NCBI GenBank assembly: GCA_018268915.1 | Contig: JAFDVQ010000018.1 | Location: 74,457 to 138,456, forward strand | Direction of reading: 5' to 3' | DNA: 64,000 nt | From: Acidobacteriota bacterium | Lineage (GTDB): Bacteria; Acidobacteriota; Terriglobia; Terriglobales; Acidobacteriaceae | Shown here: one piece after another, positions 1 through 64,000 of the stretch | Layout of the letters: each line of letters begins with the position of its first letter | Position numbering within the stretch: position 1 is the first letter of the stretch | Program-made: the position numbers and the translations under genes | Notes under the pieces: model-generated | Seen by the model: the letters and a program-made list of their open reading frames with translations, nothing else | Told to the model about the DNA's origin: nothing | Databases searched by the model: none

Positions 1-1
1 G

Positions 2-199
2 CTCGTCTCAGCGACCAGTGTGCAGGCGAGGATCAGAGCGCTCGATTTGCCGTCGGCCAAAGCCCTGTTTGCCATGACACTGGCCGTGACTGTCGCAGGT
101 AATGAATACCTGATTGAGTCCGTCGCGGCGAACGAAGCCTTCGGCAAGGTTTATCTATATCGGCTTACACTTCGCGAAGTGCACGCACAATCTCTGTAA
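2..199 (+). CDS. 5'-truncated hypothetical protein, possibly phage head-closure/head-tail adaptor-like
   Basis: Frame 2 is open from base 2 to TAA 197-199 (...ALFAMTLAVTVAGNEYLIESVAANEAFGKVYLYRLTLREVHAQSL). It is not in the ORF track because the start lies outside the window. The terminal beta-strand pattern (YxIxxV...YxLxL) and the position ahead of tail-like genes fit a head-closure protein (inference). Confidence 0.5.
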   Translation, partial: LVSATSVQARIRALDLPSAKALFAMTLAVTVAGNEYLIESVAANEAFGKVYLYRLTLREVHAQSL

Positions 200-299
200 A
201 TACCGGATTCTATTCGAGAGACTTTTGGAAGAGTGGAGGAAACAGGCTGATCGAAAAGCTATGTCGCAAGGCTCTATGCCGATCGCCTTTCTCTGATTT

Positions 300-788
300 A
301 TGCAAAATGCAAAAGATTCCTTTTACCTGGCCCTTCGCATGAGGCTTGCGTCACTGAATCCGGAGCGCACTGTGCTGCTGCGTGGAACGCTGCGTCCCGG
401 AATCTTGATTGAAGAGGCCGAGGCGCCATTCGCCCAGCCTCCAGCTGATGTGTTTATGCTTCGCTGGCTTGGGCTTGCGGCGGACGCAGAACTCTCCTCG
501 GCCATGATTGCGATGGAGTGCGAGATTTCGTACAGCACATCGGGATCGCAGGCATTCGGAGGACTGGACCGCGGGAGGTCGCTGACCAGGATGGATCGAG
601 AGCTGCTCGAAATTCTGGAACCTTCCACGACGGCCAAGTTGGACTACTCAGTTCAACCTCCGGCGCCAATGCAAACTCAGGTTTTCTGGGATGAGCCGTC
701 CTTCACAGCTGCTACGACACAACGCGAGCGACTCAGCCGCACAGTTCGCGTGGCTGTCTACAGCTACGAGGAGCAGAGCGAACAATGA
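300..788 (+). CDS. Hypothetical protein, putative tail terminator-like
   Basis: 162-aa ORF whose stop overlaps the next start (ATGA at 785-788). Size and position directly before the tube-like gene fit the gpU/gp17 class (inference). Confidence 0.5.
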   Translation: MQNAKDSFYLALRMRLASLNPERTVLLRGTLRPGILIEEAEAPFAQPPADVFMLRWLGLAADAELSSAMIAMECEISYSTSGSQAFGGLDRGRSLTRMDRELLEILEPSTTAKLDYSVQPPAPMQTQVFWDEPSFTAATTQRERLSRTVRVAVYSYEEQSEQ

Positions 789-1738
789 CGTCTACCTCAT
801 TCGCAGCACCCGCGCCAACTACACGAAGAGTACGAGCCTACTTCGCTCCTGTCGAGCGAGCTACGCAGGCGTATGTACGTTTTTATCCAGCACAGATGAA
901 CACCTTCGATCTCGATGCGCCGCCAGCGCCATGGATCGACCTTGGATGGATCGAGAACTTCGGGCGGACGGCGACTAGCAAGTCTGCACCCATCCTCACC
1001 GGTATTCCCGCCGCCACACTCGAACAGACGCGCAATACACTCGAGGCACATCTCTCTTTCGATTTCCTGAGCTGGACCAAGTTGACGATGGCGCTTGGGA
1101 CCGGTTCGCAGCACATGAACGTGCTGGCAGGCTCGGATGGCGTTTCTGCAGAACCTGCAGTCAGCGTACAGAACGGGTCGACGGCATCCATGGTTCAACT
1201 TGCTGCAGGCGATGCATCAAGATTCGGACCTGGATCGATGATTGCGGTCGATGCGGACTATGCGGGACAGACAGGGTTCGTCGGTTCGCCTGTATCCGGG
1301 GCCTTCCTACGGCAGGCACTTACAGACCCCGATTACATCCGACGTATCACTTTCAACGTCGGTCTCGTGCTTGGCGTAAGCTCTGGAAGCCTGATACTCG
1401 CCCAACCTCTTCCGGGCGGCGTACCTCGGGCAGACGCAAAGGTACAGTCAATTACGGGCTTTGTTGACCGTGAGGGCGGCAGTTTTCATCAGGAATGGTC
1501 AGGTCTGTTTGTGATGGAGGGGAGTCAGGGCGATCGGATCTTCTTGCACTATCCTCGCCTGCAAAGCATGTCTTCCGCAGAGGAATCATCGGTTCCCCTC
1601 GACAGCCGGCATAAGGGCGGAATAAGTCGAATCCTGCTGAAAGGCCAGTTCCGAGCGCTTCCTGTCGACGATCCAATCGATGGCGAGCGGGTTCTGTGCT
1701 ATCGCAGTTTCAAACCCGCAGCTTATGCGCTGATCTAG
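785..1738 (+). CDS. Putative phage major tail tube-like protein with an inserted domain
   Basis: 317 aa. The N-terminal RVRAYFAP...WIDLGWIENF and C-terminal beta-rich segments recall tail tube proteins. Translationally coupled to the upstream gene. Confidence 0.5.
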   Translation: MTSTSFAAPAPTTRRVRAYFAPVERATQAYVRFYPAQMNTFDLDAPPAPWIDLGWIENFGRTATSKSAPILTGIPAATLEQTRNTLEAHLSFDFLSWTKLTMALGTGSQHMNVLAGSDGVSAEPAVSVQNGSTASMVQLAAGDASRFGPGSMIAVDADYAGQTGFVGSPVSGAFLRQALTDPDYIRRITFNVGLVLGVSSGSLILAQPLPGGVPRADAKVQSITGFVDREGGSFHQEWSGLFVMEGSQGDRIFLHYPRLQSMSSAEESSVPLDSRHKGGISRILLKGQFRALPVDDPIDGERVLCYRSFKPAAYALI

Positions 1739-1792
1739 CAGGCTCACCGCCAGTTGGGCTTCGGCTCTTGAAATCAACTCCGGGAAATCACG

Positions 1793-4105
1793 ATGAAGAT
1801 CACGATTGACGGGCAGGACTACACCTTCGCTCTTGACGCGGCACATCCATTAACAATCAAAAGAAAGCTCAATGAGCCTTCCGTGTGCAGACTGTGGATT
1901 ACAACTCCGGCAAGAGAACGGGTTGCTCTCGCGCGTAACCAAGCTTTGCGCATCGCAGGCGACGATGGCAGTTGTTACTTCACTGGCTATGTTGCTGCGA
2001 CGCCCATGCCGGAGTACGCAGGGCTTGGGGTGGAAGGGCCTCGATACCGAATGTCGGTCGAAGCCGTGAGCGACGAATGCCTTCTCGACCAGGCCGGCGC
2101 GGCACCGTGGAAGGCGTCACCCGCCATGGCTGCAGGAACGGCGATCGCTGCGCTGGTTGCAAAGACAGGGATGATTGCTCTTTCAACTAGCGAGCTTTCT
2201 CTAGAGGCGCCTGTCTCAGCTGAATCGGCGCAAAACAGCTCAGCGTTTACCGTTGCCGCCGCGTCTATTGCAAGTCAGGCGCGTGCTGCATACCGGGCCA
2301 TGAATGGAGTAGTAGAACTTACGGCGATGCCGAGTGTGGTGCATTGGTTGAATGAGGCCGACGGAAGCCTTTCTCTTGAGAATCTAACCTTGACCGCGGG
2401 GGCACGCCGTGCTTTAGCGAATGACATTACAGTGTGCGGGGAACGCGAACCCACCAGCTACGTGACGGAGTACTTCCTCGGCGACGGGGTCACAACGCAG
2501 TTCTACCTTTCAGATCGGGTCTTTGCTCCTACGACAGACAAATCGACTCTTATTCGCGAGCTCTTCAACGAAGGCCACATCGACCAGCGGGTATGGGGCA
2601 ACTCTGGCCGACCGGGCTATCTGACGCTGGGCGCCGGCGGGCTGACGATGCAGGGCGGGAACGGCAGAGATGGTGAAACGCTCCTGGGATGGCTGGACCC
2701 TGTCGAGATGGGTGGAACGCTCCTGCTGGAGGCAACAGGAGTTACGCTTGCGAACGGAAGCAGCGGCGTTCTCGCAGGATTTTTTACGGGCGATAATCTG
2801 CAATCCGCTTGCACCGCGGGATTCAAGGTAACGGCGGAGCAGGGCACCGGTGATGTTTCGATTCAGCCCCTGGTGCTTGGAGTCACTGCCGGTGCTTCGT
2901 ATATGGTAAGCCCGTCGAAGCAGTACGCACTGCGGGCTCGCGTCCACTGCCCGGAGGTCTACCGCAGCACATCCATATACCGGACCATCGATGATTTCGG
3001 CGCCGTAGCGACTGGCGGGGAGCTTATTGCGGCTCCAGCGAATCTCCAGCTTGAGATTCAGGAATTTGTGAATGGCGTCGCGGGGATGCCTGTAACTCTC
3101 TTCGAGGGCACAATCGCAAATCTGCCCGCCTCATGCACAGTAGTCGCCGCAAGCAGCATCAATCTTGATGGATCGATGCGCGCATTTCATCTCACGAATC
3201 TGGGATCGGGATGGGTTTCCGCAACTCCATCAAACGGCAGTCCGGTAACGCGCCGTACAGGCTATTCGACACAGGCAGCCGAGTGCCTTGTGGAGAGCTC
3301 CGGCCGCGTGGTGTTCTATCCGGGATTCGCTCCAGCAATGGGAGAGCAAATTGCCGTCAGCTACAGGACCGTGGGCAGGGCAATTGGAAGGAATGTCAAC
3401 GCCGAAAGCCAGCAGCAGCTCGCCGCGTCCTGTCTGCCGCCGGTTTCAGTTTGGGTCGGGAGCGTTACGAATCCTCCGTCACGCTGTTCGCAGGATTGCA
3501 GGAACGCAGCATCTGCGCTTGTGAATGCTGCCGCGAGCGTGACTGCGCTCTGGAGCGGCACTTACAAATGCATGAGCGGAGATCTCAATTCCGACGTGTG
3601 GCCTGGAGATGCGCTTGCATTCAACGCGCCGCCGACTGGAGTCACTGCGCAGATGATCGTCCGCAACGTTAAGCTGACCTACCACGCGAGTCTGCCGGAT
3701 GTCGTATGCTACGAAATCGAGTTTGCAAATGACTGGGCCGAAGATCTCGCAATCAAGACGAGTTCCGAAGTACCGGCAGATGCATGGCTGCCTACGCCTG
3801 CGGGCACAACCAACCTGGCGAATCTCAGTGGACTCACTGTTACGAACGTGAGCGGGCAATCGGTCACAATCAATGCCGGCACGACTGCTCCTGCTGGGGG
3901 TGGATTCGAGGTTCGACGTCGCGACAACTGCTTCCTGCCGGGATCAGATGCCGACTTGGTAATGCGCACCTCGCAACCTATCATGACTCTTTCGCGCTTC
4001 GCAGCAGGGGACCGCTTTTACATCAGGGCTTTCGATGGATCAAATCCACCCAACTACTCGGAATTCTCAGCAGCGCTTATCTTTAACCTTCCGCTTGCTG
4101 TGTAA
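1793..4105 (+). CDS. Putative phage tail tip/baseplate hub-host specificity protein
   Basis: 770 aa, beta-rich. The N-terminus MKITIDGQDYT...LTIKRKLNEPS...YFTGYV is hub-like, the central region is a Gly-rich beta-sandwich, and the C-terminus is FN3-like (FEVRRRD...FYIRAFDGSNPPNYS). Confidence 0.55.
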   Translation: MKITIDGQDYTFALDAAHPLTIKRKLNEPSVCRLWITTPARERVALARNQALRIAGDDGSCYFTGYVAATPMPEYAGLGVEGPRYRMSVEAVSDECLLDQAGAAPWKASPAMAAGTAIAALVAKTGMIALSTSELSLEAPVSAESAQNSSAFTVAAASIASQARAAYRAMNGVVELTAMPSVVHWLNEADGSLSLENLTLTAGARRALANDITVCGEREPTSYVTEYFLGDGVTTQFYLSDRVFAPTTDKSTLIRELFNEGHIDQRVWGNSGRPGYLTLGAGGLTMQGGNGRDGETLLGWLDPVEMGGTLLLEATGVTLANGSSGVLAGFFTGDNLQSACTAGFKVTAEQGTGDVSIQPLVLGVTAGASYMVSPSKQYALRARVHCPEVYRSTSIYRTIDDFGAVATGGELIAAPANLQLEIQEFVNGVAGMPVTLFEGTIANLPASCTVVAASSINLDGSMRAFHLTNLGSGWVSATPSNGSPVTRRTGYSTQAAECLVESSGRVVFYPGFAPAMGEQIAVSYRTVGRAIGRNVNAESQQQLAASCLPPVSVWVGSVTNPPSRCSQDCRNAASALVNAAASVTALWSGTYKCMSGDLNSDVWPGDALAFNAPPTGVTAQMIVRNVKLTYHASLPDVVCYEIEFANDWAEDLAIKTSSEVPADAWLPTPAGTTNLANLSGLTVTNVSGQSVTINAGTTAPAGGGFEVRRRDNCFLPGSDADLVMRTSQPIMTLSRFAAGDRFYIRAFDGSNPPNYSEFSAALIFNLPLAV

Positions 4106-4128
4106 CTGGCAGCAGAAAACAAAAATCG

Positions 4129-4356
4129 ATGCGAATGATCAATGAATTCGAAGCACAGGTCTTAAGCGACTTGAATGTCTTGAAGTCGCAGATGAACGCG
4201 CTCACCGGCGATGGCAATGGCGGTCGCATTGCAGATCTCGAGCACCGGATGGAGGAGCACGAGCAGAACTGGGAACGAGCCAAGGGATTTCTAGCGGCGT
4301 TCAGCATATTGCTCACGGTGGTCGAGGTTGCGGTGCAGGCTTGGCACCGGCATTAG
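4129..4356 (+). CDS. Small coiled-coil protein with a C-terminal TM helix (holin/XhlA-like)
   Basis: 75 aa with heptad-like N-terminal segments and a hydrophobic C-terminus (GFLAAFSILLTVVEVAV). Last gene of the phage-like module. Confidence 0.6.
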   Translation: MRMINEFEAQVLSDLNVLKSQMNALTGDGNGGRIADLEHRMEEHEQNWERAKGFLAAFSILLTVVEVAVQAWHRH

Positions 4357-4407
4357 CCAATTTGGCGCGTCGCCAGGTGGGCTCGCGAAAGTCCGGCGAA
4401 CGCCTCT

Positions 4408-4413
4408 TATAAT
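4408..4413 (+). promoter_or_regulatory. -10 box of a probable leaderless purE promoter
   Basis: Perfect TATAAT followed by 6 nt (CACCCC) and then the purE ATG. No Shine-Dalgarno in between. Confidence 0.6.
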
Positions 4414-4419
4414 CACCCC

Positions 4420-4908
4420 ATGAGCAACAAGCCGATAGTTGGCGTGGTGATGGGCTCGAAGAGCGACTACGAAGTGCTCTCAGCGGCCGTCGAGATTCTG
4501 CACGCCCTCGAGATTTCGCATGAAGCGCGGGTAGTCAGCGCGCATCGCACGCCCGACTGGCTCTTCAAATATGCTGAGACCGCGCGGGAGCGCGGATTGC
4601 GCGTGATCATCGCCGGCGCTGGGGGTGCGGCCCACCTCCCGGGAATGCTTGCGTCGAAGACTCTCGTGCCGGTGCTCGGCGTTCCAGTTCCAGCAACGTT
4701 GCTAAACGGTCTCGATTCCCTGCTCTCCATCGTGCAGATGCCAAAAGGAGTTCCGGTCGGAACCCTCGCGATCGGCAAGCCGGGTGCGGCGAATGCTGCG
4801 ATTCTGGCCGCTGAGATTCTGGCGACTGATGACGCGGCTCTCTACGAACGGCTGGCTACCTGGCGCAAAGCGCGAACCGACGAAGTAATGACGCAGGAGC
4901 TTCCCTAG
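4420..4908 (+). CDS. purE: N5-carboxyaminoimidazole ribonucleotide mutase
   Basis: [27 protein letters not shown] and [11 protein letters not shown] signature motifs. Confidence 0.98.
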
Positions 4909-6077
4909 TGCCGGATAATCCAATCCCTGTCATTGAACCAGGCGGTATGATCGGCATTCTCGGCGGCGGGCAGCTCGGCCGCATGACCGCGATGGCCGCG
5001 CGCACCATGGGCTATCGCGTGCGCGTCATGGATCCAGAAGGAAAGTGCCCCGCCAGTTTTGTCGTAGACGAGACCATTGTTGGCGCATGGGATGACGTTG
5101 CGGCAGCGCAGAAGCTTGCTCGTGGTGCAGATGCGTTGACCCTGGAGATTGAACAAATCGGTGTCGATGCGTTGAAGCAGGTTGCTCAACTTGCGCCCCT
5201 GCGTCCTGGCGTCGAGCCTGTTCGCATCATTCAGGACAAAACGCTGCAAAAGGCGTGGCTCGCTGAAAATGGATTTCCCGTCGGGCCGTTTCGCGTAGTC
5301 CGCAGCGAAGCAGAACTGCATGAAGCCGTCGAGTCCCTGGGCGGACGGGTGTTTCTCAAGATCGGGCGGGGCGGCTACGATGGCCGCGGACAGGTACGTC
5401 TCGGCATTGAATCGCCGCTCACCGAGCAATCAATTAAAGATGCATGGACGAGCCTTGGTGGCAAACCTGCTGTTGCCGAACAGGCACTCTATCTGGCGCA
5501 TGAGGTCAGCGTGATGGCCGCACGCACGCCGTCAGGAGAAGTGCGTAGCTTTCCCGCCGCACGCAATCACCACGAGAACCAGATTCTCGCATGGAGCGTT
5601 CTGCCCGCAGGCATGAGCCCGGAACTTGAAGCCAAGGCCGAGAAACTCGCAGCCGACATCATCGCTAGACTTGGGATCGAAGGCCTGCTCTGCGTGGAGA
5701 TGTTCATCACCAAGCAGGGGCGGTTGCTTGTGAATGAAATGGCGCCCCGCCCGCACAACAGTTACCACCAGAGCGAGCGCGGATGCGTGACGAGCCAGTT
5801 CGAGCAGCTGGTGCGAACCACGTGCAACCTGCCGCTCGGCGAGACGTCGCTCATCACCCCGTGCGCCATTGTGAATCTGCTTGGTGAAGTCTGGCTGACG
5901 TCAACGCCAAATTTTCAAGCAGCACTCAGCATTCCCGGAGTGCGTTTGCATCTCTACGAAAAGCGTGGCGCCAAGAAAGGCCGGAAGATGGGACATCTTT
6001 CCTCCGTGGGAGCGACGGCAGAAGAGGCTCTGGAGCGAGTGCTCGAGGCGAAAAAACGGATGCTGGGCGAGAGCTAG
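4908..6077 (+). CDS. purK: N5-carboxyaminoimidazole ribonucleotide synthase (ATP-grasp)
   Basis: IGILGGGQLGRM, GYDGRGQ, NEMAPRPHNS and GRKMGH motifs. The GTG start overlaps the purE TAG by 1 nt. Confidence 0.97.
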   Translation: MPDNPIPVIEPGGMIGILGGGQLGRMTAMAARTMGYRVRVMDPEGKCPASFVVDETIVGAWDDVAAAQKLARGADALTLEIEQIGVDALKQVAQLAPLRPGVEPVRIIQDKTLQKAWLAENGFPVGPFRVVRSEAELHEAVESLGGRVFLKIGRGGYDGRGQVRLGIESPLTEQSIKDAWTSLGGKPAVAEQALYLAHEVSVMAARTPSGEVRSFPAARNHHENQILAWSVLPAGMSPELEAKAEKLAADIIARLGIEGLLCVEMFITKQGRLLVNEMAPRPHNSYHQSERGCVTSQFEQLVRTTCNLPLGETSLITPCAIVNLLGEVWLTSTPNFQAALSIPGVRLHLYEKRGAKKGRKMGHLSSVGATAEEALERVLEAKKRMLGES

Positions 6078-6084
6078 GTTTTTG

Positions 6085-6116
6085 CCCACGTCTCAAGATC
6101 GAGACGTGGGGTACCC
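6085..6116 (-). repeat. REP-like palindrome, subfamily A
   Basis: The minus strand reads GGGTAC-CCCACGTCTC-GATCTT-GAGACGTGGG (10-bp perfect stem). Lies between convergent purK and typA. Confidence 0.8.
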
Positions 6117-6138
6117 GAGCATGAACGGTCCAGGCCAG

Positions 6139-7965
6139 TTATGCGCTGAACTGTTCCGCCTTCTCCCAGCGCTTGGGTCTGCGATTGGCTTGCAGAATCT
6201 TCTTTCGCAGCCTAAGCGACTTGGGCGTGATCTCCACGAGTTCATCATCGGCGATAAATTCGATGGCCTGCTCCAGGTTCAGAGTTCTATAGGGCACCAA
6301 GCGGAGCGCCTCGTCAGCGCTCGATGCGCGCATGTTGGTCAACTTCTTCTCGCGAACAACATTCACGTCGAGGTCGTTGTCGCGCGAGTGCTCGCCTACA
6401 ACCATTCCCTCGTAAACATCTACGCCTGCGCCGAGAAACAGGATCCCGCGCTCCTGCAATCCATTCAGAGAATAGGTGGTCGTCAGTCCCTGGCGATCGG
6501 CAATCAAAGCGCCTGTGGGCCTCTGCGGAATCTCGCCCTGATACGGAATGTATCCGTCGAAGAGCGAATTCATGACGATGGTTCCACGCGTTTCGGTCAG
6601 CATCTCACTGCGCAGTCCGATGAGCCCACGGCTGGGTACGCGGAACTCAAGACGCACGCGGCCTGAGCCGTGGTTGTGCATCTTCGTCATTTCGCCTTTA
6701 CGTGGTCCAAGCTTTTCGATCACCACTCCGGTGTACTGTTCGGGAATATCGATGGTGAGGTGCTCAACCGGCTCCATACGCGTGCCATCGACTACCTTGG
6801 TGACAATCTCAGGCCGTCCAGCCATGAGCTCAAAGCCTTCGCGTCGCATCATCTCGATGAGAATTGCAAGCTGAAGCTCGCCCCGGCCAAGCACTTTGAA
6901 AGTATCGGGAGAGCCCGTTTCTTCCACGCGAATCGAGACGTTGGTCAGCAGCTCCTTCTCGAGGCGCTCGCGCAGGTTGCGGCTCGTTACATACTGCCCT
7001 TCCCTGCCCGCGAACGGTGAGTTGTTGACGCTGAACTGGATGGCAATTGTAGGTTCGTCGATAACAATCAGCGGGAGAGGATCGGGCGTCTCGATCGAAG
7101 TGATAGTCTCGCCGATCGTGATTCCCTCTACGCCGGCGACGGCGACGATGTCACCCATCACCGTCTCAGTCATCTCAATTCTCTTCAGACCAGAGAACGT
7201 GAACAGTTTGGTAATCTTCGTCTTCTGCAGGGACCCGTCGCGCTTTGAGATGTTCACTTCATCGCCCGCGTGCAGTGTGCCTTGAAATACGCGGCAGATA
7301 GCGATGCGTCCGAAGTACTCGGAGTAGTCGAGATTCGTCACAAGGATCTGCAGCGCAGCCTCAGCATCTCCCGTTGCCGCGGGAATGGTTGACACGATCG
7401 TCTCGAACAGCGGCTGAAGGTTCTCACCCGGCTTAGCCAGGTCGAGAGTGGCGGTTCCGGCCTTGGCGACGGCATAGAGCACAGGAAAATCCAGCTGCGA
7501 TTCCTCCGCGTCGAGATCAATGAAGAGATCGTAGATCTCGTTCAGCACTTCCTGAGGCCGAGCATCCGGACGGTCGATCTTGTTGATTACCACGATGGGC
7601 GCGAGCTTTGCTTCCAGCGCCTTGGCCAGCACATAACGCGTCTGCGGCAGCGGGCCTTCGGCTGCATCCACCAGCAGCATGACTCCATCCACCATCTTCA
7701 GCGCGCGCTCAACTTCGCCGCCAAAGTCGGCGTGGCCCGGGGTATCAACGATATTGATCTTGCCTCCGCCGTAGTTCACGGCAGTGTTTTTGGCGAGAAT
7801 AGTGATGCCGCGCTCCCGTTCCAGTTCGTTTGAGTCCATCACGCGCTCGGCAACCTGCTCGTTGGCGCGGAATGTGCCCGATTGCCGCAGCATGGCGTCA
7901 ACTAGAGTGGTCTTGCCGTGGTCGACATGGGCGATGATGGCGATATTGCGTATCGTCTGGCTCAC
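6139..7965 (-). CDS. typA: Translational GTPase TypA/BipA
   Basis: [38 protein letters not shown] and C-terminal [10 protein letters not shown]...[13 protein letters not shown]. Confidence 0.98.
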
Positions 7966-8264
7966 AGGGGCTAAGTTCCTTTTCTTCTAGGGCAAATCTT
8001 GATTTGCACTGGGATGCGGCCGTAATCGGCCAGCGGACCGGCATGAAAATGCGATGAATAGCCGCGTAGTGCGGCAATATCTATTCTAGCAGGAAGAACT
8101 TTCCAGCAAAATCTGGGCCCAAAGCTCGTGATTGCATGGACTTCAGCACAAGCCACCCATCGGCATTCTGCACGTTCACCGATCGCCTTTTGCTGGTTCG
8201 CGTAAAACCGCTGACCCGGACGGATTGTTCTTACCTGCGAGTCAACGTTTAAACTCAATCGCAA

Positions 8265-9308
8265 ATGAAACGAGCCTGCGCTGGATCTCTTCTCGCTACC
8301 TTCCTCCTCTTATTTCAGGCAATCCACACCCCCGCACAGAAATCTCCGCGCAAGGGCAATGATTTAGCGATCTACTCCATTGACGTCGAGGGAGGCCAGG
8401 CAACACTTATCGTTTCTCCTTCAGGAGCGTCTCTGCTTGTCGATACTGGATGGCCCGGCAGCAACGGGCGCGACGCTGAGCGCATTCAGGGCGCGATGAA
8501 AGACGCAGGAATCTCCAAGATCGACAAGGTGCTCATCACGCATTTTCACACCGATCACGTTGGCGGTGTGCCTGAACTCGTCAAGCGCGTGAAGGTCGGC
8601 GAGTTCCTCGATCACGGCTCGAATCGCGAAGATTCCGACATCACCCGTAAAGATTTCGCTGCATACACCGCGGCGATCGGCAATACGCCCCGTCGAGCAC
8701 TTCATCCGGGCGACGCCATAGACCTTACAGGTCTCAACATCGTCGTCGTCGCAGCCGACGGCGAACACATCTCATCTGTGCCTGGAATCAAGCCTGAACC
8801 AAATTCCAACTGCTCAAGCGAGCCCAAGTGGAAGCTTGACGATAGTGAGAACCCGCGATCTGTCGGGGTCCTTGTTCGTTTTGGGCGATTCAGCTTTCTC
8901 GATCTCGGAGATCTGACAAAACCGAAAGAGATCGACCTTGTCTGCCCAAATAACCCACTTGGCAAAGTGAGCCTGTTTCTCGTCAGCCATCACGGTCTGG
9001 ACCAGTCAAACTCGAAATCGCTCATTGCTGCGATTCATCCGCAGGCCGCCATCATGAACAATGGCGCGCATAAGGGCGGAAGTCCTGAGGCGTGGCAAAC
9101 GGTCAGCGACATTGTCGGCAGCGGGAACCTTTTCATGCTGCACAATGCAGAGGGGTCTGACACTGCTCATAACAGTCCGGAGGGGTTGATCGCCAATCCG
9201 AAGGGAGAGGAGAAGGGGAACTCCTTCAAGGTAGTGGCGAACCGTGACGGAAAGTTTACCCTCACGAATTCGCGCACAGACGAAACGAGAGCGTTTCCTG
9301 CGAAGTAG
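8265..9308 (+). CDS. Secreted MBL-fold metallo-hydrolase (ComEC/Rec2 C-terminal domain-like)
   Basis: Signal peptide, IDVEGGQATLI, LVDTG, THFHTDHVGG (HxHxDH) and VSHHG motifs. Confidence 0.85.
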   Translation: MKRACAGSLLATFLLLFQAIHTPAQKSPRKGNDLAIYSIDVEGGQATLIVSPSGASLLVDTGWPGSNGRDAERIQGAMKDAGISKIDKVLITHFHTDHVGGVPELVKRVKVGEFLDHGSNREDSDITRKDFAAYTAAIGNTPRRALHPGDAIDLTGLNIVVVAADGEHISSVPGIKPEPNSNCSSEPKWKLDDSENPRSVGVLVRFGRFSFLDLGDLTKPKEIDLVCPNNPLGKVSLFLVSHHGLDQSNSKSLIAAIHPQAAIMNNGAHKGGSPEAWQTVSDIVGSGNLFMLHNAEGSDTAHNSPEGLIANPKGEEKGNSFKVVANRDGKFTLTNSRTDETRAFPAK

Positions 9309-9318
9309 GATGAGACAC

Positions 9319-9353
9319 GAAGGCCCTTGCGAGTCGGGGCCGCAAGGGCTTTC
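9319..9353. terminator. Hairpin between convergent genes, probable terminator
   Basis: GAAGGCCCTTGCG-N9-CGCAAGGGCTTTC inverted repeat. Confidence 0.6.
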
Positions 9354-9388
9354 ATGCTGATTTCCGTATTCGTGACATTCACTATCGC

Positions 9389-10054
9389 TTACTTCGTGCT
9401 CGACATCTCCTTGCCGCCGGACTCGATGTTGTGAGCCTTGGCAATCTGCTGGATGATCTGTAGATGCTGCTCGATGATCTGCGATCCCTTTTCGGCAATC
9501 TGTTTCACCGCGGGGCTCTGAGCTGTCTGAGACTCGCTCTGAAACTGCTTCAAGTCCTTCTGGTGATCTTTCACCATCATGGTGATGTACTCTTTGTCGA
9601 AGTCCTGCCCTGACAGACTGCTCAGCTTCTCGATTTCCTTCTTATCCTTCTTCGATGGGCTGGAGGGCTCGTTGAGTCCCATCTGCTGGGCTACCGGCTT
9701 CAGCCACTTTTCACCCATCTGTCCGTGATCGTTCACCATCTTGGCGGCGAACTGCTTCACATCGGTGCTCTCAGATTTTTGCTGGGCAAGCTGACCGAGC
9801 TGCACTTCAGCCATCCCGCCCTGCATCGCTTCCGAAATGAACGCGCGCTCCGAGAAGTCCTGCGACGATGTTGGTGTGCTGGAGCTCGCATTGTTGTCCG
9901 GCGACTGAGAGCCCGTGTTCGCGGACGGGGTTTGCGGCATGCTTGGCTGCTGTTGGGGGCTTCCACCCGGAGACTGTGCGAGCGCAAATGTTGCACCGAG
10001 CAGTGCGGTTCCTGCGCTCATCGAAACTGTATAAGCTATGCGTTTTACATTCAT
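9389..10054 (-). CDS. DUF4142 domain secreted protein (ferritin-like four-helix fold)
   Basis: Signal peptide, Gln/Ser linker, then AFISEAMQGGMAEVQLGQLA...FAAKMVNDH...FDKEYITMMVKDH. Start moved to MNVKRI (ATG 10054), which follows GGAGG. Confidence 0.85.
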   Translation of the reverse strand: MNVKRIAYTVSMSAGTALLGATFALAQSPGGSPQQQPSMPQTPSANTGSQSPDNNASSSTPTSSQDFSERAFISEAMQGGMAEVQLGQLAQQKSESTDVKQFAAKMVNDHGQMGEKWLKPVAQQMGLNEPSSPSKKDKKEIEKLSSLSGQDFDKEYITMMVKDHQKDLKQFQSESQTAQSPAVKQIAEKGSQIIEQHLQIIQQIAKAHNIESGGKEMSSTK

Positions 10055-10201
10055 TTTGATTAAACCTCCACGACGCAGTGCGCGTAGCAGCGCACGCATC
10101 CACATTCCGATGCCACCTGCACCTTGTAGGTTTGCCCAAGAGAAATGCGCGTTTCTGTTGATTTGCGAATTATTGTAAAAAAGGGGTTTAGAAGCCCTGA
10201 A

Positions 10202-11566
10202 TCAGCATTCCAACGGATTCCTGCGCTCCAAAGCGGGAAGCGTCTTACGATGAAGACCCTCCAAGGCATCGCACGCTGCCTTCACGCCATCTTCCTTTTT
10301 CACCGTTTCGGCGACGGTTCGTGCATTCTGCGCGAACGCTGACTCTTCGAGCAGAGCATGCACTTTGCGCGCGACTCGTTCCGGAGTGTACTTGGCTTTC
10401 TCGATAACCTTTGCCACGCCAAGCCTTTTCATACGCCGCGCATTATCTGGCTGGTCGTGGGAATAAGGCATGATGAGCATTGGTCTGCCCGCGTTGAGAC
10501 ACTGCGCCGTCGTCCCCACTCCGCCCTGGTGAACCACTACTGACGCGCTCGAAAAGAGCTTGGAGTAAGGCGCGTATTCGGCTACGCAAATCGAATCGGG
10601 CAGCTTTTCCTTCAGCTTGTTGCGCGGATCGCTCCCGATCAGCAGCACAGCGCGTTTGCCCAGATCCATTGCAGCCTTCGCCGAAACCTCGTAGAAGTCG
10701 CCGGCTGCGAGGACCGCCGCCGAACCTAGCGTAAAGACGATTGGAGGCTCGCCGCTGGCCACAAACTGATCGAGATGCGGCGGCAATTTCACGTTGCCAG
10801 AATCAGCGTCATAGAACGCAAAGCCTGTGATGACCGTGTTGGGAGGCCAATCTTTCTGCTCTTCGCCAAGTTCGCGCGAGAAGAGCGCCAGCACCAGATA
10901 TGGCGAGTGTTTCGCATCGAACAAAGGATTTTCACCCTGAGGCAGGCCCAGTTCTTTGCGAAGTTCATAAATTGGCTCGGGCCATCTGCGGCTTACAAGA
11001 CGGGCTACCCGCTTGATTACGCGTCCGAATCCCGGCATGCCTTTGTCGACTTTTGCCAGCTTCGGATAAGGCGGGAGCACAGGCGGATCATATGCTGAGA
11101 AAAATGACATGGGTGCGAGGACATAACTTGCCCACGGAATCTTCGTCACCTCCGCCACGATTGGGCCTGCGTAGTTCAACTCGCCAACTAGTAGCAAGTC
11201 TGCGCGAGTTGGCCTGGTTGCTGCATCGAGCAGGTCTTTATAGGTCTGTCGCAGCGCGGGAAAAAGAAAATTGCGAAGCCCATTCTCGGTGCCGTGCTTG
11301 ATGTCGTACACCATCTCCACCAGCACATTGTTTTTGGGATCGATATCTGGCCGGACCGCGTGGAACTCCAGCCCCACTGGCGCAATCCTCGATCGATACA
11401 CTTCAGGCAAAGCCATCACGGGAACATGGCCGCGACGTTTCAATTCAATCGCAAGCGCAATCAGCGGATTGATGTCGCCGTAGGTGCCGATGTTCGAAAG
11501 AACAATTCGCAATGCCGAATCCGTTGATGAGAATGGAAATGCTTCGATAAGAGTAATGCATGCCAT
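10202..11566 (-). CDS. GT1 family (UDP-glycosyltransferase, RhlB-like) glycosyltransferase
   Basis: NIGTYGDINP...LKRRGH N-terminus and VVHQGGVGTT...PYSHDQPDNA sugar-nucleotide motif. The true start may be the TTG at about 11512. Confidence 0.9.
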   Translation of the reverse strand: MACITLIEAFPFSSTDSALRIVLSNIGTYGDINPLIALAIELKRRGHVPVMALPEVYRSRIAPVGLEFHAVRPDIDPKNNVLVEMVYDIKHGTENGLRNFLFPALRQTYKDLLDAATRPTRADLLLVGELNYAGPIVAEVTKIPWASYVLAPMSFFSAYDPPVLPPYPKLAKVDKGMPGFGRVIKRVARLVSRRWPEPIYELRKELGLPQGENPLFDAKHSPYLVLALFSRELGEEQKDWPPNTVITGFAFYDADSGNVKLPPHLDQFVASGEPPIVFTLGSAAVLAAGDFYEVSAKAAMDLGKRAVLLIGSDPRNKLKEKLPDSICVAEYAPYSKLFSSASVVVHQGGVGTTAQCLNAGRPMLIMPYSHDQPDNARRMKRLGVAKVIEKAKYTPERVARKVHALLEESAFAQNARTVAETVKKEDGVKAACDALEGLHRKTLPALERRNPLEC

Positions 11567-11603
11567 CTCGCCGCTGCGTTAAAGAACGCGGTAGGACCAA
11601 CGA

Positions 11604-11633
11604 AAGCAAAAGCCTGCCAGGCGAGGCAGGCTT
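11604..11633 (-). terminator. Probable intrinsic terminator
   Basis: AAGCCTGCC-N6-GGCAGGCTT stem followed on the minus strand by TTTTGCTTT, just past the stop of 11661-12113. Confidence 0.6.
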
Positions 11634-11660
11634 CAAAATCGGCTAGCGCTCTTGAATGGG

Positions 11661-12113
11661 CTACTTCTCTTCGCTCCAGTTTTCGCGATCGCCTTCCCAC
11701 ATTTCGATCATGATCAGTGTCTCGCGTTCCGTGTTCTCGGTGAGGGGATTCACGGGCACGCGCGTGGGGAACATAATTGCAATGGAAGCAAGGTGAGCCA
11801 GCTTCGAGGGAAGTTCTGGCATTCCAAATTCACGCTGCTCGGCATAGTCGAAAACCGTACCATCGGACCCGAAGCTGAATGAAAGGGTTGTGTCGGAGCT
11901 TAGGGAACGCAAAGTGAACGACTCATCAGCGATGGCAAACACGTGCGCCTTCAGCACCAGACGGCATTCGTTAAATGAGCCGAGACAGAGCAGCGAAGTC
12001 TGCTCCTCCATCCATTTGCTCAGCAACAGCCGCACGTCTGATGTCTTCAAGTTCCCTGCATTCCGTATTGTGCTCTGGTCCAGCAACATGGGCAGTGTAC
12101 GAACACACCTCAA
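11661..12113 (-). CDS. Hypothetical beta-rich protein
   Basis: 150-aa ORF in otherwise gene-free space, with a natural-looking composition and a downstream terminator. The start is uncertain. Confidence 0.5.
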   Translation of the reverse strand: MRCVRTLPMLLDQSTIRNAGNLKTSDVRLLLSKWMEEQTSLLCLGSFNECRLVLKAHVFAIADESFTLRSLSSDTTLSFSFGSDGTVFDYAEQREFGMPELPSKLAHLASIAIMFPTRVPVNPLTENTERETLIMIEMWEGDRENWSEEK

Positions 12114-12455
12114 AAGCTGCCTATCCCCATTTGGTAATCATGAACCGGATTCGTTCTGGGCACTTCGCGCTGCGGGGAGCTGCGTTTTCTGTTCATTTGA
12201 ACTGCAAAATATGTGCCAATCCGGGTAGCGGGAAAAGATTCTCAGCTTCGATGAATCCGGGGCAGCCAACAAACGAGCCGATCACGGCCCAGTCAGCCAA
12301 GCTTGAAAGGGATCTAGCGAGGGGGCGGCCTGACAACCTGCTGTGTCACGGCCAAATCCAAGGCCTTGGAAGGACAAATCATCTGAATTTGGCGGCATCA
12401 ACTATGTCCCCCATCGATGTTGACGGGGCCGATCATCTGAGACTTGGTGGAATTC

Positions 12456-12470
12456 ATTCTCCTTTTCTTC
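12456..12470 (+). promoter_or_regulatory. Possible degenerate LexA-type direct repeat (GTTC-N7-GTTC class)
   Basis: ATTC-TCCTTTT-CTTC next to -10-like TAAAAT/TATAAG, about 55 nt upstream of the radical SAM gene. Two mismatches to the consensus. Confidence 0.3.
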
Positions 12471-12526
12471 GCTAAAATGTATAAGTTGCGGAATCGGCAA
12501 GTCCGCGGCTCGGCCCACTTCCCCTG

Positions 12527-13768
12527 ATGACGGTGCAGCAAAAACTCGCAATCCTTGCCGATGCAGCTAAGTACGACGCATCCTGTGCCTCGAGCGGATC
12601 CAAGCGCGCCGGCAACGGCAAAGGTATTGGTCACTCCGACGGCACTGGTATCTGCCACAGCTATACTCCCGACGGCCGCTGCGTCTCCCTTCTGAAGATT
12701 CTGCTTACCAACTACTGCACCTACGATTGTGTTTTCTGCGTCAACCGCGTCTCGTCCGATATTCCCCGAGCCCGGTTCACCCCTGCCGAGGTGGTGAACC
12801 TCACCCTCGATTTCTATCGCCGCAATTACATCGAAGGGCTGTTCCTCTCCTCCGGCATTATCCAGTCACCCGACTACACGATGGAGCAGGTGATCGAGAT
12901 TGCCCGGTCGCTTCGCGAAGATCACTCGTTCGGCGGATACATTCACCTGAAAGCGATACCGGGCGCATCGGCCGCGCTGATCGAGCGCGCCGGGACTTTC
13001 GCGGACCGTCTGAGCGCCAACATCGAATTGCCTACTCAGCAGGACTTGGTTCAGCTTGCGCCAGAAAAGAAAGTGACCGTGATTGAAGGCACCATGAATC
13101 AGATCACGGAGCGCAAAGCTGAGATCGACGAAGACCGCCGCCGGCACAGATCCACTCCGCGCTTTGCACCTGCAGGGCAGAGTACGCAGATGGTCGTCGG
13201 CGCAACCGGCACCAGCGACCGGCAGATACTCTCCACGGCCTCGCATCTCTACGACAGCTACAAGCTTCGCCGCATCTACTTCTCGAGCTTCAGCCCGTTT
13301 CCGCTTGGCGATGCGCGCCTGCCGCAAGCCGCTCCTCCCCTCGTACGCGAACATCGCCTCTATCAGGCCGATTGGCTCATGCGCTACTACGGATACAACG
13401 CAGCGGAGCTGACCACAGATCAGGAACCGAATCTCAGCCTGCAAAAGGATCCAAAGCTCACATGGGCTGAGGCTCATCCTGAATTTTTCCCAGTCGATGT
13501 GAATGCCGCATCGCGAGAAGCTATGCTGCGCGTGCCCGGAATCGGCTATCGGAACGTGACCCGCATTTTGCGCATTCGCCGCTACCATCGCCTTTCGATG
13601 GACGATCTCCGCAAGCTGAACGTGCGGGTGAAACTTGCGGAAAGATACCTGATCGCCGTCGATCACCTTCCGCACAAACAGCAGCGTTTGATCGGGTCGC
13701 CCAAACCGGTTCAGGCGGAACAACTCGACCTGTTCGCGGGTGTTTCGGCATTCTCGGGCCAGCTGTGA
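12527..13768 (+). CDS. Putative DNA modification/repair radical SAM protein with C-terminal helix-hairpin-helix (TIGR03916-like)
   Basis: KLAILADAAKYDASC, GICHSYTPDGRC, CxxxCxxC (CTYDCVFC), REHRLYQADWLMRYYG and HhH (VDVNAAS...LRVPGIG). Confidence 0.92.
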   Translation: MTVQQKLAILADAAKYDASCASSGSKRAGNGKGIGHSDGTGICHSYTPDGRCVSLLKILLTNYCTYDCVFCVNRVSSDIPRARFTPAEVVNLTLDFYRRNYIEGLFLSSGIIQSPDYTMEQVIEIARSLREDHSFGGYIHLKAIPGASAALIERAGTFADRLSANIELPTQQDLVQLAPEKKVTVIEGTMNQITERKAEIDEDRRRHRSTPRFAPAGQSTQMVVGATGTSDRQILSTASHLYDSYKLRRIYFSSFSPFPLGDARLPQAAPPLVREHRLYQADWLMRYYGYNAAELTTDQEPNLSLQKDPKLTWAEAHPEFFPVDVNAASREAMLRVPGIGYRNVTRILRIRRYHRLSMDDLRKLNVRVKLAERYLIAVDHLPHKQQRLIGSPKPVQAEQLDLFAGVSAFSGQL

Positions 13769-15189
13769 ACAGCTCAGCCCTACGGCAGACAATCCTCATC
13801 GAGCCGACCTTTGAGGCCTGGCGCGAGGCCGTGCGCCCGTTGTTGTCAGCCGGAATTTCGCCTGAATTCATCGACCTTGCTGACACAGAGTCTGGCGCAA
13901 CAGAGTCGTTGTTCGCGACAGAACCGCCGGCATCCACAGGCTCTGGTTCCCAGGTGCACGTGCCCCGGTCATATATTGAGCGCGCCACGGTCGTCGCGTG
14001 TCATCGCGACGCCGCCCGCTGGAACTTGCTGTACCGCCTCTTGTTTCGGCTTCAATCAGATCGCAACCTGCTGAAGCTGGATATCGACGACGATGTCGCG
14101 GAGTTCCGGCGCCTTGAGCATCAGGTCAAGCGAGACCTGCATAAGATGCATGCGTTTGTGCGGTTTCGCAAAATCGAGACGGACGCAGGTGAGCACTTTG
14201 TTGCCTGGTATGAGCCGGCGCATCGAGTTCTGGAACTGGCCGCGTCGTTCTTCGCGGAACGATTTGCTGTGATGCAGTGGACGATTATGACTCCGGACGC
14301 CTCGGTCCATTGGGATCCTTCCGAAAAGCAGCTCGCGTTCGCCTCCGGCGTTGCCCGCGAACACGCACCGAAGACAGATGACTTCGAAGATCTCTGGCGT
14401 ACGTACTACTCCTCGATCTTCAATCCAGCGCGAACGAACATGAACGCCATGCGATCGGAGATGCCGGTGCGGTACTGGAAGAACCTGCCCGAGCTTCATA
14501 CATTGCCAAAACTTCTTACCGAGGCGGAAGGCCGGGTCGAAACGATGATTTCTCGCCAGCCGAAGTTGACCGCCGCATCCTTCGTGCCCGGGGACCATTC
14601 CCTGCCCGTGCTGCAAGAAGCAATTCACGCATGTCAGGGCTGCGAGCTCTACCGCTGCGCGACTCAGCCAGTCTTCGGCCGCGGTCCCGCGCGAGCTCGA
14701 CTCATGTTCATCGGCGAACAGCCCGGAGACGAAGAAGATCGTGCGGGCGAGCCCTTCATCGGACCAGCGGGACGGCTGCTGGACACATTGCTATCCGAAG
14801 CAGATATCGACCGCTCTTCTACATACGTCACCAACGCGGTCAAGCATTTCAAGTTTACGGAGCGCGGCAAGCGGCGTATTCATGAGAACCCGCGGACATC
14901 AGAGATCTTCGCCTGCCGACCATGGCTCGTGGCGGAGATAGAGGCAGTGCAACCGGAGATAGTCGTGTGCCTCGGCGCGACAGCATCGAAGTCGCTCTTT
15001 GGTTCGAACTTCGGGCTCATGCGCGAGCGCGGCAAGGTGCTTGCCAGTCCCTACGCCGAACGAGTGATTGCCACGCTACACCCATCGGCAATTCTTCGCG
15101 CAACAGACCCCGAACGCGCTGACCAGATGCGCTCGATGCTGCTCTCCGACTTGAACCTGGCTTCCGCGTCACTCAGCTTAAGATCTTAG
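13765..15189 (+). CDS. udgX: DUF4130 (TIGR03915-like) domain fused to a UdgX-type uracil-DNA glycosylase/binding domain
   Basis: N-terminal RDLHKMHAFVRF...LWRTYYSSIFNPAR...MPVRYWKNLPE. C-terminal CQGC, GEQPG, VKHF, KRRIH (UdgX R-loop) and TLHPSAILR. GTGA overlap with the radical SAM gene. Confidence 0.9.
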   Translation: MNSSALRQTILIEPTFEAWREAVRPLLSAGISPEFIDLADTESGATESLFATEPPASTGSGSQVHVPRSYIERATVVACHRDAARWNLLYRLLFRLQSDRNLLKLDIDDDVAEFRRLEHQVKRDLHKMHAFVRFRKIETDAGEHFVAWYEPAHRVLELAASFFAERFAVMQWTIMTPDASVHWDPSEKQLAFASGVAREHAPKTDDFEDLWRTYYSSIFNPARTNMNAMRSEMPVRYWKNLPELHTLPKLLTEAEGRVETMISRQPKLTAASFVPGDHSLPVLQEAIHACQGCELYRCATQPVFGRGPARARLMFIGEQPGDEEDRAGEPFIGPAGRLLDTLLSEADIDRSSTYVTNAVKHFKFTERGKRRIHENPRTSEIFACRPWLVAEIEAVQPEIVVCLGATASKSLFGSNFGLMRERGKVLASPYAERVIATLHPSAILRATDPERADQMRSMLLSDLNLASASLSLRS

Positions 15190-15365
15190 TTTCTGCTTAC
15201 GGATCTTCGATCGGCCAGGTCCGAAGGCGTTACCAAGAAGTTCTACTTCAGCTGCGGACCCATGCTGTACCATCGATGTCGAAAAGCAACGCCGCAACTT
15301 CAAGCTGCGACGACGCTTAGAGCAACACTCGAACTGTTCGCGTTGAACAAGCATCCATTCAAGCA

Positions 15366-15959
15366 ATGACGGATTCATCCACGCCGCGCCGCAATCCCCT
15401 GAGCACTGCGCCGAATCTCCTTACGATCATCCGTCTTTGTCTTGCTCCATTTCTGGTGGCTTGCATTCTTGAGAATCGTTTCGGGGTCGCATTCGCTCTT
15501 TTCATTGTTGCCGGTATCACGGATGGTCTGGACGGGCTCCTAGCGCGTGTCTTGAAACAACGCACTACCCTTGGCCAGTACCTCGATCCGATAGCGGACA
15601 AGCTTCTCCTGAGCACGCTTTTCATAGTGCTCATGTACAAGAGTCTGATTCCTACCACGGTAACGATCCTGGTCTTTGGGCGCGACCTGGGAATTCTGAT
15701 CGTGGCGACGATCATGTATGCAGTCGTGGGCCGTCGCGACTTCGGCCCCAGCATCTTCGGGAAAGCCAACACTCTGGCTCAGATTGCGGCGGTAGCTCTC
15801 ACGCTGTTGCAACAACTCGTCAACGCGAAATGGGTAGTCATCCTGCGGCTCGTCGCATTGGACGCTACCATCGGGCTCACGATTCTCTCGGGACTGCACT
15901 ATGCCTGGATCGCGGCACACCGCAGCAGCGCACAGGTTAGCGGCTCTCCGGAAAGCTAA
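15366..15959 (+). CDS. CDP-alcohol phosphatidyltransferase family protein
   Basis: PNLLTIIRL and DGLDGLLAR...TTLGQYLDPIADK (CDP-OH_P_transf signature), with multiple TM helices. Confidence 0.9.
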   Translation: MTDSSTPRRNPLSTAPNLLTIIRLCLAPFLVACILENRFGVAFALFIVAGITDGLDGLLARVLKQRTTLGQYLDPIADKLLLSTLFIVLMYKSLIPTTVTILVFGRDLGILIVATIMYAVVGRRDFGPSIFGKANTLAQIAAVALTLLQQLVNAKWVVILRLVALDATIGLTILSGLHYAWIAAHRSSAQVSGSPES

Positions 15960-16334
15960 TCCAAGTGCGCTGTTAAATCATTATTTTGTTTGGTTTACGG
16001 CACGGTCGATCGAAGGGATCCCTATTCATCGTCCGAGGCGGGCTTTTCCTTCTCGTCTGACTCTTCGATTGCCATGTCATGAAACTCTTCAGAATCAAAG
16101 ACATCGCCACATTCAAGGCACTCAACGAATTCTGCGTCTTCGTGGCGGGAAACGATTCGAACCCTGGGGTGTTTGCAGGCAGTAACCATCTTTTGAAAGA
16201 AAATGCTCGGATTTAGAAGCTCTTGCCGCAGATTGTAGCGACCTTTTCAACATTTTCAAACGTCATTTTGGTGAATCTTTTCCGTATCTTGCTTTCACCT
16301 TATCTCACGCTTTGTCACCACCATCCAACGCACG

Positions 16335-16363
16335 TTGAACCCGGACTGTAACGGTCGTATACT
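16335..16363 (+). promoter_or_regulatory. Sigma70-type promoter of the isc operon
   Basis: TTGAAC-17 bp-TATACT. Confidence 0.7.
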
Positions 16364-16364
16364 A

Positions 16365-16389
16365 AATACGGACCTATCGAGTCGCATAT
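16365..16389 (+). promoter_or_regulatory. Putative IscR type-1-like operator over the predicted transcription start
   Basis: AATACG-GAC-CTATCGA-GTC-GCATAT has the 25-bp N6-GAC-N7-GTC-N6 geometry of E. coli IscR type-1 sites. It lies between the -10 box and the ATG. Confidence 0.5.
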
Positions 16390-16390
16390 T

Positions 16391-16846
16391 ATGCTTAAGC
16401 TCACCAAAAAAGCGGATTACGGATTGATGGCCCTCAAGTACCTGGCTGAGCGTCCTGACACCCCTGCTCTGAGCGCCAAAGATATCGCCGACGCGTATGG
16501 CATCCCTGCCCAGCTACTGGCCAAGATTCTGCAGCAGCTCACCAAAAAAGGGCTGCTCAAGTCGCACGCGGGCATGAACGGCGGTTATGCGCTGTCGAAG
16601 CCGGCCGCTTCCATTTCCGCATACGAGGTGATCCTGGCTATTGATGGCCCGTTCTTCATCACATCATGCACAAAAGGCGCGCACGGTTGCGACCTGACGC
16701 CAAGTTGCACCATCAAAGAGCCGCTGGCACGTGTCAATGAGACCATTGCCGGCGTCCTTAAAAGCATCAGCATTCAGGATCTCGCCGAGCACGAGCATCC
16801 GTCGGGTCAGGCACCCGAACCCAAGTTGGTCACGCTCACGATTTAG
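16391..16846 (+). CDS. iscR: Rrf2 family transcriptional regulator (IscR-position)
   Basis: Rrf2 wHTH ([25 protein letters not shown]), three Cys (C93, C100, C106), first gene of the isc operon. Confidence 0.8.
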
Positions 16847-16911
16847 TCAACACTCCGCACCGCGGAGCACCTTCGCCGAAGCGAAGCGCAGAAAAGGATG
16901 GAGAGGTCGGG

Positions 16912-18165
16912 ATGAGCACAGTTACCAGTCAGATCGAAGTACCGGCAGGCGTAACGCTGCCAATATACATGGACAATCACGCTACCAGCCCGCTGGATTC
17001 CCGCGTGCTCGAAGCGATGATGCCTTTTCTCACCAATAAATTTGGCAACGCCGCTAGCCGCAACCACTCCTTCGGATGGGAAGCCGAGCAGGCCGTTGAA
17101 GCCGCGCGCGAACAGATCGCCAAGCTCATCGGCGCTACCGCGAAGGAAATCATCTTCACCTCCGGCGCAACCGAATCGAACAACCTTGCGATCAAGGGCA
17201 TCGCCGAGATGTATCGCGAGCGCGGCAACCACATCATCACGCAGGTTACAGAACACAAGGCGGTCCTCGACACCTGCAAGCGCCTCGAGAAGTACGGCTA
17301 TCGTGTTACTTATCTGCCGGTAAAGGCAGACGGCCTCATCGACATCGAAGACCTGAAGCGAGCCATCGATGACAAGACGATTCTTGTCTCCATCATGTAT
17401 GCCAACAACGAAATCGGCGTGATCCAGCCTATTCGCGAGATTGGCAAGCTCTGCCACGAGAAAGGCATCCTCTTCCACACTGATGCCGTACAAGCAGTGG
17501 GCAAGGTTCCGGTGAACGTGATCGAAGACAACATCGACGTGCTCTCGCTCTCCGGCCACAAGATCTATGGGCCCAAGGGCGTCGGTGCTCTCTACGTTCG
17601 TCGCCGCAATCCACGTGTGCAGATCGCCGCGCAGATCGACGGTGGCGGCCACGAGCGCGGCATGCGTTCAGGCACCCTAAACGTTCCCGGCATTGTGGGG
17701 CTCGGCGCAGCGTGCGAGATCGCCCGCACTGAGATGGACACGGAAGCTGCCTATCTTCGCGGCCTTCGTGATCGACTCCAGAAGCAGCTCGAGTCGGAGC
17801 TGGACTACATCCACATCAACGGATCGATGGAACACCGGTTGCCCGGCAACCTGAACGTAAGCTTCGTCTACGTCGAGGGCGAGTCTCTGCTAATGGGCAT
17901 CAACGACGTCGCGGTTTCCAGCGGCTCGGCCTGCACCTCGGCGACTCTAGAGCCCTCGTATGTGCTCAAAGCGCTGGGTCTCGGAGATGACGTGGCACAC
18001 AGCTCCATCCGCTTCGGCCTAGGCCGCTTCAACACCCAGGCTGAAGTGGATTACGTTGCTGCCAAGGTAATCGACATCGTGAAGAAGCTCCGTGAACTTT
18101 CACCTCTCTACGAGATGGTGAAAGAAGGTATTGATTTAACAAAGATTGAATGGCAGGCACACTAA
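16912..18165 (+). CDS. iscS: Cysteine desulfurase IscS
   Basis: [29 protein letters not shown] (PLP Lys) and SSGSACTS (catalytic Cys). Confidence 0.97.
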
Positions 18166-18226
18166 AACAAGCATTCGCGGCTAGTTTCAGGGCATAAAGC
18201 GTCCCGAGGCTGACCTCAAACATCCA

Positions 18227-18268
18227 ACTACTGACGGACGACTAGGAACTGAAGACTGAGAACTGGTT
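18227..18268 (+). repeat. Degenerate heptamer tandem repeat (STRR-like)
   Basis: ACTACTG ACGGACG ACTAGGA ACTGAAG ACTGAGA ACTGGTT: six units in 7-nt register in the iscS-iscU spacer. Confidence 0.45.
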
Positions 18269-18299
18269 TTAGCGGCTTCCCGCAGAAGGAGATCGGAAA

Positions 18300-18719
18300 A
18301 TGGCATACAGCGACAAGGTAGTCGACCACTACAATAATCCCCGCAACGTAGGCACGCTCGACAAGAGCTCGACCGAGGTAGGCACGGGGCTGGTCGGCGC
18401 CCCCGAGTGTGGCGACGTGATGCGTCTGCAGATCCGTGTGAACCCTGAGACCCAGGTCATTGAAGAAGCCAAGTTCAAGACCTTCGGTTGCGGCTCGGCA
18501 ATCGCCAGCTCTTCGCTTGCGACCGAGTGGATCAAGGGGCGCACTGTGAACGATGCTCTCGAAATCAAGAACACCGACATCGTGAAGGAACTCTCGCTTC
18601 CTCCCGTCAAGATCCACTGCTCTGTGCTCGCTGAAGATGCGATCCGTGCAGCCATCGGCGACTGGAAGAAGAAGAATAGCGTTGCCGAAACCTCGGCTGT
18701 TGCCGCAGAGGCCAAGTAA
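18300..18719 (+). CDS. iscU: Fe-S cluster scaffold IscU
   Basis: MAYSDKVVDHY, GAPECGDVM, FKTFGCGSAIASSS and LPPVKIHC. Confidence 0.98.
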   Translation: MAYSDKVVDHYNNPRNVGTLDKSSTEVGTGLVGAPECGDVMRLQIRVNPETQVIEEAKFKTFGCGSAIASSSLATEWIKGRTVNDALEIKNTDIVKELSLPPVKIHCSVLAEDAIRAAIGDWKKKNSVAETSAVAAEAK

Positions 18720-18729
18720 GAAGGGCAAA

Positions 18730-19158
18730 ATGTCGAACTTTGTAAGTATCGAATCGAAGCCGGCGGAAGGAGCAAGCGCGATCCCCGCGCAGCCTTCTCC
18801 TGCACCGGCTTCGCATGGAAATTCGAGCGGTATCCAGGTTACGGATCGCGCTGTGAAGCGCATCAAGGTCGCCATCGCCAAGGAGGGCATTTCGCCTGCA
18901 GAGGGCGGCCTGCGTCTGGGTGTGTTGGGCGGCGGCTGCTCTGGACTTTCCTATTCGATCAAGTTCGACACGCGTCCGCGCGAGCGCGATCGCATTTATG
19001 AGTTCGATGGGGTCCGCATCTTTGTCGACCCCAAATCGTTCATCTACCTGCACGGCATGACGCTCGACTACGAAGAGACACTGATGCGGCAGGGCTTTAA
19101 CTTCATCAATCCGAACTCCTCGCGCTCCTGCGGCTGCGGATCGTCCTTCTCGTCGTAG
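18730..19158 (+). CDS. iscA: A-type Fe-S carrier IscA/HesB
   Basis: LRLGVLGGGCSGLSY and terminal NPN..RSCGCGSSF. Start placed at MSNFV (ATG 18730). Has a Pro/Ala-rich N-terminal extension. Confidence 0.92.
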   Translation: MSNFVSIESKPAEGASAIPAQPSPAPASHGNSSGIQVTDRAVKRIKVAIAKEGISPAEGGLRLGVLGGGCSGLSYSIKFDTRPRERDRIYEFDGVRIFVDPKSFIYLHGMTLDYEETLMRQGFNFINPNSSRSCGCGSSFSS

Positions 19159-19186
19159 GGTCTCTTGCCTTTGCCGGAGTTTTCTC

Positions 19187-19876
19187 ATGTTGAAAGTTAT
19201 CGATTCTGCAGTACCGGTACCATGCTGGTCGTGTGCCGTCGCACATAACGAGTCCATCCTCTTTTGTCCGCATTGCAGCAAGATTCAGCCTCCTCCGGGA
19301 GGCGATTATTTTTCCGTCTTCTCGCTCGTCCCGAAGCTCGATCTCGATCTCGGCATGCTCGAGCATCAGTTCCATAAGCTCAGCCGCAAGCTGCATCCTG
19401 ATCGCTTCGCGCGCGCTTCGGCAAACGAAAAGGACTGGAGCCTTGCCGACACGGCACTTCTCAACGATGCCTACCGCACGCTTCGTGACCCGATTCGCCG
19501 CACCGAGTATCTGCTGAAGCTACAAGGCGCGGAGATTGGTGAAGAACACGCGGGGAAAGACCGGAAAGATCCATCGCGTGTACCCGCCGATCTGCTCGAA
19601 GAGGCCTTTGATCTGAACATGCAACTTGAAGAAATGCGCATGTCGAAGAAGATGGGCGACACCGATCCGCAACTGCAGTCCGATCTCGAAGGGGCGAAAA
19701 AGAAATACAACGACATGCTCGACGGTGTTGACAGTGATCTGCGTGCGCAATGGCAGGTGTGGGACAACGGCGATGAACCCAGCCGCCTCGAAGCTCAGAA
19801 GAAGATGGTCTCCCTGCTTGATCGCCGGCGCTACGTTAATAATCTCGTCCGCGATGTGACGGAGACACTCGCTTGA
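19187..19876 (+). CDS. hscB: Co-chaperone HscB with an N-terminal tetracysteine module
   Basis: CWSC...CPHC, J-domain with HPD, INDAY-like LNDAYRTLRDPIRR, position in the isc operon. Confidence 0.93.
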   Translation: MLKVIDSAVPVPCWSCAVAHNESILFCPHCSKIQPPPGGDYFSVFSLVPKLDLDLGMLEHQFHKLSRKLHPDRFARASANEKDWSLADTALLNDAYRTLRDPIRRTEYLLKLQGAEIGEEHAGKDRKDPSRVPADLLEEAFDLNMQLEEMRMSKKMGDTDPQLQSDLEGAKKKYNDMLDGVDSDLRAQWQVWDNGDEPSRLEAQKKMVSLLDRRRYVNNLVRDVTETLA

Positions 19877-19891
19877 TAAACCCGAGAGTAT

Positions 19892-19923
19892 GGGTGCCCC
19901 ACATCTCGATTTTGAGATGTGGG
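19892..19923 (+). repeat. REP-like palindrome, subfamily A
   Basis: GGGTGC-CCCACATCTC-GATTTT-GAGATGTGGG in the hscB-hscA spacer. Confidence 0.8.
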
Positions 19924-19977
19924 AGACAAAGAAGCTAGATCTGGGGCAACAACCCCTGAAGGGTATCTAAAGTTCTC

Positions 19978-21954
19978 ATGGCAGCAGAAGGACGCGTAGT
20001 TGGAATCGATCTGGGAACAACCAACTCCCTGGTCGCATATATGGAGGGCGACAAGCCCGTAGTGATCCCCGGCGTGGATGGCTCGAATCTTGTGCCGTCC
20101 GTCGTGGCACTCGATCCCATGCCGAAAGATGGCCGTCCGACCGTGACTGTCGGCAACAGCGCGCGGCGCACTCTGGTCGAGACTCCGGAACGCGTCATTT
20201 ACTCCGTCAAGCGACTGATGGGCCGTGGTCTTGAAGAAGTCCAGAGCGAACTGAAGTTCTTCCCTTTCCGTCTCGCCGACGACGTCGAAGCCGGTGAGGT
20301 CCCGCGTATTCAGTTGGGAGAGATGCGGTTCACTCCGCCTGAAATTTCCGCGTACATCCTGCGTCAGCTCAAGCGCAATGCGGAGCGCTTCTTTGGATCG
20401 CCGGTCACGCAGGCCGTTATCACCGTTCCCGCTTACTTCAACGACGCGCAGCGTCAGGCCACCAAGGATGCCGGACGCATGGCCGGCCTTGAAGTCCTCC
20501 GCCTCGTCAACGAGCCCACCGCAGCCGCACTCGCCTACGGGCTCGATCGCAACAAGGAAGGGCTGATCGCCGTTTACGATCTCGGCGGCGGCACCTTCGA
20601 CATCTCCATTCTCAAGCTTCGCGACGGCATCTTCGAAGTGCAGTCCACGAACGGCGACACGCACCTCGGCGGCGACGACATCGATAACCTGCTCCTCTCG
20701 ATCGCACTCGATGAGATCCACTCCGAGCACGGCATCGACCTCCGCCAGCATCCCGGTGCGGTGCAGGCACTGCGAAAGTCTGCGATCGACGCCAAGATTC
20801 GACTCTCTTCCGAACCAGTCGCACAGTTTGATTTCGAACTCCCCAATGGTGATCGCTATCAGCGCGAGATTCCCCGCGAAGTCTTCGAGCAACTGATCGA
20901 GCCCGTGCTCAATCGCACAGCCGGTCCTTGCAAACAAGCTCTCGTCGATGCCGGCATCACTCCGGAGCAGATCGACGAAGTCGTGCTCGTTGGTGGTTCC
21001 ACGCGCATCCCCGCCGTGCGCAAGCTCGTCGAAGATCTCTTCCATCTGACCGCGCGCGATAAGAAGCCGCATATCGAACTCAATCCGGACGAAGTCGTCG
21101 CTCTCGGCGCGGCTGTTCAAGCCGACATTCTCGCCGGGGCTTCCGCAACCACCGAGGAAATGCTCCTGCTCGATGTCACGCCACTGTCTCTCGGTATAGA
21201 AGCTTTGGGCGGCACAGTCGCCAAGATCATTCAGCGCAACTCGACGATCCCGGCATCAGCGACCGAACACTTCACCACCGGCGTCGACGGCCAGACCAAC
21301 GTCGCGATCCATGTCGTTCAGGGTGAGCGTGAGCTCGCCGCAGACTGCCGTTCCCTTGCACGCTTCGACCTCAAAGGAATTCCGCCCATGACCGCCGGAC
21401 TGCCTCGCATCGAAGTCAAGTTCCTAATCGATGCCGACGGAATCCTCCAGGTCTCCGCGCGTGAACAGCGATCAGGCCAGCAGGCGCAGATCGAAGTCAA
21501 GCCGACGTATGGTCTCACCGACGAGCAAGTCGAAACCATGATCCTCGATTCCTTTGACAACGCGGAGGCCGACTTTGCAAAGCGTTTGCTGATCGAAGCC
21601 CGCAACGAAGCCGACACAATCCTTACGAAAATCGAGCAGGCGAGAACGAATCCCGCATGGGCCCAGTTGCGTGGCGAAGAAATCTCCACCATCGACGCCG
21701 CCCGCAATCACCTTGCCGCTGTAAAGTCCGGCGAGGATGCCAGCGCGATCCGCGAAGCTACCATCGCGCTGGACAAATCAACGCACCGATTGGCCGAACT
21801 TATGATGGACGCTGCCGTCACTTCCGCTATTCGAGGAAAGACGATGGAACAGGCCGGAGAGGATTTGGACGAGGATGTATCGGCTCCTCACCCGATGGCT
21901 CCAGCAGAATTTAAGACAGATTCTGATGATGATGGCATGGCTCTTTGGACCTAG
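19978..21954 (+). CDS. hscA: Fe-S assembly Hsp70 chaperone HscA
   Basis: [28 protein letters not shown] and [11 protein letters not shown]. Lies between hscB and fdx. Confidence 0.93.
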
Positions 21955-21996
21955 AAACGGTTACTCAGCGGCTCAGCCGCGAATCAAGGAAGATAT

Positions 21997-22413
21997 ATGA
22001 GCGAAGCAAACACCACAAACATTCCCCCAGACAAGCTTGTCCGCGTCACCTTCATGCCTGAAGGAAAGACCGTTGAGTTCGAATTCGGCACGATGCCCTA
22101 TGACCACCACGGCAAGCCGATGTCTTTCCTCGATGTCGCCGAGAACTTCAACATCTTTCTCGATCACGCCTGCGGCGGTTCCTGCGCCTGCACCACCTGC
22201 CACATCTGGGTGAAGGACGGCAAAGAAGGCATCAGCGAAGCCGATGACGACGAACTGGACCGGCTCGACATGGCCGCCGACCAGCAGCTCAACTCACGCC
22301 TCGGATGCCAAGCTGTCATCACCAAGCCCGGCTCTTACGTAGTCGAAATCCCCAAATGGAATCGCAACTACACGTCTGAAGGCAAACCCCTCGCTTTGGC
22401 CGACAATAAATAG
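21997..22413 (+). CDS. fdx: [2Fe-2S] ferredoxin, ISC/adrenodoxin type
   Basis: CGGSCACTTCH...RLGCQ. Confidence 0.93.
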   Translation: MSEANTTNIPPDKLVRVTFMPEGKTVEFEFGTMPYDHHGKPMSFLDVAENFNIFLDHACGGSCACTTCHIWVKDGKEGISEADDDELDRLDMAADQQLNSRLGCQAVITKPGSYVVEIPKWNRNYTSEGKPLALADNK

Positions 22414-22415
22414 CT

Positions 22416-22451
22416 GGGTGCCCCCGATCCCTCGCATTTGGGGATCGGGGG
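22416..22451 (+). repeat. REP-like palindrome, subfamily B
   Basis: GGGTG-CCCCCGATCCC-TCGCATTTG-GGGATCGGGGG immediately after the fdx stop. Confidence 0.8.
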
Positions 22452-22496
22452 TAGAAGTCTCTCTTTCAATTTCCTCAAACCAAAACAGGAGAACCA

Positions 22497-22715
22497 ATGC
22501 CCCGCGAAATCCTCTGGACTGACTCCGAAGAAATCGGCATTCAACTTCAGGAGAAGTATCCCGACCTCGATCCGCTCACAGTCCGCTTCACTGACCTTCA
22601 CAAATACGTGACAGAGCTGGAAGGCTTCGCCGACGACCCGGCCAAGTCCAACGAGTCACGGCTCGAAGCAATTCAGATGGCCTGGCACGAAGAATTCGAA
22701 GACGCAAAGGGCTAG
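22497..22715 (+). CDS. iscX: Fe-S assembly protein IscX
   Basis: WTDSEEIGIQL.EKYPD.DP..VRFTDLH..V..L.GF.DDP..SNE..LEAIQMAW. Confidence 0.95.
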   Translation: MPREILWTDSEEIGIQLQEKYPDLDPLTVRFTDLHKYVTELEGFADDPAKSNESRLEAIQMAWHEEFEDAKG

Positions 22716-22725
22716 CGTCGCGCCA

Positions 22726-23226
22726 TCAGTCGCGCCAGCCCTCATCCCATCTGAACGCACCCTCGAAATGCACGAATTCCCGTTCCTGCCCCGGGACCGC
22801 GTAGACACTCACGACATCGAATCGTACAGACGGCATCTCGCTTCCAGGCAGCAGGCGCACATATCGTCGCGCCAGCCTGCGCAGCACATTCCGCTTGTGC
22901 TCATCGACTGCGGACTCGGCGGGAGTCAAATCGCGAGCAGTGCGCGTCTTCACCTCTATGAAGCAAAGCACCGGCCCTGCCCACGCAATCAGGTCGACAT
23001 CACCTGGCACGTCGCCTGACGACCAGCGTCGAGCCACAATGACGTATCTCTTTCGAAGCAGGTAGAAGAAGACCGCGTCTTCGCCTTCGATCCCAACCGT
23101 CAGATGTGCCGGTCCGGAACTTCTTCCCCGCTTACGCGCGATCCAGTTGAGTCCGGCAAGGGCTCGCTCCATCCACTGAACACGCATCAGACGCAGAGCT
23201 TCCATGCGATCCAGTCTGCATCGCAC
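22726..23226 (-). CDS. YraN (UPF0102) family putative endonuclease
   Basis: GIEGED, GDVDLIA, CFIEVKTR and RFDVVSV (PD-(D/E)xK-like). The start is uncertain. Confidence 0.88.
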   Translation of the reverse strand: MRCRLDRMEALRLMRVQWMERALAGLNWIARKRGRSSGPAHLTVGIEGEDAVFFYLLRKRYVIVARRWSSGDVPGDVDLIAWAGPVLCFIEVKTRTARDLTPAESAVDEHKRNVLRRLARRYVRLLPGSEMPSVRFDVVSVYAVPGQEREFVHFEGAFRWDEGWRD

Positions 23227-23270
23227 TCTCAGCGCTGCGCCGTGCCCGTGCGCACACCAAACTGACTAAG

Positions 23271-23606
23271 CTATGCCGTTTCGTCGTCAACAGCGGCCGT
23301 CGGAGCATTCGCCTTTACGGAAGCAATTCCGTTATCGCGTGCCGTTTCGCTGTTGTAGCCTTCGCTGCTGCCAATGATCTCGTGATTCCCAGCCTTCAGG
23401 TTAAAGCGCGGATGCCCCGCCTTGTCGACCTTCTTCTCATACCGCTCATCGAGCGCGGCATTCTTCTTCACCGACTCCACTCCATTCAACGCGGAAGCTT
23501 TCGTCTTATAGAGTTCGCTGGTAAGAATCGTCTCGCCGTTTCCAGCCTTGAGAACAAAACGGAACTGACCGTCAGAAGACTTCTTCAGTACGAATTTGCT
23601 TGCCAT
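23271..23606 (-). CDS. YegP family protein (tandem DUF1508)
   Basis: Two repeats: FRFVLKAGNGETILTSELY..KASALNGVESV and RFNLKAGNHEIIGSSEGY...ARDNGIASV. Confidence 0.92.
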   Translation of the reverse strand: MASKFVLKKSSDGQFRFVLKAGNGETILTSELYKTKASALNGVESVKKNAALDERYEKKVDKAGHPRFNLKAGNHEIIGSSEGYNSETARDNGIASVKANAPTAAVDDETA

Positions 23607-23682
23607 TTTGGCCCTCCTTGCAGACCCTGAATATCTTTCCTGCTTCGATCTCTGAACAAGGAAAAATTCCCGTCCTTAGCCT

Positions 23683-24105
23683 CTACAGCAGCTTTCCGAG
23701 AATTGACTGAAGCAGAGATCCGCTTTCTGGTGCCGGAGTTCCCGTCACCTGCCCGTCCGTAGTCACATGTCCGTTTGCGGTCAAATGGCTCACGATGAGC
23801 GGCAGCACTGTCGCCAGGCTCATCTTCACAGTGTCCGGCGACATTCCCGTCCGCTGCGCGATGCTGTCAATCAAACTGGACCCGCCGATCGCCTGCTCGA
23901 TCGCGCCTGGATTTGCCGGCTGCGTCTGACCGTTTGCCCACTGCTGGACGAGGCCGCCCGCACCATTCTGATGCATGGACTGGATCAGACTTGCGACCCC
24001 GCCTGCTCCTCCGAGATGCTCCAGCAGGCCGCCTGCAACTGCCGCGTGGTCGCCTCCCTCCGAGAGACCTTTCGCCATGTTTGTTACCGAATCAAGAAAG
24101 CTCAT
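23683..24105 (-). CDS. YidB/DUF937 family protein
   Basis: GGVASLIQSMHQNGAGGLVQQW...LATVLPLIVSHLTANG. Start moved to MSFLDSV (ATG 24105), which follows AAAGGA. Confidence 0.85.
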   Translation of the reverse strand: MSFLDSVTNMAKGLSEGGDHAAVAGGLLEHLGGAGGVASLIQSMHQNGAGGLVQQWANGQTQPANPGAIEQAIGGSSLIDSIAQRTGMSPDTVKMSLATVLPLIVSHLTANGHVTTDGQVTGTPAPESGSLLQSILGKLL

Positions 24106-24145
24106 AGTGCGTATCCTTTCGAAAGCATGGGTTGGCTGGGAACAC

Positions 24146-24173
24146 AGTATAGGCTCCTCCATCCAGCCTGCAA
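24146..24173 (-). promoter_or_regulatory. Sigma70-type promoter of the YidB gene
   Basis: The minus strand reads TTGCAG-16 bp-TATACT. Confidence 0.45.
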
Positions 24174-24289
24174 TGAAATTTGCTGAGAAAAATCGCTCAT
24201 CAAAATGAACTGTACGCATCTATCCCGGTGTGCTGTACTATTTGGGCGCTGGAGCCTTCCCCTCCAGCCCACCACAAAGGACGGTGAAT

Positions 24290-24799
24290 ATGAAGATTAA
24301 ATTTCTCCAAGCTGTCGTCGCGGGGTTGATTCTCTCTCCTTGTATTTCGCTCGCTCAGGCACCCGCCGGCGCGCCCGCAGGAACCACTGGAAAATGCAAA
24401 GACGGTACGTTCACCTCAGCGCCCAAGAAGCAGGGGGCCTGCCGCGGACACAAGGGAATCGACACGTGGTACGCAGCCGATGCAGCTCCTGCCGCGCCTT
24501 CCGCCGCGGCTGCAAGCTCAACACCTGCTCCCGCCGCGAAGTCTTCCAGTTCGCCAGCACCCGCCGCTAGCCCCGCTCCGTCGTCCTCTTCCAGGAAGTC
24601 GACCGGGCCAAAGACCCCAAAGACGGCCGCGCCCGGTGGTGCTCCTGGTCTCGTCTGGGTCAACTCGTCGACCAATGTCTACCACTGCTATGGAACCCAG
24701 TTCTACGGCACAACCAAGGCAGGCAAATACATGTCCGAAGCTGAGGCCAAGGCTGCGGGCGCTCGTCCCGATCGCAATAAAGCATGTTCGGCCAAGTAG
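24290..24799 (+). CDS. Secreted DUF3761-like protein with a Pro/Ala/Ser linker and a small C-terminal domain
   Basis: Signal peptide, TGKCKDGTFTS..KQGACRGHKGIDTW, low-complexity linker, VWVNSSTNVYHC...YMSEAEAKAAG. Start at MKIKF (ATG 24290). Confidence 0.8.
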   Translation: MKIKFLQAVVAGLILSPCISLAQAPAGAPAGTTGKCKDGTFTSAPKKQGACRGHKGIDTWYAADAAPAAPSAAAASSTPAPAAKSSSSPAPAASPAPSSSSRKSTGPKTPKTAAPGGAPGLVWVNSSTNVYHCYGTQFYGTTKAGKYMSEAEAKAAGARPDRNKACSAK

Positions 24800-24815
24800 C
24801 AGACTGCAACAAAAC

Positions 24816-24848
24816 AAAAGGCCGGAGCACTATCGCTCCGGCCTTTTT
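24816..24848. terminator. Bidirectional intrinsic terminator
   Basis: AAAAGGCCGGAGC-ACTATC-GCTCCGGCCTTTTT between convergent genes. Confidence 0.8.
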
Positions 24849-24866
24849 CCGTTGAGCTGAAACGTA

Positions 24867-26261
24867 TCAGGCTTTTGCGCCAGCCAGTTCCCTGGATCCC
24901 GCGAACTCTTTCTCTACCTGCGTCAGCGCCTCTTCCAGGATGTCCAGCCCGACCATCGCCTCATCCTCGCTCATAATCAGCGGAGGACACAGCCGGATTG
25001 AGGTCTCGCCGCACCCGAGAATGACCAGTCCCTTCTCGAATGCCACTGCCTCCACGCGGTTCCGCAAGTCGGTCACAGGCTCCCGCGTGTTCTTGTCTTT
25101 CACTAACTCGACGCCAATCATGAAGCCGCGTCCGCGTACATCGCCGACCAGCGGGTGTGTCTTCTTCCATTCATTGAGCCGTTCCATCATCTTCGCGCCG
25201 ACCGTCGCCGCATTCGCGATTCCCTCGCGCTCAAGAATTTCGACTGTAGCCAGCGCCGCTGCCAGCGAAACCGGATTCCCGCCAAACGTCGAAGCATGCG
25301 AGCCCGGCACCCAGTCCATCACCGCGGCCTTGCTCATGCACACGCCCAGAGGCATGCCGCTCGCGATGCCCTTGGCTGAGCAGATAATGTCCGGCTCAAC
25401 GCCAGAGTGCTGAATCGCCCACCACTTGCCCGTGCGGCCCGCGCCCGACTGAACCTCGTCCGCGACCAGCATGATCCCGTACTTATCGCAGATCGAGCGC
25501 AGCTCGCGGAGAAAGTTGTCGGGAGCCACGACATACCCGCCCTCGCCCTGAATCGGCTCAACCACAATTGCAGCCACTTCTTCCGGCGGGAGGATTGTCT
25601 TGAAGAGCTTCTCCTCGATATACCTCGCGCATCCCAGGCTGAACGCCTCTTCTTCCTGCGGCCCGCCCGTGCATCCGCGGTACGCATAGGGATAACGCAC
25701 ATGCGTCACGCCCGGCATTAACGGCGCAAATCTCCGCTTCTGCTGCGGCTTTGACGCCGTCAGTGAAAGAGCTCCCATCGTGCGCCCGTGAAAAGCACCG
25801 AGGAACGCAATGATGTGCTGCCGGCCCGTGTGATACCGCGCCAGCTTGATCGCACACTCCACCGCCTCTGCGCCCGAGTTGCCGTAGAAGACACGATGCG
25901 GTCCGCGCATGGGCGCAATCGCCGATAGCTTCTCGGCAAGCTGGGTCAGCGGTTCGTTATAGAAGTCCGTCCCCGAGATATGAATCAGCTCCGCTGCTTG
26001 CTTCTGAATCGCCTCCACTACCTCCGGATGACAATGCCCCGTAGAAGTCACGGCGATTCCTGCTGCGAAATCGAGGAACTCGTTCCCGTCCACATCTTCC
26101 ACGCGGCAACCACGTCCACGCTTTACCACCAGTGGATAAGACCGCGTGTAGCTAGGAGAAATCAGACGTCCATCGGCCTCGACAGCTGCCTTTGCCTTGG
26201 GGCCCGGAACTGGGCCCTTGAGCTTAGGCCCAAACTTTGCATGCATCTCTTGCTTTGTCAT
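24867..26261 (-). CDS. Class III PLP aminotransferase (GabT/ArgD-like)
   Basis: FLDFAAGIAV, NSGAEAVE, AFHGRTMG, EPIQGEGG, DEVQSG and SAKG (PLP Lys). The substrate cannot be determined. Confidence 0.92.
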   Translation of the reverse strand: MTKQEMHAKFGPKLKGPVPGPKAKAAVEADGRLISPSYTRSYPLVVKRGRGCRVEDVDGNEFLDFAAGIAVTSTGHCHPEVVEAIQKQAAELIHISGTDFYNEPLTQLAEKLSAIAPMRGPHRVFYGNSGAEAVECAIKLARYHTGRQHIIAFLGAFHGRTMGALSLTASKPQQKRRFAPLMPGVTHVRYPYAYRGCTGGPQEEEAFSLGCARYIEEKLFKTILPPEEVAAIVVEPIQGEGGYVVAPDNFLRELRSICDKYGIMLVADEVQSGAGRTGKWWAIQHSGVEPDIICSAKGIASGMPLGVCMSKAAVMDWVPGSHASTFGGNPVSLAAALATVEILEREGIANAATVGAKMMERLNEWKKTHPLVGDVRGRGFMIGVELVKDKNTREPVTDLRNRVEAVAFEKGLVILGCGETSIRLCPPLIMSEDEAMVGLDILEEALTQVEKEFAGSRELAGAKA

Positions 26262-26708
26262 CTCGTGTCTCCTCGTCGATCGGTTGCAGGCTGCGAAGAG
26301 GACGCAGCTGCGACCCCGCTGATGGGGTTGTTCTGTTTTGCGGACCTGTAATGGTCCAGGCGAGGGATTTCGGCGGGCAGGTGCTAATCGCCGCCGAAGA
26401 GACTAGGTCGAGTGCTGGAGGGCAGAACGCGCAGGTGGCGTCGAGGGCAGAGGCAGCGCACGCGAGCACGCGACCAGCGCTTCATGGCTGGAACCGGCTC
26501 CACCGCGATGGCGATCCTCTCGTTCACTGACCCTCTCTGGCCGAAGCATAGCACGCAGTTACAATTGCTTTCCAATGCTTTCAAAGACGGCACCACTGGC
26601 TCCGGTCATAACCTTGGGCCTGTCAATTCGGAAACTAGCTCCCTCCTCAGGCTCCGCAGCCAGCATCCAACCGAACTTGACAGGACAATGCGAAGGCCTC
26701 CGATCTGA

Positions 26709-28589
26709 ATGACAAAGCTAGGCTTAACCGACTGGCTCCTCGCCGACCTCAAGCTCCCGAAAGGAGTGCACAGTGCCCCGGAGCCCGTCCACCCGTGGTG
26801 GGCCGTCATGTGTCTCACCGGGGTCGATTACTTCTCCACTCTGGGGTACCAGCCGGGCATCGCTTTCCTGGCTGCGGGGTTTCTCTCCCCCTTCGCCACC
26901 CTCGTACTCGTACTCGTGACCTTGTTCGCAGCTCTCCCGCTTTACGCGCGAGTCGCGAAGGCGAGCCCGAATGGCCAGGGAAGCATCGCAATGCTCGAGC
27001 GCCTTTTCCCCGAATGGGCCGGCAAGCTGTTTGTCCTCGCGCTCCTAGGCTTCGCCACGACGGACTTCATCATCACCATGACGCTCTCTGCCGCTGACGC
27101 CGCAGCGCACTTCATCCACAATCCCTTTGCACCTCACTGGCTTAACAGCCAGATGTTTGTCACCTTGCTGATCCTTTCGATCCTTGGTCTCGTCTTCCTC
27201 AAAGGATTTCGCGAGGCCATCAACATTGCGGTTGTACTCGTCGCCGTCTACCTTCTGCTCAACGCGGTGGTCACGGTACGAGCAGCGATCGAAGTGCTGC
27301 GCCATCCGCTGCGTATCGACATATGGAAGAACGAAGCTCTTGCGCAGCACCCTCACTGGCTCGGAATCGTTGCTATCTGCCTTCTACTATTCCCACGTCT
27401 TGCCCTTGGTCTTTCAGGGTTTGAGACCGGTGTGGCTGTGATGCCGCTCATCCGCGGCGAAAACATTGAAGCGCGCATTCGCAACACACGCAAGCTGCTG
27501 ATTACGGCTGCCTGCATCATGAGCGTGTTCCTCATCGCCACCAGCTTCATCACGACAGTGCTCATTCCGCCTGCGGCCTTTGAAGAAAACGGAGACGCCA
27601 ACGGTCGCGCCCTCGCCTATCTCGCGCACCAGTATTTCGGCAACGGATTCGGGACCGTGTACGACATCAGCACGATTCTTATTCTCGGCTTTGCCGGTGC
27701 ATCCGCCATGGCCGGCCTTCTCAACCTGATCCCGCGCTACCTGCCGCGCTTCGGCATGGCGCCCGAGTGGGCACGCGCATCTCGGCCGCTGGTGCTGGTC
27801 TTTGTGGGCGTGGCATTCTTTGTCACTGGGCGATTCCACGCCGACGTGGATGCCCAGGGCGGCGCTTATGCAACTGGAGTACTCGTGCTCATAACGTCCG
27901 CCGCATGTGCGGTCACGATATCCGCTTGGAAGACTCGGGCACGCTGGCCGTTCTTGCTGATCGCACTCATCTTCGTCTACACGACTGCGATGAACATCTG
28001 GGAGCGTCCTGAAGGTCTGAAGATCTCCTGCATCTTCATCGCCAGCATCCTGTTCACGTCATTCGTCTCACGTGCCACGCGCTCCACAGAACTGCGCATT
28101 ACCGGCATCGACCTATCCCACAACGCCACGTGCCTCGTCCACGATTCGGGTGCGGAGCCGATCCGCCTCATTGCTCGCCGGCCGAAAGCTGTCACCAGCG
28201 TCGAGAACCTTGATCGGATTGAAGCTCTTGTCCGCAATGTCCATGGCCTTCCCGAGCACGCAACAATCCTCTTCCTCGAAGTGGAGCGAACAGACGCTTC
28301 AGAGTTCTCTGAGCATTTGAGGGTGGACGGAGACAGATTAGGCAGGCACTGCATCCTGACTGCGCGAAGCCCCATGGTTGCCAACTCCATCGCTGCCCTG
28401 CTCATTCATGTTGAGAAAATCACCGGCCAGGTGCCGCACATCTATTTCAAATGGACAGAAGGGAATCCCGTCGCCAACATCTTTCGCTTCCTCTTTCTCG
28501 GTGAAGGGGACGTGGCCCCGCTCACTCACGAAGTGTTGCGTAAGGCTGTACCCGACATCGAGAGGCGTCCCGTGGTCCACGTCAGTTAG
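26709..28589 (+). CDS. APC-superfamily transporter, KimA/YdaO-like, with a soluble C-terminal domain
   Basis: Many hydrophobic helices, [21 protein letters not shown] and YATGVL motifs, and a cytoplasmic C-terminal domain. Confidence 0.8.
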
Positions 28590-28655
28590 AGCCGCCACGA
28601 TCCGGACCACCGGAGTAGAATCTGCCGACGATCCAACTCGCCTTCCGGATAGTAG

Positions 28656-31865
<3,210 letters not shown>

Positions 31866-31930
31866 GTTGGCGACCTAAAGACTGCGGCAAATACAGCTGT
31901 ATCTGCCGCAGTTGTCACTTTTTTGAGAAT

Positions 31931-32404
31931 CTATGCAGTAGCTGGAGCCACGGCTTGTGGCTTCTTAGGAGTCATCGGAGTGGCAGCAGCAGCCGAGACC
32001 TTTGACAAAGCGGCCACGAGCAGATCGAGCTCGCTAACCACTTGGTTGACAGTGGACACGCTCGCGGGATTGCTCACGTGGCCCGCAGCCAGCAACCCTG
32101 TCAGATTGTCTTTCACGCCGCCAATGATGCTGCCGGCGCTCGGCGTTGGACCAAAGTCATAGATAGCGCCACTGGCCGCAGTCAACGCCGACTGTGCTTC
32201 GCGAACCACCTTGCCAACGATTGCGCCAGCGGGTGCTCCTGCTTCCAGCGTAACGATTGTCTGAAGTGCGGGACCGACGTAAGTTAGGATGGCGTCTGCG
32301 ACCTGCTCGATTCTAGGTGCGTCTTTGAAGAGCTTGGCTAGTTCTTTCTCTGCCCAGGCGGCAAATGTGTGCTCGACATTTGCGATTCCCTTGAAGATCG
32401 ACAT
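31931..32404 (-). CDS. Hypothetical Ala-rich amphipathic helical protein
   Basis: 157 aa, preceded by AAGGGAG, coherent composition. Confidence 0.7.
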   Translation of the reverse strand: MSIFKGIANVEHTFAAWAEKELAKLFKDAPRIEQVADAILTYVGPALQTIVTLEAGAPAGAIVGKVVREAQSALTAASGAIYDFGPTPSAGSIIGGVKDNLTGLLAAGHVSNPASVSTVNQVVSELDLLVAALSKVSAAAATPMTPKKPQAVAPATA

Positions 32405-32724
32405 TACGGATTGCTCCCTTTCGGTTCGGCCTTGTTGGCGTCGGATCCAGGCTCATTGTTTTCTGATGATTCCTGGATACAGAAACTGCAAAATCAACCG
32501 CGCGCCTCTCGAGTCCCGGTCCCCGATGCCGATGTGCTCCAAGAACGTGCGCTCTCACAGTGCTTCGACCGAAGTGCGCACGCACACTCTCAAAGCACCT
32601 GTTGAGCCTTTGATACGTCCAGGAGTATAGGGGGTCTCTCGTCTGCAGCTTGTCACCGAGTTGTCATCGAATCTTCACCGATGCGCGAACGGTCACGACA
32701 AAGCGCGCTTGCGTCGTTGTCGAT

Positions 32725-33369
32725 TCAAACGCCGGGCTTTTTCTCAAAAGCAGCCGCGGGAACCAGTTCTGCGGAGAAGTCTCCATCGAGCGTCACCGCA
32801 TTCCCTTCGAACTGCTTCAGCGCAGCATCGTCTCCCGCAACTGTCATCCAACAAACGGCCGCGCGCTTTAACAGGCTGCATGCAACCTCTAAGGTGTATG
32901 GCATCTCCGGATGACCCTTGGGACTTCCCTTGGCGCGCTCGATCCACATGCTGTGATTCCCCAGCTTGTACGACCCGAATATCGGCTCACCGAAATCGAA
33001 GAAAGCCCGCGGCCCCTCAGAAGCGCCTTCTGCAAATCCAGGCAGATCTTTCTCTGTCATGATCTGCCCGAAGCAATCGAAGGGCAGAGCCATCGAAGCC
33101 ATAAAGGAGGGTGGCGCTCCTTTGCGTGCGCTTACCGGAACCTGGATGCAGGCAATCTCTTTCTTCTCTTCATCCGTCTTGGCGTTCGCTGTCTGCCTGG
33201 CCTTCACTTCTGGAAGTGTCGATTGCGCATCGATGGCATCCCACCCGGATGGCACGTGATATTCGAATCCAAAGTCTCCCGGGATTGGAGCCGGCGCAGG
33301 CGCTTGCTGCTGCCCCGCTGCACACAACGTCGTAAGGAAAAATGCGGCAATTAGAGAGCGAGCATTCAT
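32725..33369 (-). CDS. Hypothetical secreted protein
   Basis: 214 aa with a signal peptide (LIAAFFLTTLCAAG) and several Cys. A TAGACT -10-like box lies 9 nt upstream. Confidence 0.7.
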   Translation of the reverse strand: MNARSLIAAFFLTTLCAAGQQQAPAPAPIPGDFGFEYHVPSGWDAIDAQSTLPEVKARQTANAKTDEEKKEIACIQVPVSARKGAPPSFMASMALPFDCFGQIMTEKDLPGFAEGASEGPRAFFDFGEPIFGSYKLGNHSMWIERAKGSPKGHPEMPYTLEVACSLLKRAAVCWMTVAGDDAALKQFEGNAVTLDGDFSAELVPAAAFEKKPGV

Positions 33370-33421
33370 TGCGCGGTCAGTCTACCACGGTGTCGGGAAG
33401 CAACCCGTGTTGAGAGATGCG

Positions 33422-33967
33422 CTACTTCAAGAACAACACCGATGCTGCCGACGCAACCCCGCCAAGCGCAAACGCGATGCCAAAGTACCAGTAGATCCGG
33501 CTTTTCGTCAGCAGAGTCACAGATGTGATGACCAGACCAATCTCGAGGAGCGCCTCAGCAAGATCGAAACGATCCGCGCGCACCTCGGCCTGCTCAACCT
33601 TCTCTTCAAGCCCTTTTGCCTTCTCCTGTTCTTCGTTAAGATCCTCGTTCCACTTCTCCTGGTGGCTGGCATAGCCTTTCAATATGTTCTGAGCCTTTGT
33701 TTTGTCAGCAACCGTGACCGTATTCAACATGTCATCGGAAAGGCTCGTGTTGTAAGAACGAATCTTCTTGGCCTGGTACTCATTCCATTGATCGGTGGCC
33801 TTGTTCTGGAAGAGCACCGCCTGCGTGTGCGTGCGATGTCCCAGCACAGTCGTGATGGCCACCATCACCGCCAGCACGCTCATCGAGAACGCCACCGGCC
33901 GCAGGGTCTCCTCATGCGCGCCGTGCTCCGCGTGCTCCTTCAATTCCTGAACTTCATGTGCTTCCAT
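33422..33967 (-). CDS. DUF4337 family membrane protein
   Basis: N-terminal TM, QNKATDQWNEYQAKKIR, coiled coil, FDLAEALLEIGLVITSV plus a C-terminal TM. Directly downstream of cysS. Confidence 0.85.
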   Translation of the reverse strand: MEAHEVQELKEHAEHGAHEETLRPVAFSMSVLAVMVAITTVLGHRTHTQAVLFQNKATDQWNEYQAKKIRSYNTSLSDDMLNTVTVADKTKAQNILKGYASHQEKWNEDLNEEQEKAKGLEEKVEQAEVRADRFDLAEALLEIGLVITSVTLLTKSRIYWYFGIAFALGGVASAASVLFLK

Positions 33968-34000
33968 GCCGCAGACCTCACCGGAATATCGAAATCGTGA

Positions 34001-35500
34001 CTACTTCCGCTTCCACCTGACCCCATCCTTGGAGTCTTCGATGAGGATGCCCTTCTCCGTCAGCTCCTTGCGGATCTGATCAGCGCGCCCAAAATCCCGA
34101 CGGCGCTTCGCCTGGTCCCGCTCGGCAAGCAGAGCATTGATCGCCTCATCCGTCAGCGAAACCTGGGCCAGTAGTTCCGGTGCAATGTCCGCCTCGCGCC
34201 CTTCGTTCTTCGCCCACTCAACCGCTTTGCGCATCGGCTCGGTATCGCGATCGTCGATCACCGCAAACACCGCGTCGAAGTCGGCCAGCACGCGTTTCAC
34301 AACTTCACGATCAGCTTCGAAGAACTTACCCTGATCCATCGCGGTATTCGAAAAGCGCACCAGGTCGAATATCGGAGCGCGCGCTTCAGCTGTATTAAGA
34401 TCATTCGCGAGCGCCGCAATGTAGTCCTCATGGGCCTTGTTCGCAGTGATCTGCACCTCGGCATTCGATCCCGCTTCGAATTTGCCCTTCATCAGTCTGT
34501 CGTTGAAGGTCCGCAGCCGATCGATCGCCGCCGTCGCATCGGTCAGCCCGTCGAATGTGAAGTTCAATTGATGACGATAGGGCACCGAAATCAACGCCAG
34601 TCGAATAGCCGATGCCTTGTATCCCTTGATCAGCAGATCGCGGAGCGTATAGAAGTTCCCTTCACTCTTCGACATCTTTTTGCCGTCGACCAGCAGGAAA
34701 CGCACATGCATCCAGTGCCGCGCCAGCGGCTTATGCGTCACGCTCTCACTCTGTGCAATTTCATTCTCGTGATGGGGAAACATCAGGTCTTCGCCGCCTG
34801 CATGCAGATCGAAGCTGTCGCCCAGATACTTCATAGACATCGCCGAGCATTCGATATGCCAACCCGGTCGCCCGCGCCCGATCGCGGTATCCCACGCCGT
34901 CTCGCCTGGCTTCGGCGCCTTCCACAATGCAAAGTCGCGCGCCGAGTCCTTCTCGTACTCGTCCACGTCCACGCGCGCTCCGTCTTCCATCCCGCTCAGG
35001 TCCTTCTTGCTCAACTTCCCGTACTCCGGAAACGCCTTCAGCTTGAAGTACCACGACCCGTCTTCTGTCTTGTAGGCCGCGCCGGCTTCCTTCAACTTCT
35101 CGATCAGCTCGACCATTCGGTCGATGTTCTCAGTTGCGCGTGCGATTGTCTCCGGCCGCTCCACGCCGAGCGCGTCCAGATCTTCGAAGAACGCATCGAC
35201 ATATTTCGACGTGTATTTGTCAATTGAAATTCCGGCAGCCGACGAGTTGCGGATAATCTTGTCATCCACATCGGTGATGTTCATGACGTGCCGAAGCGGC
35301 ATTCCGATCAGCTTCAGGAACCTCCGCAGCACATCGATCTCGAGAAAAGTCCTGAAATTCCCGATGTGCCCGTAGTCGTACACAGTCGGCCCGCAGGCAT
35401 ACATCCGCAATTCCTTCCCTTCGGAAGGAGTCAGCTCATCTATTTGTCCTGAGAGGGTGTTGAAGAGGCGCAGGGTCGTCGTCGCGAGCAGGGGACTCAT
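34001..35500 (-). CDS. cysS: Cysteinyl-tRNA synthetase
   Basis: YACGPTVY..HIGN, GRPGWHIECS, FPHHENE and KMSKS. Start moved to MSPLL (ATG 35500), which follows GGAG. Confidence 0.98.
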   Translation of the reverse strand: MSPLLATTTLRLFNTLSGQIDELTPSEGKELRMYACGPTVYDYGHIGNFRTFLEIDVLRRFLKLIGMPLRHVMNITDVDDKIIRNSSAAGISIDKYTSKYVDAFFEDLDALGVERPETIARATENIDRMVELIEKLKEAGAAYKTEDGSWYFKLKAFPEYGKLSKKDLSGMEDGARVDVDEYEKDSARDFALWKAPKPGETAWDTAIGRGRPGWHIECSAMSMKYLGDSFDLHAGGEDLMFPHHENEIAQSESVTHKPLARHWMHVRFLLVDGKKMSKSEGNFYTLRDLLIKGYKASAIRLALISVPYRHQLNFTFDGLTDATAAIDRLRTFNDRLMKGKFEAGSNAEVQITANKAHEDYIAALANDLNTAEARAPIFDLVRFSNTAMDQGKFFEADREVVKRVLADFDAVFAVIDDRDTEPMRKAVEWAKNEGREADIAPELLAQVSLTDEAINALLAERDQAKRRRDFGRADQIRKELTEKGILIEDSKDGVRWKRK

Positions 35501-35645
35501 ATCTCCAGTCAAATCAGGGGGCATTCGATCTACCCGATTGTAGCAAGTGGGGATTACAGGTAGGATTCCACGTTACTTTTGCTCCCCATCATGGTGACCC
35601 TGACTCCATCGTATTCTGCTTGCAACGCCTTATGCCCATTCGACC

Positions 35646-36419
35646 GTGACTAGTGTGATGGAAGATCACGTTCTTTCCCTGCTCTGCGATCCCGACACCC
35701 GCTACTCCCTCGAGCGAGCCGGCACGAACCTGCGCAACACTGCCACCGGGCGTATCTATCCCATCCGCGACGGCATTCCGCTCTTCGTCAGCACCCTTAC
35801 AGGACCCAACCTGAAATATCAGACTCTGTACGATCGAATCGCTCCCGGATACGATCTCGCAGAGAGCCTTTACCACTGGATCAGGCGAAAGCCGAACTAC
35901 CGCCATGAGTTTCTGAGTGAGTTGGAGATTAAGCCGCAGGCGACCGTTTTAGAGGTTTCCGTCGGAACCGGAGCAAATCTGCGATTTCTGCCCCACGACA
36001 TAACCTTCTACGGCATCGACATCTCCTGGGGCATGCTGCGCAAATGCGAAAGAAACCTGCTCAAGTGGCGTCGCAAGGCTCACCTTTTTCAGGCCGAAGC
36101 GGAGCGTCTTCCTTTCAAAGTCGGCGCATTCGACTGCGTCTTTCACGCGGGCGGCATCAATTATTTCACCGATAAGGCGCGTGCCATCAAGGAGATGGTC
36201 TGGGTGGCCAAGCCGGGCACAAAGATTGTCATCGTAGACGAGATCGAGCGCACGGTCCGCGACTCGTCCCAGCGCTCACCGATACTGCGCGAAAGCTTCC
36301 CTGTCCGCTCGGACAAAGTGCGCTGCCCCATCGAATTCGTTCCCCCGGAAATGAAAGACGTCTCTGCTCGCGAAATCTGCGGCGGTAAGTTCTATTGCCT
36401 TACCTTTCGCAAACCGTGA
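35646..36419 (+). CDS. Class I SAM methyltransferase with an N-terminal Trm112-like module
   Basis: LLCDPDTRYSL...GRIYPIRDGIPLF (Trm112-like), VLEVSVGTG (motif I variant), GIDISWGML, AEAERLPF and KPGTKIVIVD. Confidence 0.85.
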   Translation: MTSVMEDHVLSLLCDPDTRYSLERAGTNLRNTATGRIYPIRDGIPLFVSTLTGPNLKYQTLYDRIAPGYDLAESLYHWIRRKPNYRHEFLSELEIKPQATVLEVSVGTGANLRFLPHDITFYGIDISWGMLRKCERNLLKWRRKAHLFQAEAERLPFKVGAFDCVFHAGGINYFTDKARAIKEMVWVAKPGTKIVIVDEIERTVRDSSQRSPILRESFPVRSDKVRCPIEFVPPEMKDVSAREICGGKFYCLTFRKP

Positions 36420-36432
36420 CCATCGTATCGGA

Positions 36433-37215
36433 ATGCAGTTAACCAGCCCCACTCGCAGCCGTCATACAGGTGGGAATGGAGGCGGAATGGATCGAGACCT
36501 TGCCTGTTTCGATAGATGGTGGTTTCCGGGTCGCTGGCTCGGAGCTGCGTCGCTGGTCCTCGCCCCTCCCATTCTTCTGACTGGAGTACTGCTTCGAGTT
36601 CGATTTCATTTCTTCTTCCCGCAACAGCTCGCTGCGTACCACGATCATCCTCGTCTGATGGCTGCCGCATACAGTTGCTTTCTCGCAGGCAACATTCTGC
36701 TGTGGCCGGCTGTGCTCACAGCTGGAAATATGATCGGGAAGCGAAGGCCAGGATGGGCCACATGGGGCACAGCCTTTGTGATGTTCGGGCTATTCGCACG
36801 AACCTTCCATGCCGGCGCTGACTTCCTCGCCTTTCAGGTGGCGAAGAACCTGGGAGTTGAAAGTGCAACCAGGGTGATCGCAGCGTCGTACGGAGCCTTT
36901 CACATTGTCTCGGCACTCAATGCCACCATTTTGTTGGGATGGATTCTACTCGCAATTGGCGCCTATCTTTCGAAGACGATGGGGCTGGCAAGGTCCGCGG
37001 CTCTGGCACTGATGTCGGCGCTTATGATGGGAGTCTTGAAGGGTAGCTCATTCATATCGGTGATTGCTGCGAGCGGGTTATGCGCAGCTTTTGTGCCACT
37101 CGGAATTACATTGCTTCGCACGCCACCATCGCCCTCGCTCAAGAAACTGCTTCTCGGATCCGCTGCCGGACTCGTCTTCGTGGCAGCGCTATTCATCTTC
37201 GGACGGTTAGGCTGA
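36433..37215 (+). CDS. Multi-pass membrane protein of unknown function
   Basis: About 7 hydrophobic segments, 13 bp downstream of the methyltransferase. The start may be MDRDL. Confidence 0.7.
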   Translation: MQLTSPTRSRHTGGNGGGMDRDLACFDRWWFPGRWLGAASLVLAPPILLTGVLLRVRFHFFFPQQLAAYHDHPRLMAAAYSCFLAGNILLWPAVLTAGNMIGKRRPGWATWGTAFVMFGLFARTFHAGADFLAFQVAKNLGVESATRVIAASYGAFHIVSALNATILLGWILLAIGAYLSKTMGLARSAALALMSALMMGVLKGSSFISVIAASGLCAAFVPLGITLLRTPPSPSLKKLLLGSAAGLVFVAALFIFGRLG

Positions 37216-37280
37216 TTCACCTCTTGCTTGATTCTGGATTCAATGCTGAACGGCGAGTAAAAGCGGCTTTTCAAAAAGAT

Positions 37281-38327
37281 CTACGTCGACGACAACGCGA
37301 AGTGTTCGGAACGCCACTGCATAATCCTCAACTTCGAGTTTTGGTAAATCCGCTCTGTGGTGTTGATCCTTCGAAAAACGTCGCGGCGCTCCTCGATCTT
37401 TAGCCCGAGAATCTTGCGATAGAGATGGTCAGCCCCTGGAGTCGCCACGCCATCTGCATCAAATATCAGGTTCATCGCCTGGGCATGCTCCATGGCAGTA
37501 ATCATCAGGAGTTTGACGGCGTCAGGATGCGGAGCTCGTTCCAGACCGTTCTCCGATGCCACCCGATACGTCGATAGCCAGTAAAAGCATCGGCGATCAT
37601 CCCATATGTAGACGATTGCAGCATCGCACAACGCAGAAGAAGAGCTGTCGTCACTTACGTCCTCTGGATTCTGCTTAGCCGCAAGCACCCTTGCACAGCC
37701 GCGATCAAGTGCCTGTTGGATGAGCGGCATCAGCATGTTGAGCGGGGCATAGCTTCGTTTTCCCTGCGCCATCAAGTTCTCGCCGAAATACCTTACAAAT
37801 TCGCGAGGGGTAATGTCCACGCATGCGAGGCGTTTCGCGGCTCGCTTTATATGTCCGCGATGTTTGCGCTTCCGCTCGTTCTGCACGTCGCCTCCCTCCG
37901 GAAGACGCACGTATGTAATCTGGCTCGAATGCTCAAATCCTGCTTCGAAGAAGGCGGTTCTGACTAGATCCGCATAACATAGTGTCTGATCGCAGGTGAA
38001 TGTGAATGACGCCCTTCGAGGCAGTTGCTTCAGGAGATCGCGCAGCACATCCAATTTCTCTCGAACACTCAGATTCTCCTCCACGACCGGACCCCCGAGA
38101 TGGGTCCAATAGGGATCCTGGCCGAATGCGAGTCCGAGCCTGTTCCTCCGCAAGACGAACGGAAGCCTTCCCACGAGGCGTCCGTTACGCATCGCCTTTA
38201 CTTCGCGGTAGCCCGGAAATCCTTGTGCTATCTCCTGCCACCAGCTCTGGTGAAATACTGACAGATCCAGCTTGCTCTGCTCGGTAACCTGCGCGAGCAG
38301 ACTCGACGACATTACGTCGACCCCCAT
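37281..38327 (-). CDS. GNAT family N-acetyltransferase (CelD/BcsL, Acetyltransf_6-like)
   Basis: VFHQSWW, GRLPFV, RKHRGHIKRA, and AVKLLMITAMEHA...FDADG (typical FD-x-G) fit the tandem GNAT/FemAB-like fold. Confidence 0.7.
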   Translation of the reverse strand: MGVDVMSSSLLAQVTEQSKLDLSVFHQSWWQEIAQGFPGYREVKAMRNGRLVGRLPFVLRRNRLGLAFGQDPYWTHLGGPVVEENLSVREKLDVLRDLLKQLPRRASFTFTCDQTLCYADLVRTAFFEAGFEHSSQITYVRLPEGGDVQNERKRKHRGHIKRAAKRLACVDITPREFVRYFGENLMAQGKRSYAPLNMLMPLIQQALDRGCARVLAAKQNPEDVSDDSSSSALCDAAIVYIWDDRRCFYWLSTYRVASENGLERAPHPDAVKLLMITAMEHAQAMNLIFDADGVATPGADHLYRKILGLKIEERRDVFRRINTTERIYQNSKLRIMQWRSEHFALSST

Positions 38328-38503
38328 AACCTCTCCTCTTGCCGGTCCGTGCTCAGGTCCGACTGATTAGCCTTGATGCGGTATCCCGCTCATCGGGTCC
38401 CGCCTTACTTGTTTGAGGACAGTAAGTGCGGACGATCTGAACACCCGAAACAGAGAAGTTCCTGATTCCGGTTCGATGAGCCCGCCTTCAGGGAAAGGGC
38501 TTT

Positions 38504-38797
38504 CTAACAACGGAGGATTTGGTTGGATAGGAAAAAGAGAGACGAGCCGCTCGCCGAGGACTGGTGCACGTAAGCGAGATCAGTTGTTTCGTACAGTTCC
38601 ACCTGAACCACGGACGCAGGGAATTGCAGATTCCCTTGTGGCACGTGATGGACAACTCCGTGAATTACCTGAGGAGCCGTGTTCAACTGTAGGGCTGTGT
38701 CAGGGGCATCAATCTCAGGCACGATCAGCATGACCGCTATCACGCTCAAAAGCGCAACGAGAAGCCAGGTCGACAGGGGAAGAGATTTCTTTGACAC
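38504..38797 (-). CDS. Small hypothetical membrane-anchored protein
   Basis: 97 aa, GTG start after AAGGA, N-terminal hydrophobic helix, ends in LRC. Confidence 0.45.
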   Translation of the reverse strand: MSKKSLPLSTWLLVALLSVIAVMLIVPEIDAPDTALQLNTAPQVIHGVVHHVPQGNLQFPASVVQVELYETTDLAYVHQSSASGSSLFFLSNQILRC

Positions 38798-39002
38798 CGA
38801 GCACGGATCCTTATCTGGGAGTCTGTGCGGATAGTACCTCTACTTCTCCCACAAGATCAACACTTTCAGTAATGCATCTACTGGAACTTAGGTGCGGATG
38901 AATTGATTACTCTGAATCACCTCCCGCATCAGTTCTTTAAAAAGCCAGACAGGATTGAAGCTGACCGCGGTCGAGGAGCGGCTTTCAACGTCGCTCCAAA
39001 GC

Positions 39003-39743
39003 TCAAGCAGCGAACCCGCCATCGATCAGCAAGGAAGCACCAGTAATGTATCCCGCCTCCGGACCCGCAAGGTAGGCAGTCAATGCGGCAATTTCATCTC
39101 CCCGCCCGTAGCGCTTCATCGCCAGCAGTCCAAGCATTGTCTCCGCAAACGGGCCGCTCGCCGGATTCGCCTCAGTATCGACTGGCCCCGGCTGGATGTT
39201 GTTGACCGTGATCTTACGCTCGCCCAGATCTCGCGCCAGCCCTTTCGTGAAGCTCGCGACAGCACCCTTGGTGAGCGCATAAACCGAACCGCCCACGAAT
39301 GGCATCCTCTCGCTATTTACGGAGCCGATTGTAATGATGCGGCCCCCGTCCGGCATATGCCTTAGCGACTCCTGGATCGCGGTGAAGACGCTGCGAACAT
39401 TCACAGAAAGTGCCCGTTCAAAGTCCTCGACTGGATAGTTCGCGATCGGTCCAAGAGCCAGGACTCCGGCGTTGTTCACCAGGATGTCAATTTTTCCGAA
39501 CGCCTTCGACGCCTGCTCCACTGCCGCGCGAACGGCCGCTTGATCTGCCGCATCCGCTTTGATCGCGAGCGCCTTGCCGCCGTCTTTCACGATCTGATCG
39601 GCAACTTGCTGAGCGCGCTCCGGCGACGAGCTGTAAGTAACCGCGACGTCGGCTCCGTCTTTCGCCAGCCTCTTTGCAATAGCCGCACCAATCCCACGCG
39701 ATCCACCTGTAACCAGTGCGGATTTCCCGCTCAAAGTCGGCAT
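39003..39743 (-). CDS. SDR oxidoreductase, BdcA/FabG-like
   Basis: TGGSRGIG, NNAG, YALTK (YxxxK), QPGPVDTEANP and IDGGFAA. Confidence 0.92.
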   Translation of the reverse strand: MPTLSGKSALVTGGSRGIGAAIAKRLAKDGADVAVTYSSSPERAQQVADQIVKDGGKALAIKADAADQAAVRAAVEQASKAFGKIDILVNNAGVLALGPIANYPVEDFERALSVNVRSVFTAIQESLRHMPDGGRIITIGSVNSERMPFVGGSVYALTKGAVASFTKGLARDLGERKITVNNIQPGPVDTEANPASGPFAETMLGLLAMKRYGRGDEIAALTAYLAGPEAGYITGASLLIDGGFAA

Positions 39744-39910
39744 CTACTTCTCCTCCGAAATGATGTTTTGTCTTTAGATCTGCACAGATCGTCCCATGAC
39801 TATATCGCATTGGATTAAACGGAAATGAAACGGGGAGCGCGGAAATGAGGACAGTGCGTCCCGTCTGCAGCAGCCTCACCAAAGCCAGCCCTGCATGTTA
39901 AAGATTCTAG

Positions 39911-40756
39911 TCAAGCGCTCAGCAGTGCAACAGCCGCGAGCGCGAGTCCCATCCCCGCGAGCTGCCGTTTTGTCGGTCGCTCACGCAGGATGATGCCGGC
40001 CAGCAGGATCGTCCCTGCTGGGTACATCGAGCAGATGACCGCCGCTACGTCCAGCCGTCCTGTCTGGGAGGCCATCATGTAGAAGAGATTCCCCACCGTA
40101 TCCAGGCAGCCCGAGATGATTCCCGCCAACCAAAAGCCCCGCCAGCCGCCCTTCGGTCGCGCAATAGCAACCGTAAGCAGGATGGCCGTTGCTCCAGCGA
40201 TCCTGCCTGAAGTCAGTGCCCAAAGCACGCCACCTTCTGCACCCATTTTGAACAGGATGAGCTGTGCGCCAAACCCCGTTCCTGCACACGCACCCAGCAG
40301 CAGAGCGCGCGCCGGTGTCGCTGAGCCGCTCGATCTCTGAGATTGCGAGATCATCCAGATCGACGCCAAACCCACAGCGAGCCCTGCCACGGTCAACGTT
40401 CCGGGCCATCCCGTCCGCAAGAGATTGAAGAGAACCGGGATCAGTGCCGTCAACAAGCCCGTTATGGCCGCCGTCAGTCCCATCGCTCCCATCGCCAGCG
40501 CACGATAAAAGATCGCCAGAGCAAACGCACCTTCAAACCCGCCAATCGCAGCGTAGACCAAGTACCTGAAGTCGGGAACGGGCAAGCGCAGTACGAAGCA
40601 AATGCAGAGCAGTGCAGCGAGAGAAACGACTTGACCCGAAGCCGTAATCAGAAGACTCGAAGCCCGCCGCGCACCCCACCCGCCTACAAAGTCAGACCCT
40701 CCCCACGTAGCCGCAGAGAGCAGGCTTAGCCCTGCTGTAGCCCCTGAAGAAGCCAT
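39911..40756 (-). CDS. DMT/EamA family transporter
   Basis: Ten-TM pattern, WGGSDF, YRALAMG and MYPAGTILLAGIILRER. Confidence 0.9.
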   Translation of the reverse strand: MASSGATAGLSLLSAATWGGSDFVGGWGARRASSLLITASGQVVSLAALLCICFVLRLPVPDFRYLVYAAIGGFEGAFALAIFYRALAMGAMGLTAAITGLLTALIPVLFNLLRTGWPGTLTVAGLAVGLASIWMISQSQRSSGSATPARALLLGACAGTGFGAQLILFKMGAEGGVLWALTSGRIAGATAILLTVAIARPKGGWRGFWLAGIISGCLDTVGNLFYMMASQTGRLDVAAVICSMYPAGTILLAGIILRERPTKRQLAGMGLALAAVALLSA

Positions 40757-40782
40757 GGTGTAATTCGCCTTGCTGTTACAGG

Positions 40783-42090
40783 TTAGTGCTGAACGTTGTC
40801 GCGGCTCGAGGCGTAGTAGCCCTTCTTCGCAATGACTTCTACACCCGGCCGGTTCACGCGTACCTCAATTTTGCGATACTTGCTGTCGAACGGAGGCTCG
40901 TGGCTCGCGTATACCAGCATGTACTGGTTGCGGGCCTGCTCCGCGAGTTGCGCATAGCTTTTCTCAATCCCGTTCAGATCGCGCTCAGACTGCAGAATTC
41001 CACCAGTAGCTTGCACGTACCCATAGAGCCGGTTGTCGTACATGGTGAATGGCAAGTGCAGGCGGCTGATGTAGCCCTCGCCCCACCGCGCCGCATCACC
41101 CACCAGAGTGCCATACACGGCAATCTTATTGGTCTGCAAATAGCGGAGCACATCTTTGTAGGCCGCCTTGCTGCCATATTCTTTGCCGTCCGAGATCACG
41201 TAGATGATTCGCCGCCGCCCCTGCGGGCGATCCGAAAGTTCCTTAGCTGCCGACAGAATCGCGTCGTTAAGCGTGTGGATTTCCTTCGGAAGGGTAATGA
41301 AAGAACTGCTGCCGGTGGCTCCGCCCCGCTGCATCGTAGGGTTGGAGTCGAGACAGCCGCCGTTCTTGGTGATCGAACATGGGCCGAAAGCGCCGCTGTT
41401 GATCGGAACAGCTTCTTCGCGCCCGCTCGCCTTGGCCATCGCCATCACCATCGGCACGCGGCTCCCCTGAGCACCCGTGAACGGTGTCAGCTTGCGTGGA
41501 CCATTGTTATAGGTAAAGACCGAGATCTCGTCGTAAGGCGACAGGGCACCCTGGATCGCACCCAGCGAGTTGTTCACCTTCTCCATCACGTCCATCGTTA
41601 CGCTCTGATCGACAACGAAGGCCATCGAGAGCGGCGCCGGATCAACCGAGAAGATCTTCAACGGCTCCCACTTGTCGTTCTCATATACCTTGAAGTCGCG
41701 CCAGGTGAGGCCGGCGATGGGATTGCCCTTCTGATCCTTGATGGTGACAGGGACCTCGACGTATGTCGTATACGTGCGAACGATCTGCCCGATGTCTTCG
41801 GGAGTCGCGGTATCAGGAGCGGTCGTCTGCACATCAGTCGGGGGCGTTGGAGGAGCCTTGGGAGTTGCCTGCTGCGGCACATCCGAAGTGGTGCTGGAAC
41901 TCGTAGGTCCTGCCGTCGCTCCTATCCCCGGAGTGATGGGCCCGAGCTCTTTCAGAGGTGAAGAAGGCTGCGGCTTGGGAGCATCCGGCACGGCCTGCTG
42001 ATCGGTTGACTGCGCAAACGCTGCAACGCTTGCACCCAACCCCAAACTGAGAATTGCCGTAATTGCCAGTGCTTTCAAACCACGGTTCAC
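40783..42090 (-). CDS. Acidobacterial VWFA-related secreted protein
   Basis: Signal peptide, VEVPVTIKDQKG..GLT..DF.VYEN, VVDQSVT, VISDG and QYMLVY...YRKIEVRV..KKGYY. Start moved to the GTG at 42090, which follows GGAGG. Confidence 0.85.
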   Translation of the reverse strand: MNRGLKALAITAILSLGLGASVAAFAQSTDQQAVPDAPKPQPSSPLKELGPITPGIGATAGPTSSSTTSDVPQQATPKAPPTPPTDVQTTAPDTATPEDIGQIVRTYTTYVEVPVTIKDQKGNPIAGLTWRDFKVYENDKWEPLKIFSVDPAPLSMAFVVDQSVTMDVMEKVNNSLGAIQGALSPYDEISVFTYNNGPRKLTPFTGAQGSRVPMVMAMAKASGREEAVPINSGAFGPCSITKNGGCLDSNPTMQRGGATGSSSFITLPKEIHTLNDAILSAAKELSDRPQGRRRIIYVISDGKEYGSKAAYKDVLRYLQTNKIAVYGTLVGDAARWGEGYISRLHLPFTMYDNRLYGYVQATGGILQSERDLNGIEKSYAQLAEQARNQYMLVYASHEPPFDSKYRKIEVRVNRPGVEVIAKKGYYASSRDNVQH

Positions 42091-42346
42091 AGCTGTTCTT
42101 CCTCCCCCTTCGCATCGCCAATGCGGGACAAGATCGGCCCGACGCATTGACTCTGCGGTACTGCCCCGCGCCAGCGCGATTCCTGGCCCACAGTTGCGCC
42201 CCATACTCTGAGCTGCAACCGTCAGATTATCAGACGCACCAACGCCTCGCAGGTTGCCCTCTTCCGCCTCAAACACCGGGCCTTGCCTCTGTCTTTACAA
42301 TGAAAATGCTCTCTTTCGCCCGGCTTTTGGCGTCAAACTAGTTAGG

Positions 42347-43399
42347 ATGCGTGTTCCCCGCTATATCGTCTTTCTTCTTGTCGCCCTTCCGCTCTTTACG
42401 GCGGCAGCATGGGGACAACTCGTTCCGTCGCCCGACGCTCCGCCGGTAAGCAATGCGCCTCCGCCCCCTCCTGAAGAGGAATCAGTCGGAACTCTCCGCC
42501 TGAATGTTAACCTCGTGGACCTTTTCTTCACCGTGAAGAGCAAGTCCGGCGAGCTAGTTCCTCACCTTACAAAAGACGACTGCTCTGTAGCCGAAGACAA
42601 GGTCCCGCAGACTCTAAAAAACTTCACGGCAGAGACCCACCTGCCCCTCACCCTGGGCCTCATGCTCGACACGTCAGGCAGCCAGATCGATGTGCTTCCG
42701 CTTGAGCAACAGGCCGGTGGACAGTTCCTGGAACGCGTTCTCAAGTCGAAAGATCAGGCCTTCCTCGTTTCCTTCGACGTAAACATCGATCTTCTCCAGG
42801 ACTTCACCAACAGCGCCCGTATGCTCGAGCGGGCGATGAACAAGGCGCAGATCAACACCGCGGGCGGCAACGGCGGTTCCGGCATCCCCGGCCTCGGCGG
42901 CGGCACCATTCCGACGCACGGAGGCCCGAAGGGCACCCTTCTCTATGACTCCATTTATCTCGCCGCCAACGAGAAAATGGCCGACCAGAACGGTCGCAAG
43001 GCGCTGATCATTCTCACCGACGGAGACGACGTGGGCAGCGATCACAAAATCCAGGAAGCGATCGCTGCCGCACAAAGAGCCAACACCATTGTGTACGTAA
43101 TCCTGATCGCTGAGCCAAGCTTCTATGGCGGTTTCGGCTACTCAGGATACTCAGCAGCGAAGAAGATGTCGGAGGAGACCGGCGGACGTCTCATTAACGT
43201 GGGCACGAACGGCCGGAAGCTCGAAGCCGCTTTCCAGCAAATCGAGGAAGAGCTTCGCACCGAGTACCTCGCCAGCTACACTCCAACAAACCTCAAGCAA
43301 GACGGCACCTTCCGCCATATCTCGGTCCAGTGCAAAGGCGACGATATGAAGGTCCAGGTTCGCCGCGGATACTACGCTCCCAAGGGCGAGCAGAAATAG
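42347..43399 (+). CDS. Acidobacterial VWFA-related secreted protein
   Basis: Signal peptide, LRLNVNLVDLFFTVK, LMLDTSGS (MIDAS), TLLYDSI, RKALIILTDG and EYLASY...FRHISV..RRGYY. Start at MRVPRY (ATG 42347). Confidence 0.9.
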   Translation: MRVPRYIVFLLVALPLFTAAAWGQLVPSPDAPPVSNAPPPPPEEESVGTLRLNVNLVDLFFTVKSKSGELVPHLTKDDCSVAEDKVPQTLKNFTAETHLPLTLGLMLDTSGSQIDVLPLEQQAGGQFLERVLKSKDQAFLVSFDVNIDLLQDFTNSARMLERAMNKAQINTAGGNGGSGIPGLGGGTIPTHGGPKGTLLYDSIYLAANEKMADQNGRKALIILTDGDDVGSDHKIQEAIAAAQRANTIVYVILIAEPSFYGGFGYSGYSAAKKMSEETGGRLINVGTNGRKLEAAFQQIEEELRTEYLASYTPTNLKQDGTFRHISVQCKGDDMKVQVRRGYYAPKGEQK

Positions 43400-43416
43400 A
43401 TCCGTCCCCAGGCTCC

Positions 43417-43452
43417 AAATGAAAAGGCCGCCACTTGGCGGCCTTTTCATTT
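43417..43452. terminator. Bidirectional intrinsic terminator
   Basis: AAATGAAAAGGCCGCC-ACTT-GGCGGCCTTTTCATTT, perfect 16-bp stem. Confidence 0.85.
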
Positions 43453-43466
43453 CAATAATTGACCCC

Positions 43467-44408
43467 TCACTTGCCGGACAAGCAGCCCTTTTGTCCCGAG
43501 CTGTTCGCATAGCCTGTACCAGCTGTATAAGCGGCATTTGACCACTCGCCCTGGATCTTCCACTGCGTGCCATTCGAGAACGTCACGAGCGGCGCGCCGA
43601 AAGTCCATGCGCACTTGTCGCCATTCTCAGCGCCTTGCGAGTCGTACCACGCGCCAGGGCTGGCCGGATCTGTCATCGCTTCTGACAGTTCGTGTCCGCT
43701 CACATTCGCGATGGCTGCCAGGCCCTGCGAATGCTGGCCCGACGTATCGTTCGGATTGCAACCCGCGTCTCCATCCAGCTTGAAGAAGTACGCAAACTGC
43801 ACGCGGATTCCACCGCAGGTACCAAAGCTATGCCACGCGCAATAGCCGGCATTGCCGCGAGGCGTATCGGTATATACCGCGTAATATCCGTTCCCTGTCG
43901 GGTCGGGGCTCTTGACCACCTTGCAAACCTCAGAGAGGATCGTCGATGTGTTTCCACCACCCGTGGATGCACTGGTGTCGATCGTGTGGCCACCATAGTT
44001 CGACACCGGCCCTACCTGTCCATTCGAGCCGGTATATTCCGTATTCGTCTTTGCGTAGTTGGAGTTGCTGAAGCCTTTGTACCAGGAATCCATTCCGGTG
44101 ATCTTATCGCCGGAGTAGCTCCCCCAGCTTGTTCCCCAGAAGATAGCCTGGGTGTTTGATGTCGGCATGATCACGCCGCCGTGGTACGTCATGTTGGGGC
44201 TTCTGCTGGGCCGGGCTGGTTTGGCTTCTTTCGCTTCCTCGGCGGCACGAGGATTCGGCTCAAAACCACGCGCCCAGTGAATGCCAAGCATCGGTGGGTT
44301 CTTTTGCGCATCCAGGTATTCTGTTTGGCTGTTTCCCTGACCCTGCGCTGTAGCAGTGATGGCCAGTGCTCCGCTACACACCAGCAGGGGAAGCATTCCT
44401 ATTTTCAT
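43467..44408 (-). CDS. Secreted EXORDIUM/Phi-1-like protein
   Basis: Signal peptide, MTYHGG...AIFWG, YCAWHS and HELSEAMTDP...WYD..G.ENGDKCAW. Start at MKIGM (ATG 44408), which follows GGAG. Confidence 0.65.
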   Translation of the reverse strand: MKIGMLPLLVCSGALAITATAQGQGNSQTEYLDAQKNPPMLGIHWARGFEPNPRAAEEAKEAKPARPSRSPNMTYHGGVIMPTSNTQAIFWGTSWGSYSGDKITGMDSWYKGFSNSNYAKTNTEYTGSNGQVGPVSNYGGHTIDTSASTGGGNTSTILSEVCKVVKSPDPTGNGYYAVYTDTPRGNAGYCAWHSFGTCGGIRVQFAYFFKLDGDAGCNPNDTSGQHSQGLAAIANVSGHELSEAMTDPASPGAWYDSQGAENGDKCAWTFGAPLVTFSNGTQWKIQGEWSNAAYTAGTGYANSSGQKGCLSGK

Positions 44409-44807
44409 TCTTGGTTTTCTCCAGGGTGATGCCGCTGCGGAGACCGACCGGCTCCGCAGTCGTTCGCTTGAGACTGCCCGAACTAAGCGATTCATGTCAA
44501 CAGTACGGCAATTCATCCCTCTTCCACGTCAAACGATCCCAAAGCAGCAATCCATGTCGAATGTAGCGCTTCGGCAATTTGTACCTAGCCAAAATTACAC
44601 GCAAGGGACGAATCGTCTGCCCTGATCCGCCGCGCCCCAAAGAGTTCAGTACGGTCGTGACCCAGGAAGTAGCTCAGTTTCTTGCACATCGATGATCGAA
44701 CACACAAAAACTCGCATCTACTCAGATTTGGCAATGCGCATGCCAATCAGTTGACCGAGCAGCGAGTATTCTCCGACCCCGGATGGTGTTCCATGCAGGA
44801 CCTTTTC

Positions 44808-45755
44808 ATGAAAGCCGCGACTCTTATCGCAGTTGGGCTCGCAACATTTTCGAGCTTTCCCGGTACAGCGCAGCAGCAGGACTTGACTCCGCAGCCTCAA
44901 CAGCAACCGACGACCCAGCAGGTGCCACCCGTTGCCCCCACCGCGACGCCCCAGGCACCCGGACAACCCGGATCGGACTCAGTCCTGAGCCCCGCAGCGT
45001 CTCAGCTTAAGCCAGTGAGCGCCGAGCTCACGGACAAACTCGACTCGAAATCCGCCAAGCAGGGCGACAGTGTCGTAGTTAAAACCGACGAAAACCTCCA
45101 GATCAGCGAGGGAACAGAAATCCCCCGGGGTTCGAAGCTGATCGGCCACGTCACCAATGTGCAGTCTCGTGGAGAGGGCCACGAGAATTCCCAGATCGCC
45201 ATCCAGTTCGATCGCGCCGAACTGAAGGGCGGGCAAACGCTGCCAATTGAGTCCGTCATTCAGTCCGTCTCTCTCGCAGCCGGCACTGAGGGTACGAGCG
45301 GGACGAGCAATCCCCCTGCAACTTACGGAGATGCGACGCCGTCCCCGAGCACACCGGCCAGTGCCATGAGCTCCAGCACGGGAGCGACAGCATCCGGAGC
45401 AATGGCCTCCGCTCCTGGTACTGGATCTGCAGCTGGCACCATGAACCAGAGCGCAACGAACACGCAGGCAGGTGTCGCGTCTGGTAGTGCTTCTGCGATG
45501 CAGTCTGGAGTCCCTGAACAGAGCGCCAGCGCAGCTGCTCCGGGCAGCATCGTGGCCCGCAATGGGAACGTAGCCATTCGCACCACTTCCGTCCCGGGCG
45601 TACTGCTCGCAAATGACATACATGGACTGCCGTTCTCGAATGCCTCAGGCATGCTGCTTGGAGCACGCCGCGACGTTCACCTCGATGGCGGAACACGTCT
45701 CGTCCTCGCGGTAGCCATGGCTCCGCAGAATAATGGCAGCGGCATGAGCCGGTAA
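44808..45755 (+). CDS. Secreted hypothetical protein with a TrbI/VirB10-like beta domain and Ser/Ala-rich linker
   Basis: Signal peptide, Gln/Pro linker, AELTDKLDSKSAKQGD.V...IPRGSKLIGHV...IAIQFDRAEL, and C-terminal DVHLDGGTRL. Confidence 0.6.
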   Translation: MKAATLIAVGLATFSSFPGTAQQQDLTPQPQQQPTTQQVPPVAPTATPQAPGQPGSDSVLSPAASQLKPVSAELTDKLDSKSAKQGDSVVVKTDENLQISEGTEIPRGSKLIGHVTNVQSRGEGHENSQIAIQFDRAELKGGQTLPIESVIQSVSLAAGTEGTSGTSNPPATYGDATPSPSTPASAMSSSTGATASGAMASAPGTGSAAGTMNQSATNTQAGVASGSASAMQSGVPEQSASAAAPGSIVARNGNVAIRTTSVPGVLLANDIHGLPFSNASGMLLGARRDVHLDGGTRLVLAVAMAPQNNGSGMSR

Positions 45756-45767
45756 CCTGACGCAGGT

Positions 45768-45808
45768 AAAGCGCAAGGCCGGAGTCACTCTCCGGCCTTG
45801 CGCTTTTT
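45768..45808 (+). terminator. Intrinsic terminator
   Basis: AAAGCGCAAGGCCGGAG-TCACT-CTCCGGCCTTGCGCTTTTT. Confidence 0.85.
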
Positions 45809-45931
45809 CAGGACACCGACGTTACCCGCTTTTATCCACGCAGTCATCTGGTTCTCGAGCTGTTTGTCTACTACCATCACCTTCGTCAGCGAAGTTCACT
45901 TATCCCTTGCGGATTCTGATGGAGACTCAGA

Positions 45932-46180
45932 ATGTTCCAAGACAGCATGGAAGAACGCGTAGAGGAGCATTTCGAGATCAGCATCCGGTTTCGCGAACTG
46001 ATCGAAAGACGCATTGCGCGACTCGAGTCCGACGCAGCGCATGATGAGTCGGTCGCGATAAGCCTCGAAAATGGAGACCACATCCTTCGCCAAATGCGGC
46101 TCGTAGCCGTCCAGCGGGGAGAAGCGGATCGCATGAAGCGGTTTCTGAGAAACTCAACCACACGCCTCTCAAGCGTGTGA
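45932..46180 (+). CDS. Small hypothetical coiled-coil protein
   Basis: 82 aa, helical hairpin-like charge pattern, preceded by GGAG. Confidence 0.55.
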   Translation: MFQDSMEERVEEHFEISIRFRELIERRIARLESDAAHDESVAISLENGDHILRQMRLVAVQRGEADRMKRFLRNSTTRLSSV

Positions 46181-46228
46181 ATGCTATTCAAAGCTGTTAG
46201 CCGGCAAACCAGAGATCAGATGCGATCG

Positions 46229-46414
46229 TCAGCTTGCTTTGCGGCGGGCGACAAGAAGAAGTATCAGTCCGCCGAGGACGGCGACGCCGCCGCGGTAAGC
46301 CCATTGAATCTGCCCCGTCATGAAGCTTCCCGGCAGCACATTCACTCCCTGCAGAATCCAGATGGTCCCGAGAACGATCAGGAGAACGGCAGAGATCCGA
46401 AGCACATATCGCAT
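46229..46414 (-). CDS. Small two-TM membrane protein
   Basis: LLIVLGTIWILQGVNVLPGSFMTG...W...GLILL; start at MRYVL after GAGGGA. Confidence 0.7.
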   Translation of the reverse strand: MRYVLRISAVLLIVLGTIWILQGVNVLPGSFMTGQIQWAYRGGVAVLGGLILLLVARRKAS

Positions 46415-46576
46415 TGGTTGTTCCCTCACGACGAAACCATTGGCGGAACTCCACGACGTGGAATGCAGCGATGATAACCGACGCTCGGAACCGCGAGACG
46501 GCGACTAGTGAGTTGGAAACCTTATCAGCTGTCAAAAACATTGACCGGCTTCAGTGCACTTTGCCGATAATGAATT

Positions 46577-47482
46577 ATGGCCAACGCGCCGAACTCCGCT
46601 ACCCAGCTCGAATACCACATCGTTGACGTCTTTACCGATACTGCCCTGATGGGCAACGGCCTTGCCGTCGTATTCGACACTATCGGCCTCTCCACCGAAC
46701 GCATGCAAGCCATCGCCCGTGAGTTCAATCTTTCTGAAACGACTTTTATCCAGCGTCGTGACATCTCCACGGAGAAGCAGGAAGGTGTCCGCGTGCGCAT
46801 CTTCACCACGCAGGAAGAGCTCCCCTTCGCCGGGCATCCCACGCTAGGGACCGCCAGCGTGTTGAAGCTTCATGCCCCCGAGGTGCTCGCGGACGACACG
46901 ATCCGCCTCGCACTAAAAGTGGGCACCGTCCCCGTGCGCTTCCATCCCGACACGCTCTTCGGCCAGATGACTCAGCGCGATCCCGAATTCGGACGGCAGC
47001 TCGACACTTTCAGGGTTGCGCAGCTATGTGGCCTTCATGCTGAAGATCTTCACGCTACGGTTTCACCTCAGGTAGTCTCAACCGGAACCGCGTTCGCAAT
47101 TGTGGCGCTCCGTTACCATGAGCCTCTCGCCCGCCTCCGCGTTGATCAGGAACTCGCAACACAATACCTCCGCGAACATGGCGGCCGCTGGTTCTACGTC
47201 ATGGGTCCGACAGGGAGCAGCAATCCAAGCTGGCGTGCCCGCATGCAGTTTTACGGCGGCGAAGACCCGGCCACGGGCTCGGCAGCCGGCTGCGCAATCA
47301 GCTACCTCGTTGGCCATAGCCTCGTCGCGACGGGGCAACAAATTCATGTTCAGCAAGGGGTCGAAATCGGTCGCACAAGCGATTTATTTCTGGCTGCAGA
47401 CGCGAGCGAAGGCAAGGTCACAAATGTTCGCGTTGCGGGCAGCACCGTTCCCGTTGCAAAGGGAACCATTTTCCTGCCGTAA
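46577..47482 (+). CDS. PhzF family isomerase/epimerase
   Basis: VDVFT...GNGLAVV, EFNLSETTF, RIFT...ELPFAGHPTLG and EDPATGSA. Confidence 0.93.
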   Translation: MANAPNSATQLEYHIVDVFTDTALMGNGLAVVFDTIGLSTERMQAIAREFNLSETTFIQRRDISTEKQEGVRVRIFTTQEELPFAGHPTLGTASVLKLHAPEVLADDTIRLALKVGTVPVRFHPDTLFGQMTQRDPEFGRQLDTFRVAQLCGLHAEDLHATVSPQVVSTGTAFAIVALRYHEPLARLRVDQELATQYLREHGGRWFYVMGPTGSSNPSWRARMQFYGGEDPATGSAAGCAISYLVGHSLVATGQQIHVQQGVEIGRTSDLFLAADASEGKVTNVRVAGSTVPVAKGTIFLP

Positions 47483-47932
47483 TACACACGCTTTTCAACA
47501 GATTTTAATCAGCCCAAGTTACTCACTATATTCATTCTGCAGTTTTTTCCTTTGTTCTCAGATGAGTTTCATGCAAATTTTCGCTTCCTATTCTCTCTTT
47601 TCATGACCCTCCACAATCCTTACTCTTGCCCAAGCATTTGAACGAAACACCCGCCGGATCTCTCCGGTTTTTATAACGGCTTCATACACAATCTGACCGC
47701 AAAAGGTTTGCCTTCCACGGATTGATTGCCGCAGAAGATACCTGAAGAGGCAGCACGTCGCTTTAGCGATCCTGTGCTCATCGGGAACTTCTGCGCCTCA
47801 TTTGCCAGCCAACCTGCGTGCGGCCGACGGCCCCGGATCTTGACGAGCCTGCCCGAAAACAAACGGGCTTCGCTGTTTTGCGCTTGAATCTGGACCGAAC
47901 AAAACTTCGATGACAGGAGTAGGACCAACGAA

Positions 47933-48352
47933 ATGCGCCCCAAAAAAATCATTCTTTGCGTTGACGATAACGAACAGGATTTGTCCGTTCTCAAATTCAT
48001 GCTGGTAACGAACGGTTACCGCGTGCTCGCCGCAACCACCGGGCAGGAGGCCATTGCCCTCTTCGCTGAAAACCAGGTCGACCTCGTCTTGACCGATCAC
48101 GCGATGCCTCAGATGAGCGGAGACCAACTGGTTCTGAAACTCAAGCACATCGCTTCTCACGTCCCGATGGTCATTCTCGGAGATCCGCAGAAAATGAACG
48201 GCCAGATACATGGCGCCGATGCTCTGCTGGCCAAGAAGACTTGTTCGCCGCAGGAACTGCTGGAGCGTGTGAAGATCATGAGCGCCCGCAAACGTGGGCC
48301 TCGCAAAGGCATCTCTCGCCTGGTCGGCGCGGAGCTGGCCGTTGCTTCCTGA
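47933..48352 (+). CDS. Single-domain response regulator with a basic C-terminal tail
   Basis: ILCVDD, LVLTDHAMP (phospho-Asp), LAK, then the tail KIMSARKRGPRKG. Confidence 0.9.
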   Translation: MRPKKIILCVDDNEQDLSVLKFMLVTNGYRVLAATTGQEAIALFAENQVDLVLTDHAMPQMSGDQLVLKLKHIASHVPMVILGDPQKMNGQIHGADALLAKKTCSPQELLERVKIMSARKRGPRKGISRLVGAELAVAS

Positions 48353-48437
48353 CACTCGACACCGCTGGGGCGGGGCCCGAACCAGGTAACCAGCGCACGT
48401 CATCTGGTCCGTGCCTAAACAGGTGACCGCCGCCCCC

Positions 48438-48467
48438 TTGACGATATAAAGGGCCGATGGGCATACT
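48438..48467 (+). promoter_or_regulatory. Possible sigma70 promoter of the PIN-TRAM gene
   Basis: TTGACG-18 bp-CATACT. Confidence 0.45.
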
Positions 48468-48521
48468 CGCGAACGTGTTAAAACTGGATCATTTCCTGAA
48501 GCCAGTGGAAGCAGGGTTCGC

Positions 48522-49565
48522 ATGGATCTCGTCCTTGTTCGTCTTCTTTTTGTTGTCTTGCTCTCCTCAGTCTGCTACTTCCTGAGGCCCTTCGATGCGA
48601 AGGGCTGGGAGGCCGCGATCGGCGGTGGATTGGCTGCCACCGCTGTCATCGTCTTCGAACTCCGCGTGCGCGCTCTCACCCTTCGCCGGTTGATCGGCGC
48701 AGTTGCAGGCAGCGTGCTCGGCATCTTCGGGGCAGCACTCTTCTGCCTGGTGCTCCGTTCCGCCCCGCTGAGTTCCTCAACCTCTGCAGTGCTTCAGATC
48801 TTCGTGTTGCTGCTCATGACGTACGTCGGCCTCCTCGTCGGAGCCAGCAAAGGAGACCTGCTTAACCCTGCAGCGCTGGGCAACTTGTTCGCCGGCGAAC
48901 GCCCCTCGCGCAAATCAGCCAAGGTTCTCGATACGAGCGTCATCATCGATGGCCGCATCGCCGACATTGCCGAAGCCGGATTCATCGACGGCATGATGGT
49001 GGTTCCGGAATTCGTTCTTCGCGAGCTGCAGGTCGTCGCCGACTCGACAGACGGGTCTAAGCGTCAGCGCGGCCGTCGCGGACTAGACATGCTGCAGCGC
49101 ATGCAATCGAGCTCCAACATCCAGGTTCAGATCGTGCCCGACGATTTCCCGTCTATCCGCGAAGTCGATCTCAAGCTCCTCGAACTCGCCAAGAAATGGG
49201 AAGCAAAAGTCGTCACCAACGACTTCAACCTGAACAAGGTGGCCCATCTTCACCGCGTCGAGGTACTGAATATCAACGACCTTGCCAACGCGCTCAAGCC
49301 GGTGGTACTGCCCGGCGAGAAGATGCACGTGCTCATCCTGAAAGAAGGTAAGGAATACAACCAGGGGGTCGGCTATCTCGATGACGGCACCATGGTCGTC
49401 GTCGACCACGCGCGCAAGATGATTGGCCGCGCCATCGAAATCTCCGTCACCAGCGTTCTGCAAACCGCCAGCGGCAAGATGATCTTCGGCAAGATGGACG
49501 AGAACGGAAAGACCACAACACCTGAGCCCATCAAGGCCCCCAGTGCCGTAGAGTTGGCGCGCTAG
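48522..49565 (+). CDS. Membrane-anchored PIN/TRAM domain protein (YacL family)
   Basis: Four N-terminal TMs, VLDTSVIIDGRI, RGRRGLDML, VTNDFNLNKVA and QGVGYLDDGTMVVV (TRAM). Confidence 0.93.
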   Translation: MDLVLVRLLFVVLLSSVCYFLRPFDAKGWEAAIGGGLAATAVIVFELRVRALTLRRLIGAVAGSVLGIFGAALFCLVLRSAPLSSSTSAVLQIFVLLLMTYVGLLVGASKGDLLNPAALGNLFAGERPSRKSAKVLDTSVIIDGRIADIAEAGFIDGMMVVPEFVLRELQVVADSTDGSKRQRGRRGLDMLQRMQSSSNIQVQIVPDDFPSIREVDLKLLELAKKWEAKVVTNDFNLNKVAHLHRVEVLNINDLANALKPVVLPGEKMHVLILKEGKEYNQGVGYLDDGTMVVVDHARKMIGRAIEISVTSVLQTASGKMIFGKMDENGKTTTPEPIKAPSAVELAR

Positions 49566-49582
49566 AGATTTCGCGCAAAACA

Positions 49583-49607
49583 AAACGCCGGTGCAGAGCC
49601 GGCGTTT
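49583..49607. terminator. Hairpin between convergent genes
   Basis: AAACGCCGG-N7-CCGGCGTTT. Confidence 0.6.
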
Positions 49608-49624
49608 CTCATTTCAAGCAAAAA

Positions 49625-49939
49625 CTAGATCTCGCGAATCTCGCTGATCTGAATCTGTGGCTCGATGTCAGTGTAGTTTGGGATGTCCCCCTGAAGCTGG
49701 CCCATCACCGGCGTGAATGCTGCTGTGAACGCCTCGACCGTCTCGCACGTAAAGCCCACAATCGCAGCATAAGGAGCCGGCGCGCCAGGTTCCTCTCCGG
49801 CGATTCCAATCTCAACCGAGATCGCCTTCACCGCAGATCCAAGCAGTCGCTTGGCCATCGGCATGTGCACGCCCACGTAGTAGTCGACGTCAAACCGCTT
49901 CCCCGCTCCGTTGGGATATAGCACACTTACCTTAATCAT
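49625..49939 (-). CDS. EthD family reductase-like protein
   Basis: MIKVSVLYPN...FDVDYYVGVHMP...GDIPNYTDIEPQIQISE. Start at ATG 49939. Confidence 0.9.
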   Translation of the reverse strand: MIKVSVLYPNGAGKRFDVDYYVGVHMPMAKRLLGSAVKAISVEIGIAGEEPGAPAPYAAIVGFTCETVEAFTAAFTPVMGQLQGDIPNYTDIEPQIQISEIREI

Positions 49940-49969
49940 CGTCTGATCTCTCTCCAAGTTTCGGGTGAC

Positions 49970-49996
49970 GGGTGCCCCATCCTTTGGAGACAGGGG
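49970..49996 (+). repeat. Degenerate REP-like element
   Basis: GGGTGCCCCATCCTTTGGAGACAGGGG keeps the leader and outer CCCC/GGGG pairing only. Confidence 0.4.
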
Positions 49997-50051
49997 AGAC
50001 ATCTCTCTTCAACGGCTCAGTATTTCTGAACCATGAGATCGATTTCTGCTC

Positions 50052-50086
50052 GGGTGCCCCCGGTCCCTCGCACTTGGGGACCGGGG
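50052..50086 (+). repeat. REP-like palindrome, subfamily B
   Basis: GGGTG-CCCCCGGTCCC-TCGCACTTG-GGGACCGGGG, near-identical to 22416-22451. Confidence 0.8.
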
Positions 50087-50104
50087 AGTCCTCGACCAAC
50101 TGAC

Positions 50105-51283
50105 CTAATACTTCTGCACCTTGGGATCGATCTCGTCGCTCCAGGCCAGAATGCCGCCCGCCAGATTCACCACCTGCGAGTAGCCCGACTGCTTCAGAAA
50201 CTCCGCAATCTTCTGCGAGCGCGCACCGGATCGGCACTGCACGATGATCTCGCGGTCTTTCGGAATTTCATTCAGCCGCCCCGCCACATCGTTCTGCGGA
50301 ATCAGCGTGCCGCCGATCTGGGCGATCTGATACTCGTACGGCTCGCGCACATCGAGGAGGAAAACCGTCTCGCCAGCATCGCGCCGTCTCTTCAGCTCCT
50401 TCACCGTGATCTGCGGAATACCGTTCTTGACCGCCTTCTCTTCCTTCGACTCCGGCATGATGCCGCAGAACTGCTGATAGTCAATCAGCTCTTTCACCGT
50501 GGGATTCTCACCGCATACCGGGCACTCAGGATTCTTCCTGAGCTTCAATTCCCTGAAGCGCATTCCCAGCGCATCGACAAGCAACAACCTGCCAATCAAC
50601 GGATTGCCCGCACCCAGGATCAGCTTGATCACTTCCGTCGCCTGAATCACTCCGAGCAATCCCGGCAGGATTCCCAGTACACCGCCCTCTGCGCAGCTCG
50701 GCACCAGGCCCGGCGGCGGCGGCTCGGGATAGAGGCAGCGGTAGCACGGACCTTCTTCCATCCCGAACACGCTCGCCTGGCCCTCAAACCGGAAAATCGA
50801 TGCATACGCATTCGGCTTCTTCAGCAGAACGCTCGCGTCGTTCACCAGATATCGCGTCGGGAAATTATCCGTTCCGTCGGCGACGATGTCGTAGTCCTTG
50901 ATGATGTCGAGAGCGTTGGCGCTCGAGAGCATCGTCTCGTGCTTGATCACGTTCAGCGCCGGATTCAGCGCCGTCAGCTTCTCCGCAGCGGAGTCGAGCT
51001 TCTTCCGCCCGATGTCTTTGGTCGAGTGAATGATCTGCCGTTGCAGATTGCTCGCATCCACCACATCGAAGTCCACCAGCCCCAGCGTGCCGATTCCTGC
51101 CGCAGCCAGGTAAAACGCAAGGGGAGAACCCAGCCCACCTGTTCCGACACACAGCACCTTTGCGGCCTTCAACTTGCGTTGGCCTTCCATGCCGACCTCA
51201 GGCAGGATCAGGTGGCGGGAATAGCGGGAAAGATCATCAGTCGTCAGTTCAGGCAGGAGAATCGGGTCGGTAGCGGTAGCCAT
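50105..51283 (-). CDS. moeB: MoeB/MoeZ-type adenylyltransferase with a C-terminal rhodanese domain
   Basis: RYSRHLILPEVG, GTGGLGS, SNLQRQ, DGTDNFPTRYL, CYRC, CAEGGVLG, CPVC and rhodanese LLDVRE...CRSGARS. Confidence 0.92.
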   Translation of the reverse strand: MATATDPILLPELTTDDLSRYSRHLILPEVGMEGQRKLKAAKVLCVGTGGLGSPLAFYLAAAGIGTLGLVDFDVVDASNLQRQIIHSTKDIGRKKLDSAAEKLTALNPALNVIKHETMLSSANALDIIKDYDIVADGTDNFPTRYLVNDASVLLKKPNAYASIFRFEGQASVFGMEEGPCYRCLYPEPPPPGLVPSCAEGGVLGILPGLLGVIQATEVIKLILGAGNPLIGRLLLVDALGMRFRELKLRKNPECPVCGENPTVKELIDYQQFCGIMPESKEEKAVKNGIPQITVKELKRRRDAGETVFLLDVREPYEYQIAQIGGTLIPQNDVAGRLNEIPKDREIIVQCRSGARSQKIAEFLKQSGYSQVVNLAGGILAWSDEIDPKVQKY

Positions 51284-51450
51284 TCGTTATTCGGTCTCAT
51301 TCATTGGAGGATGGGGAGCGCTGTTTCGATTCCGAAAAGCGGCTCGCCTGTTGCGGCCATGCGGAATATGCCGCGTCTCATTAGGTTAACAAAAAGCAGA
51401 ACGGCCCCGGGAGCCACCGGAGCCGTTGCCACCCTTCATTCATTTTTGTT

Positions 51451-52341
51451 TCAGCGAGATGCGGGCTTGGTTTGCGCCGATGCAGCGGGCTTGGCGGACG
51501 CTGCCACAGCCGACTTCGGGGCCTTCGGCTTCCAGAAGTCGGCATCTGCCTTCATCGTAGCCTCATCCACGTAGCTCTGCCTCGGGTTGATCGTGAACAA
51601 CTCGCTCCGGACGCTCTCGACAGCTGCGGCAAACATCTGGTCCGCCTTTGCTGCGCCCTCTTCGCCGCCCATCGCCTCCATGATCTTCTTGCTGTCGGCC
51701 TGCTCCTTGTCGATCTCCGCTAGGCTCTCGCGATGAGTCAGCATGATGTAGGTGCCCGATTCTCCTCCATATGTAACTGCATACGCTCCCCAATGCAGTC
51801 CCGCGCCAGCCTTTTCGCAGGCCTCTTTGTACATCTTGGTCACTTCACGCCATTCCTTTTCGTGACCAAGCCGCACCTTAAATGCTGTCAGCTCGTAGTA
51901 CCGCGCGTGGCTGAAGTCCGGGCGAGGATGGAAGCTCAAGCCCTCGTTATAGACCAGCACTGCCGAGTCCATTCCCTCGAGCAGTTCGCTGTCCGCGGAG
52001 ATGTCGCGATCAAGTTCCGCGCCAAGCGATGCGTTCTTTTCGAAGATCTTGTTGTCATTCTCCCAGGCTTCAAACGACGGATATCGCGTCATGTAGAGAG
52101 AGCGTGGCTTACCCGACATCGAATTCAGCGCGAGGTAGTGGCCCTTCAATTTGCCCTTATTCATCAGACTGACGAAGGCCGCTTCTGACCTGTCGTGCAC
52201 GGCTCCGCTCTTACCTGGCTTTAGCCATTCACGATTGATCTGAATCACGGCAGGTGGTTTCATTTCGCTGGAATCCTGCGCGACAGCAATGCCGGCTCCA
52301 GCAGCCAATATGGAAAGACAAAGGATTGGTCTGAGCTTCAT
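51451..52341 (-). CDS. Secreted hypothetical protein with two NIPSNAP-like (dimeric alpha+beta barrel) halves
   Basis: Signal peptide, two similar halves (INREWLKPG.. and LTAFKVRLG..), and an Ala/Lys-rich tail. Confidence 0.65.
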   Translation of the reverse strand: MKLRPILCLSILAAGAGIAVAQDSSEMKPPAVIQINREWLKPGKSGAVHDRSEAAFVSLMNKGKLKGHYLALNSMSGKPRSLYMTRYPSFEAWENDNKIFEKNASLGAELDRDISADSELLEGMDSAVLVYNEGLSFHPRPDFSHARYYELTAFKVRLGHEKEWREVTKMYKEACEKAGAGLHWGAYAVTYGGESGTYIMLTHRESLAEIDKEQADSKKIMEAMGGEEGAAKADQMFAAAVESVRSELFTINPRQSYVDEATMKADADFWKPKAPKSAVAASAKPAASAQTKPASR

Positions 52342-52487
52342 GCGTAACCTCCTGGACTTTCGCGGAGATCACTTGCGACCCGGGGGGAGGCCCTTGGGAC
52401 GAAGCGCGGGTGATCTGATACGTGCCGGAAGCATAGACCCGCACCCCGTGCTTGTAAAGAATCAGTTTGGGTCGGTGAAACGCGTCT

Positions 52488-53027
52488 TCAATGCCCTGAA
52501 GTACAGGACTTCAAGACCCGTCGAAGCGTGTAGGTGTGGATCACAAGACTCGAGTCATCAATTACCGTGCTCGGCACCTGCTGCATGTCCTCGATCTCCG
52601 TGGCAATCATCACGCCGTTGATCAGCTTCGTCTTCGTAATCACAAAATCCTCGGTGACGTTCCCCGAACCGCCGCCCGGCAATGCAATCACCAGGTTCAT
52701 GGTGCCCCGGCCGTTCTCGTCTACGGTGTAAGTTCCGGAGATGCCGATTTCGCTGATGCTGCGCGTTGTACTGCTCGGGCCCGGCTGATTGACTGTCGCC
52801 GCTCCGCGAATCCTCCCATGACCGTCCATCACCTCATAACCGAGCGCCCGGGCAACATTCGCGCCGTAAGTCGCAATCGCCCCATAGTCGCCGCAGACCG
52901 TTGCTGTCGAAAACTGGCCGCGGCTCGAATTGCCGTGCTCCTGCGCTGGCGAAGTGGCACAGAGCAAAACGGAAAGAACTGCCGGGGACATCCACTTCAG
53001 GGATTTCAAAACGAGAGAGATCTTCAC
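52488..53027 (-). CDS. Secreted hypothetical beta-rich protein
   Basis: 179 aa, signal peptide, GTYTVDENGRGTM motif, preceded by GGAGG. Confidence 0.65.
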   Translation of the reverse strand: MKISLVLKSLKWMSPAVLSVLLCATSPAQEHGNSSRGQFSTATVCGDYGAIATYGANVARALGYEVMDGHGRIRGAATVNQPGPSSTTRSISEIGISGTYTVDENGRGTMNLVIALPGGGSGNVTEDFVITKTKLINGVMIATEIEDMQQVPSTVIDDSSLVIHTYTLRRVLKSCTSGH

Positions 53028-53227
53028 AATGGAACCTCCGAGACGTGCTTATTTGGGGCGATTAACTGCGGAATTCTGAGCATAGCGATCTCGGGAAATG
53101 CTGGCAAATCGCATTCCGCCCGAGCCCACCCAAAGCCGCGGGCAAACGCACGTGGCGCAGAGCAAGCCCGGCGCACCCTTGAGGAGCAGCGGAGTCGTCG
53201 CATATCCTTGTGATCAGAGATTCAGCG

Positions 53228-53689
53228 ATGCCAAAGAAGCCAATCCGTCCCACCTTCGATCAGTGCATGGGAACTCTCCGCGAACGCGGATTCGATGTTT
53301 CCCCCTTCAAAGGTTCCGCGGGAGGCATGCTCGCTGCAAAATACGGAGCCGCAGCAGTCCTGCTCCCCTCTTCTGGCAACGAAGGCAGTCCTGCCAGCTA
53401 CTTCGAGCGTCCTGGAGTGCTCGTCCGCGGCGAAATCGCCCGCCTCCTTGACCGCGGCTATCAGAAGTTCATCAAAACCGCGCAGTTCGAACTCCCAGCC
53501 ACTGCGGCCCAGCTGCAGGCTATCCATCAATTTCAGGAAGAGCTCACCCAGGCCATCGGCGGCATCAGCCTCTACAATCAGTCCCTCGGCACCACCAGCG
53601 ATCTCTATGAATACGATCGCCTCCGCGGCCGCGAGCAAGAAACCGAGAGCGCAGGAAAAAGGCCCTGGGAGCTAACCCAGGGCCACTGA
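53228..53689 (+). CDS. Hypothetical protein
   Basis: 153 aa, coherent sequence (GEIARLLDRGYQKFIKT, YNQSLGTTSD.Y.YDRL.GR) with strong G/C third-position usage. Confidence 0.75.
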   Translation: MPKKPIRPTFDQCMGTLRERGFDVSPFKGSAGGMLAAKYGAAAVLLPSSGNEGSPASYFERPGVLVRGEIARLLDRGYQKFIKTAQFELPATAAQLQAIHQFQEELTQAIGGISLYNQSLGTTSDLYEYDRLRGREQETESAGKRPWELTQGH

Positions 53690-53712
53690 GATTTGCTCTC
53701 TGCTTTTTCTCT

Positions 53713-54552
53713 TCACTCGCTGGTTCCATGCTTGGACATCTTCTGGTGCTGCGAAGCTTTCACTGAGTCAGGCATAAACCGCCCCAGGACGCCCGTTAAC
53801 TTTATGCTCGCCGACTCGGCGAAAACCTCCTGCTCGCCCGCCATCAACGCCTCAAATCCCTGCTTCGCCACCTCCGCCGGGTCGTTCGACTCTTTACCTT
53901 TCGAGCCGACCTTGGTGTCTTCCATTTCCGCTCGCTTGAAGAACTCCGTGTCGGTTGCACCAGGCTTCAACGCCGTCACGGTCACTCCAGAGTCTTTCAG
54001 CTCGTAGCGGAGACTCTGCGCAAACTCCAGATCGAAAGCTTTGCTCGCTCCGTAAACAGCCATCTGAGGCGTCGGCATCGTTCCTGCAATAGAAGCCGTA
54101 ATCAAGATCCGTCCAGCCCCACGCGCCTTCATCTGGCGTGCAGCCAATTTCGCGAGGTGAACAGTCGACCGGACATTTAGATCGATAATCTTCAGTTCTC
54201 TTCGCAAATCGGTCTCATCTGCAAATTCACCCGCAGTCCCTATTCCGGCGTTGATCGCGATCGCATCCACAGGACGTCCAGTCGCTTCCACCTCGCGCCA
54301 CAGCTTCTCAACCTCAGCCTCCTGGCTCAGATCAACTTGCACCGGGTACACCTTCGCTCCGAGACTCTCAATGTCTCGCGCAGATTCACGCACACGCTCT
54401 TCGTCAGCGGCCATTACTACGTCGAATCCGTGCGTTGCAAATTCCTGGGCCAGACAAAACCCGATGCCCGTCGACGCCCCGGTTACAACCGCAAGCTGTC
54501 GGCCGTCAGACTGAGTCAAATTTGATTGATTGTTGCTCCCTACCACCGCCAT
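53713..54552 (-). CDS. SDR oxidoreductase
   Basis: TGASTGIG, INAG, YGASK (YxxxK) and PGATDTEFF. Start at MAVVG (ATG 54552), which follows GGAGG. Confidence 0.92.
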   Translation of the reverse strand: MAVVGSNNQSNLTQSDGRQLAVVTGASTGIGFCLAQEFATHGFDVVMAADEERVRESARDIESLGAKVYPVQVDLSQEAEVEKLWREVEATGRPVDAIAINAGIGTAGEFADETDLRRELKIIDLNVRSTVHLAKLAARQMKARGAGRILITASIAGTMPTPQMAVYGASKAFDLEFAQSLRYELKDSGVTVTALKPGATDTEFFKRAEMEDTKVGSKGKESNDPAEVAKQGFEALMAGEQEVFAESASIKLTGVLGRFMPDSVKASQHQKMSKHGTSE

Positions 54553-54690
54553 AACACCTCCGCGACATGCCCGTCGCACCGAATCTCAGATGCCGCGGTC
54601 AAGGCCGAAGATGTCAGCGGAGAATAGCTCGTCCCGGAAGCTGCAGTCCCAAGGACTAAGAAGCCTTAGCCACCTTTCGGTCCCTGCTTC

Positions 54691-54900
54691 TCAGTAGTAG
54701 TCGGCGCAGCTAAGGTAGTAGCCGCAATGCGTGCACACCAGCTTGCACTTATGGCCGGTCAGTCGATGGGAGCACGTAGGGCATATCTGGCAATGATGAT
54801 CCACCGGCGCCTCGTCCACCTCGGACGAACAAATCACGGCATCCTGCGCCGAACGCGCAGCAATCTCATCATCGAAAACACTCGGTCTTTGAGGAAGCAT
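54691..54900 (-). CDS. Small Cys-rich zinc-finger micro-protein
   Basis: C-terminal CPTC...KCKLVCTHCGYYLSCADYY (two CxxC plus extra Cys). Confidence 0.7.
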   Translation of the reverse strand: MLPQRPSVFDDEIAARSAQDAVICSSEVDEAPVDHHCQICPTCSHRLTGHKCKLVCTHCGYYLSCADYY

Positions 54901-55164
54901 GGGTCAGAGATTAACCCATTCTTCACACTCCCGCCATGTCGAGCTAGATTCCTCCTGCTCAGGCGCGTCAGGCGTCCTTTCGCCTCAACAGGCGCTGTTC
55001 GGCCCATCCCGGCCTAATGCTTTAGCATGGAGTGGAGCGGCTGTGCCACGCCACGCCGTGGTCGCTGGCAGTTTTCTAACGTATTTGCCGTCGTCGAATC
55101 TTCCTGAGACGGCACATCCCCAGAACAAAGATCAATCGATCGAAATCCCCAAAGGAGAATATTT

Positions 55165-55596
55165 ATGGCTAGCAAAGCAAGTGCGGTCTGGACAGGCTCA
55201 CTGAAGGAAGGCAAAGGCACCATCTCAACCGCTACCGGCGTGCTGAAAGATGCAAACTACTCGTTCGCCACGCGCTTCGAAGGCGCTGCCAGCGGCACCA
55301 CCCCCGAGGAGCTCATCGCTGCGGCCCACGCGAGCTGCTTCTCCATGGCGTTGGGCGCACAGCTCGGCGAAGCCGGCCTCACCCCCACGAAGATCGAAAC
55401 CCAGGCGGCTGTCACCCTCGCCAAGACCGATGCTGGTTTTGCCGTGACCAAGATCGCGCTCACCACGACTGCCAGCGTGCCCAACGCCTCCAAGGAAGCC
55501 TTCGACAAGGCGGCTGGTAACGCCAAGGCAGGCTGCCCCATCTCCAAGCTCTTCGCCAACAACACCGAGATCACCCTCGACGCGAAGCTGGTCTAA
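55165..55596 (+). CDS. osmC: OsmC family peroxiredoxin
   Basis: ASAVWTGSLKEGKG, PEELIAAAHASCFSMAL and AKAGCPISK. Confidence 0.95.
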   Translation: MASKASAVWTGSLKEGKGTISTATGVLKDANYSFATRFEGAASGTTPEELIAAAHASCFSMALGAQLGEAGLTPTKIETQAAVTLAKTDAGFAVTKIALTTTASVPNASKEAFDKAAGNAKAGCPISKLFANNTEITLDAKLV

Positions 55597-55604
55597 TCCC
55601 ATTC

Positions 55605-55639
55605 GGGTGCCCCATGTCTCCCGATGTTGGAGACATGGG
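55605..55639 (+). repeat. REP-like palindrome, subfamily A variant
   Basis: GGGTGC-CCCATGTCTCC-CGATGTT-GGAGACATGGG (11-bp perfect stem), 8 nt after the osmC stop. Confidence 0.75.
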
Positions 55640-55801
55640 ATACCTACCAAGAGTAGTAACCAACGCAACCCCTCATCGATCTTCCTTTCTCCTTGACACC
55701 CGCAGCTACGAGCGCGACAGTGAAGGCGCAATCAGCCGATATCTGTCCTCGCTCTGAATGAACGACTGTCGCGTGTCTGCCGACCTGGGGGGCTATACGT
55801 C

Positions 55802-56224
55802 ATGATTCCTTTCCCTGCAATCAACTACCTGGCCGTTCTCTCCTGCGCTATCCTCCTCTGGATCCTCGGCGCTGTTTGGTATTCGCCCGCGCTCTTCGCA
55901 AAAAAGTGGATGGAGCTGATCGGCGTTACGCGCGAACCGGGCAAGCGCGACGGACTCCTCCTCGGCATGACGGCCTCCTTCTTCGGCGACCTGGTCATGT
56001 CCTTCATCATCGCCAACATCCTCGTCTGGGCGAACATATCGGGCTTCCAGCGGGGTGCGGTGCTTGGCGTTCTTCTGTGGATTGGCTTCATCGCCGCGCC
56101 CAATCTGCCCCAGGGCCTTTACGAGAAGCGTCCCTTCAAGCTCTTCGCCATCAACAGTGGCTATTGGCTTGTCGGCCTGCTCATCGTCGGCGGAATCCTT
56201 GCCTCCTGGCACGCAACCCGCTAG
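55802..56224 (+). CDS. DUF1761 family membrane protein
   Basis: INYLAVL...LGAVWYSPALFAKKWM...LFAINSGYWLV, four TMs. Confidence 0.88.
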   Translation: MIPFPAINYLAVLSCAILLWILGAVWYSPALFAKKWMELIGVTREPGKRDGLLLGMTASFFGDLVMSFIIANILVWANISGFQRGAVLGVLLWIGFIAAPNLPQGLYEKRPFKLFAINSGYWLVGLLIVGGILASWHATR

Positions 56225-56246
56225 GCGCACCTCCGCCCATACCCTC

Positions 56247-56252
56247 TAAAAT
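56247..56252 (+). promoter_or_regulatory. -10 box of a probable leaderless RidA promoter
   Basis: TAAAAT plus 6 nt (TGCTCT) plus ATG, no Shine-Dalgarno. Confidence 0.55.
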
Positions 56253-56258
56253 TGCTCT

Positions 56259-56654
56259 ATGAGCAAAACCGCCGTCTTCACAAACTCCGCTCCAAAGGCA
56301 GTGGGACCCTATTCGCAGGGCATTCGCTGCGGAAACCTCGTCTTCACCGCTGGACAGGCCGCCCTAGACCCCAACACCCAGCAACTCATCTCTGGCGGAA
56401 TCGAAGACCAGACCCGGCGCACCCTTGAAAATCTGAAGGCCGTCCTTGAAGCCGCCGGCACCACCCTCGATCGCGTAGTCAAAGCCAACGTCTATCTGAA
56501 AGACATGAATGATTTCGCCGCCATGAACGCTGTCTACGCCGAGTACCTCGCCCCTCAGGGCGTCACCGCACCCGCTCGCACCACCATCGAGGCTGCCCGC
56601 CTGCCCAAAGACGCACTCGTCGAAATCGAGCTTATTGCTGAAATCGGCGGCTGA
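56259..56654 (+). CDS. RidA/YjgF family enamine/imine deaminase
   Basis: [33 protein letters not shown] and [10 protein letters not shown]. Confidence 0.93.
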
Positions 56655-56697
56655 ATCCCGCACCTCGCATCAAGCATCTCTCTTCCCCGGAGGTTCT

Positions 56698-57135
56698 ATG
56701 AGCAACACACCCAGTCAGCCCGACGCGTCTGCCAAAATCACCCACACCGATTCAGAGTGGCGCGAGAAGCTGTCGCCTGAGCAGTACCGTGTCCTCCGGG
56801 AGAAAGGCACGGAGCGCCCCTTCACCGGCGCGCTCACGGAGAATCACGAAACTGGAAACTACCATTGCGCAGGCTGCGGAGCACTCCTGTTCCTGTCCGG
56901 AGCCAAGTTCGACTCCGGTTGCGGATGGCCCAGCTTTGTTATTCCCGCCGACTCCCGGGCTATCGACGAGCATGAAGACAACACATTTGGCATGCGCCGC
57001 GTCGAGGTCACTTGCGCACGCTGTGGCGGCCACCTGGGGCACGTCTTCCCTGACGGCCCTCGCCCCACCGGACTCCGCTACTGCATCAACTCCGCTTCCC
57101 TGACCTTTACCCACGAGAAAGACGCGGAGAAGTGA
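56698..57135 (+). CDS. msrB: Peptide methionine (R)-sulfoxide reductase
   Basis: [39 protein letters not shown] and RYCINS. Start at ATG 56698, which follows GGAGG. Confidence 0.97.
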
Positions 57136-57199
57136 CTTTGTGAGCATCCAAGCTACCTAGGCTGGGGAACCTTCCAGCCAATAGCTTTCCGGAGGGCCC

Positions 57200-57634
57200 A
57201 TGAAGCCACCTTTGACCTTTACGTACTACATTGCTGCCCCCATTGAAAAAGTCTGGGACGGATTCGTCTCGAAGGAGGCAAACGCCCAGATATTCATGGG
57301 CGCCAACTTCGCGGTGGATCTGAAGCCCGGCGGTTCCATGACCTGGACCGGTCCCGGCAAAGATGGCAAACCAACCACTTATGTAACAGGCAAGGTGATC
57401 CGGGCCGATGAGCCGAAACTCCTTGAATATGAGTTTGGGATGGGAACCGGCGAGAAAATGTCCCATGTTCTGGTCGAACTGACGCCTGAGTCGGAGGCCG
57501 TTCAGGTCAAAGTGACCAACGACCGCTGGATTGACGACGATCCGGCCTACACGCAGAATGCGGATGGATGGCCCCGAATCCTCTCACGCCTGAAGACGCT
57601 CCTTGAGACCGGCAAGACCTTCAAGCCACACTGA
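57200..57634 (+). CDS. SRPBCC/AHSA1 domain protein
   Basis: YYIAAPIEKVWD, DLKPGG and GWPRILSRLKTLLETG. Confidence 0.88.
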   Translation: MKPPLTFTYYIAAPIEKVWDGFVSKEANAQIFMGANFAVDLKPGGSMTWTGPGKDGKPTTYVTGKVIRADEPKLLEYEFGMGTGEKMSHVLVELTPESEAVQVKVTNDRWIDDDPAYTQNADGWPRILSRLKTLLETGKTFKPH

Positions 57635-57666
57635 GTTGGACTCGGCAGATTGTCCCGATCGCACAT

Positions 57667-57698
57667 AAAAAACCCCGTCTCATAGGACGGGGTTTCTT
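57667..57698. terminator. Bidirectional intrinsic terminator
   Basis: AAAAAACCCCGTC-TCATAG-GACGGGGTTTCT. Confidence 0.8.
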
Positions 57699-57738
57699 AT
57701 GTGCCTGATTTTTCAGCGGCCACGAGCCCGCTGTCGCA

Positions 57739-57930
57739 TTAGCTGGTCTTCTGGATCTTGCCGCCCTTGATGCAGCTGGTGCACACGCGAATCCGCTTCG
57801 GAGCGCCATTGACCAGCGCCTTCACGGCCTGCAGATTTACATTCCAGCGACGCTTGGTTACGTTGTGCGCGTGCGAAATGTTGTTCCCGAACTGCGGTCC
57901 CTTGCCGCAAACATCACATACCTGTGCCAT
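57739..57930 (-). CDS. rpmB: 50S ribosomal protein L28 (Zn-binding C+ type)
   Basis: [30 protein letters not shown]...RVCTSCIK. Confidence 0.97.
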
Positions 57931-58072
57931 CTCGATAGCTCCAAACTTGTCTCAGATTTCCGCGCCAGCTCGAGTCGCTTCCCGCAACTCTCATCCGTCC
58001 GGCGTTCCTAAACAACACAGACGGGCGATGGGCAAATGAAGGCACACCCACCCTGCAGCTTGCCGAACCCTT

Positions 58073-58101
58073 AGTATACCCTGAACCCCGCCCCCGGCCA
58101 A
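58073..58101 (-). promoter_or_regulatory. Sigma70-type promoter of rpmB
   Basis: The minus strand reads TTGGCC-17 bp-TATACT, implying a 5' leader of about 135 nt. Confidence 0.6.
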
Positions 58102-58170
58102 GTTTCAGCCCTGCCCACCCGATTCCCTCTATTCCCTAATCCCTGGTCCCATAGCCCCCTAGTAAGTCCC

Positions 58171-58205
58171 CTACTCACTACTTACTACTCACTATTCACT
58201 ATTCC
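58171..58205 (+). repeat. Heptamer tandem repeat (STRR-like)
   Basis: CTACTCA CTACTTA CTACTCA CTATTCA CTATTCC, preceded by CCCT-rich 7-nt periodic sequence. Confidence 0.65.
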
Positions 58206-58360
58206 GCCCGTTCTCTTGTTCCCTGGACACCTGGACCTTCCTCCCTGCCTTAACAAGAATCCCCTTCCGGACCAATCCGAAAGGGGACAAAAGAAATGCA
58301 GTCACATGAGACCCAAACCAACTGAGATATTCAGTGCGGCCATCCGCCGCCAGTCTTGCC

Positions 58361-58705
58361 TTATTGGCCTGAAGCAGTTCCGCCCTGCAGCTGCAGGCTC
58401 ACGTCGTTCAGCTGGATCGTCTCCAACTCGTCGACGCCACCCTTGCTGTTCACCACGTAACCCTTGTGGCCGTTCTTTTCGGAAACCAGCTTGGCGGGAA
58501 CCGTTACTGACTTGCCGCTTGCCAACAGAGTCACCTGCACTGCATCTCCAGTCCCGGTCCAACTGACCTTCACGTTGCCGGCCGGGATATCCGTCGTCCC
58601 AACCTTGACGTTCTGCCCCAGGCTGATCGTCTGCGAATTCTTGGCCGCCATCGCCGGGGCGATCGCGAGTGTGAGCATAAGGGCGTATCCGAACAAACGC
58701 TTCAT
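58361..58705 (-). CDS. Small secreted beta-sandwich-like protein
   Basis: 114 aa, signal peptide (LMLTLAIAPAMA), alternating beta pattern, strong SD (GAGGAG). Confidence 0.8.
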   Translation of the reverse strand: MKRLFGYALMLTLAIAPAMAAKNSQTISLGQNVKVGTTDIPAGNVKVSWTGTGDAVQVTLLASGKSVTVPAKLVSEKNGHKGYVVNSKGGVDELETIQLNDVSLQLQGGTASGQ

Positions 58706-58795
58706 GATGTTCTCCTCAGATGCCTCGATGAATTTAAGACAGGAAGAAAAGGTGAGGCACTGTGAATAGTGAACAACACGATTGGCAAGTCGCAG

Positions 58796-58811
58796 CTTAA
58801 GAAACCTTAAG
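58796..58811 (-). promoter_or_regulatory. Putative OmpR-family binding box
   Basis: The minus strand reads CTTAAG-GTTT-CTTAAG (10-bp period), about 90 nt upstream of the secreted-protein ATG. Confidence 0.6.
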
Positions 58812-58826
58812 CGAGTTCGACGTGAT

Positions 58827-60173
58827 CTAGCTCACTACTGCGAGCGCTCGCGCCAGCGGGATCGAGATCGTGACCCGCAACCCGGGAGTTGCATTTTCCG
58901 CAACGATCTTCCCACGGTGCACGCACACCGCCCGCTTCGCAATCGACAGCCCAAGCCCTGAGCCGCCGCCGTTTGTATTCCGCGCTTCTTCCACGCGAAA
59001 GAATGGATCGAAAATCCGCTCCATCGCCTGCTCCGGAACACCCGGCCCGTAGTCACGAACCGTGATGCGCGCATCTCTCTCATCTTCGCCGAGCGCAACT
59101 TCAACAGCCGTCCTCTCCGGCGAGTACCGAATCGCATTGCGCACCACATTCTCGACAGCGCGCCTCAACAGCTCCGGATTTCCAAGAACCTCTCCGCACA
59201 CCTGCCCGCCCACTTCGATCGTGCATCCGCGTGCCTGCGCTTCCACCTGGCAATCGTGCGTTACCTCATCGATGATGTCGCGGACACAGATATCCTTTTT
59301 CTCCTCCAGCGCCGGATCGTCCTCCACAACATTGATAGCCACGATGTCCGACACCAGCGACGCGATCCGGTTGACATCGCGCTCGATCCTTTCGAGAGCA
59401 GCCGCCGGATCATTGCTCGTGCGCGCCAGCTTCATGGCAAACTTCAGGCGCGCCAGCGGCGATCGCAGCTCATGCGAGATGTCGCTAAGCAGCCGGCGTT
59501 CGCTGGTGATCAGCCGCTCCATTCGCTCCGCCATGTCGTTGAACGATCGCCCGAGCTGTCCGATCTCGTCCGGCCGGTCGGTCTCCACACGTACACTCAG
59601 GTCGCCTTGCCCGAACTGCGCAATGCTGTTCGCGATCCGCCGGATCGGAGAGATAACCCCTGCCGCTGCGATCCAGCACAGAATTCCCGTCGCACCCAGC
59701 ACCAGGAAGTAGTAAGGAAGAAACGCCCAGATGTTCCATCGCGGTTGCGCGCCTTCCGCCGCGAACCAGAATTTCCCATCCGCTGACCGGTGCGTGATCT
59801 CCCAATGTCCATGCCACGCGCCTCGCGACTTCACTGCCGGCGGCTTGGGAAGCATCTCCGAACGATCCGTCCCGGAGACAAGATCCTCACCGCTCCCATC
59901 CAGCAGGTAGTGCGATCCGCCAAACAGCCCATCGAGCCTGTGCATGTACTGCGCTACCGACTCCTGACCCCACCGCTGCAGGATCGCCCTCGCGCTCTCC
60001 AGTTGCAGTTCATCGAACTGGTCGTAGACGGGATCGATTCTCTCCGCCTGCATCTTCTGCGAGATCGCCCGGAACACAACGAACGACATCGAAAGGATGC
60101 TCACCATCGCCAGCAGCACCCACACATAAAGCGAGTGCCGCAGCAGAACCCTAGGCTGCGCCGGTGAAGACAT
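58827..60173 (-). CDS. HAMP sensor histidine kinase (CpxA-like)
   Basis: Two TMs, HAMP, ISHELRSPLARL (H box), NVVRNAIRY, DYGPG and GSGLGLSI. Confidence 0.95.
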   Translation of the reverse strand: MSSPAQPRVLLRHSLYVWVLLAMVSILSMSFVVFRAISQKMQAERIDPVYDQFDELQLESARAILQRWGQESVAQYMHRLDGLFGGSHYLLDGSGEDLVSGTDRSEMLPKPPAVKSRGAWHGHWEITHRSADGKFWFAAEGAQPRWNIWAFLPYYFLVLGATGILCWIAAAGVISPIRRIANSIAQFGQGDLSVRVETDRPDEIGQLGRSFNDMAERMERLITSERRLLSDISHELRSPLARLKFAMKLARTSNDPAAALERIERDVNRIASLVSDIVAINVVEDDPALEEKKDICVRDIIDEVTHDCQVEAQARGCTIEVGGQVCGEVLGNPELLRRAVENVVRNAIRYSPERTAVEVALGEDERDARITVRDYGPGVPEQAMERIFDPFFRVEEARNTNGGGSGLGLSIAKRAVCVHRGKIVAENATPGLRVTISIPLARALAVVS

Positions 60174-60879
60174 ATCCCACCCCGCGAACAGTTCTGATCA
60201 AGCCGCGCCCACCCTCGAGCTTCTTGCGCAAATGGCTGATGTGCACATCCAGAAAACGATCGTACGGCGTAGCCTCGCGCTCGAACAGCGCCGCCGTAAT
60301 CTCGTCCCGCGACACCACGCGCCCTGCCGCCCTCATCAGCATCTCCAGCAAATCGAACTCCGCCGCAGTCAGATCCACCAGCTGATCGTTCAGCCACGCC
60401 TCGCGCGTCGTCGGCCGCACCCGGATATTCCCAATTACGATCTCTTCCGCCTCAGCCCGCGCCATCGATTCCGAGCGGCGTAACACCGCCCGAATCCGCG
60501 CCAGCAGTTCATCCGGATCGAATGGTTTCGGCAGATAGTCGTCCGCTCCCGCATCCAGCCCGCGAATCCGATCCTGCTGCTGGACCCGCGCCGTCAGCAT
60601 GATCACCGGCAGATCCTTCCGCCGCCGCAGCCGCTGCAGCACCTCGAACCCATCCACAATCGGGAGCATTACGTCGAGAATCACCAGATCGTAGCTTCCG
60701 TTCAGAGCCGCGCTAAGCCCTTCGCGTCCGTTGTAGATGCATTCCAGCCGATGGCCTTCCTGGGCGAAGAATTCCGACATCATGCCGCACAACTCCACAT
60801 CGTCGTCCACGAGCAACAACGAGAGCTGCCTCTGCCGGTCCAGGACTTCCATCTGCTTCATCTCAACCGCAACGGCCAA
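60151..60879 (-). CDS. OmpR/PhoB family response regulator (CpxR-like)
   Basis: LLVDDD, ILDVMLP, MLTAR, DDYLPKPF, wHTH with DVHISHLRKKL and IRTVRGVGY. Confidence 0.95.
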   Translation of the reverse strand: MAVAVEMKQMEVLDRQRQLSLLLVDDDVELCGMMSEFFAQEGHRLECIYNGREGLSAALNGSYDLVILDVMLPIVDGFEVLQRLRRRKDLPVIMLTARVQQQDRIRGLDAGADDYLPKPFDPDELLARIRAVLRRSESMARAEAEEIVIGNIRVRPTTREAWLNDQLVDLTAAEFDLLEMLMRAAGRVVSRDEITAALFEREATPYDRFLDVHISHLRKKLEGGRGLIRTVRGVGYVFTGAA

Positions 60880-60950
60880 TCCGGGTACCTCTCCGTCCCA
60901 AAAACTTCGACGATGAAGTCTTGCACACCCGTCTGCCTGGATTGGCCTCC

Positions 60951-60966
60951 CTTAACAATTCTTAAC
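60951..60966 (-). promoter_or_regulatory. Putative OmpR-family autoregulatory box
   Basis: The minus strand reads GTTAAG-AATT-GTTAAG, with the same geometry as 58796-58811, upstream of the response regulator. Confidence 0.6.
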
Positions 60967-61085
60967 GTAACCCGGGGTGTGGCTCAAAAAGAGGGTCAGG
61001 CTGACTTGAACTCTACCCGGCCCCCTGCCCCTCGTCCCCCTCGTTCCCTGCCTCTTCAACTGTTAGTCTTGGAGGAAAGCTTCCC

Positions 61086-62174
61086 ATGAACCCAGGCATT
61101 GAAGATATTCGGATCCAGTGGACAAAGGTGGTCCTCCCTCCTGTTTTTCTGGAGGAAGAACGCCCCGTTTCCGACAACGCCATCGCGACCATCTTCAACG
61201 CCCGCCTCGCCATCTCGCGCATCCTTGCCCATCGCGATCCGCGCCTTCTCGTCCTCGTCGGCCCCTGCTCCATCCACGACACCAAGGCCGCTGTCGAATA
61301 TGCCGGACTCCTGAAGGAAGCCCTCAAGGAGTTCTCCGCCGACCTCGAAATCGTCATGCGCGTCTACTTTGAGAAGCCGCGCACCACGGTCGGCTGGAAG
61401 GGCCTCATTAACGACCCGCATCTCGACGGCTCCTACAAGATCAACGACGGCTTGCGCCTGGCGCGCAACTTGCTCCTCGACCTCGCCGACATGGGTGTCC
61501 CCTCAGGCACAGAATTCCTCGACATGATCTCTCCGCAGTACATCGCTGGTCTCGTCTCATGGGGAGCCATCGGCGCTCGCACCACCGAGAGTCAGGTTCA
61601 CCGCCAGCTCGTCTCTGGAGTTTCCTGCCCTGTCGGCTTCAAAAACGGAACGTCCGGCGACATCCAGGTCGCCATCGACGCCATCCTCTCCGCCGCCAAC
61701 TCGCACACTTTTCTCGGACACACCAAACACGGCCAGTCCGCCATCTTCGTCACGCGCGGCAACAACGAGACGCACATCATCCTTCGCGGCGGCCGCAAGA
61801 TGGTGAACTACACCGCCGAAGCCGTCGCCCAGACCACTGATGCCATGAAAAAGGCCGGCCTGCAGCCTCGCATCATGATTGACTGCAGTCACGCCAACAG
61901 CAGCAAGGACCACAACCGCCAACCCCTCGTCTGCCGCGACATCGCCGAGCAGGTTGCCGCCGGCAACTCCGACATCATCGGTGTCATGCTGGAGAGCAAT
62001 CTCGTCGCCGGCGCGCAGAAGCTCGTCCCCGGCCGGCCCCTCACCTACGGCCAGAGCATCACCGACGCCTGCATCGATTGGAATCAGACCTACCCGCTGC
62101 TCAAGGAACTGGCCGCCGCCACCCGCACGAGACGCGAATCCCTCGACCGCACCGCCGTCACAACCGCGCGGTAA
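61086..62174 (+). CDS. aroG: 3-deoxy-7-phosphoheptulonate synthase, class I-alpha (AroG/AroF type)
   Basis: VGPCSIHD, MRVYFEKPRTTVGWKGLINDP, WGAIGARTTESQVHR, VGFKNGT, DCSHANS and YGQSITDAC. Confidence 0.95.
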   Translation: MNPGIEDIRIQWTKVVLPPVFLEEERPVSDNAIATIFNARLAISRILAHRDPRLLVLVGPCSIHDTKAAVEYAGLLKEALKEFSADLEIVMRVYFEKPRTTVGWKGLINDPHLDGSYKINDGLRLARNLLLDLADMGVPSGTEFLDMISPQYIAGLVSWGAIGARTTESQVHRQLVSGVSCPVGFKNGTSGDIQVAIDAILSAANSHTFLGHTKHGQSAIFVTRGNNETHIILRGGRKMVNYTAEAVAQTTDAMKKAGLQPRIMIDCSHANSSKDHNRQPLVCRDIAEQVAAGNSDIIGVMLESNLVAGAQKLVPGRPLTYGQSITDACIDWNQTYPLLKELAAATRTRRESLDRTAVTTAR

Positions 62175-62192
62175 CTCAGCCCATGGCTCGCA

Positions 62193-64000
62193 TCACGGCT
62201 GTTCTGTATATCCCGGCAGGATTCGGTACGTGCTTCCAAAAATGCGGTATTTTTCAAATCGCATTTCACTCATAAGAGTCTGGTAGGGCCCATACACCTT
62301 GTAGTGCTCGCCCCATCTCTCAAGATTGATCGTTCGCCTCTGCCGCGAAACAGAGACGCCTCTGAGGGGACAGACAAAGGTTCTCGAATCTCTTTGAATT
62401 GATTTGTACTCAACCATCACATCTGACCGGTCGAGTGGTTGCCTCCACCCAAGGTCGGCCTGCGTCGTCAACCGCATGATGGCGCCTGTAGACGGATTGA
62501 CCGCAATCTCCCCATGAAACTGCGCCGGCTCCTGGAATGCGACATCTTCGAAGTCGATTGCCAGGCAGCAGTACTCTGCCATAAACAATGACGTACTCTC
62601 CGGCACTCGATACCGGAACACCGCGAGTCGACCATCGTCGCCCTTTTCCCATCGCGCCCACTCCAGTGTGCTGCCGTGCAGTGAGGCACCCGTCATCACC
62701 GTCACCAGGATCGGCCCAAAAGCGCCGATTGTCTGGAGCCGGTCGCGGTTAAAGTTACGATGCCGCCTCCTCTCTAGCTCATCCAGCTCGATGTTCCTTC
62801 CAGAGCCGAAAGAGAACAGCGAATCATATTTGACGACATCTTCGTTCTTGACCAGTTCCCTGCCGCCATGGAAACGGATTTGGGCTGCGATGGTCTCTGC
62901 CTGGTACAGAGACTCGTTGCCCGATGCAGTCTTCCAGGTTTGATTGGGCTTAGGCGACATCTGATGAAACTGCGTAGTGGTGCGGTTCGCGGAGACATCG
63001 GGCAGTTTGGCGACCGTGGTGTTGACGTACGAGACGACGTTCGCGATGATCTGGCGTTGCGCAGCCCTGTCCGGCGGCTGGTCCGTGAGAACCTGCTCTG
63101 CCGGCGGCTCAAGAAACACCGACTCGTTTGCAACGACTACCAACGCCTCCCGCGCCTCGCTCGAATGCAGCTTCCCCTGCAGCTTGCTCAGCTCCGCGCT
63201 GTCCAGCCGTTCTGTCAGTTGCAGGCCTTCAATCCGGCGAACGAGCTCAGAACCGGAAAGATGTCGCGCGTTGCTGACGAGCGACTCCAATTCTTTGACC
63301 GTAGTGGGCTGCCGGACGGGAGGCTGATCATAGAAGACCGGCTCATCGTAATAATCTGCTCGGATGTGTGGCGTCAGTTCTTTGTTACCGACCTCCACCA
63401 CCAGATGGTGATACTCGTCGATCTCATTGGTCGGGGGCGGATCGAAAGTAATCGAATAATACCGGCTGCTTCGATCGATCTGCTCCTGAATCTTTGCAGC
63501 GAGGTTGGTATGCGCATTCAACTCTCCGCCACCGCTGCGTTTCGCGAGTACCGGCAGGGAGAGATACTCGAGGTCTGCAGAATCGCTCCTCGGTCCGCTC
63601 AGGTACTTCTTATAGACGAAGGTGCTGACGGGCGATGCGCCTCCGGTCGCCTCATCATATCCGCCTGCTTTGTAAGCCTCTCCGTCTCTGTCATACAAAG
63701 ACCACTCCGATGCACTCCAGAGACTGATCCGTGCCTCGCGCATCCGCGTGAGCAACTCAACCGAAAAATCGGCAATCGCTGCCGCCTTACGGCTCTCGAT
63801 GCGCCATCCATTGCCAATCCAGAACACCAGTTTCCGCCCAGGCCTCCGCCGTTCCTCAATCGCGATCGATCCCAAAGCGACGACTGAATGCGTGATTCTG
63901 GATAGGACCACGTCTGGAGTGCTTGTCTTGCCGATATCATCCGTAACCTGCCCCAACGACCACACCCGCCGTAACCGCTCCGAATCTTCAACCTCATCGG
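62193..64000 (-). CDS. 5'-truncated acidobacterial VWA-like protein with a C-terminal extension domain
   Basis: The frame is open from the window end. Contains GRKLVFWIGNG, LPVLAKRSGG and RYYSITFDP...EYHHLVVEV (VWA-associated), followed by a PDVSANRTT...HGEIAVNPSTGAIMRLT domain. Confidence 0.75.
   Translation of the reverse strand, partial: DEVEDSERLRRVWSLGQVTDDIGKTSTPDVVLSRITHSVVALGSIAIEERRRPGRKLVFWIGNGWRIESRKAAAIADFSVELLTRMREARISLWSASEWSLYDRDGEAYKAGGYDEATGGASPVSTFVYKKYLSGPRSDSADLEYLSLPVLAKRSGGGELNAHTNLAAKIQEQIDRSSRYYSITFDPPPTNEIDEYHHLVVEVGNKELTPHIRADYYDEPVFYDQPPVRQPTTVKELESLVSNARHLSGSELVRRIEGLQLTERLDSAELSKLQGKLHSSEAREALVVVANESVFLEPPAEQVLTDQPPDRAAQRQIIANVVSYVNTTVAKLPDVSANRTTTQFHQMSPKPNQTWKTASGNESLYQAETIAAQIRFHGGRELVKNEDVVKYDSLFSFGSGRNIELDELERRRHRNFNRDRLQTIGAFGPILVTVMTGASLHGSTLEWARWEKGDDGRLAVFRYRVPESTSLFMAEYCCLAIDFEDVAFQEPAQFHGEIAVNPSTGAIMRLTTQADLGWRQPLDRSDVMVEYKSIQRDSRTFVCPLRGVSVSRQRRTINLERWGEHYKVYGPYQTLMSEMRFEKYRIFGSTYRILPGYTEQP

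Follow-up and report, generated by a model that had tools for sequence, protein, structure and literature searches.

A phage-derived gene cluster beside purE in Acidobacteriaceae as a candidate domesticated, GTA-like particle system

To whom do the phage-like genes beside purE belong, a phage or the host? The question is raised by the left end of the window, the whole stretch of 64,000 nucleotides of acidobacterial DNA that was analysed. A sequence-only reading had described five co-oriented ORFs there, the last stopping 63 bp before purE, as a tail module, and proposed that a domesticated system of phage origin, GTA-like or tailocin-like, inherited vertically and fixed beside core genes, ends here. 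The ORF listing and the sequence agree with that arrangement: positions 1-4356 contain four complete genes preceded by the 3' end of another, all in the same orientation.

1-199, + strand: 3' end (last 65 codons) of the connector gene p144, which runs off the left edge
300-788, + strand: w162, connector of 162 aa, directly 5' of the tube-like gene
785-1738, + strand: w317, 317 aa, probable major tail (tube) protein, from synteny and weak profile matches
1793-4105, + strand: w770, 770 aa, predicted tail hub / tail-tip protein, from profile and predicted-structure matches
4129-4356, + strand: w75, 75 aa, tail-anchored membrane protein by hydropathy, the last gene of the element
4357-4419, + strand: 63-bp spacer forming the right border of the element, with TATAAT at 4408-4413
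4420-4908, + strand: purE (PF00731, E 1e-60)
4908-6077, + strand: purK (PF02222, PF22660, PF17769)

The purE-purK pair adjoins the element in nearly every locus with enough sequence; it is a conserved host flank outside the element and marks its right boundary. A perfect TATAAT lies six bases before the purE ATG, and the motif occurs within 30 nt before purE in 57/58 orthologous loci, the rest of the spacer being variable in both sequence and length (23-194 bp). This conservation points to a separate promoter for purE, probably a leaderless one. The suggestion that the purE promoter fills the gap thus gains from the conserved motif, but not from a generic sigma-70 promoter scan of the 63 bp, which came back empty for want of a -35 match.

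Direct searches of Pfam, PHROGs and NCBIfam gave no match for any of the five window proteins. Judged from their sequences, the ORFs are real genes and not chance frames, since they have relatives in the databases, recur in 59-70 independent loci at the same length and in the same order, and show dN/dS values of 0.08-0.12. The p144 fragment corresponds to the last 65 residues of a conserved protein of 144 aa, and is 71% identical (E 2e-33) to the C-terminus of the Telmatobacter protein at L001:8007-8441. Directly following the head-tail adaptor, p144 occupies the same position in 70 loci (127-156 aa; dN/dS 0.117). It matched nothing in the family libraries or the PDB, and is by position only a candidate head-closure or stopper protein. 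The w162 protein has 65-67 orthologues with a median length of 161 aa and a dN/dS of 0.117. Profiles of Pfam, PHROG, NCBIfam and the PDB yielded no match, and the profile match to the tail terminator gp8 of phage Tunturi_4 is non-significant (E 0.012 in a 20-protein set); its position alone makes it a candidate tail terminator. The 64 orthologues of w75 (74-76 aa; dN/dS 0.081) share an invariant stretch of the first 15 N-terminal residues. The protein has one hydrophobic segment at about residues 50-73, finds no significant match in the family libraries, and is a candidate holin or regulator. The labels head-closure, terminator and holin given in the sequence-only reading therefore stand on position or hydropathy, with no direct family match behind any of them.

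The two larger proteins are better placed. More than 6,000 database relatives were found for w317 (dN/dS 0.119). A 369-aa homologue in the IMG/VR locus L107 (profile E 1e-31; hhalign probability 99.6) comes after the connector genes there, and directly 3' of it lie a pair of chaperone-like ORFs and an ORF of >1,373 aa that resembles a tape measure. Weak profile matches link w317 to the 'major tail protein' gp9 of Tunturi_4 (E 0.028) and, via its distant relative P0317, to phrog_476 'major tail protein' (E 0.014); its AF2 model reaches a pLDDT of just 36. This synteny and the two weak matches moderately support the earlier label 'tube-like', and w317 is probably the major tail protein.

Over 1,600 database relatives exist for w770 (dN/dS 0.12), the best 120 being 61-79% identical and nearly all 767-775 aa long. 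The family profile matches Tunturi_4 gp15 with E 5e-49 over profile positions 59-758; gp15 is a virion structural protein of a Tunturiibacter siphophage, encoded just 3' of the tape measure gene. When the AF2 model (pLDDT 66) was compared with the PDB using Foldseek, it retrieved the MuSo2 43-kDa tail protein 3cdd, the T5 tail tip and galectins, as well as the hubs of CIS/AFP/PVC/T6SS VgrG/diffocin. Against BFVD it gave 104 caudoviral matches at E<=1e-3, 'minor tail protein' and 'ConA-like lectin' among them. The identification of w770 as a tail hub or tail tip with a gp27/gpD/VgrG-like hub domain is well supported by model and profile, in keeping with the 'tail tip' of the sequence-only reading, and the protein is predicted to bear a lectin-like (ConA/galectin-type) beta-sandwich as well.

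The content of the ~14 kb upstream, outside this window, was read from orthologous loci, where the complete cluster comprises 15 genes over ~18.6 kb, the window holding its 3' end. It is present in full in Telmatobacter sp. DSM 110680. The order is: (1) a small basic TerS-like ORF, (2) a giant fibre/tailspike, (3) the large terminase TerL, (4) a HipA-like kinase, (5) its DUF3037 partner, (6) the portal, (7) protease-like p166, (8) scaffold-like p130, (9) the putative major capsid protein p322, (10) the head-tail adaptor p207, (11) connector p144, (12) connector w162, (13) tube-like w317, (14) tail hub w770 and (15) membrane protein w75. TerL matches phrog_2 (E 5e-24) and, weakly, the lambda gpA ATPase, and its ATPase-type and nuclease-type motifs are invariant. 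The portal belongs to PF04860 (E 1e-51) and the adaptor to phrog_442 (E 7e-15). The fibre, of 1,700-3,000 aa, carries pectate-lyase/GH28-like depolymerase domains, tail-fibre-type motifs and PF12708; its N-terminus is conserved, whereas the C-terminus is just 30-50% identical between loci. For p322, which is 80-97% identical across loci and thus level with or above purE, neither the PDB nor Pfam gave a match, and phrog_264 'major head protein' was matched weakly (E 0.034, by 2/17 family members). Its position, size and conservation, together with this one match, suggest a major capsid protein. With head and packaging genes integral to the cluster, a tailocin is excluded, and the 'tailocin-like' option and the view of a tail-only module both give way to a set of head, tail and fibre genes that has no tape measure.

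The tail itself appears minimal. Of a siphovirus-type tail module, only the hub and the probable tube were found; the orthologue gene lists contain no tape-measure, tail-chaperone, distal-tail or endolysin gene, and there is no ORF of tape-measure size or chaperone pair between w317 and w770 or elsewhere in the cluster. We know of no assembly route for a tube and hub that dispenses with a tape measure. The missing genes may lie elsewhere in the genome, or the tail may be vestigial.

These absences are what would be expected if the locus were a helper-dependent satellite, or a defective temperate phage preferring a site near purE, with a helper supplying tape measure, chaperones and lysis. Capsid-forming satellites do carry head genes, and viral-detection pipelines placed these regions in IMG/VR. 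Gene content and genomic site argue the other way. The cluster lies in fixed order beside purE-purK-bipA in Acidobacteriaceae genomes of at least 80 species-level groups (confirmed portal matches number at least 563), and the genes on its left, GH31-Maf-asparaginase, recur there in two genera, so that both flanks persist across genera. All genes from asparaginase to purE were accounted for in Telmatobacter and a second genus, and there is no integrase, excisionase, repressor, primase/replicase or other replication gene among them. A tRNA search of the whole window and a search for Rfam families at its purE border were negative, and no direct repeats >=10 bp are common to both junctions of the orthologous Telmatobacter element. 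The border thus lacks integrase, att repeat and tRNA, as had been noted from the sequence. The GC content is fully ameliorated, with no shift between element and flank (0.570 in positions 1-4356 against 0.575 in the remaining window). Moreover, tube, hub and fibre genes are part of the element, which sets it apart from capsid-forming PICIs. An integrated temperate or active prophage is rejected, given the lack of integrase, att, regulatory, replication and lysis modules and the same site in at least 80 species-level genomes; the satellite class is rejected on the missing integrase and replication genes and the presence of tail and fibre genes, and a helper-dependent satellite or defective phage is very improbable. 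Among sequencing runs containing this sequence there was one soil metagenome only, and no RNA run, and a look for virome or particle-DNA data with this sequence was negative.

The missing tape measure, lysis and regulation modules could also mark an inert remnant of an ancient prophage, its decay still to come. Selection data effectively refute this. Every gene of the element has a dN/dS of 0.07-0.15, equal to that of the housekeeping genes purE (0.094) and purK (0.107), and all 13 structural genes keep an intact frame and a conserved length across 59-82 loci that differ by about 20-30% at the protein level. Divergence of the element also follows that of host genes (Mantel r 0.72-0.73, p<=5e-4), the purE/purK markers being physically linked to the element. 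Upstream genes, synteny, co-divergence and dN/dS therefore all favour the earlier proposal of a vertically inherited, domesticated phage-derived system.

One subclade has its fibre and terminase genes at a separate locus, with all genes still under selection, an arrangement conserved across species. Fourteen portal loci are without fibre and TerL and still show dN/dS values of 0.08-0.14, and about 15 metagenomic fibre-TerL loci have no portal block after them; seven of these detached loci adjoin imuA-imuB-dnaE2 and are 76-92% identical among themselves. Selection on genes even after their separation makes a mobile prophage impossible, and a two-locus cluster likewise speaks against a satellite. 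A block-transposed variant (L111) retains all genes, with w75 still directly 3' of the hub gene.

The locus thus combines caudoviral structural and packaging genes in a cellular chromosome, the absence of integration, replication and lysogeny-control modules and of att sites, and vertical inheritance with purifying selection (the Mantel markers being linked to the element). We lean towards reading positions 1-4356 as the 3' end of a host-domesticated cluster for phage-derived particles, a viriform, inherited vertically in Acidobacteriaceae. It looks host-owned, being intact, under strong selection and fixed beside purE across many species of the family.

The gene pair between TerL and the portal allows a different view of what is selected. 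It comprises a HipA-like kinase (PF20613, HipA_2) adjacent to a DUF3037 protein (PF11236) and matches PADLOC PDC-M66A (E 6e-8) and PDC-M66B (E 8e-7). Relatives of the pair, a kinase toxin and a neutralising partner, have been validated experimentally as phage defence (PMC13092281; PMC12548924). The locus might then be an anti-phage island in which the pair is the selected part, the structural genes being kept to sense related acidobacterial phages, to act as decoys for them or to interfere with their assembly. That the pair keeps its place between the terminase and portal genes even in those versions of the element that have diverged furthest fits this idea. Against it, four portal loci lack the pair while their structural genes remain under selection, and decoys would not be expected to show a dN/dS of about 0.1 evenly across 13 structural genes, fixed lengths and intact terminase motifs. 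Defence islands are also usually variable and not family-wide fixtures. We regard the island explanation as improbable; the pair could act in the particle cluster as a production regulator, an addiction module or a defence.

As a domesticated particle system, the cluster would be expressed in a subpopulation of cells upon a host signal. Procapsids would be built on the portal with the aid of scaffold and protease, and the terminase would drive DNA into the heads. The adaptor and two connector proteins would then seal the head and attach a very short tail of tube and hub. Exopolysaccharide on related cells may be bound and cleaved by the giant depolymerase fibre together with the lectin-like hub domain, and release would occur by lysis, possibly assisted by w75. 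The net function would resemble that of a GTA or of PBSX, in that particles made under host control would take DNA to kin, or kill.

Between these two outcomes, sequence leaves the readings inseparable. A PBSX-type killer particle, whose adsorption kills competing strains, with DNA packaging incidental and no gene delivered, fits the gene content equally well. The giant, highly variable depolymerase fibre resembles a strain-specific targeting device, and a toxin-type kinase pair is embedded in the cluster. However, there is no sheath, contractile or puncturing device, the tail is apparently minimal, and the invariance of the terminase catalytic motifs suggests that DNA packaging itself is selected. 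We consider a killer particle rather unlikely, and the element is best read from its genes as an independently domesticated, undescribed GTA-like particle system. Tentatively, then, Acidobacteriaceae, and probably the wider Terriglobales, might possess a GTA of their own, with a minimal tail lacking a tape measure, a giant exopolysaccharide-degrading fibre and production coupled to the HipA-like kinase/DUF3037 pair as an internal switch. Such an agent would move chromosomal DNA from cell to cell within a bacterial family that ranks among the most abundant in soil.

Comparison with known systems places the element closest in organisation to those that hosts have domesticated. Like RcGTA of Rhodobacter capsulatus and the GTAs of its type in Alphaproteobacteria, it is a compact head-tail cluster of ~15 genes without integrase or replication genes, chromosomally fixed, passed on vertically, maintained by purifying selection and diverging along with its host; the multi-locus organisation of RcGTA, with parts at separate loci in some lineages, is mirrored by the split cluster, and RcGTA reportedly has a depolymerase tailspike/fibre too (the TspA preprint). 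At the level of homology only the generic Phage_portal and terminase families are found, and GTA-specific models matched neither the five window proteins (Pfam and NCBIfam) nor ten Telmatobacter cluster proteins (Pfam). RcGTA belongs to a different phylum, so domestication would have been independent. It has a tape measure, chaperones, a distal-tail protein and a peptidase, all of which the element lacks, whereas the kinase/DUF3037 pair is embedded in the element. PBSX of Bacillus and the defective prophages like it are also phage-derived clusters that are fixed in the chromosome, do not replicate and are conserved within a group of hosts; their particles contain DNA and benefit the host, as those of the element may. 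PBSX is myovirus-like, and none of its sheath, tape measure, lysis and repressor genes is present in the element.

The nearest viral relatives are long-tailed phages. Tunturi_4 (PP885687) has the homologous tail hub gp15, and the uncultured contigs L107 and L117-L129 have in common with the element the block of portal, p166 and p130, p322 and adaptor, along with the w317 tube-like gene; the p322 profile matches long-tailed phage-like contigs with E 1e-50 to 1e-101. These genomes and contigs span 50-110 kb as opposed to 15 genes, and the long-tailed relatives encode tape-measure-like ORFs >1,000 aa and chaperone-like ORFs (e.g. L107, L124); Tunturi_4 is plaque-forming, with an annotated endolysin and genes for nucleotide metabolism and DNA repair. 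Tailocins (R-/F-type pyocins and relatives) resemble the element in their domesticated tail genes beside core genes and their gp27/gpD-fold hub, but have no terminase, portal or capsid, all three classes being conserved here, where sheath and tape measure are missing. The cf-PICIs are small clusters with their own terminase, portal, capsid and connector genes, and carry integrase, att sites and replication genes while lacking tail genes, the reverse of what is seen in the element. Finally, the kinase gene and its neighbour resemble HipAD / DS-6 / PDC-M66 systems, except that the pair forms a constant internal part of a phage-particle cluster instead of a free-standing defence operon.

Five co-oriented ORFs of phage-like appearance occupy positions 1-4356 at the left end of the window, the last of them ending 63 bp before purE, and the ORF coordinates confirm this arrangement as it was first described from the sequence alone.

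Genes at the left end of the window (coordinates, strand, product)
off left edge to 199, +, p144, truncated ORF, C-terminal 65 aa of a conserved 144-aa protein
300-788, +, w162, complete ORF, 162 aa
785-1738, +, w317, complete ORF, 317 aa
1793-4105, +, w770, complete ORF, 770 aa
4129-4356, +, w75, complete ORF, 75 aa
4420-4908, +, purE, 63 bp past w75
4908-6077, +, purK
6139-7965, - (opposite strand), bipA/typA

For w770, more than 1,600 relatives were found, the best 120 being 61-79% identical and nearly all 767-775 aa long, while w317 has over 6,000 relatives (356 family members at 50% clustering). Such relatives and kept lengths indicate that the window ORFs are real genes. Direct scans of Pfam, PHROGs, NCBIfam and PADLOC gave no significant match for any of the five proteins, a look-up of the exact sequences of the five proteins returned no recorded match, and PDB sequence profiles for w770, w317 and w162 yielded chance matches only, as did a broadened alignment for w317. 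The functional labels of the sequence-only reading (head-closure-like, terminator-like, tube-like, tail tip and holin-like) were thus guesses, of which the tail tip has since gained clear support.

Upstream gene content was read from orthologous loci in Telmatobacter sp. DSM 110680 (CP121196, complete genome) and three large metagenomic contigs, in all of which the five window genes form the end of a co-oriented block. The block runs from a 509-aa protein through a HipA_2 kinase, DUF3037 and Phage_portal to proteins of 166, 130, 322, 207, 144, 161, 323, 770 and 73-75 aa, and lastly purE-purK-bipA. The 509-aa protein is a large terminase (TerL; phrog_2, E 5e-24, with a weak match to the lambda gpA ATPase), the 421-aa protein a portal (PF04860, E 1e-51) and the 207-aa protein (p207) a head-tail adaptor (phrog_442, E 7e-15). 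TerL alignments contain an invariant K-A-R-Q-x-G-x-T and retain the acidic D-P-A-G-G-G, E-x-N-N-H-G and D-D motifs, which we take to be the ATPase and nuclease centres.

The classic position of a protease-scaffold gene is between portal and capsid genes. Homologues of the 166- and 130-aa proteins (p166 and p130) are fused as one 334-353-aa protein between the portal and a p322-like gene in distant long-tailed phage-like contigs (L119 10584-11630, L124 11324-12328 and relatives); the acidobacterial element has two separate genes at this place. From this position, the 322-aa protein that follows, p322, is probably the capsid protein, with weak direct support: all 17 members of its family were scanned and two matched phrog_264 'major head protein' (E 0.034). 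PDB profiles gave no match for p322 beyond chance, also with a broadened alignment, a tblastn search of 50,697 phage genomes found none, and PHROG scans of the distant prophage-like locus L124 left its capsid homologue without a name.

Upstream of TerL lies a giant ORF of 1,700-3,000 aa with tail-fibre-type N-terminal repeats and 'AKGDGxTDD'-type beta-helix signatures, and many of its homologues carry PF12708 or the source names 'GH28-related' or 'pectate lyase superfamily'. The ORF combines a conserved N-terminus with a variable C-terminus, the pattern that a receptor-binding depolymerase would be expected to show. At least 10 loci keep a small basic ORF (114-132 aa), whose usual place is ahead of the fibre gene (L131 9518-9862). 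At one locus (L065 5833-6177) it directly precedes TerL, and it is therefore a candidate for the small terminase. Ten metagenomic terminase loci likewise have no fibre gene upstream, so that the fibre gene has no constant place in the element. The left flank consists of host genes (asparaginase, Maf and GH31, in two genera), and the whole element comprises 15 genes over ~18.6 kb. In Telmatobacter it spans about 1,450,600-1,469,200 of the reverse strand, where P8935_05940 encodes the fibre and P8935_05880 the hub. The upstream flank had been singled out as the place where terminase, portal and capsid genes might occur without integrase or replication genes; indeed, the orthologous loci carry TerL, a portal and a putative capsid gene, and the element gene set contains no integrase, repressor, replication gene or endolysin.

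The family profile of w770 matches gp15 of Tunturi_4, a plaque-forming Tunturiibacter siphophage (PMC11924767), with an E-value of 5e-49 over positions 59-758. This gp15 is a 1,319-aa structural protein encoded directly after the tape measure. An AF2 model of w770 (pLDDT 66) was compared with the PDB using Foldseek, and matched the MuSo2 43-kDa tail protein, the phage Mu baseplate, the T5 tail tip and the hubs of contractile injection systems, of AFP and PVC, of diffocin and of T6SS VgrG, in addition to galectin/alginate-lyase jelly rolls. In BFVD, 104 caudoviral proteins were matched, including 'minor tail protein' and 'ConA-like lectin'. Profile and model together argue that w770 is a tail hub or tip with a carbohydrate-binding-type domain, in agreement with the tail-tip label. 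A podovirus reading with a T7-like nozzle was dropped, as the model matches gp27/gpD-type hubs and the profile a siphophage post-tape-measure protein.

The w317 protein is probably the tube protein, an assignment we hold with moderate confidence, as was already suggested by its 'tube-like' label. Its homologue in the 107-kb IMG/VR contig L107 (E 1e-31, hhalign probability 99.6) follows the connector genes; immediately downstream of it are two ORFs of chaperone type and one, longer than 1,373 aa, that resembles a tape measure. In addition, two independent weak matches to 'major tail protein' were obtained. The AF2 model of w317 reached a pLDDT of 36 from a shallow alignment (71-83% identity to the query). 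In a further protein of 1,266 aa (P0294), a segment of ~170 residues at the N-terminus corresponds to positions 61-232 of the w317 family and is joined to a pectate-lyase/rhamnogalacturonase domain (PF12708, E 4e-12). Another element has thus reused part of a tube-like protein as a depolymerase anchor, and reading w317 simply as 'tube only' calls for caution.

Between adaptor and tube, p144 and w162 are the sole genes. When p144, w162, p207, p322 and w317 were aligned by hhalign with individual proteins of the connector, tube and capsid classes from Tunturi_4, L107 and L124, only two already known pairs scored. The stopper and terminator roles of p144 and w162, and with them the earlier head-closure and terminator labels, are therefore based on gene position. 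The w75 protein has an invariant N-terminus and a single C-terminal hydrophobic helix, and its gene still adjoins the hub gene where the element is rearranged; the proposed holin function is possible but unsupported.

The HipA_2 kinase and DUF3037 genes lie between TerL and portal (L001 1811-3573; L131 17378-19140) and match PADLOC PDC-M66A/B, the 'HipAD'/DS-6 toxin-neutraliser defence pair, relatives of which are a validated kinase toxin and its neutralising partner (PMC13092281; PMC12548924). The pair is kept at this place even in versions with a portal identity of 52-59%, and is thus an old, integral component; four portal loci are devoid of it (L056, L059, L064 and L072). It might control the arrest of producer cells, serve as an addiction module or provide defence.

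A portal scan of one genome per GTDB species gave at least 563 confirmed matches, the best 80 of which each carry the label Acidobacteriaceae, Terracidiphilus, Terriglobales or Acidobacteriota. Across these 80 species-level loci the order from TerL to bipA, including the position beside purE-purK-bipA, is identical wherever sequence is available, gene lengths are fixed, and identities are 80-97% for p322 and 75-85% for the portal. Nei-Gojobori dN/dS values are 0.07-0.15 for every element gene, close to those of purE (0.094) and purK (0.107), and these selection data reject a decaying remnant. Element distances track those of purE+purK (Mantel r 0.72-0.73, p<=5e-4), markers that are physically linked to the element. 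Vertical inheritance, proposed from the sequence alone, is in line with this co-divergence.

No shared repeat of at least 10 bp was detected at the junctions of the Telmatobacter element, element GC equals flank GC, and Rfam and tRNA scans of the window found nothing, which bears out the reported lack of an att-type repeat or tRNA. A prophage or satellite was rejected on the grounds that integrase, att site and replication gene are missing, and the element is fixed and ameliorated. At the purE border, 57 of 58 orthologous loci keep a perfect TATAAT (4408-4413 in the window), with six bases between it and the purE ATG, in a w75-purE spacer otherwise variable in sequence and length (23-194 bp). 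This suggests that purE-purK has its own promoter, probably with a leaderless transcript, and implies that the element ends at the w75 stop codon. The earlier view of the gap as largely purE promoter was essentially right, although a generic promoter scan of 4357-4419 found none because there is no -35 match.

The most telling evidence is a split of the cluster in one subclade. Fourteen portal loci, which group together by portal similarity, have neither the fibre gene nor TerL within 10 kb, and their remaining genes have dN/dS values of 0.08-0.14. Conversely, searching metagenomes with TerL gave ~15 loci in which the fibre gene and TerL occur without the portal block behind them. Of these, seven, 76-92% identical among themselves, adjoin the SOS mutagenesis cassette imuA-imuB-dnaE2 (L203 9773-15745; also L171, L196, L197, L206, L207 and L208). 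Several species share this arrangement, with imuA 76-92% identical, and a link of the particle genes to the SOS regulon is conceivable. Since selection persists after separation, these genes belong to the host genome rather than to a mobile prophage. In another lineage (IMG/VR contig 3300047494_000274, L094/L111), the block from p166 to w317 is transposed upstream of the fibre gene, so that w770 and w75 come right after the portal, with all genes kept. Circular permutation was rejected here, as mapping shows a block transposition within one linear contig. We regard it as very likely that the cluster is host-fixed, selected and phage-derived, which upholds the core of the sequence-only reading.

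The evidence supports reading the element as a viriform, a phage-derived particle cluster. Portal, scaffold/protease and p322 would form a capsid filled by the terminase, the adaptor and two connector proteins would make up the neck, a minimal tube plus hub the tail, and the particle would carry a very large polysaccharide-degrading fibre. The tailocin-like alternative raised earlier was rejected, given the head and packaging genes (TerL, portal, putative capsid) in the cluster. We lean slightly towards a cluster that makes DNA-packaging particles acting like a gene transfer agent (GTA) or PBSX; such particles may transfer genes, as a GTA does, or kill, as PBSX does. The main difficulty for the particle reading is that the cluster has no tape-measure, chaperone, distal-tail or endolysin genes, whereas long-tailed relatives do. 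These may be located elsewhere, which is plausible given the split loci, or else the tail might consist of no more than a one-ring stub. Among sequencing runs, a single soil metagenome contains 12% of the sampled words, and no RNA run was among the matches.

Related literature touches such material without recognising the element. Eichorst et al. 2018 counted portal and terminase genes in subdivision-1 genomes, with a portal in one strain without predicted prophage (PMC5900883); a Sphagnum 'core virome' contig ('shared phage-like contig') was aligned to an Acidobacteriaceae genome by authors who mention a possible cryptic phage (PMC12142844); and Terriglobales 'proviruses' are mentioned in PMC11924767. 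At least 23 IMG/VR 'viral genomes', some with host flanks, are copies of the element (within L086-L114). If such deposited or published sequences are host-fixed elements, acidobacterial provirus counts and virus-host links are inflated. Acidobacteriota are a dominant, hard-to-manipulate soil phylum, in which a family-wide particle system conserved like housekeeping genes would be a candidate route of gene exchange and could become a genetic tool. Telmatobacter sp. DSM 110680, a carrier that is in culture and completely sequenced, makes the question directly testable. The architecture also raises questions of mechanism (tail assembly with tube-like and hub genes but without a tape measure) and of control (a toxin-type kinase pair inside the cluster). 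Full-text literature searches turned up no account of Acidobacteriota having a GTA or a domesticated particle system. We know of only a handful of independent GTA/viriform lineages, none of them from this phylum. No homology to RcGTA-type genes was detected in Pfam and NCBIfam scans of the five window proteins and Pfam scans of ten Telmatobacter cluster proteins, and the element would thus represent an independent domestication with an unusual architecture.
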